Shown: piece after piece, positions 1 through 64,000 of the stretch
Layout: every line of letters starts with the position of its first letter
How positions within the stretch are numbered: the stretch's first letter is position 1
Source: Candidatus Heimdallarchaeota archaeon
GTDB lineage: Archaea > Asgardarchaeota > Wukongarchaeia > Wukongarchaeales > JBHIFL01
NCBI GenBank assembly: GCA_046761065.1
Contig: JBHIFL010000008.1
Span: 7,306-71,305 of the forward strand
DNA length: 64,000 nucleotides
Direction of reading: 5' to 3'
The notes under the pieces: model-generated
What the model was told of the DNA's origin: nothing
What the model saw: only the letters and a program-made list of their open reading frames with translations
The model's database searches: none
Program-made: the position numbers and the translations under genes

Positions 1-156
1 TATTCAAAGAGATTAAAGGATTGGATTAATGACCTTAACTTTACACCTCACGATCGAATGAGTTGCCACAATAGTTCCGAGTCCACTCGTACCGTAAAAG
101 GGGAGAACCTTCTTTGGGACATTTTCTGGGGTCTCTCCTACAGAAAATTATGTTAA
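1..156 (+). CDS. 3' end of an unidentified CDS entering from upstream (partial)
   Basis: Frame 1 is open from base 1 to TAA at 154-156 (51 codons, ending LLWDIFWGLSYRKLC). No motif recognised. Confidence 0.25.
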   Translation, partial: YSKRLKDWINDLNFTPHDRMSCHNSSESTRTVKGENLLWDIFWGLSYRKLC

Positions 157-362
157 TCGATCGTAAAACTGCTAGAACTTCTCAAATTTTGCGCGGTAAT
201 ACTTGCCATGCAGATATATGTTACATTTCAAACTTTACTTAGAGTTTAATTTGCTAATTGGTTATTTTTTAACGAAATAATTTTATTTTTATAAAAGAAA
301 TTATAATATATTTTTGGGGAATAAAAATAATATTTTATATAAATTAAACTGGGGTTCACATT

Positions 363-782
363 TTGTCTATTCTAAAAATTAGGGAAGCCACCATTGGTCG
401 GACAATAGATCTAGAAAAGCCTGTATTTCTACCCAAGGTCTATAAAGATGTTCTTTCTAAAATGGGTGAGACTTCAATTCTTTTCATCTGTGATTCTAAT
501 ACAAAATGTATACGTATATTTTCCCATACCACTCATGCCATTTGGAGATTCTCATTGGTTTTGAATGCATCTCCGTCCCTAACTTTTCTTGAAAAACTGA
601 ATAATATACTCCAATAAAATGATGTGAAAAAGTTTTACTCCAGTGGAATGTGTATTAGAGGACAAACTTGCTATTATGAAGGATATATTACTGATCCCCA
701 ATATATCTCACTGGAAAAGTTGAAAAATGAGCTCAAAAACATTAGCGGTGTATTAAAAGTTACTATCGAAGCTGTCATGTAA
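363..782 (+). pseudogene. small regulator-like protein with an ACT-like C-terminal region, interrupted by an in-frame TAA (615-617)
   Basis: The track ORF 363..617 continues in the same frame after TAA 615-617 to TAA 780-782 (NDVKKFYSSGMCIRGQTCYYEGYITDPQYISLEKLKNELKNISGVLKVTIEAVM). The combined sequence has a beta-alpha-beta-beta-alpha-beta, ACT-like pattern spanning the stop. Domain assignment is by eye only. Confidence 0.35.
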
Positions 783-797
783 TGTTGATAAGGTCTT

Positions 798-2147
798 TTA
801 TGATGATGATGAAATTCCCTCGACCCAAGAGGGGCGTGTGCTGAAATTCTTGGCTTCGATGTGAAATTCAAGCGCTGTCGTGTTCACCTCATGTAGATCT
901 TCAGAAATTATTCTCCTCTTGATGAACCGTTTTCTCAACTCCTCTGCGAAAGCTTCAGGAAATATAATCACTTCTTTTTGATCATCAAACCGCTCATACC
1001 CGTCAAATGAGGGGCCAAGAGGATCAATACTCCATCGCATATGAAAATCTACTATGGGACCGTACCCTGCAGGTAGCTGTGTAAGACGAATGCGACGATT
1101 TTTTGTAACTTTTAACAGATCTAAACCAAACATACCGAGCCGAAACAATTCGGCATTTCCTCTAATTTCCTCATGGGTAAGTTCTATGAAGGTTCGGACA
1201 TGCCGACGAGGAACAATCTTGAGTTGAAAGTTATAAGATGGTGCAAATGCGGCACAAAGGGTTCCAAAATCATTTTCCGCAATACGCAACATTTCAAACG
1301 GCATAGGCATCCCGCCAAACTCGAAGATGCCTCCACGTTCACAATGACAACACATACATCCTTCTCCTTCTTCCTGACGTTCTTTGGCAGTCAAGATCGC
1401 TTGTTCCATCATTGTAGAATGGCCTGAGTCCGATAAATCAGCATAGAGTTTAGCAAAAATAGGGTTATTATTTTTACTTGATGGAGTAATCAAATTAAGG
1501 AAGATCTCAAAAGGGATCGTAGAAACATATCGTTCTTCTGGGGTGAGTTTGACCGAGTTTCCTGCGCATTCTTGAATGATGAGCTGTTGACTCTCTTTTA
1601 TTGCATGAAGAATCATCTCTAACTGCTCTAGCGGCATTTGCAGAAAATCCATATAAAGATTGGTAGGAAACGTAATAAGAGAGATTCCATATGCCATGTT
1701 GGGAATGGCAGAACTTATATTATCAACCCGGACCATTGGTGGGAATCGGTCAATTAAAGAAATGGCAGAATTAGGTTCAAATGAATATTTGTGCAAGCTC
1801 GTAGAAAACAAATCGTCGCCCATTTTGACTCTATTTTGTTGATCGATCATTAAAATTGGGAGGCAAAAAGCCGTCCCTGATACCAATTTATCAAACTCAT
1901 GGGATATTTTGGGGGGTGTTGTTTGGAGTGAAAGTGGGTTATCATTTCGCGCGGCACGAATATAGGAAACTCCCCCATGAACTTTACCTATATATTGTCC
2001 GTTTAGTTGGATTTTTCTTGTTCTGAATGGATCATAACGCTTGATTGGAAATCGGAATGGAGGAACGCCTTGAGCGTTCTCTTCTGTTATAATGCCCCAA
2101 TGCATAAACGGAATATACTTTGGCACTTCTTCATTGACTTTCCGCAC
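798..2147 (-). CDS. GalT-branch HIT-superfamily nucleotidyltransferase-like protein, paralog A (catalytic HxHxQ motif missing)
   Basis: 449-aa ORF, roughly half identical by eye to the 3466..4822 product along its full length. The C-terminal half has CMCCHC plus the HIT-like QLKIVPRRH. Where the paralog reads GGSIDHIHGQLYADLSD, this copy reads SKNNNPIFAKLYADLSD, with no histidines. Confidence 0.7.
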   Translation of the reverse strand: MRKVNEEVPKYIPFMHWGIITEENAQGVPPFRFPIKRYDPFRTRKIQLNGQYIGKVHGGVSYIRAARNDNPLSLQTTPPKISHEFDKLVSGTAFCLPILMIDQQNRVKMGDDLFSTSLHKYSFEPNSAISLIDRFPPMVRVDNISSAIPNMAYGISLITFPTNLYMDFLQMPLEQLEMILHAIKESQQLIIQECAGNSVKLTPEERYVSTIPFEIFLNLITPSSKNNNPIFAKLYADLSDSGHSTMMEQAILTAKERQEEGEGCMCCHCERGGIFEFGGMPMPFEMLRIAENDFGTLCAAFAPSYNFQLKIVPRRHVRTFIELTHEEIRGNAELFRLGMFGLDLLKVTKNRRIRLTQLPAGYGPIVDFHMRWSIDPLGPSFDGYERFDDQKEVIIFPEAFAEELRKRFIKRRIISEDLHEVNTTALEFHIEAKNFSTRPSWVEGISSSS

Positions 2148-2417
2148 TCAATGTCACCTATTACGAGAAGTATTGCTCGAAAAAAGGTTTTTGCACGCAG
2201 TATCAATGGTGCAAGAAAAATTTTGGCGTGGCTTTTTATATTTTCCCTGGTATTATTCTCACTATTAGTTATTTATGTTACCTAATGAACTCAATTTTGT
2301 TATATTATAAAGACTGCTAGAACATGGTTTTGTGTGACATTTCCTAATTTTTCATTTAAATTCACTTGAAATCAAGCTTGCCTGGTTAAATCAAACAGCT
2401 TCCGCTCATGGGTTGAT

Positions 2418-3197
2418 CTATTCGAACCATCGGTTTAATGGTTTAGTTTTTGAGAAAGACAGCTCGTTTCGCAATTCCCGAATGGTTTCCCATTGCTTTC
2501 GCACGAAAGTGGGAAGTGTCCCTTGGATGATCCATTTTTTAAGAATTGAACGTGTTAAAGGGTCTGAAGGATATCCACTTCCAAAATCTTCGCCACATTC
2601 CCTCTTTAGTTTTTCAATTTGCTGATCTCTTTGGACTTTCGCTAAGATGGATGCTGCCGAAACAATAGGTATAGTCTCATCTGCTTTGTTTTTCGCTATG
2701 ATTTGAAAATTATATGTTTTAACAGTGCTTCCACCACGTAGATTATTCTTCCCTCGAGTCCATTCTGAATTCCTGTGTCCTTCAAGCTGAACAACCTCCC
2801 TAAACTTTGATTCAAATACCCGTGCATCTGGACCCAATGCATCCACGTATACTGTATTCGGCGCTAAAGAAAGACAAATCTGGACCATGTATTGCAGTTC
2901 AAGCTTGTTTAAGTTATTTTTTTCCGCCCTAATTGCAGCATCTATGCTTTGGGGAGAAATCTCAACATATTCCCACTTTGTTGCGAGTTCCTGGATTTTT
3001 CTGTAAAGTTCATTGCGTTTTGCTGGTGATAATTGCTTCGAATCTTTTACTTTAAGTTTTTTTAACTTTTCGAGGTTTTTCTCGGGAAGAATCAACCCTG
3101 CAATAACTAGAGGACCAATGACAGAACCTCTTCCTGCTTCATCAATTCCTCCAATCAATCTTTGCATTTCATGGGGTAGTTGAGTTTGCCTCATCAT
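2418..3197 (-). CDS. rnhB: ribonuclease HII
   Basis: Motifs GGIDEAGRGSVIGPLVIAG, DSKQLS, YVDALG, SAASILAKVQRD and GSGYPSD are typical of type 2 RNase H. Stop codon is TAG. Confidence 0.9.
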   Translation of the reverse strand: MMRQTQLPHEMQRLIGGIDEAGRGSVIGPLVIAGLILPEKNLEKLKKLKVKDSKQLSPAKRNELYRKIQELATKWEYVEISPQSIDAAIRAEKNNLNKLELQYMVQICLSLAPNTVYVDALGPDARVFESKFREVVQLEGHRNSEWTRGKNNLRGGSTVKTYNFQIIAKNKADETIPIVSAASILAKVQRDQQIEKLKRECGEDFGSGYPSDPLTRSILKKWIIQGTLPTFVRKQWETIRELRNELSFSKTKPLNRWFE

Positions 3198-3465
3198 AGA
3201 TCCCTAGTTCATGGGTCTTTTTCGATATTGCAATGAATTGTTTAAACATTCGGACATTCAGACAATTCCTTTTCGATTTAAGTGTTTTCCTAGCTATTTT
3301 TTGCAAAGATTGATAAATAATTGTTTTCTAAAGAAAAACCTATTAAAGCTCTCAACTTTGAAGAATCTGATATTCGCTTAACCAAAAAGGTACTTAAAGC
3401 ACTAGGTGAAAAACTCATTATTTTCATCTATAAAGTAAAATAGGTTCTATAAGGTGACAAGGGAT

Positions 3466-4822
3466 ATGCGACAAATTGATGAATCGACGCCTCAAGTGAT
3501 TCCATTCATGCATAGAAGCGCACTCAGTCGTGTTCTTCGCAGATTGGGGAATCATCTCAAAAACTAATATGGTGGGTGTCGAACCCTGGCAGTATCCAAT
3601 TAAACGATTTGATCCATTTCGAATGCGGCCTATCCGAATTAAAGAACAGCCGATAGGAAAGATAACAGGTCGATTCACCTATATAAGTGCAGTTAGAGCG
3701 CAAAGGCCTATGACCATAACTCCCGCTTCTATAGGTGAGAAGTCCCCCACACAATTTGTGTATGAGAAGATAGTTTTAGGTCAAGACTATTGTATCCCTA
3801 TTTTGACAGTAGATGGAAACCAAGAACTCCAGATATATAACAATCTTTTTTCAACCACTGCCCATAAATACGATTTCGCGGAAGATTCGGTTATCTCAAT
3901 TATCAATAAATTTCCTGCCATGGTTCGCTATGATGAATCTAACAGTGGCATCCCGAACCTTGCTCGAGGGCTTTGTTTGGTTGCGTTTCCCACGAAACAT
4001 TATACACGATTATTAGATATGCCAAATGATGCTATTTCAGACCTTTTGTTGGCATTACAGGAGTCACAACGATTAATTGCTGACACAACAACGGGGAAAA
4101 TCGTTCCACTGGTTCCTGAAGGGCGATACGTTGAGACTGTCACTATTGAAGTTTTCTTTAACATCGGAGCAGCTGTTGGAGGATCAATTGATCACATTCA
4201 CGGTCAACTTTACGCTGATCTTTCAGATACTGGACATTCGATCACCACCGAATGGGCTATCTTAACGGCGCAAGACAAAGAGCTAGGGTGCATCTCATGC
4301 CGAATGATACAGGGAGATATTAAGGAACTGGGAGGCATCCCTTTCCCATTCGATCGCTTAAAGATCGCTGAAAACGCATATGGAGTCTTGTATGCGAGTT
4401 TTGCTCCGACAGCTAATTATCAGTTAAAAATTATCCCGCGCCTTCACCGCCGTTTTTTCACGGATTTCACCCCGGAGGAACTTGATGCACTTGCAGAATT
4501 GCTACGGTTAGCTTTTTTTGGCCTTGATTACCTGGAAGTTCCGGCAGATAGGAATATACGGTTGACACAACTTCCCCATGGATATGGGGCCGAGACAGAT
4601 TTCCATTGTCGATGGTCGATCGATCCATTTGATACTTTTGGGGGTTTTGAGCGGAGAGGTGATCAGAAGGTTGCAAAAGTGTTTCCAGAGCATATAGCTT
4701 CGATGTTACGCCACCTCTTTCTCCAGCGACGCATTATTACACCCGACTTGTATCACATCAATAGTGCTGAGCTAAACAAACACATCAGAGCCAAACGATT
4801 GAGCCAACTTCTTTCTGATTAA
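3466..4822 (+). CDS. GalT-branch HIT-superfamily nucleotidyltransferase-like protein, paralog B (HxHxQ present); frame interrupted by 31 nt at 3514-3544
   Basis: ATG 3466 follows GGTGA (3453-3457) and encodes MRQIDESTPQVIPFMH, collinear with the paralog A N-terminus. The frame resumes at TGG 3545 (WGIISKTN...). The uninterrupted track ORF starts at GTG 3530. Contains FFNIGAAVGGSIDHIHGQLYAD (GalT-type HxHxQ), then CISC and YQLKIIPRLH (second, degenerate HIT half). Confidence 0.75.
3514..3544 (+). other. 31-nt frame-breaking insertion; candidate bulge-helix-bulge mini-intron
   Basis: Removing 3514-3544 joins ...ATG CAT to TGG GGA... and gives a gap-free alignment to paralog A. A hand fold gives two 3-nt bulges separated by a 4-position helix and flanked by helices (details in findings). 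Confidence 0.35.
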
Positions 4823-4977
4823 CATCTTTCAACACAAAATGCGTTTAAGTGAGGGAATTTAATTCGCAGAAATCTTTATCTCTTGGTGCGAAAAGGAGAT
4901 TCTGTCAATCTTGAATATTGGGTTGATTGATTAGTATAAAAATCAGGATCTTAATATTAAAGAAAGTGGGATGTCTG

Positions 4978-5637
4978 ATGATCGATTTTTCAACAGTTAG
5001 GGTTGTTGATCTTACAGATCCATTACGAACGGGAATGCCTGTTTATCCAGGGGATCCTGAAGTTCAGATCAATCAAATTTTCACAATCGAACACGATGGA
5101 GAAAGTGTCTTTGAATTCCATTTGAGTTCTCAAAGTGGGACACACCTCCAAAGTGGGTATTACTTTTTACAAGATGGGCAAACGCTGGATCAGGTGAATC
5201 CTGTCTCCTTCTTCGGCTGGACGAAGATAATTGATGTTCCATTACACCTCTTCTCACTTAAGGACTTTAAGCACGTATTATTGGATCTCCACAATGTCGA
5301 TTTTGTCATTTTAAGATCTGGTTATGGCGAAAAATTGAAAAAAATCACATATGATGATATTGAGTCTCCCAATAGACCCCGATTGGATATGGATATGGCC
5401 AAATGGTTGGTTAAAACAGGAATTAAATTGATAGGGGTTGATTCATTTGGGCTAGATCCTTATCCCGATTTTCGAGTTAACAAATATCTTTGTCGAGCTG
5501 GTATATTAATCTTGGAAGGGCTAGTGAATTTGTTTTCATTACAAACGTCCCACGTGTTTTTAATTGCTTTACCTCTTCTTGTTATAGGAACTGAAGGAGC
5601 TCCATGTCGCGTGCTTGCCTTAGAACCAATATCATGA
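4978..5637 (+). CDS. cyclase-family (kynurenine formamidase-like) protein with a degenerate metal-binding motif
   Basis: VVDLTDPLRTGMPVYPGDPEV matches the cyclase-family N-terminus. The expected HxGTHxDxPxH reads QSGTHLQSGYY. Start moved to ATG 4978 (MIDFSTVRV), internal to track ORF 4927..5637. Confidence 0.65.
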   Translation: MIDFSTVRVVDLTDPLRTGMPVYPGDPEVQINQIFTIEHDGESVFEFHLSSQSGTHLQSGYYFLQDGQTLDQVNPVSFFGWTKIIDVPLHLFSLKDFKHVLLDLHNVDFVILRSGYGEKLKKITYDDIESPNRPRLDMDMAKWLVKTGIKLIGVDSFGLDPYPDFRVNKYLCRAGILILEGLVNLFSLQTSHVFLIALPLLVIGTEGAPCRVLALEPIS

Positions 5638-5728
5638 AGACTACTGGATTTTCTGGCAATTCCGTTGAAAATGGATTCATATAAGGCATGCACCCAGAAA
5701 AAATTAAGAATTACACGTCTTAAGCGCA

Positions 5729-7033
5729 TTGTTGATGATTACTTTGAATTCGACAACATCCTCACGAAAGAATGATAACTTTGCTCTCATTCATGGGCCA
5801 AGCCATGTCACGTTAACAAAGGGTTGTATGGAGGTTTTTGGAAAGATAATTGAGCAAGGAGAATCATTTATCGTGCCCTATGGGAAAACAACACCTGTTA
5901 TCCTTCGATCAGAGACTCAACTCTCTGATCTTCAAGTCAAATCCGGTACAGGAGGAGCTCTCGAACATTTAACAGAGAATCCAATTCCTAAGTTATGGGG
6001 AGATCTTGCCAATCAACTCATCATGACCCGAGAAGCTCTTTGGATGATAATCGGTGGTCCTGATACTGGTAAAACTGGACTAATCACCTTCCTTGTCAAT
6101 CAATGTTTACTCAAAAACAGAAACACAGCAATCATTGATAGCGACATTGGACAGTCAAATATCGGTCCTCCCACTACCATCGGGCTTGCAATGCCTTCCT
6201 CACCAGAAATCTTTCTATCTAACCATCCAATGAAGCAAGGTTACTTTATCGGGTCAACAAGCCCTCGTAGCCATCTCCTTCAAACCTGTTGTGGTGTCCG
6301 GAAGTTGGTAGATTCTGCGTATGACCTTGGAGCTGAGATTGTTTTGCTTGATACCTCTGGCTATATTGAAGGATCTGCTGCACGAGCCTTGAAATACCAT
6401 AAAGCAGTGCTAATTGAGCCCTCCTCCATATTAGCTCTTCAACGTGAGAATGAATTAGAACATATTCTCACGTCCTTAGATAGTTTCGCACCTATAGTCC
6501 GCATGGACCCGCCTTTTTCAGTTCAGTTAAAAAATCATGATATTCGAGGTACCTATCGGGAAACACGGTTCAAGAAAGTCTTTGCAGGCGCCCGCTCAGT
6601 TACTTTTTCCTTTAAGGATGTCCGGTTGTTAGGAACCGCACTTGGGTATGGGACGTCCATTACAGCATATGAGAAATTAGTTAAGCTGCTTAATACAAAA
6701 ATTATATGGGCTCAGAAAAATTCTGATCGGTTGCTACTTGTAGTTCAGGAACAATTCTCCACACAAAACCTAGACTTGCTGAAAGAAGAGTATAACGTAA
6801 AACAAATCCAATTTATATTCTATCGAGACCTTCTAGGCTTGATTGTAGGGTTATTGGCTGAAAATCACACCTTCTTAACCGTAGGTCTTCTCCAAGACAT
6901 CCGATTTAATGAGAAGATAGTTATTCGCACAACAGTGAATAAACCAGAGCAAGTGAAATTCATTACATTGGGAAGGATCCAGCTTACCCAGGATGGGAAA
7001 CAGATCGGTCGGATTCCTGTTGGTTATCTCTAA
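5729..7033 (+). CDS. Clp1/Grc3-type polynucleotide 5'-hydroxyl kinase
   Basis: P-loop IIGGPDTGKTGL is followed by AIIDSDIGQSNIGPPTTIGLA, which matches the Clp1 signature (compare human GPTDVGKST ... ELDVGQGSVSIPG, recalled from memory). Confidence 0.8.
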   Translation: MLMITLNSTTSSRKNDNFALIHGPSHVTLTKGCMEVFGKIIEQGESFIVPYGKTTPVILRSETQLSDLQVKSGTGGALEHLTENPIPKLWGDLANQLIMTREALWMIIGGPDTGKTGLITFLVNQCLLKNRNTAIIDSDIGQSNIGPPTTIGLAMPSSPEIFLSNHPMKQGYFIGSTSPRSHLLQTCCGVRKLVDSAYDLGAEIVLLDTSGYIEGSAARALKYHKAVLIEPSSILALQRENELEHILTSLDSFAPIVRMDPPFSVQLKNHDIRGTYRETRFKKVFAGARSVTFSFKDVRLLGTALGYGTSITAYEKLVKLLNTKIIWAQKNSDRLLLVVQEQFSTQNLDLLKEEYNVKQIQFIFYRDLLGLIVGLLAENHTFLTVGLLQDIRFNEKIVIRTTVNKPEQVKFITLGRIQLTQDGKQIGRIPVGYL

Positions 7034-7119
7034 GAAGGCAAAAATTTAGATATCTATTCAAATTATATCTCATAAGAATAATTTAAAATGCACAAAAAAA
7101 GTTCATTTCATGAGTATAA

Positions 7120-8402
7120 ATGTTGAAAGACATAGGTAACTGTTTAATTCTACGTAATTTAATGGAATCTGATCGAGAATCTTTATTAGAACATGTTAAG
7201 AACGTTTTTGATAGCAACCAAGTTGGAGGGAGTGTTGTTCTCTTAACGAAGCAATTATTGGACTACTATCCAAGATTCTCTATGCAAGATAATTTTGTAG
7301 TTTCGACACTACACGAAACAATCAAGTTGTAGCCTGGCTCTGTTTACTTCGTAAAACCTGTGTTTTTGAAGGAGTTGAGCTCATTTATGGCCAAATGGAT
7401 ATGGTAGGAACCCAGAAAGAATATCGAAATCGCGGCCTTATACGTCAGCTCAGCAATGCAATTGACGAACGAGCCGCTGAATATGGTCTCCCATTCATTG
7501 TTGTTTTAGGGATTCCCTATTTTTACAAAAAACTTGGATATGATTATGCAATTGCTTTTGAAGAAAGTATTCGAATCCCTCTTGAACGCATTCCTCCTCT
7601 GCAGAAGGGTGAAGAAAAGGCGTTTAATATAGAAAAAGTCGATAATATGACTAATTTTAATCTATACTTAGCAATCCGAGCTAAACGAAATAAGCACTTA
7701 GATCTATATCAGCAAATACCAGTATCTTCCCTCAAATTTTATAGTTCTTTTAATTTAGAAGAAACTAATGAGGTTAGGCATTTTTATTTGGTCAAAAAGG
7801 AGGGGAAACCGATTGGGAATTTCTATATTGTAATGAGGTTTGGCTTTCTGAGAATTCGAGAATGCTATGTTGAGGATATGGCTGCGATTCCCAGTATTTT
7901 ACGATTTGCAAGAGATTTAGCTGCACAATATCAATTACCCATTACAATTGCAAAACCTGCACAAGCGGCTCTTATTCCAGTTATCAAACAAATTACTGGA
8001 ACCAACTTTACTGATCCCTATGCATGGTACGTTAAAATTCCGTCTTTGAAAATGTTTTTAGAAAAAATCACTGAAGTTTTGGAAAAACGATTGGAAAAAT
8101 CTCGATATCAAGGATTAGATGCTATTATTAGAATTAACAATTATAAAACAGGTATTGGTCTAATATTTCAAAATGGAAAGCTCAAATCTATCACAGAACT
8201 AAGTATGGAGGAGATACAAAATAGTAAACAGCCTTTCGATTTACAAATTCCTCCCGATATTTTTATTCAGTTACTTATGGGATATAGAACGATCGATGAA
8301 CTTGAAGCGATAACATTTGATGTTATTTGCACTAGTAAAATGAAAAGTTTACTGAATATACTCTTTCCAAAAGTAAAAGCCAGTTTGACACCTGCGATGT
8401 GA
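7120..8402 (+). pseudogene. Eis-like GNAT N-acetyltransferase with an apparent -1 frameshift near 7300
   Basis: Track ORFs 7120..7332 and 7395..8402 belong to one protein. The second frame is open from 7293 (..FDTTRNNQVVAWLCLLRKTCVFEGVELIYGQMDMVGTQKEYRNRGL, GNAT motif A). The frames overlap at the T-run 7301-7303. The C-terminus (IFIQLLMGYRTIDELE) resembles the SCP2-like tail of Eis-type enzymes. Confidence 0.6.
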
Positions 8403-8542
8403 TGACCACTACTATCAGTAATAAACAAAGCCAGTTAGACAATATTTCTTTATTATAATGAATATTTAATCCTATAATAGAAATAAATGGAACTGAATAA
8501 AATTGTTACTTAACTGTTGTTAGGCATATATAGTAGCAGATT

Positions 8543-9073
8543 TTAGGTTTTAAGGGTTGATCTTCTGTCTATCGCTTCTTTTATTATACGTAAGGCGTCT
8601 TCTTGATCGCCCCATCCAATCACTTTTGTCGTCTTACCCCGTTCTAAATGCTTGTAGGTATTAAAGAATTCTTCAATTTCTCTTAACAGATGTTTTGGAA
8701 TTGTAGCCAAAGATATAATTTCTTCCATCCGAGGATCATCTGTACAGACTGCCACGATTTTATCATCCTCTCCTGCTTCATCTTTCATCCGTAGTACCGC
8801 AACAGGCCGTGCAGAAACAATACAATTCGGAATTAACTGAATACCAGCGCTAATGAGAAGTAAGACGTCTAGGGAATCCCCATCTTCACACAGAGTTTTT
8901 GGAATATACCCATATGCTGTTGGATAAACAACTGAAGAATGAAGAATACGATCGACTACAATAGTTCCGAACTCTTTATTGAACTCATATTTTACCTTTG
9001 AACTCAGAGGGATTTCTATATGCACATAAATGACTTCTGGGGGATTGGGACCTGGGGGGATTATTTTGTTCAT
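8543..9073 (-). CDS. ppa: inorganic pyrophosphatase (family I)
   Basis: 176 aa with EIPLSSKVKYEF, DGDSLDVLLL and DDKIVAV..DDP motifs typical of soluble PPase. Confidence 0.9.
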   Translation of the reverse strand: MNKIIPPGPNPPEVIYVHIEIPLSSKVKYEFNKEFGTIVVDRILHSSVVYPTAYGYIPKTLCEDGDSLDVLLLISAGIQLIPNCIVSARPVAVLRMKDEAGEDDKIVAVCTDDPRMEEIISLATIPKHLLREIEEFFNTYKHLERGKTTKVIGWGDQEDALRIIKEAIDRRSTLKT

Positions 9074-9243
9074 TTTTATTCATTTAATCAAGCACTCATT
9101 TTTATTTAATAATTTGGGCAATTATGAACTGTTACTCGTATTCCCCGAAACTAACATAGAAATGTAAGAACAAGCTAATCAGGATATGGAACATAGACAA
9201 AACCGAAAGATTGGGATGTTATGAATAATGGTCTTGAGATGAT

Positions 9244-11367
9244 GTGATTAGAGTGTCTCAAAACAATACCAAACATAAATTTAATCGTTTAATTCACGAA
9301 AAAAGCCCATATCTGCTTCAACATGCCCAAAATCCAGTAGATTGGTACCCCTGGGGCGAGGAAGCTTTTGAAATAGCTCGTAAAGAAGACAAACCTTTGT
9401 TCTTATCTATTGGGTATTCAACCTGTCACTGGTGTCATGTTATGGAAAAAGAGTCTTTTGAAGACCATGAAGTAGCTCAATTGATGAATGATACCTTTGT
9501 ATCCATAAAAGTTGATCGCGAAGAGCGTCCCGATATTGATAAACTCTATATGAACGTCTGTCAAATGATGACAGGCGGTGGGGGTTGGCCATTAACCATC
9601 CTTATGACCCCTGATTTGAAACCATTTTGGGCAGGGACGTATATCCCGAAAGAATCGCGATTTGGTCGACTGGGGATGCAAGATTTTATTCCTAAGATCA
9701 AAGAAATGTGGCAAAAAAATCGTGATCAAGTAGTGAGTGCAGCCAATGAAATGATCACAGATCTTCAATGGCATTTATCAACTATTTCTGGTGGGAATGA
9801 AGACATAGGAGAATCTACTCTGAAATTTGCACATGAAATACTTGATGATCGCTATGATGAACGTTATGGAGGTTTCGGTCAAGCTCCAAAGTTTCCAACC
9901 TCTCACGTTCTTCGGTTCTTACTTCGTTATTGGAAGCGAACTGGTAAAGAGCGGGCACTTGAGATGGTTGAAAAAACCTTGCAGGCAATGCGGCAAGGTG
10001 GTATCTATGATCATGTGGGATTTGGGTTTCACAGATATTCAACTAATCCGCAATGGCTATTACCCCACTTTGAAAAGATGCTTTATGACCAAGCCCTATT
10101 GGCTATGGCCTATATTGAAGCGTATCAAGCTACACGCAACCCAGAATATAAACAAACGACGCAAGAAATTTTTACTTATGTTTTACGTGATATGACATCT
10201 CCAGACGGAGGATTTTATTCCGCTGAGGACGCAGATAGCGAGGGAGTGGAAGGGAAATTTTACATTTGGACAGAAGCCGAAATTCATCAAATCCTCAACC
10301 AAGAAGACGCCAATTTAGTTGTTCAAGTGTTTAACCTTGCAAAAGAGGGGAATTTTGCAGAGGAGGCCACGCGTGAGAAAACTGGGGCAAATATTTTACA
10401 TCTCAGGAAATCCCTTACAGAAATTGCAGGAGACTTGCAGATCCCCGAATCAGACCTAAGAACACAGTTAGAATCGATTCGCCAGAAGCTGTTTGAGGTG
10501 CGAGAGAAGCGGGTACATCCACTCAAAGATGATAAAATTCTCGTAGATTGGAATGGACTGATGATCGCAGCTCTCGCAAAAGGCGCTCAAGTTTTTGGTG
10601 AATATCAGTTTATGGAAGCGGCTAAAAATGCTGTACGGTTCCTTTTAACAACACTGCGTACACCTGAGGGCCGGCTTTTGCATCGGTATCGTGATGGCGA
10701 AGCTGCCATTTCGGCTAACATAGACGACTACGCATTTCTAATTTGGGGTTTAATAGAGCTCTATGAGACCACCTTTGATGCCAATTACCTTCAAACCGCT
10801 CTGGAGTTAACGAAGATGGCGCGTGAACATTTCTGGGACGAGGAAGCCGGTGGATTTTATTTTACACCTGACGACGGGGATCCCCTTCTTATTCGCCAGA
10901 AAGAAATCTATGATGGTGCAATACCCTCCGGGAACTCTGTATTTGTATTGAACTTGTTGCGACTAGGGCGGATGACAATAAATCCTGAATTCGAAGAAGA
11001 AGCTGCCCGTATTGGGCGGACATTTTCACTAACAGTCAACCAAGGCCCTGCGTCGTTTGCCCAATTATTAGTCGGCATAGACTTTGGACTAGGGTCCTCT
11101 TACGAGGTGGTCATAGCGGGGGACTCACAAGCCCAAGACACCCAAGAAATGCTACAAACCCTCAGGTCACACTTCCTACCAAATATGGTCATCTTATTAA
11201 ACCCAACAGAACAAGAATCACCGGAGATCTATCATGTTACGGAGTTTATCAAGCATCAGACGAGCCGGAACGGCAAAGCTACAGCGTATGTCTGCCTTGA
11301 CTATGTCTGTAATCAGCCAACAACTAATATTGGCAAAATGTTAGAGCTGCTTGAAGTAGAGAAATAA
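9244..11367 (+). CDS. thioredoxin-domain protein (DUF255/YyaL, SPATA20-like) with an (alpha/alpha)6 C-terminal domain
   Basis: [40 protein letters not shown] and [11 protein letters not shown] are hallmarks of this family. Length is 707 aa. Confidence 0.85.
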
Positions 11368-11522
11368 TCAAAATTTAATGATTTTCTTACGAAGATGATG
11401 GAGTTCACAAATTCTAACGAAATCATTTAATCCATAATTTCAATTTCTTTAAGACTTATATGTTATTTGTTAAGTGTTTACTTTCTTAAAAAGCCATTAT
11501 GGACCAAAATCACTCTTTTTGC

Positions 11523-12760
11523 TCAGCAAAAGGCCCCTTTCACTATCTTTCCAACCATTACAACTACTATTAGGGTTGCAATCGCTCCCAAACCTAAACC
11601 AAGCAAGAAAGATGACCTATGTAGCTCTTCAGGAGTGATTATAATCGTTAGGACTTCGGAAGGGATAGTTGTTGGCTCGATAGTCGTTAGCTCTTCGATC
11701 GTGGGGATCTCAGGGAAAATCTTGACAGAATAGTCGGGTTCTGGTTTCGTTTGGGAGATAAGAAAAAGCCGCGTGCCATTGACAACTAAATCTACTGGAA
11801 ACACTAATTTTGAAGCTTTTGCTTCAAATGGCCGGCTATGGCGTTCATATCAAGGGAATGAACCCAATAGTTTCCATCTTGCAGACCAAATGGGGTGAGA
11901 TCCAAGGAATAAGTGATGCTGCGATACTCTGAATAGAAGTTCGAGAACCCAACTAAGATCGTTTCCTCGTCCAACTTTGCCTGGGTGATCAGAATATTTT
12001 CATTGTCTTTTATGGAAACATTATTACTGATGTTCAAGAACTTTGCAAAGGCGCGGAAGACTTTCCTATACAGGAACCACACATCTGTCGGTTTTTCTAA
12101 ATCGTAAGTTTCCCAAGTGACCCCGGGAGTTTATGACGACTTGAAAGCTCCCTAATAGAGTATCCACCCACTTTTCGGATTCAATTCATTATGGTAAAGA
12201 ATGAGCGGATAATCTTCTAGCTTATGAATTGTACCATCCTCCGCTATGTGTGAAGTTGCCAATGGGGTAATAGTTCTCGTTCAACTGCTCAAGTTGAAGC
12301 CCCCAAATTTCGTGAAAGTGCCTATCGTAAGCCAGCTCTAGATCAAGGATGTTTGGCTGGGTAATGTTGATCTTTATGTCCCCCCATGTATATGGTTGAA
12401 TTGTATTCTCCTCAATAGGAAATCGGTGCATTCTAGTATCGTTCGCATAGATATTCTCGAGAGGTCCAATGCCCCCCAAAAACATGAGGTTCCCTCCCTT
12501 TGCAACATACTCATTCAGCTTTGAACCGTCTTTTCGCGGTACTTAACATTAGAGAGTACAATTAACTTGTACTTGGAGAGATCTAAATCCGTCCTTGCAA
12601 AAGCTCTTTTATTTACGGCATCAAACTCGGAGCATAGCCCAACAACATCTACAAAAAACCCTGCAGAATGGCTTGGTAGAAACCCCTCACCAATCGCAAG
12701 GACTTGTGTTTTCGGTTTCAGCTCTGGTAACTTTACTAGCTCTTGGTTCTAGCGATTCCT
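11523..12760 (-). pseudogene. multiply frameshifted gene for a surface protein with a Thr/Pro-rich linker and C-terminal TM anchor
   Basis: Three consecutive minus-strand track ORFs (12222..12485, 11804..12082, 11523..11804), plus open frames between and upstream of them, read as one protein if frames are switched (e.g. ..KLQ / LVFPVDLVVNGT at about 11805). Upstream is YVAKGGNLMFLGGIGP (DUF4350-like). The C-terminus is TIEPTTIPSEV..LLGLGLGAIATLIVVVMVG. Confidence 0.45.
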
Positions 12761-13063
12761 GAATATAAAGAGCTATCTACCTTGCCTGTCTGTCCTTTCA
12801 TAGGGAGGGACTAGTTCAAGAGTCCCCCACATTGGGTCTCCTTGAGATTATACGAATCCTGAGGGTGCACATTATTTTTGAGCTTGAAGTTCAACGGTGA
12901 ACTCAGAGATAAGATAGTGATGCGAAAGGAGGCTTGCAAGCCCTTGTCATCCAAGTCCTCAAGGTTTGTCATTATTGAATGGGGGGATATTTAAATATAA
13001 TAAATGCTTATTTTTGGAAACGAGACAAATTGAGTGAATGGGATGACTGGGATATAACGTAAA

Positions 13064-13504
13064 GTGACAATATATCTTGATACCTCAATTCCAAATGCTT
13101 TACATCATGAACCCGCCGATCGAAAAGAAACAACTTCTCTCCTGTTCTCACGAATCCTGCCGCTGTATGATGTTTTCATCTCCGAACTTATCGTGGCAGA
13201 ACTTCAAGCTATCCCTGATTCCGGATTACGAAAAGAGTTAGTTGAATTGGTTAACCCATTTCACGTCTTACCCATACGTCCCAATGCTGAAGCCTTGGCG
13301 GGAGAGTATCTCAAATATCTCAACATACCGTAAGCCGATGCCCTTCATATCGCCATTGCTTCTATCGAAGGCATCAATTATCTAGTCACCTGGAATATGC
13401 GCCATATTGCTCGAGAACGAACGCGAAGAATTGTGGATAACACAAATTTCTTATTTGGAGCCCCCAGAATCTATATCGTCACACCGGACGATTTAGTCGA
13501 CTAA
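13064..13504 (+). pseudogene. PIN-domain (VapC-like) protein with in-frame TAA at 13331-13333
   Basis: N-terminal IYLDTS and then, after the stop and in the same frame, ADALHIAIASIEGINYLVTWNMRHIA (PIN acidic and TWN motifs). The frame stays open to TAA 13502-13504. Confidence 0.6.
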
Positions 13505-13516
13505 GAAGTGAGAGAC

Positions 13517-13723
13517 ATGCTATCCACCGAAGAAAAGGAGAAGTTATGGAAACAAGTGGTGAGGGAGTTCCCCTCGGATCCCATGATGCGCGACCTCCAT
13601 TTCATTCGAGCCTTAATGGCTGCTTTGAAGCAACAGAAACCCAGCAAAACCTATCTGGAATTAAGTGAGATAGTTCGAACAGAATTCCTTGACTGGTTGA
13701 AAGTCTCTCATAACGTGCCGTAA
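13517..13723 (+). CDS. hypothetical small protein downstream of the PIN gene
   Basis: ORF MLSTEEKEKLWKQVVREFPSDPMMRDLHFIRAL... starts 13 nt after the extended PIN ORF. No motif recognised. Confidence 0.35.
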   Translation: MLSTEEKEKLWKQVVREFPSDPMMRDLHFIRALMAALKQQKPSKTYLELSEIVRTEFLDWLKVSHNVP

Positions 13724-14197
13724 TCGCATTTTTGCGTTAACCATGGATTAAATGGGATAATCCCTGCCGTATTGAGAAGCTTCTAATCTCAAAATCCTAC
13801 GGAAGTGGAGGAAGAATTCCATGTTAAAAGTAAACTATTGTGGTCTATAGACGCAAGACCGTCACCATTTCTTCCTCTCGTTTGAAAAGGATCAAGCGGA
13901 ATTTTCGGTTTACGGTCCACTTCTGCGTCTTTTTTTTCTACGGGGTCTATCTTTTCACCCCGCGCTTCGTGTGTGTGTTCTGTGATCTCCTGCAGGTGGC
14001 ATTTAACCTGCAGCTCGGAAATGGCGCGCATCCGCACGCTTTAAAACCCATACGGGGCTAAGCATTTTTACACATCCCTGTTAAAAGAAAAATCTTGTAA
14101 GAACTTTAGGAGACTCGCGAGTATAAATTAGAATAGTTATTAGAGAGCTTTTTATGATTAACGAGAGAAGAATTCCCTCTTCTTGTAATAAAAAGCA

Positions 14198-14965
14198 TTA
14201 TATAGTTCTTGATAACTCCATTAATTTTTTTACCCGATCCTCAATTGTGGGATGTCTGGAAAAAAGGTTTCCGAGTTTTCCGTGATAAGATTTGAGTGGA
14301 GAGTCGATTATCAAGAAACTTCTTCCCACAGGAGCCTTAAAATCTAAATTGGGTTGTGTTTGATAGCATTTTGCCATCTTAATAAGAGCGGAAGCTAATG
14401 CGATGGGGTTGCCAGTAAGGTGAGCACTCTCCTCATCGGCGCGGAACTCTCGATGGCGTGAAACGAAAGACTCCATTAGGGGCCCCAGAGGAAAAGAACA
14501 ATATCTTCCAATGATGAAGAATGCTTTTAGAAACACATCTTTATTCTTGATGTGAGAAATCTCATGAGCGGCAACGCTTTGTACCTCTTCGCTACTAAGG
14601 TTCTCAAAGATGCCTACGGAGAAGACTATTAGATAGTTATGTGGTCCAAGAAACAATGTGAACGCATTAGGTAAGGCATCGTCCAGTAAACATATCTGGA
14701 TCTTTGCAGTTATCCGGCTTTTTTTGGTTAGCTTATGAATCTCATTTTTTAGTTCTGTACAATCTTGATTGGCCATAAACTTAACTTTTTGCTTATGCAA
14801 AACCGTTTTACTGCCAATCCAATACCATAGGAGTCCTAAAAAAAATAACGAACTGTAAAATGAAACTACAATGATAGTGACTTCGGATGAAAAACTCAAT
14901 AGAGGAAGTATTATTGTCGTTGTTAGGTATGTAGTTATGACAACCACTTTACCCCGATTATTCAT
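14198..14965 (-). CDS. M48-family membrane metalloprotease, BlaR1-like sensor/antirepressor
   Basis: N-terminal TM helices, the HEISHIKNKD zinc motif (HExxH), and a 4-nt start overlap with the upstream BlaI-like gene. Confidence 0.8.
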   Translation of the reverse strand: MNNRGKVVVITTYLTTTIILPLLSFSSEVTIIVVSFYSSLFFLGLLWYWIGSKTVLHKQKVKFMANQDCTELKNEIHKLTKKSRITAKIQICLLDDALPNAFTLFLGPHNYLIVFSVGIFENLSSEEVQSVAAHEISHIKNKDVFLKAFFIIGRYCSFPLGPLMESFVSRHREFRADEESAHLTGNPIALASALIKMAKCYQTQPNLDFKAPVGRSFLIIDSPLKSYHGKLGNLFSRHPTIEDRVKKLMELSRTI

Positions 14966-15381
14966 CCAACCTTCTTCCTTCTTTTCCTATTTGTTTTTCG
15001 CTTTTCTAACTCTTGTAGTAGTTTATCAAGCTCTTTTTCATTGTATTTTTTTGAGAGCTCTTCGATGATCCTGAGGGTTGTAGAACTTCCCAGGATTCGG
15101 AAAAGCTGGTCAGCTAGTGTTTTTGATGTTTTTTTCTCAAATCCATCCTTTGTGGTTTTTACATGGTATATGTAGAATATTCCGCCTTTTCCTGTCTTCA
15201 TCTCCCGACTCAACAGACCTTTTTCATAGAGTCTATTCATTGTCGTGCTTACAGTGGTTATGGCGATTTTTCTTTGTTTTTTGAGCTCAGTAAAGATCTC
15301 ACGTACCGTTGATGACTGATTCTTCCACATGCGCTGCATAATTGCGAGTTCAAGGGGACCAAGCTCTGATTTGATTGCCAT
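14962..15381 (-). CDS. BlaI/MecI/CopY-family winged-helix transcriptional repressor
   Basis: LGPLELAIMQRMWKNQSSTVREIFTELKKQRKIAITTVSTTMNRLYEKGLLSRE matches the penicillinase-repressor fold pattern. It is translationally coupled to the M48 gene. Confidence 0.85.
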   Translation of the reverse strand: MAIKSELGPLELAIMQRMWKNQSSTVREIFTELKKQRKIAITTVSTTMNRLYEKGLLSREMKTGKGGIFYIYHVKTTKDGFEKKTSKTLADQLFRILGSSTTLRIIEELSKKYNEKELDKLLQELEKRKTNRKRRKKVG

Positions 15382-15438
15382 AGTGGTCTACTACCCATCA
15401 ATTACTTTTCTTTAGTTATATAATACTTCGATGATGAT

Positions 15439-15466
15439 AAATGTTTCGATCATGATCGAAACATTT
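15439..15466. promoter_or_regulatory. perfect 28-bp palindrome AAATGTTTCGATCATGATCGAAACATTT; candidate BlaI-family operator
   Basis: The reverse complement is identical to the forward sequence (checked base by base). It lies in the 151-bp divergent intergenic region between the BlaI-like gene (start 15381) and the ABC operon (start 15533). Confidence 0.6.
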
Positions 15467-15532
15467 TAATTCTATGAAGATAGAAGTATTTATCAAGATA
15501 GAATCATTTCACAGGGAAAGGTGATATGAGCT

Positions 15533-15736
15533 ATGTCAATCATACAACCGGAGCTAATTCCCCTGATCATTCCGTTAATAGTGATAGAACTTTCTTTAAA
15601 GGCCTACTGCCTTCTGAACATCCGGAGGAGCATAAGAAAAACAAGAAGCAAAAAAATCGGTTGGGCAATAATTGTCTGCGTAATAAGTCTCATTGGGCCC
15701 GTATTGTATCTCTTTGCAGGACGTGAAGTCGATTGA
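15533..15736 (+). CDS. small membrane protein with a PLD-nuclease N-terminal (PLDc_N)-type domain
   Basis: Two TM segments and the C-terminal KKIGWAIIVCVISLIGPVLYLFAGRE pattern. Preferred over the overlapping frame 15526..15726. Confidence 0.6.
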   Translation: MSIIQPELIPLIIPLIVIELSLKAYCLLNIRRSIRKTRSKKIGWAIIVCVISLIGPVLYLFAGREVD

Positions 15737-16665
15737 ACGCGGTGATTGAGCTTAACAATCTTACAAAGGTCTACAAAGGTAATATATTAGCCGTGAATAA
15801 GTTATCATTCAAAGTGTCAAAAGGCTCGATACTTGGCTTCGTTGGACCGAACGGTGCCGGGAAGACCACAACGATTCGAATGCTTATAGGGCTCCTGAAA
15901 CCTACCACAGGTACCGCGCGTGTAAATGGGTATGATGTAAAAACCGAACTCTCTGAGGTGAAGAAAAGCATTGGATACCTCCCCCAAGATTTCGGCCTTT
16001 ACTCATTTATGAAGGTCGAGGAGTATCTTGACTTTGTGTGCAAGTTTTATTCTATCATAACAGAGCGAAAGAAGCTGCAGCAACAAGTCTTGGAGACAGT
16101 TGGTCTTCTCCACCTCTTCAATAGACGAATCAGAACCCTCTCCACAGGGGAAAAACAACGCTTAGGGATTGCCCAAGCTATACTCCACAACCCAGACATC
16201 ATTTTTTTAGATGAACCAACTTCATCACTTGATCCAATTGGGAGGCAAGAAGTGTACCAAGTTTTAACAAGGCTAATCAAAGAAGGTAAAACCATATTCA
16301 TTTCTTCCCATATCCTGGCAGAGCTTGTTAAAGTGATCACTGATTTAGTTATAATAAAGAGTGGAAGTCTCCTCTTCTCTGGCTCTGTGAAGAAGCTTAT
16401 TTCGCAATACGCACAACGGCAGCAGCGACAGTTTCGACTGTGTTTTGATTTACTTGATGAAGACCTGCTTGCACATATTCAGGGTGCTTCTTGGGTTCAA
16501 CACATTACAAGGCTATCAAACAACGAGATTGTTGTTGAAGTAGACGATGTAAAACAAGCGAAATTAGAGTTAATTCAATTGATTGCAAATTCTAACTCAG
16601 TTTTAAACACATTTTCTTCAACAAATGAGGATATTGAGAAGATTATCATTAATTTGATCACTTAA
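15733..16665 (+). CDS. ABC transporter ATP-binding protein (ABC-2 type)
   Basis: Walker A GPNGAGKTT, signature LSTGEKQRL and Walker B IIFLDEPTSSLD. Confidence 0.9.
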   Translation: MNAVIELNNLTKVYKGNILAVNKLSFKVSKGSILGFVGPNGAGKTTTIRMLIGLLKPTTGTARVNGYDVKTELSEVKKSIGYLPQDFGLYSFMKVEEYLDFVCKFYSIITERKKLQQQVLETVGLLHLFNRRIRTLSTGEKQRLGIAQAILHNPDIIFLDEPTSSLDPIGRQEVYQVLTRLIKEGKTIFISSHILAELVKVITDLVIIKSGSLLFSGSVKKLISQYAQRQQRQFRLCFDLLDEDLLAHIQGASWVQHITRLSNNEIVVEVDDVKQAKLELIQLIANSNSVLNTFSSTNEDIEKIIINLIT

Positions 16666-16696
16666 GAGCGAGGTAGAAGTTGAAGGTGGTAAGTAT

Positions 16697-17446
16697 ATGG
16701 TACAAATTTTCATGTCACTTTTTAGTAAGGAGTTAAAGGAGACAAAAATTAAGTTTCTTGTGGCGTTACTTAGTTTCCTCTTCCTAGGGTTACTTGGAAT
16801 TCTCTTAATATATATGCTCCCCACATTAATGCCACCAGAGATGGTTATTCCTATACAATATAGCGCTCTAGAGGCATATCAAACTTCAATTGGGGATATC
16901 CTGCAAATTGGAACTTTAATTATAACATTACTCAGTATGGATGCCATTGCCGGAGAACGAGAGAGAAAAACATTGGAACTCCTCTTAATTAAACCAACAA
17001 GCCGATTCTCTATTATCATTTCAAAATTTCTTAGCCGCTCCCTAATTATCCTTGTAGCAGTTCTTGGCGCAGCAATCCCAACATGGGCTTATACAACATA
17101 TCTATTTGGAGAATTGTCTCTAAGTGCGGTTATCTTAACAGCAATCATCATAACGCTCCTCCTAGTCTTTGTTTGTAGTATTACAATCACATATAGCATA
17201 TTAGTGAAATCACAGTTTATGGCAGCGATTGGAGGAATTGTCACGTCTGCCGTTTTGGCTTCACTCACAATGCTCCCAGAGCCATGGAATGCGCTCACAC
17301 CATTTCATTACGGAAATTCCTCAGCAATACTTCAGGAAACAATTGCAGCGGCCACATACTTGCAGAATTCTTTAATAATATCAACATTTGTTGCTACAGT
17401 TATGTTTCTAAACCTCATGATTTTTTCCAAAATTTACATTCAATAA
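16697..17446 (+). CDS. ABC-2 family transporter permease
   Basis: Six predicted TM segments and the AGERERKTLELLL motif typical of ABC-2 permeases, immediately downstream of the ATPase. Confidence 0.7.
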   Translation: MVQIFMSLFSKELKETKIKFLVALLSFLFLGLLGILLIYMLPTLMPPEMVIPIQYSALEAYQTSIGDILQIGTLIITLLSMDAIAGERERKTLELLLIKPTSRFSIIISKFLSRSLIILVAVLGAAIPTWAYTTYLFGELSLSAVILTAIIITLLLVFVCSITITYSILVKSQFMAAIGGIVTSAVLASLTMLPEPWNALTPFHYGNSSAILQETIAAATYLQNSLIISTFVATVMFLNLMIFSKIYIQ

Positions 17447-17598
17447 ATCAGTAATTCAGCCCAATAATAATGTTAATGACTTGAGTGAAAGTTATTTGTG
17501 TATTATTCAACCAGTCAACCAATATCACTATTTTAAATTTCCTCTAGAGCAGATCAATGTCTAGTGGGGTACTTAGAATACATCAAAAATGAGTTGAA

Positions 17599-18699
17599 TT
17601 GACATTAACAATAATACTAATTATTCTAAACCTTATTATAATAATGTTAAAACCTGTACACGAAACGGTATATTTTCCTGGTTCTGTCATAATACTTCCA
17701 GTAGTTTTATTTGTAATATGGACCTCTAGATGGTTTTCAGCATCTGACTTTTTCTATAATAAGTTATTTCGTCTATGGGTTGTTCCTTTCATTTTATCAG
17801 CTATTGGTTTAACCGTATTAGTAGATAGGGATGCAGAATTAGTTCATGTTTACAGATCTTTATTTACGGCGCTTTCTAATGGTCAGAATCCTTATTCAGA
17901 ACCTGTAATTTACCACCGATTGGCTGATGGATCAGTCGCATACTCTCGGTTTAACTTTCCGCCGGGAGAAATCCCGATTTATCTCCTAGTATACAATTTA
18001 TTGAATCAATGGAATTATGAAGTATTAATCTATACTAATTTAGTGCTTAATATGATTGTAGCACTCGTATTCGTTCTTAAAACTCCAGATTTAGAATGGG
18101 ATGCAAAACTTCCATATGTTTTGTAACTAATTGTATCTAACTTGCATAATAGTGTTAGTACAACATTTTTGTCAGTTATGATAGCAAGTATAATATTGCT
18201 TGATATGGAAGTTAATTCCACCATTATTAAAAGAATCGGCTTGATATTAGCTATAATTCTTGGTCTTCTTGCTAAGTTTTTCATAATGCCATTTGCAGCA
18301 ATTTATTTTTGGGATAGAATAATTGAAAAGCGTAAATGGTTTTATTTCATTGATGCAACTGCGATCCTGTCTATTGGTTTGTTAATTATTTGGCCTTTTG
18401 GTTTGTTTAATGTTATACAAAGTACTGTTCTCTTTAATCTGGATTTAACTGCTCGGCCAGAATTAACTACGTATTTTTTTAACCCAATTTCATCTTTATT
18501 TTATTTTCTAAATGTAAAGGTATTATATGCCCCGTTTGTGATCGTATTATTTTTTATTGCAATCATTGCTACCCGATATTTTCCATTACTCAATAGATTT
18601 GTCTTAGTGTTAGCTTTTTGCTTGTTACTCTTTCTTACTCCCGAAAAATCAATTTGTAGGGAGTGTTCTCGGACTTTTAATCCTCTCAAAGGTGAATGA
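17599..18699 (+). pseudogene. polytopic membrane protein split by in-frame TAA at 18124-18126
   Basis: Track ORFs 17599..18126 and 18142..18699 are in the same frame, and the codons between them are open (..LPYVL*LIVSNLHNS..). Both halves are strongly hydrophobic. Function unknown; possibly glycosyltransferase-like. Confidence 0.45.
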
Positions 18700-19136
18700 A
18701 ATACGTTTTAAATCTTAAACTATTGAAAATGGAATTCAATAAACATTGATTTCTAACATTTGCACCCATGAGTAATTTGTTAAGCCGATCTTATCATTAG
18801 AAAAGAAAGTAGAATGGAACTTCGCGTCAATTTATAATCGTACCAATGCTAGTGATTTCTAAATAGAGTAATTTAAAAGGGGATATCATTGAACTCCAAA
18901 AAAAAGCTAATAGAACAGTTATTTTTGAACTGATATCCCGGAATTTGACGATCTTTTCATTTAAAATAAAAGGAGGAAGGGCAAGTGGAATCAAAAGAAG
19001 GAAGAACAAGTGAAACAAGGTTCAGGGAAAAACCTTTCCAAAAAAGAACCCTGTAACTGTAAAAGAGACAACACCTGTAATACGCCACCCCTCCCTCAAA
19101 AATCGCCTTTTTGTACCTGAAAGCCTATATAATAAG

Positions 19137-19817
19137 ATGAATTGGATTGTTTGTAGATTAGGAGTGGGAGGAATATTACTTTGGCTTTTATTTCCAATCG
19201 CACCAGAAAGTCAAATGACCCCCCACACATTTTCCCCAAGAGTTACGCTATGGCTCCAAGAACACTTTGGTACGGAGGGTTTAATGGCTTGGTTTGCAAG
19301 TCTTTACTATTACATCCCTATGATCACAAATGTTGCCTTATTCTTCTTCGTGATGTATTATGCTCCAAGAGGAAATAAAGGAAGAGATGGTTGGATTTAT
19401 GGAATTTGCATCTTATTGGGGTTTTTAGTAGAATTAATTATCTATTTGGTATACCCCGTGGCGCCTCCAATACGTGTTCCCGATTACCTAAAACAAGGCA
19501 TTGTACAGGTAAGACTAAACAAATTGCCATGGAGTGACAAACTAATAACCCTCAAATATAACGCTCTGCCTAGTGGCCATATGATCTACAGCATACTAGG
19601 ATACTTAGTCTGTCAAGAAGAAGGGTTTACAAAACCAAGATACTTCTATTTAATGAACACAATGATTTTTTCCTTTATTATTTTATACTTGGGCGAACAC
19701 TACTGGATAGACATAATCAGTTCCTTCATAGTCGCAATCGGTGTGTTCTCTCTCCCAACGCGATTCTATGACTTAAAAATCCCCAAATGCAAGACGAAGA
19801 ATAGCAAGACTAAGTAG
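19137..19817 (+). CDS. PAP2-like membrane protein (PAP2_C/inositolphosphotransferase-like)
   Basis: Multi-TM protein with ALPSGHMIYS and GEHYWIDI motifs resembling the C2/C3 motifs of PAP2-type enzymes. Confidence 0.55.
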   Translation: MNWIVCRLGVGGILLWLLFPIAPESQMTPHTFSPRVTLWLQEHFGTEGLMAWFASLYYYIPMITNVALFFFVMYYAPRGNKGRDGWIYGICILLGFLVELIIYLVYPVAPPIRVPDYLKQGIVQVRLNKLPWSDKLITLKYNALPSGHMIYSILGYLVCQEEGFTKPRYFYLMNTMIFSFIILYLGEHYWIDIISSFIVAIGVFSLPTRFYDLKIPKCKTKNSKTK

Positions 19818-19850
19818 AAAGATACTTAAATAGGCATATTTGAAATGTTA

Positions 19851-28153: not shown

Positions 28154-28900
28154 ATGGAAGAATATCGCGAATTCCTCAAAAGTAAGTTATGGGAGGCTGT
28201 TTTTTACTCCGACAAAACTGATCAAAAAAGAAATATCCCTCATCCTCCGGTACAGAAAGAGTATCCGATAGAAGTTAAGCTAATCGATTTGATTGCACCG
28301 GAAAAGTTTACGATTGGGAAGATGTCGGTCATTGAAGCGATTCGAAGACGGAAAAGCCGCAGAAGATTTTCCGAAGAGCCATTGACTTTCGAAGAGCTCT
28401 CGTTTTTGCTTTGGGCAACACAAGGAGTCCATGAAATCTGGCGGGATGGGTCAGCTACAAGACGGACGGTTCCTTCAGCAGGATCTCGGCACCCCTTTGA
28501 AACGCACTTGGTCATCAATCGAGTCGAGGGATTAGATATCGGTTTTTACAGATATTTGGCTGTGGAACATCAACTATACCATATCCCAACTGAAGGGAAT
28601 CTTGCTGAACAAGTAGGTATCGCATGTCATAACCAGAAATTCGTTGGCCAAAGTGCAGTAACGTTTGTCTGGTCTGTTATTCCTTATCGATCCGAGTGGA
28701 GGTATGACAAACTTGCACATAAGATGATCGCAATTGATGCTGGTCATCTCTGCCAGAATCTCTATCTTGTATGTGAGTCTATCAACGCGGGGATGTGCGC
28801 GATAGGGGCGTATGATCAGGAAAAGATGGACAAGTTGTTCGGCTTTGATGGCAAAGACGAATTTACTATTTATGTAGCAGCTGTTGGAAAGATCGGGTAG
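28154..28900 (+). CDS. SagB/ThcOx-type dehydrogenase (nitroreductase superfamily)
   Basis: RRRKSRRRFSEEPLTFEELSFLLWATQGV and PSAGSRHPFETH are typical of the SagB-type dehydrogenase domain. Confidence 0.8.
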   Translation: MEEYREFLKSKLWEAVFYSDKTDQKRNIPHPPVQKEYPIEVKLIDLIAPEKFTIGKMSVIEAIRRRKSRRRFSEEPLTFEELSFLLWATQGVHEIWRDGSATRRTVPSAGSRHPFETHLVINRVEGLDIGFYRYLAVEHQLYHIPTEGNLAEQVGIACHNQKFVGQSAVTFVWSVIPYRSEWRYDKLAHKMIAIDAGHLCQNLYLVCESINAGMCAIGAYDQEKMDKLFGFDGKDEFTIYVAAVGKIG

Positions 28901-29051
28901 GATAACACCCGTTAATTGGTAATTCTTCCCACCAACAATTTAATTACTCATTTTAATTGCTTATGCGGCAAGAATACAAAAAATTAGGGCTGGTTTATCA
29001 CTTTTCCTATGTCAGAGAAGTCGTCCCAATACTTAGTGGAACCCAAGTTTT

Positions 29052-29567
29052 TCAATTTTGCTTTTTTTTGGCGGTTCTTATCTGAAAAACCAGTCTGATT
29101 ACGTAAATAGCTCCTCCACCAATGAAAGCCAAGATACAGAACGTGTAGACCTCAAAGCTAATGATCATGCTATTATTAAGAAGTGGATTAATTTTAAAGG
29201 GGTAAAATGGTCTTATATCCGAGTATAAAAATGAATCCAAGAAGATGTGGAGGTAGATACCAAAAAGAGATGCTGAGAGAATACTTTTGACTGATTGCTC
29301 CTGATCAAGTTTAAAAATAGACATCAAAGGCGAAAGAGCGTTCCTCATATTATTCATTATCACGACGAGGAGAAATGCAACAAACATTCCTCCTAAGAAG
29401 GAGTGAAAGAACCCATGGAGCGGATAATGTAGGTTTAAAGTTAGAACTAGAAATGGCTCACTATCAACGATTATATTAGCTACTAAAAACGTAGGAAAAT
29501 CGATGTAACGTAATAGGAGCAGTCCAAATAGCAATCCCGGTCCAAAATGAAATGGAGTAAAGGGCAT
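29052..29567 (-). CDS. integral membrane protein (possibly DUF4184-like)
   Basis: N-terminal MPFTPFHFGPGLL followed by five hydrophobic segments with conserved His residues. Family assignment is tentative. Confidence 0.5.
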   Translation of the reverse strand: MPFTPFHFGPGLLFGLLLLRYIDFPTFLVANIIVDSEPFLVLTLNLHYPLHGFFHSFLGGMFVAFLLVVIMNNMRNALSPLMSIFKLDQEQSVKSILSASLFGIYLHIFLDSFLYSDIRPFYPFKINPLLNNSMIISFEVYTFCILAFIGGGAIYVIRLVFQIRTAKKKQN

Positions 29568-29714
29568 GGTAATTACAACTCTATATAACAGCTTGAGAAA
29601 CGTACCATTCTTGAAATATTTTTTGGAAAATCAACAAAATCTAACAAAGTGCCATTTGATCTTTCCTGAAAAATCTAGAAAAGAGAGAACTTCAGTAGAG
29701 GGTAAGAACCTGCC

Positions 29715-29954
29715 CTATTGTTTGATTTTTCTCTTGCTTGCATTAAGGATTGTAATTCCTATAATTTCTCCTCGCTCATATCTGATGATGACATCATCAT
29801 CATTCAGTTCAGAATCATCCGCATGGCTAGGTTTTTGTAATTAATATATAAAACATCTGCTTCTTTATCGTATGCGATCCAAATTCTTGAGTGCGGTAAT
29901 TCCAATAACTCTGGAACGATATCCAATATCTTTTTTTACTTCTATTTCTTCCAT
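29715..29954 (-). pseudogene. DUF2283-family small protein, readable only across two homopolymer frameshifts
   Basis: Three minus-strand frames give MEEIEVKK / ILDIVPELLELPHSRIWIAYDKEADVLYINYK / PSHADDSELNDDDVIIRYERGEIIGITILNASKRKIKQ. The frame switches coincide with the T7 run at 29931-29937 and the T5 run at 29832-29836 (plus strand). Confidence 0.5.
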
Positions 29955-30246
29955 ATCTTTCGTCTCCTTTCAAATTGCCTTTTCTGCCTCGTTAAGAAGG
30001 AAGTGATCATGAATCCGTCTACCTTACTTATTTCTTTATATACAACTACAAGGTTTTACCCGCTTCTATTTCCTTCACTGCTATAAACTCCCCAGCTTTC
30101 CCTTCATAAATGATTTCTGGTCCCTCCACTGTTTCAAGGGCTTCATAATAATAACCTGCCATCTCTGGGTGCGCTTCTGTAATATGAAGCCATCTCTCTT
30201 CTGGAAATCGAATTGTTACATTGTTTTTAGACCTGACTTCATCCAT
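29942..30246 (-). pseudogene. small toxin-like partner of the DUF2283 gene, frameshifted at a 4-nt homopolymer
   Basis: Track ORF 30046..30246 (..IRFPEERWLHITEAHPEM..EIEAGK) continues in another frame as LVVVYKEISKVDGFMITSFLTRQKRQFERRRKIWKK. Its stop overlaps the ATG of the DUF2283 gene. The switch is at the T4 run 30054-30057. Confidence 0.45.
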
Positions 30247-30357
30247 TTTTTTATCAAATTCCTTTCAAGGAACTTAAGATTGTTTTTTATAACCATTTAA
30301 GAAGTTCTATGAAATATCTTCGTTATATCATGGATTAGTAAAGCATTTCAATATTAA

Positions 30358-31581
30358 ATGACCCCTATCCTCAAAAAATCAGTTCTGGAGATAAAAATGC
30401 ACAAAGGTGTAGATGGAAGAAGCTCCACTCATCTTGTTGCTAACACCATAAACTTGCGATCAATGAAAAAGTTAGGTTTAATTGTCAATCCGATTGCTGG
30501 GATGGGCGGAACTGTTGGACTCAAAGGAACGGATGGTCAAGAGATTCTTAAGAGGGCACTAGCACTCGGGGCGGTTCCAACTTCATCAAGCAGATCTATT
30601 GAAGCCTTAAAGAGAATTACTCCCATAAAAGAAAATCTTGAACTTATCACTTATCCTAATAATATGGGGGAAAAAGTGGCAATGGCGTGCAATTTTGATC
30701 CTTTAGTTATAGGATCAATCGAAAAAGAAAGGACTACTTCAGCAGACACAAAAAATGCTGCAAAAGACATGATAAGGTCACAAGTCGATCTCCTGCTCTT
30801 TGCAGGCGGAGATGGAACCGCAAGAGATATCTGTGAAATAGTGAGAGATAAACTGCCAGTTCTAGGAATTCCAACTGGGGTAAAAATCCATAGCGGGGTA
30901 TTTGCAATAAATCCCCGAAGTGCGGGAGATCTAGCTGTATTGTATTTACAAGGAAAACAAACAGGAATTCACGAAGCTGAGGTTATGGATATTGATGAGC
31001 AAGCGTTTCGAGAAAATAGAGTGTCTGCTAAGCTATATGGCTATCTGAGAGTGCCTTTCGAGAAAATGATGGTTCAAAGTTCAAAAGTCGGGGGGTTAGT
31101 AGAAGAAGAGATCGCAGTGGAAGCCATTGCTACTGAGATAGTGGAGAATCTCCAAGATAACAATCTCTACATAGTCGGTCCGGGGACGACAACAAGACCG
31201 ATTTTTGAAAAACTCAAGTTGACAAAGACTTTGTTAGGAGTAGATGTCATATATAACAGAAAATTAGTGGCCACCGATGTAAATGAATCTCTATTGTTGA
31301 ATTTGATTAAGGATAAACAAGCAAAGATTATAGTGACCGTGATTGGGGGACAAGGGTTCATTTTTGGTCGAGGAAATCAACAAATAAGTCCAAAGGTCAT
31401 TAAAAAAGTCGGTTGTGAAAATATAATAATCATCGCTACACCGGCAAAGCTCGCGTCCTTACAGGGACGTCCATTATTAGTTGATACAGGAGACACGGAA
31501 GTGGATCAAATGCTCAGTGGTTATATCAAAGTGGTTCAAGGATATAGACAGAGTGCTATCTATAAGGTAAGATCCCCCTAG
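30358..31581 (+). CDS. ATP-NAD kinase-family protein (COG3199/AcoX-like)
   Basis: GLIVNPIAGMGGTVGLKGTDG and LLLFAGGDGTARD motifs. The likely true start is ATG 30463 (MKKLGLIVNP). Confidence 0.75.
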   Translation: MTPILKKSVLEIKMHKGVDGRSSTHLVANTINLRSMKKLGLIVNPIAGMGGTVGLKGTDGQEILKRALALGAVPTSSSRSIEALKRITPIKENLELITYPNNMGEKVAMACNFDPLVIGSIEKERTTSADTKNAAKDMIRSQVDLLLFAGGDGTARDICEIVRDKLPVLGIPTGVKIHSGVFAINPRSAGDLAVLYLQGKQTGIHEAEVMDIDEQAFRENRVSAKLYGYLRVPFEKMMVQSSKVGGLVEEEIAVEAIATEIVENLQDNNLYIVGPGTTTRPIFEKLKLTKTLLGVDVIYNRKLVATDVNESLLLNLIKDKQAKIIVTVIGGQGFIFGRGNQQISPKVIKKVGCENIIIIATPAKLASLQGRPLLVDTGDTEVDQMLSGYIKVVQGYRQSAIYKVRSP

Positions 31582-31740
31582 CTACTTGTGAAAAAAAATT
31601 TTCTCCTTGTGCTTTGAGAATAGTTTATGGATACGTGTTTATATATTGAAGAAGATGTGATAATGCTTATTGAGATTGAACCAGCTTTCAACCGTTATCG
31701 GTTCACCTAGCTGAATTTGGTTGATTTCAAATTTAATTGT

Positions 31741-32995
31741 TTAACTTTTACTTTTGCTAAGATAATCATAGGCTGAAAGCACAAGGATCTTCACAATCTT
31801 GAGAAATTCTTCCACCTCAACATATTCGTCAGCTGCACCCATGTTGTGAGGAAATGGCCCGTAAACGTAAGCCGGTAGTTTCGATAACGCCAAAGGCGGC
31901 AGTCAGTGCCACCAAGGCTAATGGTGGGCTCTGGTTTTATTCCACTTACTTGAATGGCATTTGTTTGCAAGAAGTGGACCATATCCCCATTTGGGGCGCA
32001 AGAACTTGGAGGGTTGTAGATTATTTCTTTATAACTCACTTCAGGGTAGCAGGAAACGATTTTTTCCACCTCGGTTAAAACACGTTCCTTGTTCATTCCT
32101 ACTGGCAGTCGGATGCCAACTTCAAACACGCATCTCGCAGGTACCATGTTGACCTTCAATCCCCACGAATTGATCCGATATTAACAGTGATCTTATCTAA
32201 AATCTCCGACGCTCCTTTCCCATACACCATATCATTGATTTTTGCGGTCCTCTTCAGAGTAGTCACGATATTTTCCGGGACGGATACCTCTATCATAGTT
32301 AAGGCCTTAACCTCTTTTATTAGGCGACTTGCAATCTTAATTGCACTGGGGCTTGCATGGGTATAAGCGCCATGGGATCCAAGCGTGTGCACCTCGAAGG
32401 CAAGCCATAAGGAGCCTTTCTCTCCAAATCGTATAGTATAAGGACTCCCGGGCTCGCCGCTTAGACAACAGTCACCATGAACCTCAGGGAGGTGCATTAT
32501 CAAGTAACGGGAACCCCAAGGACCAAATGTCTCTTCATCAGAAACGCATGTCAAAGTTAATTTGCCTTTTAACTTGTCTCAAATACGATGGAGGTAAGAG
32601 AAAGTGAAAATCAAGGCAGATGTCCCGCACTTCATATCAGCCGCGCCTCTCCCATAAATTCGGCCTTTGGCGATGGTAGCAGACCAAGGCTCATATGTCC
32701 AACCTTCAGTATCATCCACTGGGAAAACAGCTATATGACCATTTAGCACCAAATGTCGACCCGGCGCACCACACTCGAATGCGCCAACGACATTTGGCAT
32801 CTCCTCCTTTGAAGCAATAATTTTGTAGGGCAGTTTTTGCTCGTCAAGGAACTGACTAATATGTTTGACAGCCGCGCGAGTGTCTCCTGGTGGATTTGGA
32901 CTCTTCGCTTGAATAAAACAACGAAAAAAATCAATTAGTTTATCCCGGTCTTCATCAATCCAGTGTAATAGCCTTTCCTTCTTCTGGTTATTCAT
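31741..32995 (-). pseudogene. M20-family metallopeptidase (ArgE/DapE/CPG2-like) with one in-frame TGA and two frameshifts
   Basis: Three track ORFs (32579..32995, 32156..32554, 31791..32159) are collinear parts of one M20 protein. There is an in-frame TGA at 32579-32581 (YLHRI*DKLKG). A shift occurs at the C-run 32161-32164 (expected GSIRGGLKVNMVP). Another shift near 31880 restores ..YGPFPHNMGAADEYVEVEEF.. ending at 31741. Confidence 0.65.
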
Positions 32996-33055
32996 GGTTA
33001 TTCTCTCTATTCTAAAGCTGGAACCCAGATATGATTTAATACCAAGAATTCAGAC

Positions 33056-33069
33056 AGATAAATTTATCT
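33056..33069. promoter_or_regulatory. 14-bp perfect palindrome AGATAAATTTATCT in the divergent M20/M20 intergenic region
   Basis: Self-complementary as checked by hand. It is AT-rich, so chance occurrence is plausible. Confidence 0.25.
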
Positions 33070-33297
33070 TCACAGCAATTTCATATTTTTTTGAATCATT
33101 AAACAAGATATTTCTGTCTCATTTTGAAACCTTAACAAATCCCCCTCGAACTTTAATGTGCGTGGATTATCTTGACCAATCAACTTACTTTGTTGAATGA
33201 AAATAGTTAAGCAACACAACCAGTAAACAACAAGAACAAGCAAACCAGCAAAAATCATGATCACAAGAAGATATATGACTCCAAATTATTTCACAAG

Positions 33298-34653
33298 GTG
33301 ATTGCGATTATTACAGAAACCCTTGAAAAACAGGTTCTAAGCAACATTAACGAAAAAGATGTAATTGACCTCGCCAAGGAGCTTGTAAAAATCCCAAGCT
33401 TCGCTGGTGAAGAAACACCTGTAGCAGAGTTCCTCGCCCAATGTTATAATGACCATGGCATCCATGTTAGGATGCAAGAGGTTGAGCCTAGAAGATTTCA
33501 ACCCCTAGCTACCCTTAAAGGCACTGATAGTGGAACTAGTTTACTTCTTAACGGACATATGGACATTGACCCTCTTTTCAGGGATCAAAAGGATCCATTC
33601 AAACCAATGGTCAAAGATGGACTCCTGTACGGTGCTGGTTTATGCAATATGAAGGCAGGTGTCACTGCCATGGTAATGGCGATGATAGCTATTGCCAAGG
33701 CAGGTGTAGATCTGAAAGGGGATCTCTTCTGTAACCCAGTAGTCGGTGAGCTGCAGGGAGGTGTTGGGACTCTCTATACAATTAAGCATGGACCCAGACC
33801 TGACGCTGTCGTTATTCCTGAACCTACACACCAAGCTCTGCTGCTAAAACATGGTGGGGTTTTGGATGTTGCAATCACAACATTAGGTAGGTCCAAACAC
33901 ATCTCGAAAAGAGAGGGGTCAATAGACGCTATGAAAAAGATGTGGGCGATCCAGCAGGCTCTTTATGAAATGGATGCGAAGAAGAAGTGGACCTTTAAAT
34001 TTGATCCTGACCTTCCTGACCTCCCTCTAATGAATTTAGGCAGTATCATTGGAGGTCGAGGTAGAAATTACGAACTTCGAGGTCCGTATGATGTTTCGGA
34101 TGTTTGTACTCTATTTATTGATATACGAATAAACGCTTCGCAGTCCCTTGAAACAGTAAAGAGAGATTTAACAACCCTTCTAGAGAAACTGAAAGAAATC
34201 GACCCTAAACTTGAATATGAAATTCAATTTCCGCCTGCATCTGCTGAAAATCTGGGACGTTCCATATCACCCTTCAATAAACACATAGCTGACATAATTG
34301 GACTTTACATGCCACCATTCAGTATGTCTGAGGATGAATATCTAGTTAAAGCCGTTTCATTATCTCATGAAAAGGTTACAGGAAATCCTCCTATCAAAAT
34401 TATTAGCGAAGCTACATGCCGGCTCGCAGGTGGACGTGTGGTCTATGCTGGTACAGATGCTGCCCACTATTGGAGTCGAGGAATCCCTGCATTCTGCTAT
34501 GGTCCTGGATGCACGGAACAACCGTATCTTAAGATGGGACATCATCCACCAGTACCAATTATACAAATACTAACCTGCACAAAAGCCTTAGCACTTACTG
34601 CACTGGATATTTGTACAAAAACGAAAAAAGAGTATAATAGGCTAAGATCCTGA
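33298..34653 (+). CDS. M20-family metallopeptidase/deacylase (ArgE/DapE-like)
   Basis: LLLNGHMDIDP, GAGLCNMKAG and the overall 451-aa length fit M20 family enzymes. Confidence 0.8.
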   Translation: MIAIITETLEKQVLSNINEKDVIDLAKELVKIPSFAGEETPVAEFLAQCYNDHGIHVRMQEVEPRRFQPLATLKGTDSGTSLLLNGHMDIDPLFRDQKDPFKPMVKDGLLYGAGLCNMKAGVTAMVMAMIAIAKAGVDLKGDLFCNPVVGELQGGVGTLYTIKHGPRPDAVVIPEPTHQALLLKHGGVLDVAITTLGRSKHISKREGSIDAMKKMWAIQQALYEMDAKKKWTFKFDPDLPDLPLMNLGSIIGGRGRNYELRGPYDVSDVCTLFIDIRINASQSLETVKRDLTTLLEKLKEIDPKLEYEIQFPPASAENLGRSISPFNKHIADIIGLYMPPFSMSEDEYLVKAVSLSHEKVTGNPPIKIISEATCRLAGGRVVYAGTDAAHYWSRGIPAFCYGPGCTEQPYLKMGHHPPVPIIQILTCTKALALTALDICTKTKKEYNRLRS

Positions 34654-34841
34654 TTCGCCTCATTAAATGGTAACATAGAATCCTCGATTAGTTATGATTT
34701 TTATATATCTGCTCTGTTTTGATAATATGTAGATATCCCTTCTATCTGAGTGCAGGCGGTTCCAGTTGACCTTAAATAGAACTCGATAGATAGAAAGGTT
34801 TTAGAAACGGCTCGCGCGGATTTATACTGTTAGGTGGTTAA

Positions 34842-35570
34842 ATGCAGGAATTTACGACCCGCCTTTTAGAGGTAATCCCACGTACCCATTGTGATGTATG
34901 TGCAAAGGCAATTAGTTTTCGTTTTGAAGATCCGATTGAGTTGCAGTATAAGGCAGGACAGTTCTTTGTTATTGATATCCCAGTTAATAGGGAGAAATAC
35001 CGCCACCATTTTTCCTTCTCAAGTAGTCCCACAGAAAAAGGTTATCTTGAGTTTACAACAAAAATGAGCGATTCTAATTTTAAAAAGGCATTACGCGAAT
35101 TGAATCCTGGCGATATTGTTAATTTAAAAGGTCCCTTTGGAAATTTTACTCTTACTGAGGGAATCAAGAAGATTGCCATGCTTGCTGGAGGGATCGGGAT
35201 AACACCATTCAGAAGCATCATTAAAGATAGCATAGACAAAAATCAAGCGTTAAATTTCATTTTACTTTACGGGAATCATAGAGAAGAAGATATCATCTTT
35301 AAGGAGGAGTTCGATAAGATTCAATCTTCGTTTCGCAATCTGAAAGTGGTTCACATACTTTTAGAACCACCAGAAGCATGGAACGGATATACAGGATTTA
35401 TAAATTCGAAAATAATACAAACAGAGATCCCGGATCTCACTGAAAGGCACTTTTATGTCTGTGGACCTCCACAAATGATCGAGGACATGAAAAAAATACT
35501 ACACGAACTTAGCATCCCGAATGAACAGATTAAAACAGAAGCTTTCACCGGATATTTAGGATCCACTTAA
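34842..35570 (+). CDS. ferredoxin-NADP reductase-like FAD/NAD(P)-binding oxidoreductase
   Basis: RHHFSFSSSP (RxYS-type FAD motif), LAGGIGITPFRS (NAD(P) motif) and the C-terminal YVCGPPQM. Confidence 0.8.
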   Translation: MQEFTTRLLEVIPRTHCDVCAKAISFRFEDPIELQYKAGQFFVIDIPVNREKYRHHFSFSSSPTEKGYLEFTTKMSDSNFKKALRELNPGDIVNLKGPFGNFTLTEGIKKIAMLAGGIGITPFRSIIKDSIDKNQALNFILLYGNHREEDIIFKEEFDKIQSSFRNLKVVHILLEPPEAWNGYTGFINSKIIQTEIPDLTERHFYVCGPPQMIEDMKKILHELSIPNEQIKTEAFTGYLGST

Positions 35571-35661
35571 CACAATGAATCCCATCACTCGACCATTTTC
35601 TAGTAGCAAATAATGCGGAAAAACGAACAAATAATGGTTAGTTGTCAGTAAATTTCATACC

Positions 35662-36582
35662 TTGGGAATTAAAATGAGAGTTTTCGATTTCACTTTTTTA
35701 CGTCGAAAAGACTTATTTATTTTATCCGGATGTTTATTTGCATTGGCCCTTTTTCAGATCGCATTAGAACAACAAACTACTCTTCTTTCCCCACAAGCAA
35801 GAAAAAGTGAGATTCAACCGTTTTTAATTCTTAACCACTCAATTTTTGAGTATTTAGGTCTCCTTCTCCCAATATTCACAATATTATATCTATTTATGCA
35901 CAAACGGGCTGGAATGGAATATCTACATCAACTTAGAAAATGGATCGCAACAACCTTACTTATCTTTACTGCATTCGCGATCCTGATAATCATACTCATG
36001 TTACACATATACATCCCAATGCCACCAGTACAGTTAGGTGAAATAATAACAACTGCACCAACTCCTGTTACTCCAGTCTCTCCCTCTAGCCCAGTCACAT
36101 ATCAATTAGATATACTCGAGTTTCTTGTCAAATATAGAAACTTCTTCCTTCTTGTTATCCTCATCTTACCTTTAATGGTTCTCATCTGGCTTCAAAGAAG
36201 TTCTCCTGATTTCTCTCTTGACAAACAAGAATTACAAGAGATTTTCCCGGGGGATAAACAGGACCAATATAAAAATCGAACGATTCTCGAATGTTATTAC
36301 CAAGCGTCTTATTCCTTAGAAGGACGAGGAGCAGATAGTTCCGAAAGCCTTACACCAACAGAATTCAGTATAGATGTTATCGCTAAAAATTTGTCCTCTA
36401 TCTCATCTATTGTCGGGATTACGAATTTATTCGAGAAGGCGAAATTTTCAAATCATCTAATGCCAGCACAAGATGTCGAACGGGCTAAGATCTATGCCTA
36501 TGAGATTGTATCTAGTGATTGGTTAGGTGAGGAAGATGGAGGAGGGAACCAAAAGATAAAAACTAAGGATGAAAATGAATGA
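35662..36582 (+). CDS. membrane protein with a DUF4129-like C-terminal domain
   Basis: Several TM segments, then ILECYYQASYSLEGRGADSSESLTPTEFS, which resembles DUF4129. It lies in a MoxR/DUF58 neighbourhood. Confidence 0.55.
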   Translation: MGIKMRVFDFTFLRRKDLFILSGCLFALALFQIALEQQTTLLSPQARKSEIQPFLILNHSIFEYLGLLLPIFTILYLFMHKRAGMEYLHQLRKWIATTLLIFTAFAILIIILMLHIYIPMPPVQLGEIITTAPTPVTPVSPSSPVTYQLDILEFLVKYRNFFLLVILILPLMVLIWLQRSSPDFSLDKQELQEIFPGDKQDQYKNRTILECYYQASYSLEGRGADSSESLTPTEFSIDVIAKNLSSISSIVGITNLFEKAKFSNHLMPAQDVERAKIYAYEIVSSDWLGEEDGGGNQKIKTKDENE

Positions 36583-37079
36583 GCTTTATTGATAATATTC
36601 TATCATTTTTAGAACTCACGAACCCTCTTGTAATAATTATTCTCCTTATATTGAGTTATCAAGCCATTTATTCTCAATGGGTTAAAGAAAAGGTCGATCC
36701 TAAAGTTTATTCCTTTAACAAAGGCAAAACTGAATATAAAGACCCTCCCCGACCGCATAGCACGATATTTAATGAGTTTTTAGAGCTTATTTTGATGTCA
36801 ACAACAAATAAACAAAGGCAACTAACACATACTTTTTCTCGCTTAATTAATGAGCAGATTGACAACGAACTTGTTTCTTTTAATATCCAGTTTAGTACGA
36901 GTCTTAAACGTCTGATCGAAGACCCAGATGCATGGTTTGCGGAGATTTATTATCAAATTCCTGAAAGAGGTATATTTCGTAAAATGCATGCATCAGAGAC
37001 GCTCCATGAAAATTTTATAAAAATTTTTGAAGAATTGCAAGATTTTTTTGATTTTCCTCTACTCACAGAGTCGGAATGA
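36579..37079 (+). CDS. hypothetical protein with an N-terminal TM anchor
   Basis: ORF with 4-nt overlaps to both neighbours (translational coupling). No motif recognised. Confidence 0.45.
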   Translation: MSFIDNILSFLELTNPLVIIILLILSYQAIYSQWVKEKVDPKVYSFNKGKTEYKDPPRPHSTIFNEFLELILMSTTNKQRQLTHTFSRLINEQIDNELVSFNIQFSTSLKRLIEDPDAWFAEIYYQIPERGIFRKMHASETLHENFIKIFEELQDFFDFPLLTESE

Positions 37080-38044
37080 TCACAATGCAAATAGAAGACG
37101 CTGCACATCTCTGTACCCAAATCTTAGCTGAAGTTAATAGGCATATTATAGGGAAAGAAGAAACACTAAAACAAATAATGCTGGCCTTCCTTGCGGATGG
37201 ACATATCCTTTTTGAGGATTTGCCAGGGCTTGCCAAATCCTTGATTTGCCGCGCTTTTGCCACGACCTTGGGCTGTGAGTTTAAAAGAATCCAGTGTACT
37301 CCAGATCTATTACCCCAAGACATCATTGGTTCAGAAATCTATAATCAGAAAACACATGAGTTCGAATTTAAGAAGGGGCCAATTTTTTCTGATATTATCC
37401 TATCAGATGAAATAAACCGTGCAACACCAAAAACGCAGAGTGCATTACTGGAAGCAATGGCAGAATATCAAGTTACTGTAGGAAGGACCACGTATCAACT
37501 CACTGGTCCAGGAAAACCCTTTCTTGTTGTTGCCACTCAAAATCCTATAGAACTTGAGGGAACCTTTGCACTTCCAGAAGCCCAAATAGACCGATTTCTA
37601 GCGAAAATTAAAATAGGATACCCAACGAAGGACGCAGAACGAATTATTCTAAGTAATCGAATTAAAAGAAAACAAAAGGCATTCAATTTCATTCAAATAA
37701 CAAATCGCCAGACTTTTTACGACATGCAACGTACTGTAGAAGAGGTTCATATTTCTGATGAAATTAAGGACTACATTGTAGATATCGTGCAACGTACGCG
37801 GGACACACCAAAAGTGAAAGTCGGTGCGTCCCCAAGAGGATCTTTAGATTTGATGGCACTCGCACGCGCTAGTGCTGTACTAAATAACCGGGATTATGTT
37901 ATTCCACAAGATGTCAAAGAACTCGCACTTATTGCCCTTGATCACCGATTAATTCTAGAAGTTAGTTCTTGGTTATCTGGAACATCTTCTAGGATGATCC
38001 TTGAAAAAATCTTGAATGGAGTTAAAGCACCAAGAAAAGAATAA
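37076..38044 (+). CDS. MoxR-family AAA+ ATPase
   Basis: GHILFEDLPGLAKS (Walker A variant), ILSDEINRATPKTQSALLEAM (Walker B/sensor) and VVATQNPIELEGTFALPEAQIDRF. Confidence 0.9.
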   Translation: MITMQIEDAAHLCTQILAEVNRHIIGKEETLKQIMLAFLADGHILFEDLPGLAKSLICRAFATTLGCEFKRIQCTPDLLPQDIIGSEIYNQKTHEFEFKKGPIFSDIILSDEINRATPKTQSALLEAMAEYQVTVGRTTYQLTGPGKPFLVVATQNPIELEGTFALPEAQIDRFLAKIKIGYPTKDAERIILSNRIKRKQKAFNFIQITNRQTFYDMQRTVEEVHISDEIKDYIVDIVQRTRDTPKVKVGASPRGSLDLMALARASAVLNNRDYVIPQDVKELALIALDHRLILEVSSWLSGTSSRMILEKILNGVKAPRKE

Positions 38045-38161
38045 CGTTCTTGTAATAAGAAAAAGATAAGTGAAGGAGGAATTTTCCTGGTAAAACGATT
38101 CAGGTTAGAATCTTTTCTTCTTATATCCTTTATTCTCCTATTTTTAGGAACTTTATTTCGA

Positions 38162-39406
38162 GTGTGGTTGATCACAGGAATCCTCATTCCGTTGATGATC
38201 ATATTCTTCTTCTCACTTACAACAGATGAAATATCAATTGATCAAGTTGTAATTAAACGTTGGATTTCTAGGAATAAGACTGAAAAAAAAGGGGATCTAA
38301 TCTTTGTAAACTTAATTATTCAGAATTATGGAGATCGAATCCCTATATTTGAAATCGTAGACACCGTACCTGATGAGTGTACCATTCATGAAGGGTCAAA
38401 TCATTGGCTTTTAGAATTAGATCAAGATGAAGAAATTACATTTTCTTATGCTATTCGCTGTCACAAGCGAGGACGCTATCATCTCGGACCTGTCATTACT
38501 CGTGGTTCAGATTCGTTTCAATTTAAAAGTAAAATTAAAGAACATCCTATATCAAACTCCTTTGCGGTTGTACCCCCACTTATAAAAATTAAAACTCTGC
38601 CTATCAATCGGCAGCCATTATTACCAGAATCAGGTTACATACCTAGTGTCATATATAGAGGACGCGATTTTGATTTTCAAGGTGTTCGAGAATACCAAGT
38701 AGGGGATGAATTAAGAGCGATCAATTGGCGAGTTACTGCAAAATTTAACAAACTCTCAACAAATGAATTTGCGCTTGATCAAACAGCCCGAATATTTATA
38801 ATATTTGATCATACGACTTCTACGCAACGTGTTCTTGAAGAAGGAGTGATGGCAGCTTTAAGTACATCTGAGTATTTAATCTCTCAGAGAAATAAGGTTG
38901 GATTTTTCAGTATAGGCGAAATTGTTGAAAAAATTCCACCAGCACCAGGAAAACGGCAGTTACTTCGAATTAATGAGTTATTAATAGATGCAAAGGCTTC
39001 AGCTCCTTTTCATGACGAGATTTTAAACCAACGAATCCAAAAAACCCTTTTACCTTCATTACCTCCTTTTGCTCAGATTTTCTTTATTAGCCCGATATAT
39101 AGTCGCCTTGTATTAGATTTTCTTATAGATTTAAAAAAAAGAGGTCACAATATCGTGTTAATTATTCCACGTCTCGAAGACGAGCGGGAAAGTCTAGCGT
39201 TCATCCCAAATGGATTACAGAATGAACATGGATCATTATTATCAGATCATGCGCACATCCACAAAGCATCACAGATTGCAAATGGGCTATTAATGCTTGA
39301 TCGTATATACGTTTCAAACCAAATTGCAAAAATGGGCATCATTCCATTATATTGGTATCCTGAAGGTCCCAAATACGAAACAATTAATGTGAGACGAGCA
39401 AGATGA
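38162..39406 (+). CDS. DUF58-domain protein
   Basis: DFQGVREYQVGDELRAINWRVTAK is the DUF58 signature. It has N-terminal TM segments and sits downstream of MoxR. Confidence 0.8.
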   Translation: MWLITGILIPLMIIFFFSLTTDEISIDQVVIKRWISRNKTEKKGDLIFVNLIIQNYGDRIPIFEIVDTVPDECTIHEGSNHWLLELDQDEEITFSYAIRCHKRGRYHLGPVITRGSDSFQFKSKIKEHPISNSFAVVPPLIKIKTLPINRQPLLPESGYIPSVIYRGRDFDFQGVREYQVGDELRAINWRVTAKFNKLSTNEFALDQTARIFIIFDHTTSTQRVLEEGVMAALSTSEYLISQRNKVGFFSIGEIVEKIPPAPGKRQLLRINELLIDAKASAPFHDEILNQRIQKTLLPSLPPFAQIFFISPIYSRLVLDFLIDLKKRGHNIVLIIPRLEDERESLAFIPNGLQNEHGSLLSDHAHIHKASQIANGLLMLDRIYVSNQIAKMGIIPLYWYPEGPKYETINVRRAR

Positions 39407-39996
39407 AGCTAAAACCATTTATTTGGGGCATACAATTTATTATGATATTTACTTTTCTCCTCTTCTCCTTTTTTCCGCTTCTTTATAATTTATTAAATCG
39501 ATTTCCCTCCCATTTAGGCATGATAATAATGGTCTCAATCCCATTTAGCTTGACTATTTATGGGATAATGACGTTGAAAACAAAATTGAGAGAAATAAGC
39601 ACAATTTTTTTTTCCTTTGGAATTATATTTAGTTTCTCAGATAGCTTCATACTTTCTTTTGGAATTGTTCTTACTTGGGTGTTCTATGAAATTTGGATGA
39701 TCGCCTGGAGATACAATCAGCTTGACATGGAATATCTTCCTTATCCCTCAAATAGTCGAGAAAGGTTGAAACTAAATAGAACTTTTCAAAATCAGATTAT
39801 ATCTATCAGTTTGCTTGCTTGGATCGTGATATCTCTATCGTGGGGGGTATTATTTGTTGCACAAAACTTCTATATTCGACTTGGAAATTATGGTACTCTA
39901 GGTATCTCAATATCCATTGCTATGTTACTTATCCTGTACCTATTATCAAAATATTTTGGAGTTCCTCCAAAACAAAGAACTTTATACCAAGAATAA
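39403..39996 (+). CDS. integral membrane protein
   Basis: Five to six hydrophobic segments and a 4-nt overlap with the DUF58 gene. Confidence 0.5.
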   Translation: MKLKPFIWGIQFIMIFTFLLFSFFPLLYNLLNRFPSHLGMIIMVSIPFSLTIYGIMTLKTKLREISTIFFSFGIIFSFSDSFILSFGIVLTWVFYEIWMIAWRYNQLDMEYLPYPSNSRERLKLNRTFQNQIISISLLAWIVISLSWGVLFVAQNFYIRLGNYGTLGISISIAMLLILYLLSKYFGVPPKQRTLYQE

Positions 39997-40122
39997 GTCA
40001 GATTGAACTATTGATACAGGTGATAACTATGATACAGGTGATAAATAGACGGAAATAACATTTGATAGGCAAGATTACCAATTACGCCGGCAATAACTAA
40101 GATATTAGGTTCAATCGATTTT

Positions 40123-41052
40123 TCAGACATCTTCACCTTTCCGCTTAACAGCATGACCCCCAAATTGTTCGCGCATTATCGCCAGTAACCGATCGGAATA
40201 GGACTCTTTATCACGGGATCGTAAACGCTGGAGCAGTGCCAAAGTTATTACAGGAGCCGCTACATCTTGATTAATTGCCTCAAATACAGTCCAACGACCC
40301 TCTCCAGAATCCTGGACGTATGGTTCGATCTCTTGTAATTCTGTATCGTCTTCCAAGGCTCTTGCGATCAAATCCAACAGCCATGATCTAACTACACTAC
40401 CAAACCGCCAGATCTCAGCTACTTGGTGAAGGTTTAGTGCAAATTCTGCTTTATGCTTCATAATCGCAAAACCCTCTGAATAAGCCTCCATAATACCATA
40501 TTCTATTCCATTATGAACCATCTTCACGAAATGTCCTGCGCCATTAGGTCCTACATATCCCCATCCTTTATCTGGGGCAGGAGCTAAGACCTCAAAAATA
40601 GGTCGTAAATATTCAACAATTTCTTTTTCGCCACCTACCATCATGCTATAGCCCTCTGTGAGTCCCCAAACCCCACCACTCGTACCAACATCTACAAACG
40701 CAATACCTTTCTCTTTGAGGAGGATTGCGCGATGTACTGTGTCGTTAAAATTAGAATTTCCACCATCAATGATAATGTCGCCCTTCTCTAATTTTGGGAG
40801 TAAAGCTGTAATGGTTTTGTCGACGGGATCTCCTGCGGGGATCATAAGCCAAATCACGCGTGGAGAGTCTAAGTTGTGTACTAGCTCATCTAATGAATAT
40901 GCCCCCATGGCACCTTTTTCCACGATTTGATCAACTGTTGCTTTCGTTCGTGCGAATCCAATGACTTTATGCCCTCCCTGAAGAAGCCGCATTACCATAT
41001 TCGCTCCCATTCGTCCAAGTCCGATCATTCCGAGTTTCATTTTTAATCCCAC
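40123..41052 (-). CDS. gnd: 6-phosphogluconate dehydrogenase, short (about 300 aa) decarboxylating type
   Basis: MKLGMIGLGRMGANMV Rossmann motif, GGNSNFND, GTSGGVWG and GAGHFVKMVHNGIEYG. The likely start is ATG 41040. Confidence 0.85.
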   Translation of the reverse strand: MGLKMKLGMIGLGRMGANMVMRLLQGGHKVIGFARTKATVDQIVEKGAMGAYSLDELVHNLDSPRVIWLMIPAGDPVDKTITALLPKLEKGDIIIDGGNSNFNDTVHRAILLKEKGIAFVDVGTSGGVWGLTEGYSMMVGGEKEIVEYLRPIFEVLAPAPDKGWGYVGPNGAGHFVKMVHNGIEYGIMEAYSEGFAIMKHKAEFALNLHQVAEIWRFGSVVRSWLLDLIARALEDDTELQEIEPYVQDSGEGRWTVFEAINQDVAAPVITLALLQRLRSRDKESYSDRLLAIMREQFGGHAVKRKGEDV

Positions 41053-41062
41053 TTTGTTTGTA

Positions 41063-42763
41063 TCAGTTCTGTTCTTTTATGAATCGAAGGAGTTGTGAAA
41101 GTCCACCTTTGACATCCTTTTTTAGGTTGATACGCAGGACTCGCCGGTTGCGCTGTTTTAAAGCATAATAATCTCCTAAAGCTTGAGCTTGGATAATCTG
41201 TCCAAATGTGTAATTAACCTCAGGAACTGTTATGTCTTTGTCAGGCTCATCTATAAGTTGTAAGAAAAGGCCTTTGTTGGGTCCACCTTTATGCAATTGT
41301 CCTGTGGAGTGAAGGTACCGCGGCCCAAATCCTAATGTTGTTGCTATTTGCAATTGATGTAATAGTTCGTTACGAATTTTTTGTAACAATTCAGTCGTCT
41401 CAGATTTCGGTTCTAGATACGCTTGGATTGCAACGTAATCCCCCTTCCTTGCTTGACTCAGCCATTTCTTAAGGTTTTCAGCTAAGACCTCAGGATTCTC
41501 TACTAATATCGTCTCTGGTGTTTTCTCATCTGTTATCCCTTTTTCTATCTCGCTCATCATTTTCTTTGTAAGATCTTTAACCAGCTGGACATCTGGTTGG
41601 TTAAATGGATGAATACCTAAAACTGAACCAGCTGCTGCTGTTGCCATCTCCCAGCAGTACATTTCTTGACTTAGATTAATTTTCTCAGTTATGTTTATAT
41701 AGACAACTGGATGTCCTGCGTCTTCCAAGGCTTTCATTAGTGTATTAAGTTCTGCCTTCTCTTTCTCATGAAAGAAATAAATGAAAAACCGATCGCTCCC
41801 ATAGATCTCTGGTGGCCCAATGGGTTCATTTACAATTGGGATGATACCTTTCCCATCTTTCCCTGTACTTTCAGCAAGGAGTTGTTCTACCCATTCAGGG
41901 AAGTTTTTAATTGAAGATGAAGCGAAAAAAGTAACCTTGTCTCGACCAACTTTAGCTAATTCGCCTAAAGCAGCACCCAACGTTAATCCAGATGTCTCAC
42001 GAGAGGAGACGTAGAATGCACAGTTTTCTGACATTAAAGAAGCACGATCAATGAGTTTATGTATATCTATTCCAATTAATGCTGCTGGTATCATTCCAAA
42101 ATGGGTTAATGCCGAATAACGCCCCCCAACATCTGGTGGAGCTTTAAATATTCGATGAAATCCTCTTTGCTCTCCCAGTTGTATAAGAGGTGTACCTGGG
42201 TCAGTGATTGCAATAAATTGATAATCGGGGTCTTTAGTTAATTGACTTACTTTATTCCAAAAATACTTAAAAAGGGATAAGGTTTCTAAGGTGGTTCCAG
42301 ATTTACTTGTTACTATAAATAAGGATTCCCTGAGATCAATTTTGGTTTCTACTGTACGAATCGCGGAAGGATGGGTGCTATCTAAAACCATTAATTCAGG
42401 ATATCCTTCTGAGTTGCCAAAAATGTTTGAAAAGACCTTAGGTGCTAAACTCGAACCTCCCATTCCAAGGAGAACAACATGACGTATCCCTTCGGATTTA
42501 ACTTTCTTTGAAAATGAGAGAATATTCTCAATTTGAGGTTCCATGATTTCGGGTAACATCAGCCAACCTAATCGATCGGTTATTTCAGGAACTGGCTTGG
42601 AAACCCATAAGGTGGGGTCTTTTGCCCAGATTCGTCGTATGAAGTTATTTTCTTTCCAATATTCTAAACGTTTTTCTATTTGAGCTTGATACATTCCGAG
42701 TTTCATGATTCGAATATTGAATTGATTGATATCTTCGCTTGATGCCACCCAGGTCAACTCCAT
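41063..42763 (-). CDS. pgi: glucose-6-phosphate isomerase (PGI family)
   Basis: VVLLGMGGSSLAP, SKSGTTLETL and GGRYSALT blocks. The N-terminal DPTLW..RLGWL resembles the PGI half of transaldolase-PGI fusions. Confidence 0.8.
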   Translation of the reverse strand: MELTWVASSEDINQFNIRIMKLGMYQAQIEKRLEYWKENNFIRRIWAKDPTLWVSKPVPEITDRLGWLMLPEIMEPQIENILSFSKKVKSEGIRHVVLLGMGGSSLAPKVFSNIFGNSEGYPELMVLDSTHPSAIRTVETKIDLRESLFIVTSKSGTTLETLSLFKYFWNKVSQLTKDPDYQFIAITDPGTPLIQLGEQRGFHRIFKAPPDVGGRYSALTHFGMIPAALIGIDIHKLIDRASLMSENCAFYVSSRETSGLTLGAALGELAKVGRDKVTFFASSSIKNFPEWVEQLLAESTGKDGKGIIPIVNEPIGPPEIYGSDRFFIYFFHEKEKAELNTLMKALEDAGHPVVYINITEKINLSQEMYCWEMATAAAGSVLGIHPFNQPDVQLVKDLTKKMMSEIEKGITDEKTPETILVENPEVLAENLKKWLSQARKGDYVAIQAYLEPKSETTELLQKIRNELLHQLQIATTLGFGPRYLHSTGQLHKGGPNKGLFLQLIDEPDKDITVPEVNYTFGQIIQAQALGDYYALKQRNRRVLRINLKKDVKGGLSQLLRFIKEQN

Positions 42764-42850
42764 GTATAAGTTAGATCTGGATTATCACCTTTTCATATCT
42801 AGTACTCATACTCATTATTAAGGAGCAATCAACGTTGATCCTAAGATCCT

Positions 42851-43951
42851 TTAAAAATCACTCCACGCCGTTTCTTGGAATGCTATGGCAAAACGTGGGC
42901 AAATTGATGTGCAGAGACCACATCCGTAACATTTGTCTACATCGAGTTCTATTTCATTCTCCTGAATTGTAAGCGCGTCATAAACACAAGTTTGAACACA
43001 GATCCCACAAAGGTTGCACGCCACATGGTCAATTACTGGAACCGCTTGAATTTTACTTATTGTAGAGGGAATATGTGCCAGTGCTAGGCCTTTAATGTCT
43101 TCAATGGAATCATGATCATGTTGTCTTAACCAATCTTCTATATCCTTAGCAATCTTACCATAAATCGTATGACCTCGGAGAATTGCTTGTGTGCATACCT
43201 GTATGGCTGTTGCACCAGCCATTATATATTCAACAGCATCAGCTCCAGTAGATACACCACCTACACCAATAACAGGCTTCTTGACGGCTTTACAGATATC
43301 TGCAACACATCGTATTGCAAGGGGCTTCAGAGCCGGCCCACTTAGCCAACCGTAATTTCCAAGAAAAGGGCGACCAGTCTCGATATCTATATGAAGTGTC
43401 GGTCCGAGGGTGTTAATAGCTGTAAAACCATCAACATATTGCTCAATGGTCCTAGCGAGCTTCGCTAGATCTTCACTACTGTGTGGACTTAGTTTTGCGA
43501 AAAGAAGGACTTCAACGACTTCTCTGAGTGCTTTAGCTATTTGATCAACTTCTTTGATGTAATGAACACTAAATTCAATCGCATCACATCCTGCAGCTAC
43601 CATTTGGGGCGCCAGCTCGGTCACTTCCTCCGGGGTGTATCCAACACTTCCAATCAATGGGAGCTCCGCAAGTTTTGCTTTCTTATATTCCGTTTGAAGC
43701 CATTGTTTTGCAGGGATATCGCTCCATAGCTCTGTGTTGAGCAATCCAACTGTTCTTCTTCGATTAAGAACAGCCATATTGGGACGAGGGACTTCTGCGG
43801 GTTTTAAGCTGATAGTCTTAGCTACAAGGCCTCCTGCTCCCCCTTTCGCCGCCTTTAGAAGAGTCGCCCCGTCTCGAGCCATTGGGCCAGCGGCTGTAAG
43901 GATTGGATTTCGTAGGATTAACCCTGCTAAGTTTGTAGTTAAAGTACCCAC
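42851..43951 (-). CDS. dihydroorotate/dihydropyrimidine dehydrogenase-family flavoprotein with a C-terminal 2x[4Fe-4S] domain (PreA-like)
   Basis: N-terminal NPILTAAGP, LNTELWS and GVGGVSTG (class 1 DHOD/DPD fold), then CNLCGICVQTC and CYGCGLCTSICP ferredoxin motifs. Confidence 0.8.
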   Translation of the reverse strand: MGTLTTNLAGLILRNPILTAAGPMARDGATLLKAAKGGAGGLVAKTISLKPAEVPRPNMAVLNRRRTVGLLNTELWSDIPAKQWLQTEYKKAKLAELPLIGSVGYTPEEVTELAPQMVAAGCDAIEFSVHYIKEVDQIAKALREVVEVLLFAKLSPHSSEDLAKLARTIEQYVDGFTAINTLGPTLHIDIETGRPFLGNYGWLSGPALKPLAIRCVADICKAVKKPVIGVGGVSTGADAVEYIMAGATAIQVCTQAILRGHTIYGKIAKDIEDWLRQHDHDSIEDIKGLALAHIPSTISKIQAVPVIDHVACNLCGICVQTCVYDALTIQENEIELDVDKCYGCGLCTSICPRFAIAFQETAWSDF

Positions 43952-44104
43952 TCAATGACACCTCTTATAACTTGAAATCCTATCTCAGTAAGGTAGGAAA
44001 AACACTCTATAAATACCTCTTCTTCCTCTCGATAATGTGTCATCAAAGAGAAAGACCTTTACACGCACAATTGCATTGATTAATTTGTCGAAGGAGGTTT
44101 AATC

Positions 44105-45445
44105 ATGTCAGATATCCTTATCCGTGACGGTCTTGTTATCACAATGAATGATAGGCGAGAAATCATTGAATCCGGCTCTGTTCTCATTCAAGGAAACAAA
44201 ATCACTGCTGTAGGTAAAACAGATGAGGTCATTTCAATATCTCATGGAGATAAAGTGCTGGATGCAAAAGGCAAGATCGTGATGCCGGGGCTTTTTTGTG
44301 CCCACACTCACTTATACGCAGAGATGTTGCGGGGAGCTCCTTTACAGATCGACCCTCCCACCGATTTTATTCAGAACTTACAACGCATCTGGTGGCCTTT
44401 GGATGAAGCTTTGACCGTAGAAGCGGCCTATGCCAGTACTTTAGCTGGATGTTCTGAGCTGATTCGAACTGGCACAACGACATTCGCAGACACATATTCT
44501 GGACCGGAAAGCATCGAAGGAAGCCTAGATGCTATTTCAAAGGCTGTTAATGAGAGCGGCATGAGAGGAATCATCACTTTTGAAGTGACTGAACGTCATT
44601 CTCCAGAGGAAGGAGCCAAAGGATTAGAGGAGAATCGACAATTCATTGAAAAAGTAAACAAAATAAATGATTCCCGTGTGCGGGGTATGTACGCGGTTCA
44701 TGCCTCTTTTACTGTTTCAAATGACCTCCTTAAAAGAACACGCGCGCTCGCGGACAAACAGCACGCAATTATAACGATTCATACATCAGAAGGTTTAGGT
44801 GATCTATACCATAATTTGAATACCTATGGGAAACGAACAGTCGAACGATTAAGGGATACGGGTATCTTGGGAGAGGATGTTGTCTTAGCCCATTGTGTCC
44901 ATGTCAATAACGATGAACTCCGGCTTATCAAACAAACTGGAGCAAAGGTGGCGCATAACCCCCAAAGCAACATGCTAAATGCTGTAGGCATTTCCCCAGT
45001 CGCTAAAATGTTGGAGATGGGTATAACTGTAGGATTAGGGAATGATGGCTTTGTATTTGATGGGTTTGAGGCGATACGAGCTGCATTTCTCCTTCAAAAA
45101 CTATTACACAGGGATCCACGTAAAATAACCCCTCTAGAAGCTCTTGAAATGGCTACCATTGGTGCTGCAACTTGTTATGGGATGCAAGGTGAAGTAGGCA
45201 GTTTAGAAGTAGGTAAAAAAGCCGATATAATAGTAATTAACCCATTCAAACCAACACCGTTGAATGCGAAAACAGTTCTCGGCTATCTTGTTTACGCTTG
45301 TAGTGGACAGGACGTCGAATCAACTATCGTTAACGGACAAATTCTAATGGAACAAAAAGAACTTACGACCTTCAATCTTGAACTGGTGAATAATATTTCC
45401 CAAGATGCTGCCCAAGACTGTTGGACAAGATTAGGCATATTATAG
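44105..45445 (+). CDS. amidohydrolase (ATZ/TRZ, SsnA/chlorohydrolase-like)
   Basis: MPGLFCAHTHLY, IHTSEG, AHCVH and GLGNDG metal-ligand blocks. Strong RBS GAAGGAGG upstream. Confidence 0.8.
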   Translation: MSDILIRDGLVITMNDRREIIESGSVLIQGNKITAVGKTDEVISISHGDKVLDAKGKIVMPGLFCAHTHLYAEMLRGAPLQIDPPTDFIQNLQRIWWPLDEALTVEAAYASTLAGCSELIRTGTTTFADTYSGPESIEGSLDAISKAVNESGMRGIITFEVTERHSPEEGAKGLEENRQFIEKVNKINDSRVRGMYAVHASFTVSNDLLKRTRALADKQHAIITIHTSEGLGDLYHNLNTYGKRTVERLRDTGILGEDVVLAHCVHVNNDELRLIKQTGAKVAHNPQSNMLNAVGISPVAKMLEMGITVGLGNDGFVFDGFEAIRAAFLLQKLLHRDPRKITPLEALEMATIGAATCYGMQGEVGSLEVGKKADIIVINPFKPTPLNAKTVLGYLVYACSGQDVESTIVNGQILMEQKELTTFNLELVNNISQDAAQDCWTRLGIL

Positions 45446-45540
45446 AAGCATTAAATTGTCTGAATCCCGAATTTATGCTATAGTAGTATTGCCCAAGCCA
45501 AATTCCTTAATGAGACTCAAGATCACATAACTATAATTTG

Positions 45541-46593
45541 CTATTGTTTTCCTAATTTTTTAGCAAATTCTGCTAGCTCGGGGTGAACACTTTTTCCTTT
45601 ATTGAGGATCTGTTTGCCATCTAACCAAACCGAAGCGTTCAGGCAGATTCCATCCGAGTGGGACGCGGCAGGCCTCCAATCCATGTTTCCGATTCCCCAC
45701 TCGACACATCCCCAGACCCTCTCGTCCTCGACGATGTCTCCAGTAAGTTTCGCGCCTGGATTGAAGCCATAACAAATATGCGCCATTTTTAGCATGTTTG
45801 GATCATTAAAGCTTCTCAGCCACGTCTCGTATTCGACAGCCTCTTTTCCGCCTTCAATTTTAACTATATCACCTTTTTCGATGGTCAACGCTATCTGCTC
45901 CTTGAGCAGTCCAATGGGAGGTACTACTGAGCCATCATAGACTATCTTACCGTTTATTGTGTCGTTTTGGATGCGCCACCAGATCTGTCCTCCCATCATG
46001 TGAGATCCTGGTGTATGAGCATAGCCCATGGAGTAATCGCCCAACTTCTCGGGAGAGTTTTGAAACGTCACGTCCATGCCTGCAGGCGTGGTGATGCGAA
46101 CCTCATTCGCCGCCTTCGTTAGGTCAGTAATTTTTGCTGAGAACTTCTCTAAGGCTGGATAGTCAACCCTTCCTATACATCGGACCATCATGTCCGCATT
46201 CATACCCACAAGACAGAGATATCTCAGGTTAGAGTTTTCCTTCATGGCGCGATCATAGGTTGTTGAATAGAAAATCCACTGATTGTTAAACTCGACCCAA
46301 GCATCGGTTCCCCTCAGCGCGCCGACTAGGGCTTCCTGGGGAAGCATCGGATCAGCGGCTTTGCCTACACCCAAGGCCGATGCCAGCCAGATAACCATGG
46401 GTTTCGCACCGCAAGCGAAGGCGGCCCTAGCAGTTGCTTCTACAACTCGTTCGTCTGATTCGGTATCGGCAGTGATGATGAAGGTCTCTCCCTCTTTAAG
46501 TCTGAAGAGTTCTCGTGTTAAAATATCAGCAGCCTTTCCCAACTCAAATTCATACCATTTGGGCATATAAACACCTGTTCCATGGGAAATCAT
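45541..46593 (-). CDS. M29/aminopeptidase-T-fold protein (NicX-like)
   Basis: About 340 aa with the overall pattern of the leucyl-aminopeptidase-T/2,5-dihydroxypyridine dioxygenase family (..EGETFIITADTESD.., ..HICYGFNPGA..). Assignment is from memory and tentative. Confidence 0.55.
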   Translation of the reverse strand: MISHGTGVYMPKWYEFELGKAADILTRELFRLKEGETFIITADTESDERVVEATARAAFACGAKPMVIWLASALGVGKAADPMLPQEALVGALRGTDAWVEFNNQWIFYSTTYDRAMKENSNLRYLCLVGMNADMMVRCIGRVDYPALEKFSAKITDLTKAANEVRITTPAGMDVTFQNSPEKLGDYSMGYAHTPGSHMMGGQIWWRIQNDTINGKIVYDGSVVPPIGLLKEQIALTIEKGDIVKIEGGKEAVEYETWLRSFNDPNMLKMAHICYGFNPGAKLTGDIVEDERVWGCVEWGIGNMDWRPAASHSDGICLNASVWLDGKQILNKGKSVHPELAEFAKKLGKQ

Positions 46594-46864
46594 ATGTTGA
46601 TAAAAATCTTTACTCTCTTGTTGAAACCTCTTTAAACGGCACCTATAGATTATTTCCTGTTTTAAATAAGGTAATTTTTTAAGTTGCGTTTAATAAATGG
46701 TTGATCGAAGGGTGAGAGAATAATTTTCATTTGTAAGGACGATATAGTGTAAATAGATAGCTTTTTTAAAAATTTCATTTTTGAATCATTCTCGCTCCGA
46801 AAACCTATTAAAGCTGGTTCTGGCGTTTTCATTTTTGCTTCTAAAATAAATTGAGTCGTCGAAC

Positions 46865-48259
46865 TTGAACAAATCCATCTTGATAAAAAACGCAAGTTTC
46901 ATTCTCACCATGAAGTCCCCTGTGAGAGAAATAATCAAAAACGGTTCTATTCTCATTGATAATGGAGCTATAGTCCAACTGGGTAAAGCATCGGAAATTA
47001 GAGAATCTGCAGATATCCATATCGATGCAAAGGGGATGATTGCTCTCCCGGGATTGATTAACACTCATGTGCATCTTGCTCAGGCAATGATTAGAGGATG
47101 TGCCGATGATCAAGGCCTGATTCCCTGGTTACGTGATTATGTGTGGCCGCTTCAGGGGAATTATTCTGCTGAAGATGGCAAGACAAGTGCCCAGTTGTGT
47201 ATGATTGAGATGATCAAATCTGGAACTACAAGCTTCGTTGAAAGCATGATTGCATCTCGGTATGGAATGGATGAAATTGCAAAAGCCCTTCACGAAATTG
47301 GGATGCGTGGTGCACTCTCCAAGATTGTAATGGATGACTTTGCTTATGGAACTCAAAAGAGTATTATGCATGAAGGAATGATAGAAGACAGACAAGAGAC
47401 AATTCAAGAATTTCGTCAGATGTATGCCAGATGGCATAAAAAAAACGATCAGATCTTCATCTGGTTAGGTCCACGTAGTCTTGGAGCTTGTACACCTGAC
47501 TTGTATCGTGAAATCGCAGAACTCGCCAAAGAATGCATGACAGGAGTCACAATGCACTTAGCAGAAGTCAAAGAAGATGTAACATATACCATAGAGCATT
47601 TTGGGCTGAAACCCGCCGAATTTATGAAGGATGTAGGCCTATTAGGACCAAATATCCTGTTTACGCATGCAATATGGCTTTCTGATAGGGAAATCGAAAT
47701 ACTGGGGCAATCCCACACGAATGTAACACACTGTCCGGCTTCGAACATGAAATTAGCATCAGGAATTGCGAAGGTTCCTAGATTGTTGAAAGAAGGGATA
47801 AATGTTACAATAGGAACGGATGGAGGGCCATCCAATAATACCTACGATATGTTGCGTGAGATGCGCCTCACCAGCTATTTGCAAAAGGTGCGAACCCTCA
47901 ATCCGACCGTTCTTCCTGCAGAAAGCGTTCTAGAAATGGCAACCATCCGGGGGGCTAAAGTCCTAGGACTTGAAGAAAAAATCGGCTCTATAGAAATAGG
48001 AAAACGAGCTGACTTAATTTTAGTGAAATTTGCCGATAAACCTCATCTTACTCCGATGTATAATCCCGTTTCGAGTTTGGTTTATGCAGCGTGTGGTTCA
48101 GATGTAGACACAACATTAATCGATGGGCAGGTTATCATGCGGGCTCGAAAGCTTCAAACTATTGATGAACTAAAAGTCTTAGAAAAGGCACAAAAACGTG
48201 GTATAGGAGTCACCGAAAAAGCAGGGATTGAGATTACTTCCAGATGGCCGACACTTTAG
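46865..48259 (+). CDS. amidohydrolase, MTA/SAH-deaminase (MtaD)-like
   Basis: LPGLINTHVHLAQ, MHLAEV, THAIW and TIGTDGGPSNN blocks typical of the ATZ/TRZ deaminase subgroup. Confidence 0.8.
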   Translation: MNKSILIKNASFILTMKSPVREIIKNGSILIDNGAIVQLGKASEIRESADIHIDAKGMIALPGLINTHVHLAQAMIRGCADDQGLIPWLRDYVWPLQGNYSAEDGKTSAQLCMIEMIKSGTTSFVESMIASRYGMDEIAKALHEIGMRGALSKIVMDDFAYGTQKSIMHEGMIEDRQETIQEFRQMYARWHKKNDQIFIWLGPRSLGACTPDLYREIAELAKECMTGVTMHLAEVKEDVTYTIEHFGLKPAEFMKDVGLLGPNILFTHAIWLSDREIEILGQSHTNVTHCPASNMKLASGIAKVPRLLKEGINVTIGTDGGPSNNTYDMLREMRLTSYLQKVRTLNPTVLPAESVLEMATIRGAKVLGLEEKIGSIEIGKRADLILVKFADKPHLTPMYNPVSSLVYAACGSDVDTTLIDGQVIMRARKLQTIDELKVLEKAQKRGIGVTEKAGIEITSRWPTL

Positions 48260-48351
48260 TTTTAGAGAGGCATCTAGAAAATTAGAAAACAATTCTAAAA
48301 CTTGTAATCGGTCACGAATCATTGTTCTCTATTAAAATTAGAAGCTATTTA

Positions 48352-48717
48352 TTATGCTTTTTGTGCTAGGATTGTGAAACTGCAAGAAGAGACATTGAAC
48401 TTCTTTCTGTACCTCTCTATAAGCTCTTTTGCTTGAGGTTCCTTTTCCATAGCTTCAAGAAACTTCTCAAAGGCTTCCAAATCATTGAAAACTAACTGTT
48501 CTATGTATCTATTTCTTTTCGGAGTAACTTGGAAAGAAAAGTATTGTTTCTTAACATCTAGGGGTATGAAGAGTTCATAGCGCTTACAGCCATGCGATTC
48601 ATAACATGGTTTCATTTTCTCTTCAACAAACTCAAGGAAGCTTTCCATCTTTTCCGGAGGCACATTACAAGACCATTGAACTAGGATCAAATTATTAACC
48701 TCGTTTACATCGATCAT
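48352..48717 (-). CDS. hypothetical protein (possibly ferredoxin-like alpha+beta fold)
   Basis: 121-aa ORF with no overlapping competitor. No diagnostic motif. Confidence 0.45.
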   Translation of the reverse strand: MIDVNEVNNLILVQWSCNVPPEKMESFLEFVEEKMKPCYESHGCKRYELFIPLDVKKQYFSFQVTPKRNRYIEQLVFNDLEAFEKFLEAMEKEPQAKELIERYRKKFNVSSCSFTILAQKA

Positions 48718-48902
48718 CTGTCTGTTGATAATAAAATGAATACACCATATTGCGTTTAATAATCAATTGAAAAATTCTGATCTTTTTTTTGAATATAAAC
48801 TTTTATGCGCTTTATTTGAAAGACTGCGCGTAAGTTATGGAAGCCTCTTTCCACAAGTTTTTCTTACATTTATGTGGATAATAGGAATTCTGTCAGCAAT
48901 AA

Positions 48903-49202
48903 TTGGTGATTTTCTTGCCAAAGATCACAGTCAAAGCCCTCGGGTCCTTTATTGATTACTTTGGATTTAAAAGAAAAGAAATCGAATTGACTGGAAACAC
49001 TATTGCACAGCTCCTAAATGAGCTTTCCAAACAAATCCCGGAATTCTCTCAACATATTTTTGAAGACAAACAAAATAAAAAAGTGAAAGGCTTTGTAAAG
49101 ATTTTAATTAATGGGCGAGGAATCGAACATCTTGGTAATCTTCAAGCTACACTGAATAAGGGGGATATCGTCGCTATTTCTCCGCCCATTGGCGGAGGAT
49201 GA
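48903..49202 (+). CDS. MoaD/ThiS-family ubiquitin-like small protein
   Basis: ITVKALGSFIDYFG..., ILINGRG and a C-terminus SPPIGGG ending in Gly-Gly, immediately upstream of an AOR operon. Confidence 0.65.
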   Translation: MVIFLPKITVKALGSFIDYFGFKRKEIELTGNTIAQLLNELSKQIPEFSQHIFEDKQNKKVKGFVKILINGRGIEHLGNLQATLNKGDIVAISPPIGGG

Positions 49203-49280
49203 GAAGAAAAGAACTACATGCCCCTTCTCAAGAATGTTTAGTTATAAATACGAGATCTGACTTGAAGTGGAGGTTCCAGC

Positions 49281-49766
49281 ATGAGTACAAGACGACTGAT
49301 CGTCGATTTTAACAAATGCACTGGGTGTCGAATCTGCATGATTGAATGCGCCATTGAGAAAACTGGACGAATACAACTATCAAAAGCTCGGCTTTTTGTT
49401 GTGAAGCATGATAAGGATTCTCTTGACATTCCAATTGTTTGTCATCAATGTGAGATCTGCTCCGAAGTCTGTCCAGAGGAAGCCATTCAATCCACCGAAT
49501 TTGGAGCGAAGGTTGTAATATCTGAGGACTGTATTGCATGTGGTGTATGTGAGGATGTTTGTCCATTTGGCACAATATGGGTCGATAAAGATTTAGATGT
49601 TGCGGTGAAATGTGATTTGTGCGGAGGGGAGCCACACTGCGTTCAAACTTGTCCTTATGATGCGCTCTCTCTAAAGACATCCGATAAAGCAATTCTCGAT
49701 AAACGAATTAATGAAAGCGAGCGAATCGCAAAACGCCTCCGCGAATCAATTCCCTATACTCACTAA
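49281..49766 (+). CDS. 4Fe-4S dicluster electron-transfer subunit (AOR-associated)
   Basis: Multiple CxxCxxCxxxC(P) motifs: CTGCRICMIEC, CHQCEICSEVCP, CIACGVCEDVCP and CDLCGGEPHCVQTCP. Confidence 0.85.
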   Translation: MSTRRLIVDFNKCTGCRICMIECAIEKTGRIQLSKARLFVVKHDKDSLDIPIVCHQCEICSEVCPEEAIQSTEFGAKVVISEDCIACGVCEDVCPFGTIWVDKDLDVAVKCDLCGGEPHCVQTCPYDALSLKTSDKAILDKRINESERIAKRLRESIPYTH

Positions 49767-49818
49767 ATCAGGTTACTATGTTTCACTAATTGCTTAATTA
49801 AGTTGTGAGGAATCATTG

Positions 49819-51705
49819 ATGAAAGGATATGTTAGTAAGAAGCTCTTAAGGATTGATTTGACTACAAAAACCATTAAAGAAGAGCGATTATCCAACGAAA
49901 TTTTAAAAGACTATATCGGAGGCTCAGGACTTGGTGCTAAACTCTTATTCGATGAGGTTCCTCCTGGGACCAATCCATTAGGTTCAGGTAATAAACTCTT
50001 CCTTTTAACAGGACCTGTTACTGGTACAGGGTGGCCGACTTCTGGACGATCTTGCTTTGTCACAAAAGCGCCGCTAACGGAAATTTGGGGCGAAAGTCAT
50101 GTGGGGGGGTTCTTAGGACCCGAATTGAAATATGCTGGGTTCGATGCGGTCGCAATTGAAGGGGCTTCAGAAAAACCGGTCTTCATTTATATTCATGATG
50201 GATCTGCTGACATCCACGATGCTTCACATTTGTGGGGGAGTGATACCCATGAAACCTCTACCACACTACTGAAGGATACCCATCAAGATGCTCAACTCGC
50301 AGTTATTGGCCCGGCTGGCGAGAAACTCGTTCGCTTTGCTGCGATCATTGTCAACTATGCGCGAGCCGCGGGACGAACAGGAATGGGAGCGGTTATGGGC
50401 TCAAAGAAATTGAAAGCGATCGTAGTGAAGGGAACAGGGCCCATTGAAGTTGCAGATATGAAAAATTTCCGTAAATTGATGCATACAGCTCACCAGCGGG
50501 TGATAACGCATCCCCAAGCCATGGATCTACGGACTTATGGAACGCCTCTCCTTGTTGCGTATAAATCTGAGATCGGGGAACTTGTTACCAAAAATCATCA
50601 GACAGGCATCTTTCCGGAAGCAGAGAAGCTCATGGCTGATACACTGCGGGATAACTATTGGAAGAGAACTAGAGCCTGTGCATATTGCAGTGTAGGCTGC
50701 AAAAAAGAGTACGAAGTCAAAGGCGGCCAATTTCCCTGTCGTGCTGAAGGTCCAGAGTATGAAGCGATTTATTCATTTGGCACAAATTGTTGGAACAGTG
50801 ATTTTGGCTCCATTCTTCAAGCAAACCTCTTAAGTAATAAATACGGTTTGGACTCCATTTCGACGGGATGTGTCATTGCATTTGCAATGGAGTTATGGGA
50901 GCGTAGACTCATTACTAAGGAAGATACAGAGGGATTGGAACTTACTTGGGGAAATGCAAAGGCAATTGTTACTCTCGTGAATAAAATTGCTAAGCGCGAA
51001 GGCTTTGGGGATTTTTTGGCTGAGGGATCTTGGCGGGTCGCAAACGAGATAGGGCGAGGGGCCGATCAGAGCACCGTAACCGTAAAAAAAATGGAGATTT
51101 CCGGTCAAGATGGACGTACTCATCGGTCAATGGCATTAGGACATGCGACAGCTGCCCGAGGTGGAGACCATTTACGAAGTTTAATTACAATCGATCAATT
51201 GGGTTATCAAGACATAGCTGCCGCCCGGTTTGGGGCAAGTAAACTCCCTGAGATTTGTGATCCCTATTCGGAAACCCATAAAGCCCTTGCAACAAAGATC
51301 ACGGAGGATATTTATGCGTTGCGCGACACGCTGCTCGTATGCTGGTATACCTGCTCCTGGCCCCCTATTTTCTGGTTAGATGATTTTGGATCTGCTCTTG
51401 TGTCAGTTACGGGAGAATCAGCTTTTGGGAGTAAAGAAAATCTAGTACGTATTGCTGAACGGATTGTGACCCTCAAACGAGCATTCAACGTTCGAGAAGG
51501 AGCAAATCGCACTGATGATCAACTTCCCGATCGATTCTTTTCTCCGATGCCAGAAGGTCCAGGTAAAGGGCAAGTTGTCAACCTTGACGTCATGTTAGAT
51601 GAATACTATACGCTTAGAGGGTGGGACGAGAATGGAATCCCTACTCAAGATATCTTATCACGGCTCGACCTAAAAAATGTAGTTAAATTCTTGGAGAGAG
51701 ATTGA
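49819..51705 (+). CDS. aldehyde:ferredoxin oxidoreductase family (tungstopterin) enzyme, copy 1
   Basis: GGSGLGAKLL, GRSCFVTKAPLT..WGESHVGG, RFAAI, CAYCSVGC cluster motif, GLDSISTG and ARGGDHLR. Start taken at ATG 49819. Confidence 0.9.
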   Translation: MKGYVSKKLLRIDLTTKTIKEERLSNEILKDYIGGSGLGAKLLFDEVPPGTNPLGSGNKLFLLTGPVTGTGWPTSGRSCFVTKAPLTEIWGESHVGGFLGPELKYAGFDAVAIEGASEKPVFIYIHDGSADIHDASHLWGSDTHETSTTLLKDTHQDAQLAVIGPAGEKLVRFAAIIVNYARAAGRTGMGAVMGSKKLKAIVVKGTGPIEVADMKNFRKLMHTAHQRVITHPQAMDLRTYGTPLLVAYKSEIGELVTKNHQTGIFPEAEKLMADTLRDNYWKRTRACAYCSVGCKKEYEVKGGQFPCRAEGPEYEAIYSFGTNCWNSDFGSILQANLLSNKYGLDSISTGCVIAFAMELWERRLITKEDTEGLELTWGNAKAIVTLVNKIAKREGFGDFLAEGSWRVANEIGRGADQSTVTVKKMEISGQDGRTHRSMALGHATAARGGDHLRSLITIDQLGYQDIAAARFGASKLPEICDPYSETHKALATKITEDIYALRDTLLVCWYTCSWPPIFWLDDFGSALVSVTGESAFGSKENLVRIAERIVTLKRAFNVREGANRTDDQLPDRFFSPMPEGPGKGQVVNLDVMLDEYYTLRGWDENGIPTQDILSRLDLKNVVKFLERD

Positions 51706-51933
51706 GATAAATGATTATTTATGGAAATCCTTATTGTGAACAGAATACTGTATATGTGAAGGAGAAATGCCTTCTCACGAATTCAATTCCGATTTTCCGG
51801 GTTTTTTCTTACTATCAAATTTTAGAAACGCCTTCTAAGTTATATTCTAAGCACTATCATAAACCACATGAAAATAACCGAAGGATATACCTTATTGAGA
51901 CTTGAATGGTCCAACTTTAGAGATGTCCATGAT

Positions 51934-52329
51934 ATGAGTTCCAATAAGAGGATCTTAAAAACGACATGTAAAAGTTGTCATGGTGGTTGCGGAGTACTCG
52001 TTACCGTAGAAAATGGTAGGATAACTCTTATTGAAGGAGATCCAGACTCACCTACCGAGGGAACAATGTGCTCTAAAGGTCTTGCAAGCACCCAGGATGT
52101 TTATAATCCGAATCGAATTTAATATCCATTGAAAAGGGAGGGAAAATATGGAGAAGGGAAATGAGAAAGGATCAGTTGAGAAGAAGCTTTAACCATCATT
52201 GCAAAAAAAAGAAGGAAGCCATCGAAAAGTATGGTCCTACCTCCATTGGTATCAGCCAAGGAACGGGGCGAGGGTACAATAGATATACATTCAGGTTTGC
52301 AAGATCCATTGGCACACCAAATATATTCC
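51934..52329 (+). pseudogene. remnant of a molybdopterin oxidoreductase (N-terminal 4Fe-4S domain only), with nonsense codons and a frameshift
   Basis: MSSNKRILKTTCKSCHGGCGVLV (CxxCxxxC). In-frame TAA at 52120-52122. TGAs at 52162-52164 and 52177-52179 fall where the family has Trp (GK*ERIS*EEAL versus GkW..iSWdEAl). Frame switch in an A-run near 52205. The remnant ends after about 130 codons. Confidence 0.6.
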
Positions 52330-53207
52330 TCCCAAACGCCGTACCTACCTATAACTCCAGAATAGATAGCCGAGGAGGGTTATAAAGCGTGGAAGGCTGG
52401 TGCCTCTGTTGTTCATGTCCATGCCTGAGATCTGAAGATGGGTAAGCTTACACCGGTTCTTAATGTTTTCCGTGAGATTCTCACTCAAATCAAGGAAAAA
52501 TGTGATGTGGTCATTTGTGTTACTACAGGTGGGGCTTTGGGTATGGCGAAGGAGGATCGGGTGGCGGTTGTTCCTACATTCAAGCCCGAAATGGCCTCCT
52601 TTAATATGGGTTCATAAATTTCAGTATTCACCCGGTTCTGGAGAGAATTAAGGAATGGAAATACGACTGGGAGCAGGAGTATGCCGCTTCAACCAAAGAT
52701 ATTGTGTTCCGTAATACATTTGAAGACTTAGAATATTTTTTGGAAACAATGAAGGAGAACGACTCTAAGCCTGAACTTGAAATTTATGATGGCGGTCACC
52801 TTTACAACGCCGCTTTCCTTGTTCGAAAAGGGATCTTGAAACCTCCTATTCATATGCAATTTGTAACTGGCGTTCTAGGCGGAATAGGTAATAGAATCGA
52901 CGACTTGTACTACCTTAAAAATACCGCAGATCGTTTGATAGGCGCCAGTAACTACTCTTGGTCAGTAATAGGGGTTGGCTATCCAGCTCAATTTCACCTC
53001 GGTGCTATGTCGATCATGATGGGCGGCCATGCACGAGTTGGCTTGGAGGACAACATTTACATTGAAAGAAGGGTTCTCGCAAAAAGTAACACTGAAATAG
53101 TCGCTAAAATCGCTCAGATTGCAAAACTGCTTGGTCGTGAAGTAGCCACACCCAACGAGACTAGGCGAATCCTCGGATTGAAAGGAATAGATAAGGTTAA
53201 TTTCTAA
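52330..53207 (+). pseudogene. 5'-truncated beta-keto acid cleavage enzyme (BKACE/Kce-like, DUF849) with TAG, TGA and a -1 frameshift
   Basis: TPYLPITPE*IAEEGYKAWKAGASVVHVHA*D with TAG at 52363-52365 and TGA at 52426-52428. PEMASFNMGS is followed by a shift near 52611. The intact C-terminal part is track ORF 52704..53207 (GGHARVGLEDNIY). Confidence 0.65.
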
Positions 53208-53501
53208 CATTATCCTTTTCCAGAATATGATCTTCTAGTATAGTATTCTAGCAACTATCAGCATGATCTGCCATTTGTATAATCAAAATATCGTGTTTCA
53301 GACAAACATTTTAAGAATTCTTGTTAGATCAGTTATCTTGGTTATACATAGTTTCTGCAGCGAAAAGAGCCTTCTTATTACTTTTTACCAAAGCAGCCCA
53401 TAAATTTATTTTAGAAAGGAGAACCAATTTTGAATGGTTTAAACGAAGAGTAGAAATATGGCTTCTAAAATCCTTCTAAAAGCTTCATATTAAATAAGGT
53501 A

Positions 53502-53993
53502 TTGAGAAAGATGTTTATCTGCGGAAACTCTTATATATGCACTGGATGCCGCGTTTGTGAAGCAATGTGTTCGTTTAAACACTTTTCTGTCATCAATCCC
53601 TCACTTGCACGTATTCAAATCAAAAGAGATGATTTAGGCGCGGACATGATATTCACCTGTCGTCAATGCAATGAACCTGCTTGTATGGAAGAGTGTCCTG
53701 AAGGAGCACTATATTTGGAAGACGGTTATGTTAAATTCGACCGTGAGTTGTGTGCTGGCTGCTTTGTATGTGTGGAGGCGTGTCCCTACGGTGGGATTTG
53801 GACTCACCCAGATCTTGGTTATCCTTTGAAGTGTGATTTATGTGATGGTTCACCCCTGTGTGTAGATACATGTCCTGCTGATGTATTGAAACTTGTTGAA
53901 ACAGAAGAAGAAGCGGAAAAGATCTGGAACCAACCTATTTCAGGGCAAGCTCTTGTTAAGGCGTATCAAAAGGGAGGTGAGGGATCAAGATGA
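53502..53993 (+). CDS. 4Fe-4S dicluster electron-transfer subunit (AOR-associated), copy 2
   Basis: CTGCRVCEAMC, CRQCNEPACMEECP, CAGCFVCVEACP and CDLCDGSPLCVDTCP. 4-nt overlap with the downstream AOR gene. Confidence 0.85.
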   Translation: MRKMFICGNSYICTGCRVCEAMCSFKHFSVINPSLARIQIKRDDLGADMIFTCRQCNEPACMEECPEGALYLEDGYVKFDRELCAGCFVCVEACPYGGIWTHPDLGYPLKCDLCDGSPLCVDTCPADVLKLVETEEEAEKIWNQPISGQALVKAYQKGGEGSR

Positions 53994-55894
53994 GTGAAGG
54001 GTTTCCTTACAAAGGTTATGCCGGGAAACTATTATATCTGGATCTATCACATCACAAAATTTTCTCAACACAATATCCACGAGATTTAGCTGAAAACTAT
54101 CTAGGTGGCGCAGGACTAGCCTCCCGAATCTTGTATGATATGATCCAACCGGGAATTGATCCCTTAAGCCCTACCAATGTGGTAATAGTCGCTACGGGAC
54201 CTCTAACTGGCACGTTGTTTCCTCAGGCTTCACGCTACATCGTGGCAGCAAAGAGCCCCCTTACTGGGATTTGGGGCGAAAGCCATGCCGCTGGGCATTT
54301 TGGGCCAGAACTAAAATTTGCTGGCTATGATGGAGTTGTTATTACTGGTCGGAGTGAAAATCCTGTCTACTTGTTTATCGAAAATGGGAAAACCGAGCTT
54401 TTAGATGCGCGCGAGCTATGGGGGAGTACGACAAGTGAAACAGAGGATAAAATCCGAGAACTCCATGGTTCAAATAACCGAATCAAAATCGCTTCTATCG
54501 GCCCAGCGGGGGAAAAGTTAGTCCGATTTGCCGCAATTATTAATGACAAAGGCCGAGCTGCCGCCCGAAGTGGAATGGGCGCGGTTTGGGGGTCGAAAAA
54601 TTTCAAAGCAATTGCTTGTGTTGGGTATGGTGAGCTTAAGGTAGCAGACCCGGAGCGATATTTAGACGTCATCAGGGCATTTCAACAAAGGATGCTAGAT
54701 GACCCATTTATGCCCTCACGAGTAGAGTATGGCACTACATATCTAATAGAATTGATGCATGAGATTGGGCGCCTGCCATCATACAACCTGAAACAGGGTG
54801 TTTTTGACGAATTTGAAGCCATTGGGGGGGAAGCCATCAAACAACAATATCTGATAAAACCACGCGCGGATTTCGCCTGCCTTCAACGCTGTGAGCGCTA
54901 TACGTGCGTTCCGACCGGACCATACCGCTATATTGGAGCTTCACCTGAGTTCGAGAGCCAGAGTGCTTTGGGGTCAAGATGTGGTAATAGGAACCTTGAA
55001 TCAATACTGTATGCCCACTACCTCTGCAATTTATATGGACTAGATACAATAAGTACCGGAGCTGCAATCAGTTGGGCTATGGAATGTTGGGAAAAAGGCC
55101 TATTGACTGAAGAAGACACGAGGGGTATTAATTTGAATTGGGGGAGTCATGAAGTCATTATTCAATTGATTCATCAAATTGCCGCTCGAAAAGGATTTGG
55201 AGACCTCTTGGCAGAGGGAAGCTATCGAGCTGCTCAACAACTTGGGAAGGGACAAGAATTCGTCATGCACGTCAAGAAACAGGAAATAGCCGCCCAAGAA
55301 CCGCGTGCTCAGAAGAGTATGGGACTTGCTTCGGCCACTGCGGCAAGGGGAGCAGATCATTTGTATGCGTTCCCTGTGTTAGATGAGGTAGGATTTAGCG
55401 AAGCCATTAAGAAACGCTTTGGGTACGAATATCTGCCAGAGATTGGGGATCGGCTTGATCCTAAATATAAAGGATTAATGGTAGCTCGATGTGAAAACTT
55501 CATGGTTGTCGTTGAAAGTCTTGGCGTCTGTAAATACGGTACACAAATTCCTCCTCAGTTCTTCTATGATGATCTGGCTCTTGCCTTAGAAGTCACAACA
55601 GGTCACAAATTATCATCAGAGGCGTTGGAACGGATTGGGGAACGGATCGTCAATCTAAATCGGGCATTTAATATCCGTGAAGGTATTGGACGAAAAGATG
55701 ATACTTTACCAACTCGACTTACAAAAACTCCATCTCCATCAGGTCCAGCTAAAGGTCAAGTCGTCGAATTAGAGCAAATGCTTTCCGAATACTACAACAC
55801 ACGCGGCTGGGATCAAGAAACTGGGTGTCCAACCCGGGAAAAACTTGTATCCCTTGGTCTTTTATACATAGCAGACGATCTAGAGGAATCTTGA
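53990..55894 (+). CDS. aldehyde:ferredoxin oxidoreductase family enzyme, copy 2
   Basis: GGAGLASRIL, WGESHAAGHFG, RFAAI, GLDTISTG and ARGADHL. The Cys motif is spaced differently from copy 1 (CLQRCERYTC). Confidence 0.9.
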   Translation: MSEGFPYKGYAGKLLYLDLSHHKIFSTQYPRDLAENYLGGAGLASRILYDMIQPGIDPLSPTNVVIVATGPLTGTLFPQASRYIVAAKSPLTGIWGESHAAGHFGPELKFAGYDGVVITGRSENPVYLFIENGKTELLDARELWGSTTSETEDKIRELHGSNNRIKIASIGPAGEKLVRFAAIINDKGRAAARSGMGAVWGSKNFKAIACVGYGELKVADPERYLDVIRAFQQRMLDDPFMPSRVEYGTTYLIELMHEIGRLPSYNLKQGVFDEFEAIGGEAIKQQYLIKPRADFACLQRCERYTCVPTGPYRYIGASPEFESQSALGSRCGNRNLESILYAHYLCNLYGLDTISTGAAISWAMECWEKGLLTEEDTRGINLNWGSHEVIIQLIHQIAARKGFGDLLAEGSYRAAQQLGKGQEFVMHVKKQEIAAQEPRAQKSMGLASATAARGADHLYAFPVLDEVGFSEAIKKRFGYEYLPEIGDRLDPKYKGLMVARCENFMVVVESLGVCKYGTQIPPQFFYDDLALALEVTTGHKLSSEALERIGERIVNLNRAFNIREGIGRKDDTLPTRLTKTPSPSGPAKGQVVELEQMLSEYYNTRGWDQETGCPTREKLVSLGLLYIADDLEES

Positions 55895-56120
55895 GATATT
55901 TCTAAAAAAATATTGGAGTTAGATATCAAAATAAGCAACTTTTCAAAATACGATGGACATATGCTTGTATTCTGGCAGGCTAAACCCTTGTTTAATTAAA
56001 ATAATTCTATTCGTATTTTGTTTTTACTATCTTTCAAGTTTAGCTGCTCAGGCTGATTGGGTTAATATACTGATCAAAATTAATATGTATTATTTTTCAA
56101 TACAATACTTTGAGAATCCA

Positions 56121-56357
56121 ATGAAACCTATAAATATTCGAATCGATGATGAAACAAAAGCAAAAATGGAATCATATCCGGATATTAATTGGTCTGAAAT
56201 CATAAGACGAGCGATTAAAGAACGTCTAAAAATTTAAGAAACCCTTAGAAATAAAAAATTCAATCATTCACGAGCGTTACGTGCTGCGAAAGTAATGAAG
56301 CAGCGTAGAGCTAAGACATCTGGAAAATGGAATGGAGCCGAGGAAATTCGAAAATGA
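56121..56357 (+). pseudogene. vapB: RHH/VapB-like antitoxin with in-frame TAA at 56235-56237
   Basis: MKPINIRIDDETKAKMESYPDINWSEIIRRAIKERLKI*ETLRNKK...GKWNGAEEIRK. The same frame continues 39 codons past the TAA to a TGA that overlaps the VapC ATG (ATGA at 56354-56357). Confidence 0.5.
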
Positions 56358-56790
56358 AGAGCCTTAAGAAAGTAATTGATGCCTCAGTAGTTGTCAAGTG
56401 GTACAACAAAGAACAATATTCATTACAAGCAGATTTTCTAAAAAAGGGCATATCTCAGGGCGGTTGACACTAGTGGCTCCCCAATTATTTGTTTTCGATG
56501 TCTCAAATGCGTTGCGATATAATCCAGACTTCAGAGAAAAAGATGTAGTTGAAGCGGTAGGCAGCCTTCTCGGCTTACAGATAGACTTACGCTCACCCCA
56601 GAAAGTGTGGATGAAAAAATCCATTGAGATTGCTTTCAAAATGAAGATAACGCTCTATGATTCGGTTTATATAGGTTTAGCTGACGCTTTGGGTGTACCC
56701 GTAATAACTGCTGATAAAAGACTAATAAAGTTAGTAAAATACCCAAATCTAGTTCATATTAGCGATGTAGGGGGTCCAAGAGGAATATAA
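56354..56790 (+). pseudogene. vapC: PIN-domain toxin VapC, frameshifted in an A6G3 run
   Basis: ATG 56354 gives MKSLKKVIDASVVVKWYNKEQYSLQADFLKK. The rest (HISGRLTLVAPQLFVFDVSNAL..YDSVYIGLADALGVPVITADKRL) is in the frame of track ORF 56398..56790. The switch is at 56440-56448. Confidence 0.65.
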
Positions 56791-57477
56791 GTTATTCACA
56801 CATAAAATATTTCTTCGTATGAAAAAACCTCTTTCATGTATCTAAATTTAGAAAACGCGTGATACTCGTAAAGATTGAACTTTTAGTAGCTCAAGTTATT
56901 TGCAGGACAAACTTTCCAAATCTGGGGAGATCAAAAATTTTGTGATCCGCCATTGCAGCTTGATACAAGCAATTGTACGAATTAGGAGCTCTTTTAGGGT
57001 TTTTCCTTCGAGATGACTCCATTTACATTGCTTGATAAATGCATCAACAGTTAGATTACCCTTTTTTGGGCATTCATATTTTCCTCTACGATTTCCTGAT
57101 CTTCTGCACTTGCCCACTTAATAAGATTATTCCCACGAATCCTGTAATGGTTGCATACCAGTCGTCCTATCTCCCAAAATTTGTCCTTCTACTATTAAAA
57201 TGACTCTATCGCTGCCATTATCGCCCCTAACATCAGGATTGCATAGTCCCAATTCCTCATTTTCGATTCCATTTTTTACCTCACTTTTCCCTAAAAGACT
57301 CTCCAATTAATAGATTAGGACTTATGGTCCGTACCCTCACAGATTAAGCGTACTTATCTATCTCAACGAAGAAAAATAGGATCTTACTAACAAGTTTTTC
57401 TAGCCAAACTAAAAATAAAAAAAATAATAAGGAGCTGAATCGGAAAATCCCCGTTCTCTGCTCGTTCTCTGCTAGAT

Positions 57478-57750
57478 TTAAAGTGCTTGGGAATCACTAT
57501 AAGATTCTTTATGGGGTTTTTCCCATTTGTCTCTATTAACTAACGCCCATAGCACATAGACTATACCCAATATTGTGAGTATTGGATTATCGATAACTAG
57601 GCCAACTGGAAATAAACTTATTCCCAGCACAAAAATTACTCGATAATCTCGTTCTCCTAGTTTACCATATCGTCTTGCTACTATAACCCCTATTATCATT
57701 AGTAATAAAGTTATAAACCCTAAACCAAGAAATATCATACTATCATCCAT
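57478..57750 (-). CDS. small membrane protein (3 TM)
   Basis: 90-aa hydrophobic ORF with no competitor. Confidence 0.45.
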   Translation of the reverse strand: MDDSMIFLGLGFITLLLMIIGVIVARRYGKLGERDYRVIFVLGISLFPVGLVIDNPILTILGIVYVLWALVNRDKWEKPHKESYSDSQAL

Positions 57751-58002
57751 TTTATGGACCTCACCTCTCCCTTCACGACGCTCCTATATAAGTGGCTATG
57801 GACTTGAAGTCCTTATTCCACTTTTAATCCCGCATTAGCCTTTGTTAAGATTTGAATCTCCTCAGTTTTTTTGTTGTCCTATTCTTTCAACATGCTTGTG
57901 TATTTCACAAGAATTGAAGAACGTCCCACACGCGATTTTTATTACAATAAATAGAGATAAAACTGAAAATGTACCGATTTCAAAGCTCTTGATTGTTGGC
58001 TA

Positions 58003-58323
58003 TTATTTCGAGGGTGTTCTCACAAAATACTTGGTAATTAGTTGATAATACTGAGTGAGAGCCTCTTCTCCTTTTCCTGTTGTTTGGAATTCTCCTAGGT
58101 CACTGCCAGAAGTAGTTAACTGTTCGATGAGGCCGGCTGTTACCAGAAAATCAAGGGCTTCTTTGATTGCGCTGGTTTTAAGTCCAACTTTTCTCAATAA
58201 CCAACTTTGGGTGCGGGGTGTACGAGCACAAGCTTCTAATAATTCGGCCCAGATTTCAAACTTACTTCGCCTTATCCTCTTCTGTTTCGCACGTTGGGGC
58301 TCATATGATCCATTTAATGTCAT
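58003..58323 (-). CDS. archaeal-type winged-helix DNA-binding protein
   Basis: SKFEIWAELLEACARTPRTQSWLLRKVGLKTSAIKEALDFLVTAGLIEQ is a wHTH pattern. Start moved to ATG 58323, two nt after the stop of the upstream gene. Confidence 0.65.
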   Translation of the reverse strand: MTLNGSYEPQRAKQKRIRRSKFEIWAELLEACARTPRTQSWLLRKVGLKTSAIKEALDFLVTAGLIEQLTTSGSDLGEFQTTGKGEEALTQYYQLITKYFVRTPSK

Positions 58324-58325
58324 AA

Positions 58326-59036
58326 TCAACTCCCTACCTCCTCTTGAGACCGGAAAATGGATCGTTCCAGGTTTTCGCCCCATTCATTAAGAGCATAAAA
58401 TCCTTGAATCCACTGTTTCGCTAGTGGCCTCCATTGAAAGGATATTCGCAGCCGAATACCAAAAACAGCAATCAAACCACCTATGATGACATAAAATCCG
58501 AGATGAATTGGTAACTGCGCGTGAGAAAAGAAGAACTGCATGTTTAAAATGAACAACGCTAGACCAACAAGGGTAGCGAATTCTAGATAGATTTGTTGTT
58601 TCAAGCGTTTCTCTAAGCGCTCAAGACTCTCGGATAGAGTCGCTGGGGAGGGTTCATATTGTAAGAACTGGGGTTGGAGCAGATTCAGGAGATGATTGAC
58701 ATAACTGGTCAAGCCGATAATGAGTTGAGGGCTTTCGGGGGTTTGTTCTATCCTGTTAAAATAACGCGCACTCGATCGAGTGAAAGTGTAGCTTTTCTTG
58801 ACTAACCATATGGTAGCAGCTACGGGAACAAGAATAAGCCCTATAAGAGGTGAAAATAAGGAGATTCTATCGCTAGGAAGGTAGGGGATTAAAAGTAGGA
58901 AGAAGATCGCAAAAAGTGGAAAAATTAGTAGTGTGACGTACAGTTGCGCTAGAAAAAGCCGATGACTTCTTTTGATCTGGACAAAGAGGTTTTGTTGGCT
59001 ACTAATCAAAGTATCCGATTGTGTTTGTGGGATCAT
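58326..59036 (-). CDS. membrane protein of unknown function
   Basis: 236-aa ORF with four hydrophobic segments, co-oriented with and adjacent to the wHTH gene. Confidence 0.5.
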   Translation of the reverse strand: MIPQTQSDTLISSQQNLFVQIKRSHRLFLAQLYVTLLIFPLFAIFFLLLIPYLPSDRISLFSPLIGLILVPVAATIWLVKKSYTFTRSSARYFNRIEQTPESPQLIIGLTSYVNHLLNLLQPQFLQYEPSPATLSESLERLEKRLKQQIYLEFATLVGLALFILNMQFFFSHAQLPIHLGFYVIIGGLIAVFGIRLRISFQWRPLAKQWIQGFYALNEWGENLERSIFRSQEEVGS

Positions 59037-59332
59037 TTTGGCTACCGAATTTTATTCGATGTAATTTGCTCTTTATATATTGCTGTAACTGTACTATGAT
59101 AATAGCTAGCAACGATTATGGGTTTGTATTGCATCCAAGAATCTCGATTCGATGATGGAGTATGTAAGAATAATACAAATCTATTGTTAAATAAAAAAGG
59201 AGCTTATCCTCAATTAATATCGCTTTTAAATTAGATATCAGATCTCATTAACCAATTCCCCAGATCTTATGGGGTTGTTTACCAAGAGACCATCTTGTAA
59301 CATAAGTTCTTTGAAAGGAAGTAAATCATTGC

Positions 59333-60907
59333 TCATCTTATCTGTTTACCTTTTTTTTGAACCTTTCTCAGATAAGCTCTCCAAGTCAGTGCCCATTGCG
59401 ATGGATCATCTAACGGTTCGTGATGGATTTTATGGATAGTAGAATTATGAGGAGCTGTTTTAACCATGTTTGGGGTTGTGTATGCTTCATTAGCGACATG
59501 ACGCAGGATGGCAATATATTCATCAAGTTCAGCCTTTGTGTAGCTCTCAGTGGGCTCAAGGGTGCATGGTTCTGGTACAATGAACGGGTGGTGACTTGTC
59601 CAGTAATGCACACCGAAATCCGCCGCTCTCAGGCCAAGTTCCTCCGAATGCACCCCTGTATCTTCTGTTAATTGTTTCCAGCTATAACGAACTTGTTCTA
59701 TCCGATGTTTTCCCTTGGCGTAGGGGGCACTTGCGCCAGGGATCTCTAACACTTTTCTGAACAAATAATTATTGTTGAGCACTGCGATTTGGGCAACTTC
59801 TTTCAGTCCTGCAGCACCGAGAGACATCACCCATGTATAAGCTTTAAGAATAACAGGCACAACCCCAAAAAAAGCCCGAACTTTCCCAATACTCTTTTGA
59901 GGTTGGATCATACGATATTTTTTTCCATCAAACTCTATGATTGGGGTTGGAAGGAACTCTTTCAACTCATTGGTGACTCCAGAAGCACCAGAGGCAGGGC
60001 CTCCACACCCATGAGGAGCGCTGAACGTTTTATGTAGATTAAAACTACACATATCAAATCCCGCATCTCTTGCACGGGTTATACCCAATAAGCCGTTTGC
60101 GTTTGCCTGGTCATTTACACAGAGTCCTCCAACTTCATGAACAATTTTTACAAATTCTTCTATCTCTGAATTGAATATGCCTGTGTCTTCTGGGTTTGTG
60201 ATAAAGATCCCAGCAGTTCGATTTGAGACCGCTGCTTTAAGCGCCTCAATGCTTGGATAGCCGGTTTCTTCATCTTGGTAAAGAGTTACGATCTTATAAC
60301 CTGCTGTTTTCGGACATGCCGCATCGCTAGGGTGGGAAAAAATGGTTGTAATTATTTCATCTCTCTGATCTGCTTCACCACGATCTTCATGGTAGGCTCT
60401 CACGATTGCTGCATTTGTATAGATTGCAGCTGATCCAGCTCCTGGTTGCAAAGAAAACCGATCCATTCCCGAAATCTCTTTAAGGAATTGTTCGAACTGG
60501 TACATTATCTCAAGGATGCCTTGTACCGTGTCTTCATCTTGTAATGGATGTAATGCTGTTATTTGGGGTAATCTAGCCAGTTGTTCATGGACTTTTGGAC
60601 TATATTTCATTGTACAGGTTCCCTGGCCAACATCGATGTTATAATCGGTTCCTAAAGTTTCTTGGGCAAGGTGGACGTAGTGTCGGAGTACCTGGGGTTG
60701 TCCCATTTCTGGTAGATGAGGAGGCTGCTGCCTACGCACTCCCTCTGGTATAAGCGATAGGACCTCCCCGACCTCCTTCCTTATTTCCTCTTCGACTTCA
60801 GGAACTAGAACGCCTCTTTCACCAGGATTACTCAATTCAAAGATGATTGGCTCGTCCCAACGTGCTTGGTGAAATCGTCTTAGTTTTGGCTTGTTTGCTG
60901 AACGCAT
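59333..60907 (-). CDS. gcvPB: glycine dehydrogenase (aminomethyl-transferring) subunit 2
   Basis: The PLP-lysine block CSFNLHKTFSAPHGCGGP and overall collinearity with GcvPB. It starts 1 nt after the gcvPA stop. Confidence 0.9.
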   Translation of the reverse strand: MRSANKPKLRRFHQARWDEPIIFELSNPGERGVLVPEVEEEIRKEVGEVLSLIPEGVRRQQPPHLPEMGQPQVLRHYVHLAQETLGTDYNIDVGQGTCTMKYSPKVHEQLARLPQITALHPLQDEDTVQGILEIMYQFEQFLKEISGMDRFSLQPGAGSAAIYTNAAIVRAYHEDRGEADQRDEIITTIFSHPSDAACPKTAGYKIVTLYQDEETGYPSIEALKAAVSNRTAGIFITNPEDTGIFNSEIEEFVKIVHEVGGLCVNDQANANGLLGITRARDAGFDMCSFNLHKTFSAPHGCGGPASGASGVTNELKEFLPTPIIEFDGKKYRMIQPQKSIGKVRAFFGVVPVILKAYTWVMSLGAAGLKEVAQIAVLNNNYLFRKVLEIPGASAPYAKGKHRIEQVRYSWKQLTEDTGVHSEELGLRAADFGVHYWTSHHPFIVPEPCTLEPTESYTKAELDEYIAILRHVANEAYTTPNMVKTAPHNSTIHKIHHEPLDDPSQWALTWRAYLRKVQKKGKQIR

Positions 60908-60908
60908 G

Positions 60909-62303
60909 TCAGGTCACAACCTCCTTCAACGCCTTAACGAGGCGATCGATATCGTCCTTGGTGTGCATTTCTGTCACACAATAAAGGGCACTCTTTCCCA
61001 ATTCTGGAAATTCCCTTGTAATATCTTTCCCGCCAAAGATTTTATATTGTAAGAGCGCTTTATTGATTTCCTCGACTGATTTCCCCGTATCCTCAAAGTT
61101 GATGACGAACTCCTTGAAATGAGCTGTTGGAAACACAGACTTCACACCAGAAAGCTTTGATAACTGTCTTGCCGCATAGTGAGATCTTGCCATAATACTC
61201 TCTCCTAGTTCAACCATGCCCTGTGGCCCCATGAGGGCTAAATAAACTCCTGCCGTGATACCCCAAAGAGCCGTTGCTGTTCCAACCCATTCCTTCCCTT
61301 TTTCTCTTATCGCGAACGAAGTCCGTTCATAAGCGACATCCCCAAAACCCCACTCGCCTTCCACAGAGGTGGGGCATATTCCAAACAGCCGGGAGGGGTA
61401 CTCCATCACATATTTTACTTCATCTCTCGTCGCGATGAATCCTCCATGGCCTCCACCAAATTGCACGTGCATGCCAAGTGGCTGTATGTCCCCACAAACT
61501 ATATCGCTACCATAAGTTACGGGGGGGGCTATTACACCTAAAGAAATGGGATCGACCCCTACAACACTTTCAGCTCCTATATCGTGTGCAATCCGTGAAA
61601 TCTCGGCGCCTTGTGTCTCAATTATCCCAAAATAATTTGGGTTTTCGAAGTAGACAGCTGCAGTCTGTGACGAAATTTCTGCTTCGAGGTTATTAAGATC
61701 CACGAGTCCCGTCTTCGGGTCGTAGCTTATTAATTTGACACTTATATTTGGCTTGCAATAATCCCAAATCCTAGATAAATTATCCGGTAAAATCGTTTGC
61801 GCTACTAGGACCTCTTGCCGTCTTGCAACCCTACATCCCATTCGAATAGCCGTGGCCGCGGCTTGTGACCAATCATAAGTGGGGACATTTACCACATCCA
61901 TTTCAAGCAGTTCACCCATCATGCTCGCGTATTCAAAGAGAGCCTGAAATCTTCCATGGTCATCATAGGGTTCTCCAGCATATGCCGTCAAAAATTCGCC
62001 TCGAGAGTTTACTTCATCACAGATCGCCGGAACATAGTGTTGGTAGCACCCTGCGCCCAAAAAATTAAGATACTCCTGACAGGTCTTATTTTTGGAAAGA
62101 GTTTCTTCTACATGTCGTCGTAATGTATATTCGGATAAGTAGGGTTTGGGTAAATTCAGTTCTTTCTTGAGTCGGAGGTTCTCAGGAATATCTTCGTAGA
62201 GCTCCTCTATGTTCTTCACCCCTATCTCTTTCAACATCTGTTCCTTCACTCTTGGTTCCGAGTTCGGAATATACGGATAAACTATTGGTTTTTCTTTGCT
62301 CAT
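60909..62303 (-). CDS. gcvPA: glycine dehydrogenase (aminomethyl-transferring) subunit 1
   Basis: YIPNSEP..., FLGAGCYQHYVP and AYAGEPYDDHGRFQALFEY blocks typical of GcvPA. Confidence 0.9.
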   Translation of the reverse strand: MSKEKPIVYPYIPNSEPRVKEQMLKEIGVKNIEELYEDIPENLRLKKELNLPKPYLSEYTLRRHVEETLSKNKTCQEYLNFLGAGCYQHYVPAICDEVNSRGEFLTAYAGEPYDDHGRFQALFEYASMMGELLEMDVVNVPTYDWSQAAATAIRMGCRVARRQEVLVAQTILPDNLSRIWDYCKPNISVKLISYDPKTGLVDLNNLEAEISSQTAAVYFENPNYFGIIETQGAEISRIAHDIGAESVVGVDPISLGVIAPPVTYGSDIVCGDIQPLGMHVQFGGGHGGFIATRDEVKYVMEYPSRLFGICPTSVEGEWGFGDVAYERTSFAIREKGKEWVGTATALWGITAGVYLALMGPQGMVELGESIMARSHYAARQLSKLSGVKSVFPTAHFKEFVINFEDTGKSVEEINKALLQYKIFGGKDITREFPELGKSALYCVTEMHTKDDIDRLVKALKEVVT

Positions 62304-62385
62304 ACATCATTCCACCAATAATTTTTGATTAAATACTGTTGAATTATACGTTTAATTGGCAAAATAATGATTATTCAAGGTTATT

Positions 62386-63036
62386 TTAAATAATAACTAG
62401 GAAAAAACTGAAGAGAAAATTGAAAAGCCCGTGGGCAATAACTGGCCCAATAATATTCTTGGTCTTGCTTGCAACATACCCCCAATATGCCCCAAAACAC
62501 GCTGTAACAAAAACATATCTTATACTATGAGTAATATGAATGGCTCCAAATAATACGGAGGATACAATGAGACCTGAATTCACTCCCTTCCATCTCCACA
62601 TCGAGAAGAACATTACCCCTCTGAAGAGGATTTCTTGTCCAAATCCGCTGAAAATGAAATTATAAATCAATTGTTCCCTTAATAGTTGTAAGGATAAGTT
62701 TTGAACAATCTGCATGTCAGTTGCTATAAATCTTGCAATCCCAAATCCTGCAACTAGTGCTAAAGCCATATATGAGCTTTGAAAAGTATTTTTCACAGTT
62801 ATTCCAATTTCGTGCAATTTTCTCCTATTGACTTTCAAAAAAATAAATGATCCGATTATATAAATTGAATAAACAATATAATAAGTACTAGTCGGATTCA
62901 CTTTCTCAAAGACATAGAAGGGCAATATGACTAGTATTGGTAGTAAAAAAAGACCTAAGGATTGAATAGACTCAGCAAATCCCTCAATATGTTCATTTTT
63001 TTGAAAGCTTTCGAGTAGATCTTTTGTTTTGACCAT
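62386..63036 (-). CDS. CPBP-family intramembrane glutamic endopeptidase (CAAX protease-like)
   Basis: GFGQEILFRGV (EExxxR-type motif 1, here QE), LFGAIH and AHGLFNF motifs. Confidence 0.8.
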   Translation of the reverse strand: MVKTKDLLESFQKNEHIEGFAESIQSLGLFLLPILVILPFYVFEKVNPTSTYYIVYSIYIIGSFIFLKVNRRKLHEIGITVKNTFQSSYMALALVAGFGIARFIATDMQIVQNLSLQLLREQLIYNFIFSGFGQEILFRGVMFFSMWRWKGVNSGLIVSSVLFGAIHITHSIRYVFVTACFGAYWGYVASKTKNIIGPVIAHGLFNFLFSFFLVII

Positions 63037-63691
63037 TATACTTCCACCTAAATGAATACTGAGAAATGTGGTTAATCATATAATTTTCTTTTTTTAGCTA
63101 AGTAGTGGAGTTACATATTAAAACGGCTAATATTTATGCTTTTTTCCTTCTTCAGTTTGAATATCAATGATGTTCCCAGATATTCTTACTTCAAAGGACC
63201 AACATCAAATATATAAGTTCTTAGAGATATTAGATCAATGCTTTTGGTGATTCCCTCAAATATTTGATGAAACATAATCTTCAATCAATCAATATTAACG
63301 TTGGGTAGGCCAGCTATAGGATAGGTTTGCACCTTTTGAAGTTTGAAGTTTCTTCGTTAATTATGATGCAAATTAACTAAATCTCTGGAACCACTCCAAT
63401 AAATTTCGTGAGAAGTAAGTTAATTTTTTCCCTTTTTCTGGGGGGGGTTATAAATCTCTTAGATATCATAATTCACTACATGATTTCTTGAGAAAAGATC
63501 GGCCGTGCTACAATCACCCTTAACTTGTTTTAATCCTTCGAAGTCTTAAGCTTGGGGGTACCTAAAATACGAACTCCTGTTTTTAACTAAAGTTCAAAAT
63601 ACACTTAATTTTGCCAAATATGATTTTTGGACTATTAACTTTCCAATAAGAAAGTATTTATAATCCTCTTGGAAAGTTTCTACGAACCCCA

Positions 63692-64000
63692 ATGAAAGTA
63701 AATGACGAGATCTCTGGTGCTATCCTTTCTCATCTTGCCCAAAATAAGGAACAGACCTTCAGCGCTTTAGAAAAAACAGGGATCAATCCTAAAACATTAA
63801 CGAACCGTCTCCAACTCCTTAAACAATATGGTCTTATCCGCAAAGAGGGACGGAACTATGTAATAACTGAAAAAGGGCAATCAATGCTCCAAGTGATGCG
63901 GCATTTACACACCATTTTAGAACCTGCTTTTCCCGATTTCTCGTTTCTTGAAAGTAAGATCCCTAATGAGTTGATCAGAAGGGCTCTCGCTCGATATATC
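63692..64000 (+). CDS. winged-helix transcriptional regulator (5' partial, runs off the window)
   Basis: ATG 63692 opens a frame with no stop to the window end: MKVNDEISGAILSHLAQNKEQTFSALEKTGINPKTLTNRLQLLKQYGLIRKEGRNYVITEKG (HTH plus wing). It is not in the track because it lacks a stop. Confidence 0.55.
   Translation, partial: MKVNDEISGAILSHLAQNKEQTFSALEKTGINPKTLTNRLQLLKQYGLIRKEGRNYVITEKGQSMLQVMRHLHTILEPAFPDFSFLESKIPNELIRRALARYI

What the first reader, a model, noticed from the sequence alone, without database searches (positions are those of the whole stretch)
3496..3555. A 31-nt frame-breaking insertion in a protein-coding gene folds like an archaeal bulge-helix-bulge intron and would splice to restore the ORF exactly
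SEEN:
- ATG 3466 (GGTGA at 3453-3457) encodes MRQIDESTPQVIPFMH. This aligns residue for residue with the N-terminus of the paralog at 798..2147 (MRKVNEEVPKYIPFMH|WGIITEEN).
- The alignment resumes at TGG 3545 (WGIISKTN...), 31 nt later and in another frame.
- Deleting 3514-3544 (or the equivalent 3513-3543) gives one ORF with zero gaps relative to the paralog.

Hand fold, from the outside in:
- Outer helix 3497-3503/3548-3554 (7 bp), plus C3507-G3546 and T3506-G3547.
- A 3-nt bulge A3543-T3544-T3545 on the 3' strand.
- A central 4-position helix: A3508/G3542 (mismatch), T3509-A3541, G3510-C3540, C3511-G3539.
- A 3-nt bulge A3512-T3513-A3514 on the 5' strand.
- An inner hairpin G3515-C3538 through C3523-G3530 (8 pairs, one C/T mismatch, 6-nt loop).

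ESTABLISHED: the archaeal splicing endonuclease recognises 3-4-3 bulge-helix-bulge motifs independently of context. BHB introns in mRNAs are known essentially only for cbf5 in Crenarchaeota.

INFERENCE: if cleavage follows the tRNA rule as I recall it (after the second nucleotide of each bulge), the cuts fall after 3513 and after 3544. That is exactly the frame-restoring excision.

CAVEATS:
- The central helix has only 3 Watson-Crick pairs.
- The fold is manual.
- This window holds many genuine pseudogenes.
- GTG 3530, inside the insertion, provides an alternative start (MFFADWGII) that rescues all but 16 residues.
Basis: partly seen in the sequence, partly recalled or inferred. Interest (0 to 1): 0.8.

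Follow-up and report, generated by a model that had tools for sequence, protein, structure and literature searches.

The report
Candidate tRNA-type intron in Heimdallarchaeal gene
A 31-base insert that breaks the reading frame of an enzyme gene in an Asgard (Heimdall) archaeon is strictly conserved across related species, so it is probably a small intron cut out by the tRNA-splicing enzyme; splicing has not been observed, but if confirmed this would be only the second archaeal gene family with such an intron inside its coding sequence.

Summary
ATG3466..CAT3513, a 31-nt insert (3514-3544) and TGG3545..4822 give a 441-aa GalT-like protein that aligns without a gap to its paralog.

The insert is not decay or an assembly error:
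- At least 10 independent assemblies (7 distinct sequences) from Heimdallarchaeota carry it at the same site and the same length.
- It differs at 3-7 of 31 positions, while 4-fold sites differ by 25-71%.
- Substitutions fall in the loop, bulge or mismatch (8 of 12 unpaired against 2 of 19 paired positions, p=0.002). The only paired change covaries (G.U/A-U/C-G).
- Exon 1 keeps its start codon, SD and frame.
- The insert splits IPFMH|WGII, an N-terminal motif conserved across the family.
- More distant orthologs and all other homologs examined lack the insert.

Folding confirms the outer helix, a 3-bp central helix, a clean 3-nt 5' bulge and the inner hairpin. The 3' site lies in an internal loop, and the strict 3-4-3 fold is 4.5 kcal/mol above the optimum. 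This is a relaxed (BHL-like) motif, the class cleaved by the broad-specificity (alpha-beta)2 EndA that Asgard archaea carry. The cleavage rule predicts exactly the frame-restoring cut.

No transcript evidence exists. Confidence is about 0.7. It would be a new member of a known kind: the second family with a coding-sequence BHB intron after cbf5, and the first in Asgard.

The parts
3429..3434 (+). TATA-like box (TATAAA here; TTAAAA in orthologs), about 35 nt upstream of ATG3466. The promoter role is inferred only.
   Evidence: It is one of the few conserved blocks in an upstream region that is otherwise 17-54% divergent and full of indels (alignment).
3453..3457 (+). Shine-Dalgarno-like GGTGA, 8 nt before ATG3466.
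   Evidence: Conserved in all 7 intron-bearing sequences and in front of the paralog's start. GTG3530 has no such motif in front of it.
3466..3513 (+). Exon 1: 16 codons, MRQIDESTPQVIPFMH.
   Evidence: The start codon is kept (ATG or GTG). There are no indels or stops in 7 sequences. Divergence is 3-9 of 30 nt against 25-71% at 4-fold sites, and replacements are conservative (I/V/L, D/N, E/D, Q/K). It encodes half of the family-wide motif IPFMH|WG.
3514..3544 (+). 31-nt candidate BHB/BHL-type intron (AGAAGCGCACTCAGTCGTGTTCTTCGCAGAT).
   Evidence: Absent from the paralog, from intronless orthologs L003/L008 and from all 17 other sequences in alignment A5. The length is identical in at least 10 assemblies. 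It differs at 3-7 of 31 positions where the neutral expectation is 8-22 (binomial p down to 4.5e-8)..
3545..4822 (+). Exon 2: 425 codons plus stop. GalT-like HIT-superfamily protein with HIHGQ.
   Evidence: Intact in all orthologs. Divergence at codon positions 1, 2 and 3 is 0.06-0.18, 0.04-0.10 and 0.20-0.52, which indicates purifying selection. Weak hits to DUF4921, GalT and PDB GalT.
3496..3503 (+). Outer helix h, 5' strand. It pairs with 3548-3555.
   Evidence: 8 bp in the MFE, pair probability 0.94-0.98, invariant in 7 sequences. Intronless orthologs have only 5 of these pairs and no significant fold.
3548..3555 (+). Outer helix h, 3' strand.
   Evidence: As above.
3508..3511 (+). Central helix H, 5' strand (AUGC, in exon 1). 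It pairs with 3539-3542 (GCAG, at the intron 3' end) as three Watson-Crick pairs plus A3508.G3542.
   Evidence: Pair probability 0.77-0.90 for 3511-3539. All positions are invariant.
3512..3514 (+). 5' splice-site bulge A-U-N. The predicted cut is after U3513.
   Evidence: A 3-nt bulge in the MFE of all four sequences folded (window, L001, L004, L002). The third nucleotide varies (A/U). The cleavage rule is from PMC2738675.
3515..3538 (+). Inner hairpin h': 4 bp, a C/U.U mismatch, 4 bp, and a 6-nt loop at 3524-3529.
   Evidence: All 8 pairs are kept in 7 sequences. Pair 3520:3533 is G.U, A-U or C-G. All six loop positions vary.
3543..3545 (+). 3' splice site (A-U|U). The predicted cut is after U3544. 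It lies in the internal loop 3504-3508 x 3542-3547.
   Evidence: It is a 3-nt bulge only in a suboptimal fold 4.5 kcal/mol above the MFE. GCAGAU is invariant in 7 sequences. Among the three equivalent registers, only this one fits a BHB geometry.
798..2147 (-). Intronless paralog (449 aa), used as the reference for the exon junction. It lacks the catalytic HxHxQ (PIFAK instead of HIHGQ).

Best explanation
The 31 nt at 3514-3544 are a short archaeal endonuclease-type (BHB/BHL) intron inside the coding sequence of a GalT-like HIT-superfamily gene of a Heimdallarchaeote.

Proposed mechanism (inferred):
1. The pre-mRNA folds so that exon 1 (AUGC) pairs with the intron's 3' end (GCAG). An 8-bp exon1-exon2 helix closes the motif, and a conserved hairpin fills the intron.
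2. The tRNA-splicing endonuclease EndA cuts after U3513, between nucleotides 2 and 3 of a clean 3-nt bulge. [quoted passage not shown]
3. EndA also cuts after U3544, in a looser bulge or loop.
4. An RtcB-type ligase joins ...AUGCAU to UGGGGA... This restores His16-Trp17 and a 441-aa protein.

Shown here:
- the insert and the exact frame restoration;
- strong purifying selection on the insert;
- substitutions that preserve the structure;
- continued coding constraint on exon 1;
- absence of the insert from relatives.

Inferred only: cleavage, ligation and the enzymes involved.
For: 1. Homology fixes the borders independently of structure. The spliced product is gapless against the paralog, intronless orthologs and 13 distant homologs. 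The junction lies inside the family signature IPF[MG][HN]|WG[IT].
2. The insert is present at the same site and length in at least 10 assemblies from NCBI, ENA, JGI and Logan, giving 7 distinct sequences. This excludes an assembly artefact.
3. The intron diverges at 3-7 of 31 positions, while 4-fold sites diverge by 0.25-0.71 and the upstream spacer by 0.17-0.54 with indels.
4. Variable positions are 8 of 12 unpaired against 2 of 19 paired (Fisher p=0.002). The two paired changes form one covarying pair. All cells are paired, against 36-62% when partners are slid.
5. Exon 1 keeps its SD, an ATG or GTG start, its frame and conservative replacements.
6. In L001/L013, frame 0 stops at TGA directly after CAT, and the exon-2 frame has a TAG in the loop. 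No single frameshift can join the exons, and the insert is not coding.
7. Only the register 3513|3544 gives BHB geometry, and this is the cut predicted by the published rule. Only 0.3% of shuffled inserts do as well.
8. The size of 31 nt lies within the cbf5 intron range of 16-44 bp.
9. Relaxed BHL motifs, including cbf5 pre-mRNA, are cleaved by (alpha-beta)2 EndA with the CSL loop (PMC3241643). Asgard EndA has that loop (PMC5829648).
10. The 8-bp outer helix and the significant fold occur only in intron-bearing orthologs.
Against: - There is no transcript, circular-intron or proteomic evidence. No spliced 441-aa protein exists in a 15-billion-protein collection, which is mostly DNA-derived.
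- The canonical 3' bulge is not in the MFE (+4.5 kcal/mol, pair probability 0.08-0.23). The central helix has only 3 Watson-Crick pairs and an invariant A.G.
- The outer and central helices are invariant, so they give no covariation. Their conservation could be due to coding alone. With one covarying pair, the formal covariation statistic is not significant by itself (85 of 500 shuffles).
- GTG3530 is conserved in all sequences, although it lies inside the stem.
- A perfect canonical BHB look-alike that 'repairs' the nearby GNAT gene (7301-7323) proved to be a chance match at a 1-nt frameshift. Motif matches alone are therefore weak evidence.
- EndA and RtcB of this genome are not in the window.
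Confidence: 0.7

Rival explanations
1. There is no splicing. The protein starts at GTG3530 (MFFADWGII...) or further downstream. The former N-terminus survives as a 16-33-codon upstream ORF, and the conserved hairpin is a translational or regulatory leader element, for example through termination-reinitiation coupling.
For: - GTG3530 is conserved in all 7 sequences, and gene callers use it (P0002, 430 aa).
- In L001 and L002 the upstream ORF stops at TGA 13 nt before that GTG.
- The conserved hairpin would also be expected for a regulatory leader.
- No spliced product is on record.
Against: - The product would lack IPFMH, half of an N-terminal motif kept in every family member down to about 30% identity.
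- Exon 1 still evolves like coding sequence of that same motif, with its own SD and start.
- GTG3530 has no SD and is sequestered in the stem (pairs 3521-3523/3530-3532).
- This reading does not explain why the insert borders fall exactly at BHB cleavage positions.
- It does not explain why the 3533 change in L002 (F to V in that reading) compensates 3520, which lies outside that ORF.
Confidence: 0.17
2. Translational bypass (ribosome hopping, as in phage T4 gene 60). The ribosome takes off at CAU3511-3513, skips 31 nt over the hairpin and lands before UGG3545.
For: - A hairpin starts right after the take-off codon.
- A stop codon (UGA) follows CAU directly in L001, L013 and L002.
- AU is repeated at both borders (CAU...GAU).

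Against: - The landing codon GAU does not match the take-off codon CAU.
- The stop after take-off is absent (AGA) in 5 of 7 sequences.
- To my knowledge no bypassing is known in archaea.
- It does not explain the pairing of the intron's 3' end with exon 1, nor the exon1-exon2 helix.
Confidence: 0.04
3. A neutral lesion: an old insertion in a decaying gene. This genome has many pseudogenes. Alternatively, a sequencing or assembly artefact.
For: The window holds genuine pseudogenes:
- the M20 peptidase at 31791-32995 (one nonsense codon and two frameshifts);
- BKACE at about 52300-53207 (in-frame stops);
- the GNAT 1-nt frameshift at 7301-7303.
Against: - At least 10 independent assemblies carry the insert.
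- The rest of the gene is intact and under purifying selection in all of them.
- The insert evolves 3-4 times slower than neutral sites, with no indels.
Confidence: 0.02

Closest known systems
cbf5 pre-mRNA intron of Crenarchaeota (Desulfurococcales/Sulfolobales; Watanabe 2002, Yokobori 2009, PMC2738675)
   Same: - A short intron inside a coding sequence (16-44 bp there, 31 nt here).
- Often frame-breaking.
- A relaxed or unconventional BHB at the borders.
- Cuts predicted between bulge nucleotides 2 and 3.
- The host lineage has hetero-oligomeric (alpha-beta)2 EndA with the CSL/L1 loop.
- Patchy phylogenetic distribution, suggesting gain or loss.
- Gene callers mis-annotate the gene.
   Different: - A different gene: a GalT-like HIT-superfamily protein of unknown role, not the pseudouridine synthase.
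- A different phylum: Heimdallarchaeia (Asgard).
- The intron sits at codon 16/17, close to the 5' end of the mRNA.
- Splicing is experimentally shown for cbf5 and not here.
BHB intron in the 5' UTR of Haloferax volcanii HVO_1309 (PMC7714728)
   Same: A BHB-flanked short segment (46 nt) of an mRNA, removed by the tRNA splicing endonuclease. The sequence is conserved among relatives.
   Different: - It lies in the untranslated leader, so no reading frame is restored.
- The enzyme is an alpha2-type EndA with strict specificity and a canonical BHB.
- It was demonstrated by circRNA-seq and in vitro cleavage.
Archaeal pre-tRNA introns with canonical hBHBh' or relaxed HBh'/BHL motifs (Marck & Grosjean 2003; PMC3241643)
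   Same: - The same proposed recognition element and enzymes.
- Intron size within 11-175 nt.
- One canonical 3-nt bulge plus a 4-position helix plus a looser second site, which is the BHL/HBh' class cleaved by (alpha-beta)2 EndA.
   Different: The context is an mRNA coding region. The central helix carries an invariant A.G. There is no tRNA body.
Unconventional cytoplasmic splicing of XBP1/HAC1 mRNA in eukaryotes (Ire1 endonuclease plus RtcB/Trl1 ligase). This comparison rests on my own knowledge.
   Same: - A very short, spliceosome-independent intron (26 nt in XBP1) whose removal switches the reading frame.
- Cleavage yields 2',3'-cyclic phosphate and 5'-OH ends, which are joined by the tRNA ligase.
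   Different: - The endonuclease is Ire1 (a kinase-RNase), which recognises two 7-nt stem-loops rather than EndA/BHB.
- That splicing is stress-regulated. Nothing here shows regulation.
Programmed translational bypass of phage T4 gene 60. This comparison rests on my own knowledge.
   Same: A frame-breaking gap of tens of nucleotides, with a hairpin at its start and, in some orthologs, a stop codon right after the last decoded codon.
   Different: The take-off and landing codons do not match, the stop is not conserved, and the gap pairs with the upstream exon in a BHB-like way.

Membership tests
Archaeal BHB (EndA-dependent) intron | Two 3-nt bulges on opposite strands, separated by a 4-bp helix (strict hBHBh'). 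| tested here: not met
   The 5' bulge 3512-3514 is in the MFE of all four sequences folded. The 3' bulge 3543-3545 appears only in a fold 4.5 kcal/mol above the MFE (pair probability 0.08-0.23). The central helix has 3 Watson-Crick pairs plus A.G.
Archaeal BHB (EndA-dependent) intron | Relaxed motif accepted by broad-specificity EndA (HBh'/BHL): one canonical bulge flanked by the central helix and an intron helix, with the second site in a loop at the symmetric distance. | tested here: met
   H is 3509-3511/3539-3541 (plus 3508.3542), the bulge is 3512-3514 and h' is 3515-3538. The second site lies in the loop 3542-3547, closed by the 8-bp helix 3496-3503/3548-3555. The substrate class is described in PMC3241643.
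Archaeal BHB (EndA-dependent) intron | Cleavage between the 2nd and 3rd bulge nucleotides coincides with exon borders defined independently. | tested here: met
   The rule is stated in PMC2738675. The predicted cuts after 3513 and after 3544 are exactly the frame-restoring excision fixed by homology. The other two equivalent registers do not fit the motif.
Archaeal BHB (EndA-dependent) intron | The structure is conserved among orthologs, with compensatory change. | tested here: met
   In 7 distinct sequences, 100% of cells are paired, one pair is G.U/A-U/C-G, and substitutions concentrate at unpaired positions (p=0.002). The formal covariation statistic alone is not significant (85 of 500 shuffles). 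The helices that involve exons are invariant and therefore uninformative.
Archaeal BHB (EndA-dependent) intron | The host encodes a splicing endonuclease of suitable specificity and an RtcB ligase. | not testable with these tools
   Neither gene is in the window, and the source genome is not in the searchable genome collection. The literature reports that Heimdallarchaeota and other Asgard archaea carry (alpha-beta)2 EndA with the L1 loop (PMC5829648).
Archaeal BHB (EndA-dependent) intron | A spliced RNA or a circular intron is observed. | not testable with these tools
   No transcriptome access. An exact look-up of the spliced proteins in the protein collection found nothing, which is uninformative because the data are mostly metagenomic DNA.
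Archaeal BHB (EndA-dependent) intron | Intron length within the known range. | tested here: met
   31 nt. cbf5 introns are 16-44 bp and tRNA introns 11-175 nt (PMC2738675).
Programmed ribosomal frameshift site | A single +1 or -1 shift can connect the two frames through open sequence. | tested here: not met
   In L001/L013, frame 0 ends at TGA directly after CAT, and the exon-2 frame has a TAG at the loop. L004, L007 and L011 also carry TAA or TAG in the exon-2 frame.
Pseudogene (neutral lesion) | The lesion and its flanks evolve at the neutral rate, and further lesions accumulate. | tested here: not met
   The insert differs at 3-7 of 31 positions against 25-71% at 4-fold sites. There are no indels and the gene is intact in all orthologs.

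The most novel reading that the evidence does not exclude
The intron works as a regulated frame switch. Unspliced mRNA would yield only a 16-33-residue peptide, or an N-terminally truncated enzyme from GTG3530. EndA/RtcB splicing would yield the full 441-aa enzyme. That would make it an Asgard-archaeal counterpart, and conceivably an evolutionary forerunner, of the spliceosome-independent, tRNA-ligase-dependent XBP1/HAC1-type mRNA splicing of eukaryotes. The weakly formed 3' site and the competing fold (C3507-G3542) would provide the tunable step.
Probability: 0.12. Interest if true: 0.85.

Novelty: new member of a known kind. Interest (0 to 1): 0.66.

Why it matters
Since 2002, cbf5 of some Crenarchaeota has been the only archaeal protein-coding sequence shown to be interrupted by an endonuclease-type intron. 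[quoted passage not shown]

A second gene family, in Heimdallarchaeia, the archaeal lineage closest to eukaryotes, would show three things:
- The tRNA-splicing machinery acts on coding mRNAs in Asgard archaea.
- Such introns can be gained recently. Here the gain falls inside one clade of at least 81% protein identity.
- Standard gene callers systematically truncate these genes. Every database entry for this gene starts at the wrong codon.

It would also give a concrete, easily tested substrate for Asgard EndA, and a template for genome-wide searches that combine a frame-breaking insert with conservation.

Tried and rejected
1. Second intron in the window. My BHB-plus-ORF-merge scan found a perfect canonical hBHBh' at 7301-7323 that fuses ORF 7120-7332 to the GNAT ORF 7395-8402. 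It is rejected. Eight homologs align without a gap to a reading corrected by 1 nt (DNFVVFDTTRNNQVVAW; D63 and T64 invariant), so this is a 1-nt deletion in a T-run. Motifs of that strict quality occur 53-76 times per strand of the window.
2. Other split genes were checked with Pfam and 3-frame translation. The M20 peptidase and BKACE are true pseudogenes. The other adjacent ORF pairs are separate genes or have no Pfam match.
3. AlphaFold on the 7-sequence alignment, run to see whether the N-terminal motif is structural, gave pLDDT 43 and is uninformative.
4. GTDB genome collection. The protein-pattern scan found no relative. An intron DNA pattern found only a chance bacterial match, L006. The source genome, and hence EndA and RtcB, could not be inspected.
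5. Rfam (gathering and permissive thresholds) and ARAGORN found nothing at the site or in the window.
6. The insert is not a repeat. It has a single copy in the window and one per orthologous locus.
7. An exact look-up of spliced proteins found none on record.
8. The consensus promoter and terminator scan was empty; it uses a bacterial model and is not informative for archaea.
9. P0154, a distant homolog that appeared to start at the M of FMHWG, was checked as a possible second intron case. Its DNA reads SDEIPFMHWG contiguously, so it is just a mis-called start.
Full report
**1. What is in the sequence**

The window has 40% G+C.
- ATG 3466 lies 8 nt behind GGTGA (3453-3457) and opens 16 codons, MRQIDESTPQVIPFMH, ending with CAT 3511-3513.
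- Thirty-one nucleotides later, in the +1 frame, TGG 3545 opens WGIISKTN... and runs to the stop at 4820-4822.
- Removing 3514-3544 gives a 441-aa protein. Removing 3513-3543 or 3512-3542 gives the same product.
- This protein aligns with the divergently transcribed paralog 798-2147(-) with no gap at the junction.

**2. Organism and protein**

The nearest database proteins come from Candidatus Heimdallarchaeota MAGs.
- The family is small, with 7 clusters at 90% identity among 5.8 billion proteins.
- An exhaustive profile search finds 119 more distant representatives.
- The protein is a remote GalT-like member of the HIT superfamily. It gives weak DUF4921, GalT and PDB GalT hits and has an HIHGQ motif.
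- The paralog has lost that motif (PIFAK).

**3. Comparative test**

I recovered orthologous DNA from many independent assemblies:

| Locus | Source | Note |
|---|---|---|
| L001 | GCA_046758425.1 | |
| L013 | Logan SRR29324603 | |
| L007 | ENA ERZ23499174 | |
| L004/L009 | GCA_012975005.1 | same contig |
| L010 | GCA_975961345.1 | |
| L011 | Logan SRR10836660 | |
| L012 | ENA ERZ23499022 | |
| L002 | ENA ERZ27251113 | |
| L005 | JGI Ga0114921 | same species as L002 (2095 of 2100 nt identical) |

Further assemblies carry the window's own allele.

- All of these loci carry a 31-nt insert at exactly this site, in 7 distinct versions.
- Synteny (RNase HII, target, cyclase, Clp1-like kinase) confirms orthology for L001, L004 and L007.
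- Two more distant orthologs, L003 and L008 (72% identity), read ...ATTCCATTTATGCAC|TGGGGAATC... without any insert.
- The paralogs and all 13 distant family members in alignment A5 also lack it.
- Parsimony therefore puts a single gain in the ancestor of the clade with at least 81% identity.

**4. Selection**

Values are for pairs among four representative sequences.

| Site class | Divergence |
|---|---|
| 4-fold degenerate sites | 25-71% |
| 150 nt upstream of the start | 17-54%, with many indels |
| Insert (31 nt) | 3-7 differences, never an indel |
| Exon 1, first 30 nt | 3-9 differences |
| Exon 1, last 18 nt | 0-1 differences |
| Exon 2, codon positions 1/2/3 | 0.06-0.18 / 0.04-0.10 / 0.20-0.52 |

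- For the insert, the binomial p against the neutral rate is 4.5e-8 for window against L002.
- The first 30 nt of exon 1 diverge about as much as the average exon-2 site. Replacements are conservative (I/V/L, D/N, E/D, Q/K), and ATG is replaced only by GTG.
- The exon-2 pattern is the signature of a working gene.

The insert is therefore a selected element in a functional gene. It is not a pseudogenising lesion, and with at least 10 assemblies it is not an artefact.

**5. Structure**

RNAfold of 3490-3560 gives -21.3 kcal/mol, z = -2.8. The same architecture is the consensus of the orthologs:
- an 8-bp outer helix, 3496-3503/3548-3555;
- a 3-bp helix, 3509-3511/3539-3541;
- a 3-nt bulge, 3512-3514;
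- a hairpin, 3515-3538 (4 bp, one mismatch, 4 bp, 6-nt loop).

Across the 7 sequences all 19 pairs are kept in all cells, against 36-62% when partners are slid. The ten variable intron positions are:
- the third bulge nucleotide;
- the mismatch position;
- all six loop positions;
- the two partners of one pair, which reads G.U, A-U or C-G.

That is 8 of 12 unpaired against 2 of 19 paired positions, Fisher p = 0.002. Covariation rests on one pair and is not significant on its own (85 of 500 shuffles). The exon-containing helices never vary, so they are uninformative. Intronless homologs show no significant fold at the site (z = 0.19, 1.55 and -0.49). They have only 5 of the 8 outer pairs. The GUG codon that extends the helix is specific to the intron-bearing clade.

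**6. Is it a BHB?**

- The 5' half is canonical: central helix, 3-nt bulge, intron helix.
- The 3' half is not. The optimum pairs C3507-G3542 and U3506-A3543.
It has bulge A3543-U3544-U3545, closed by C3507-G3546 and U3506.G3547, with A3508.G3542 as the fourth central position.
- The motif is therefore relaxed, of the BHL/HBh' type.
- That class, including cbf5 pre-mRNA, is cleaved by (alpha-beta)2 EndA carrying the Crenarchaea-specific loop (PMC3241643).
- Asgard archaea, Heimdallarchaeota included, have that enzyme type with that loop (PMC5829648).
- The published rule, a cut between bulge residues 2 and 3 (PMC2738675), places the cuts after 3513 and after 3544. This is the frame-restoring excision.
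- Of the three excision registers that give the same product, only this one fits the geometry. Only 0.3% of shuffled inserts reach the same motif quality.

**7. Alternatives**

*Single ribosomal frameshift.* This is excluded in L001/L013. Frame 0 stops at TGA right after CAT, and the exon-2 frame has a TAG in the loop.

*Initiation at GTG3530.* This is possible, but several points count against it:
- It would delete IPFMH, half of an N-terminal signature kept in homologs down to 30% identity.
- GTG3530 has no SD and lies inside the stem.
- Exon 1 retains its own SD, its start and coding-like evolution.

*Ribosomal bypass.* It has some superficial support (hairpin, UGA in 3 of 7 sequences). But the landing codon GAU does not match CAU, and the stop is not conserved.

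**8. A caution from the same window**

A scan of my own for BHB motifs that merge ORFs turned up a textbook hBHBh' at 7301-7323 that 'repairs' the nearby GNAT gene. Homologs show it is a 1-nt deletion in a T-run. The 'intron' would remove invariant residues. Strict BHB look-alikes occur 53-76 times per strand in 64 kb. The case for 3514-3544 therefore rests on homology-fixed borders plus conservation, not on the motif.

Other broken genes in the window are genuine pseudogenes.

**9. Comparison with what is known**

- cbf5 introns of Crenarchaeota are the closest match. They are 16-44 bp, often frame-breaking, have a relaxed BHB and depend on (alpha-beta)2 EndA (PMC2738675).
- The Haloferax HVO_1309 intron lies in a 5' UTR (PMC7714728).
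- The library I could search holds no report of a BHB intron in an Asgard mRNA.
- A 2023 review counts two archaeal mRNAs as endonuclease substrates and expects more (PMC10485636).

**10. Verdict**

- The best explanation is an EndA/RtcB-spliced 31-nt intron, with confidence about 0.7.
- It is a new member of a known kind.
- Direct RNA evidence is still needed.

Noticed in passing
window 7120-8402 (+), lesion at 7301-7303: An Eis-like GNAT acetyltransferase gene is broken by a 1-nt deletion in a T-run. The corrected reading (…DNFVVFDTTRNNQVVAWLCLL…, 427 aa) aligns without a gap to 427-aa homologs. A perfect canonical BHB look-alike (7289-7330) overlaps the lesion by chance. The lesion could be a real frameshift or a homopolymer sequencing error.
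   Followed up: yes
window 31791-32995 (-): An M20/M25/M40 peptidase gene is split into three ORFs. It has one in-frame stop (…YLHRI*DKLKG…) and two frameshifts, so it is a genuine pseudogene.
   Followed up: partly
window ~51950-53207 (+): Two decayed genes lie side by side. One is an N-terminal fragment of a molybdopterin-oxidoreductase-type protein (CKSCHGGCG…) with in-frame stops. The other is a BKACE (beta-keto acid cleavage enzyme) gene with stops at conserved positions (TPE*IAEE, HVHA*D).
   Followed up: partly
L001 7186-8507 (-): In the related MAG GCA_046758425.1, the paralog of the target gene is itself a pseudogene (TAG in LNG*HIGK plus a 1-nt indel). The intron-bearing copy next to it is intact.
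   Followed up: partly
window 798-2147 (-): The intronless paralog has replaced the catalytic HIHGQ motif by PIFAK, as do its orthologs P0005 and P0006. It is likely a non-catalytic partner or a degenerate copy of the intron-bearing enzyme. The pair is divergently arranged and conserved across species.
   Followed up: no
window 5729-7033 (+): A Clp1-type P-loop protein (PF16575, polynucleotide 5'-kinase family) lies 900 nt downstream of the intron-bearing gene. In eukaryotes Clp1 associates with the tRNA splicing endonuclease. The synteny is conserved in L001, L004 and L007. This is probably coincidence but worth noting.
   Followed up: no
window 11400-14200: A stretch of about 2.8 kb has only short ORFs (under 95 aa) on both strands, including a PIN-like fragment (13064-13333). 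It may hold small toxin-antitoxin genes or further gene remnants.
   Followed up: no
window 3530-4822 and database entries P0001, P0002, P0003: All public gene calls for this gene start inside or after the insert (416-434 aa). None includes exon 1, so the family's conserved N-terminal motif is missing from every deposited protein of this clade.
   Followed up: yes
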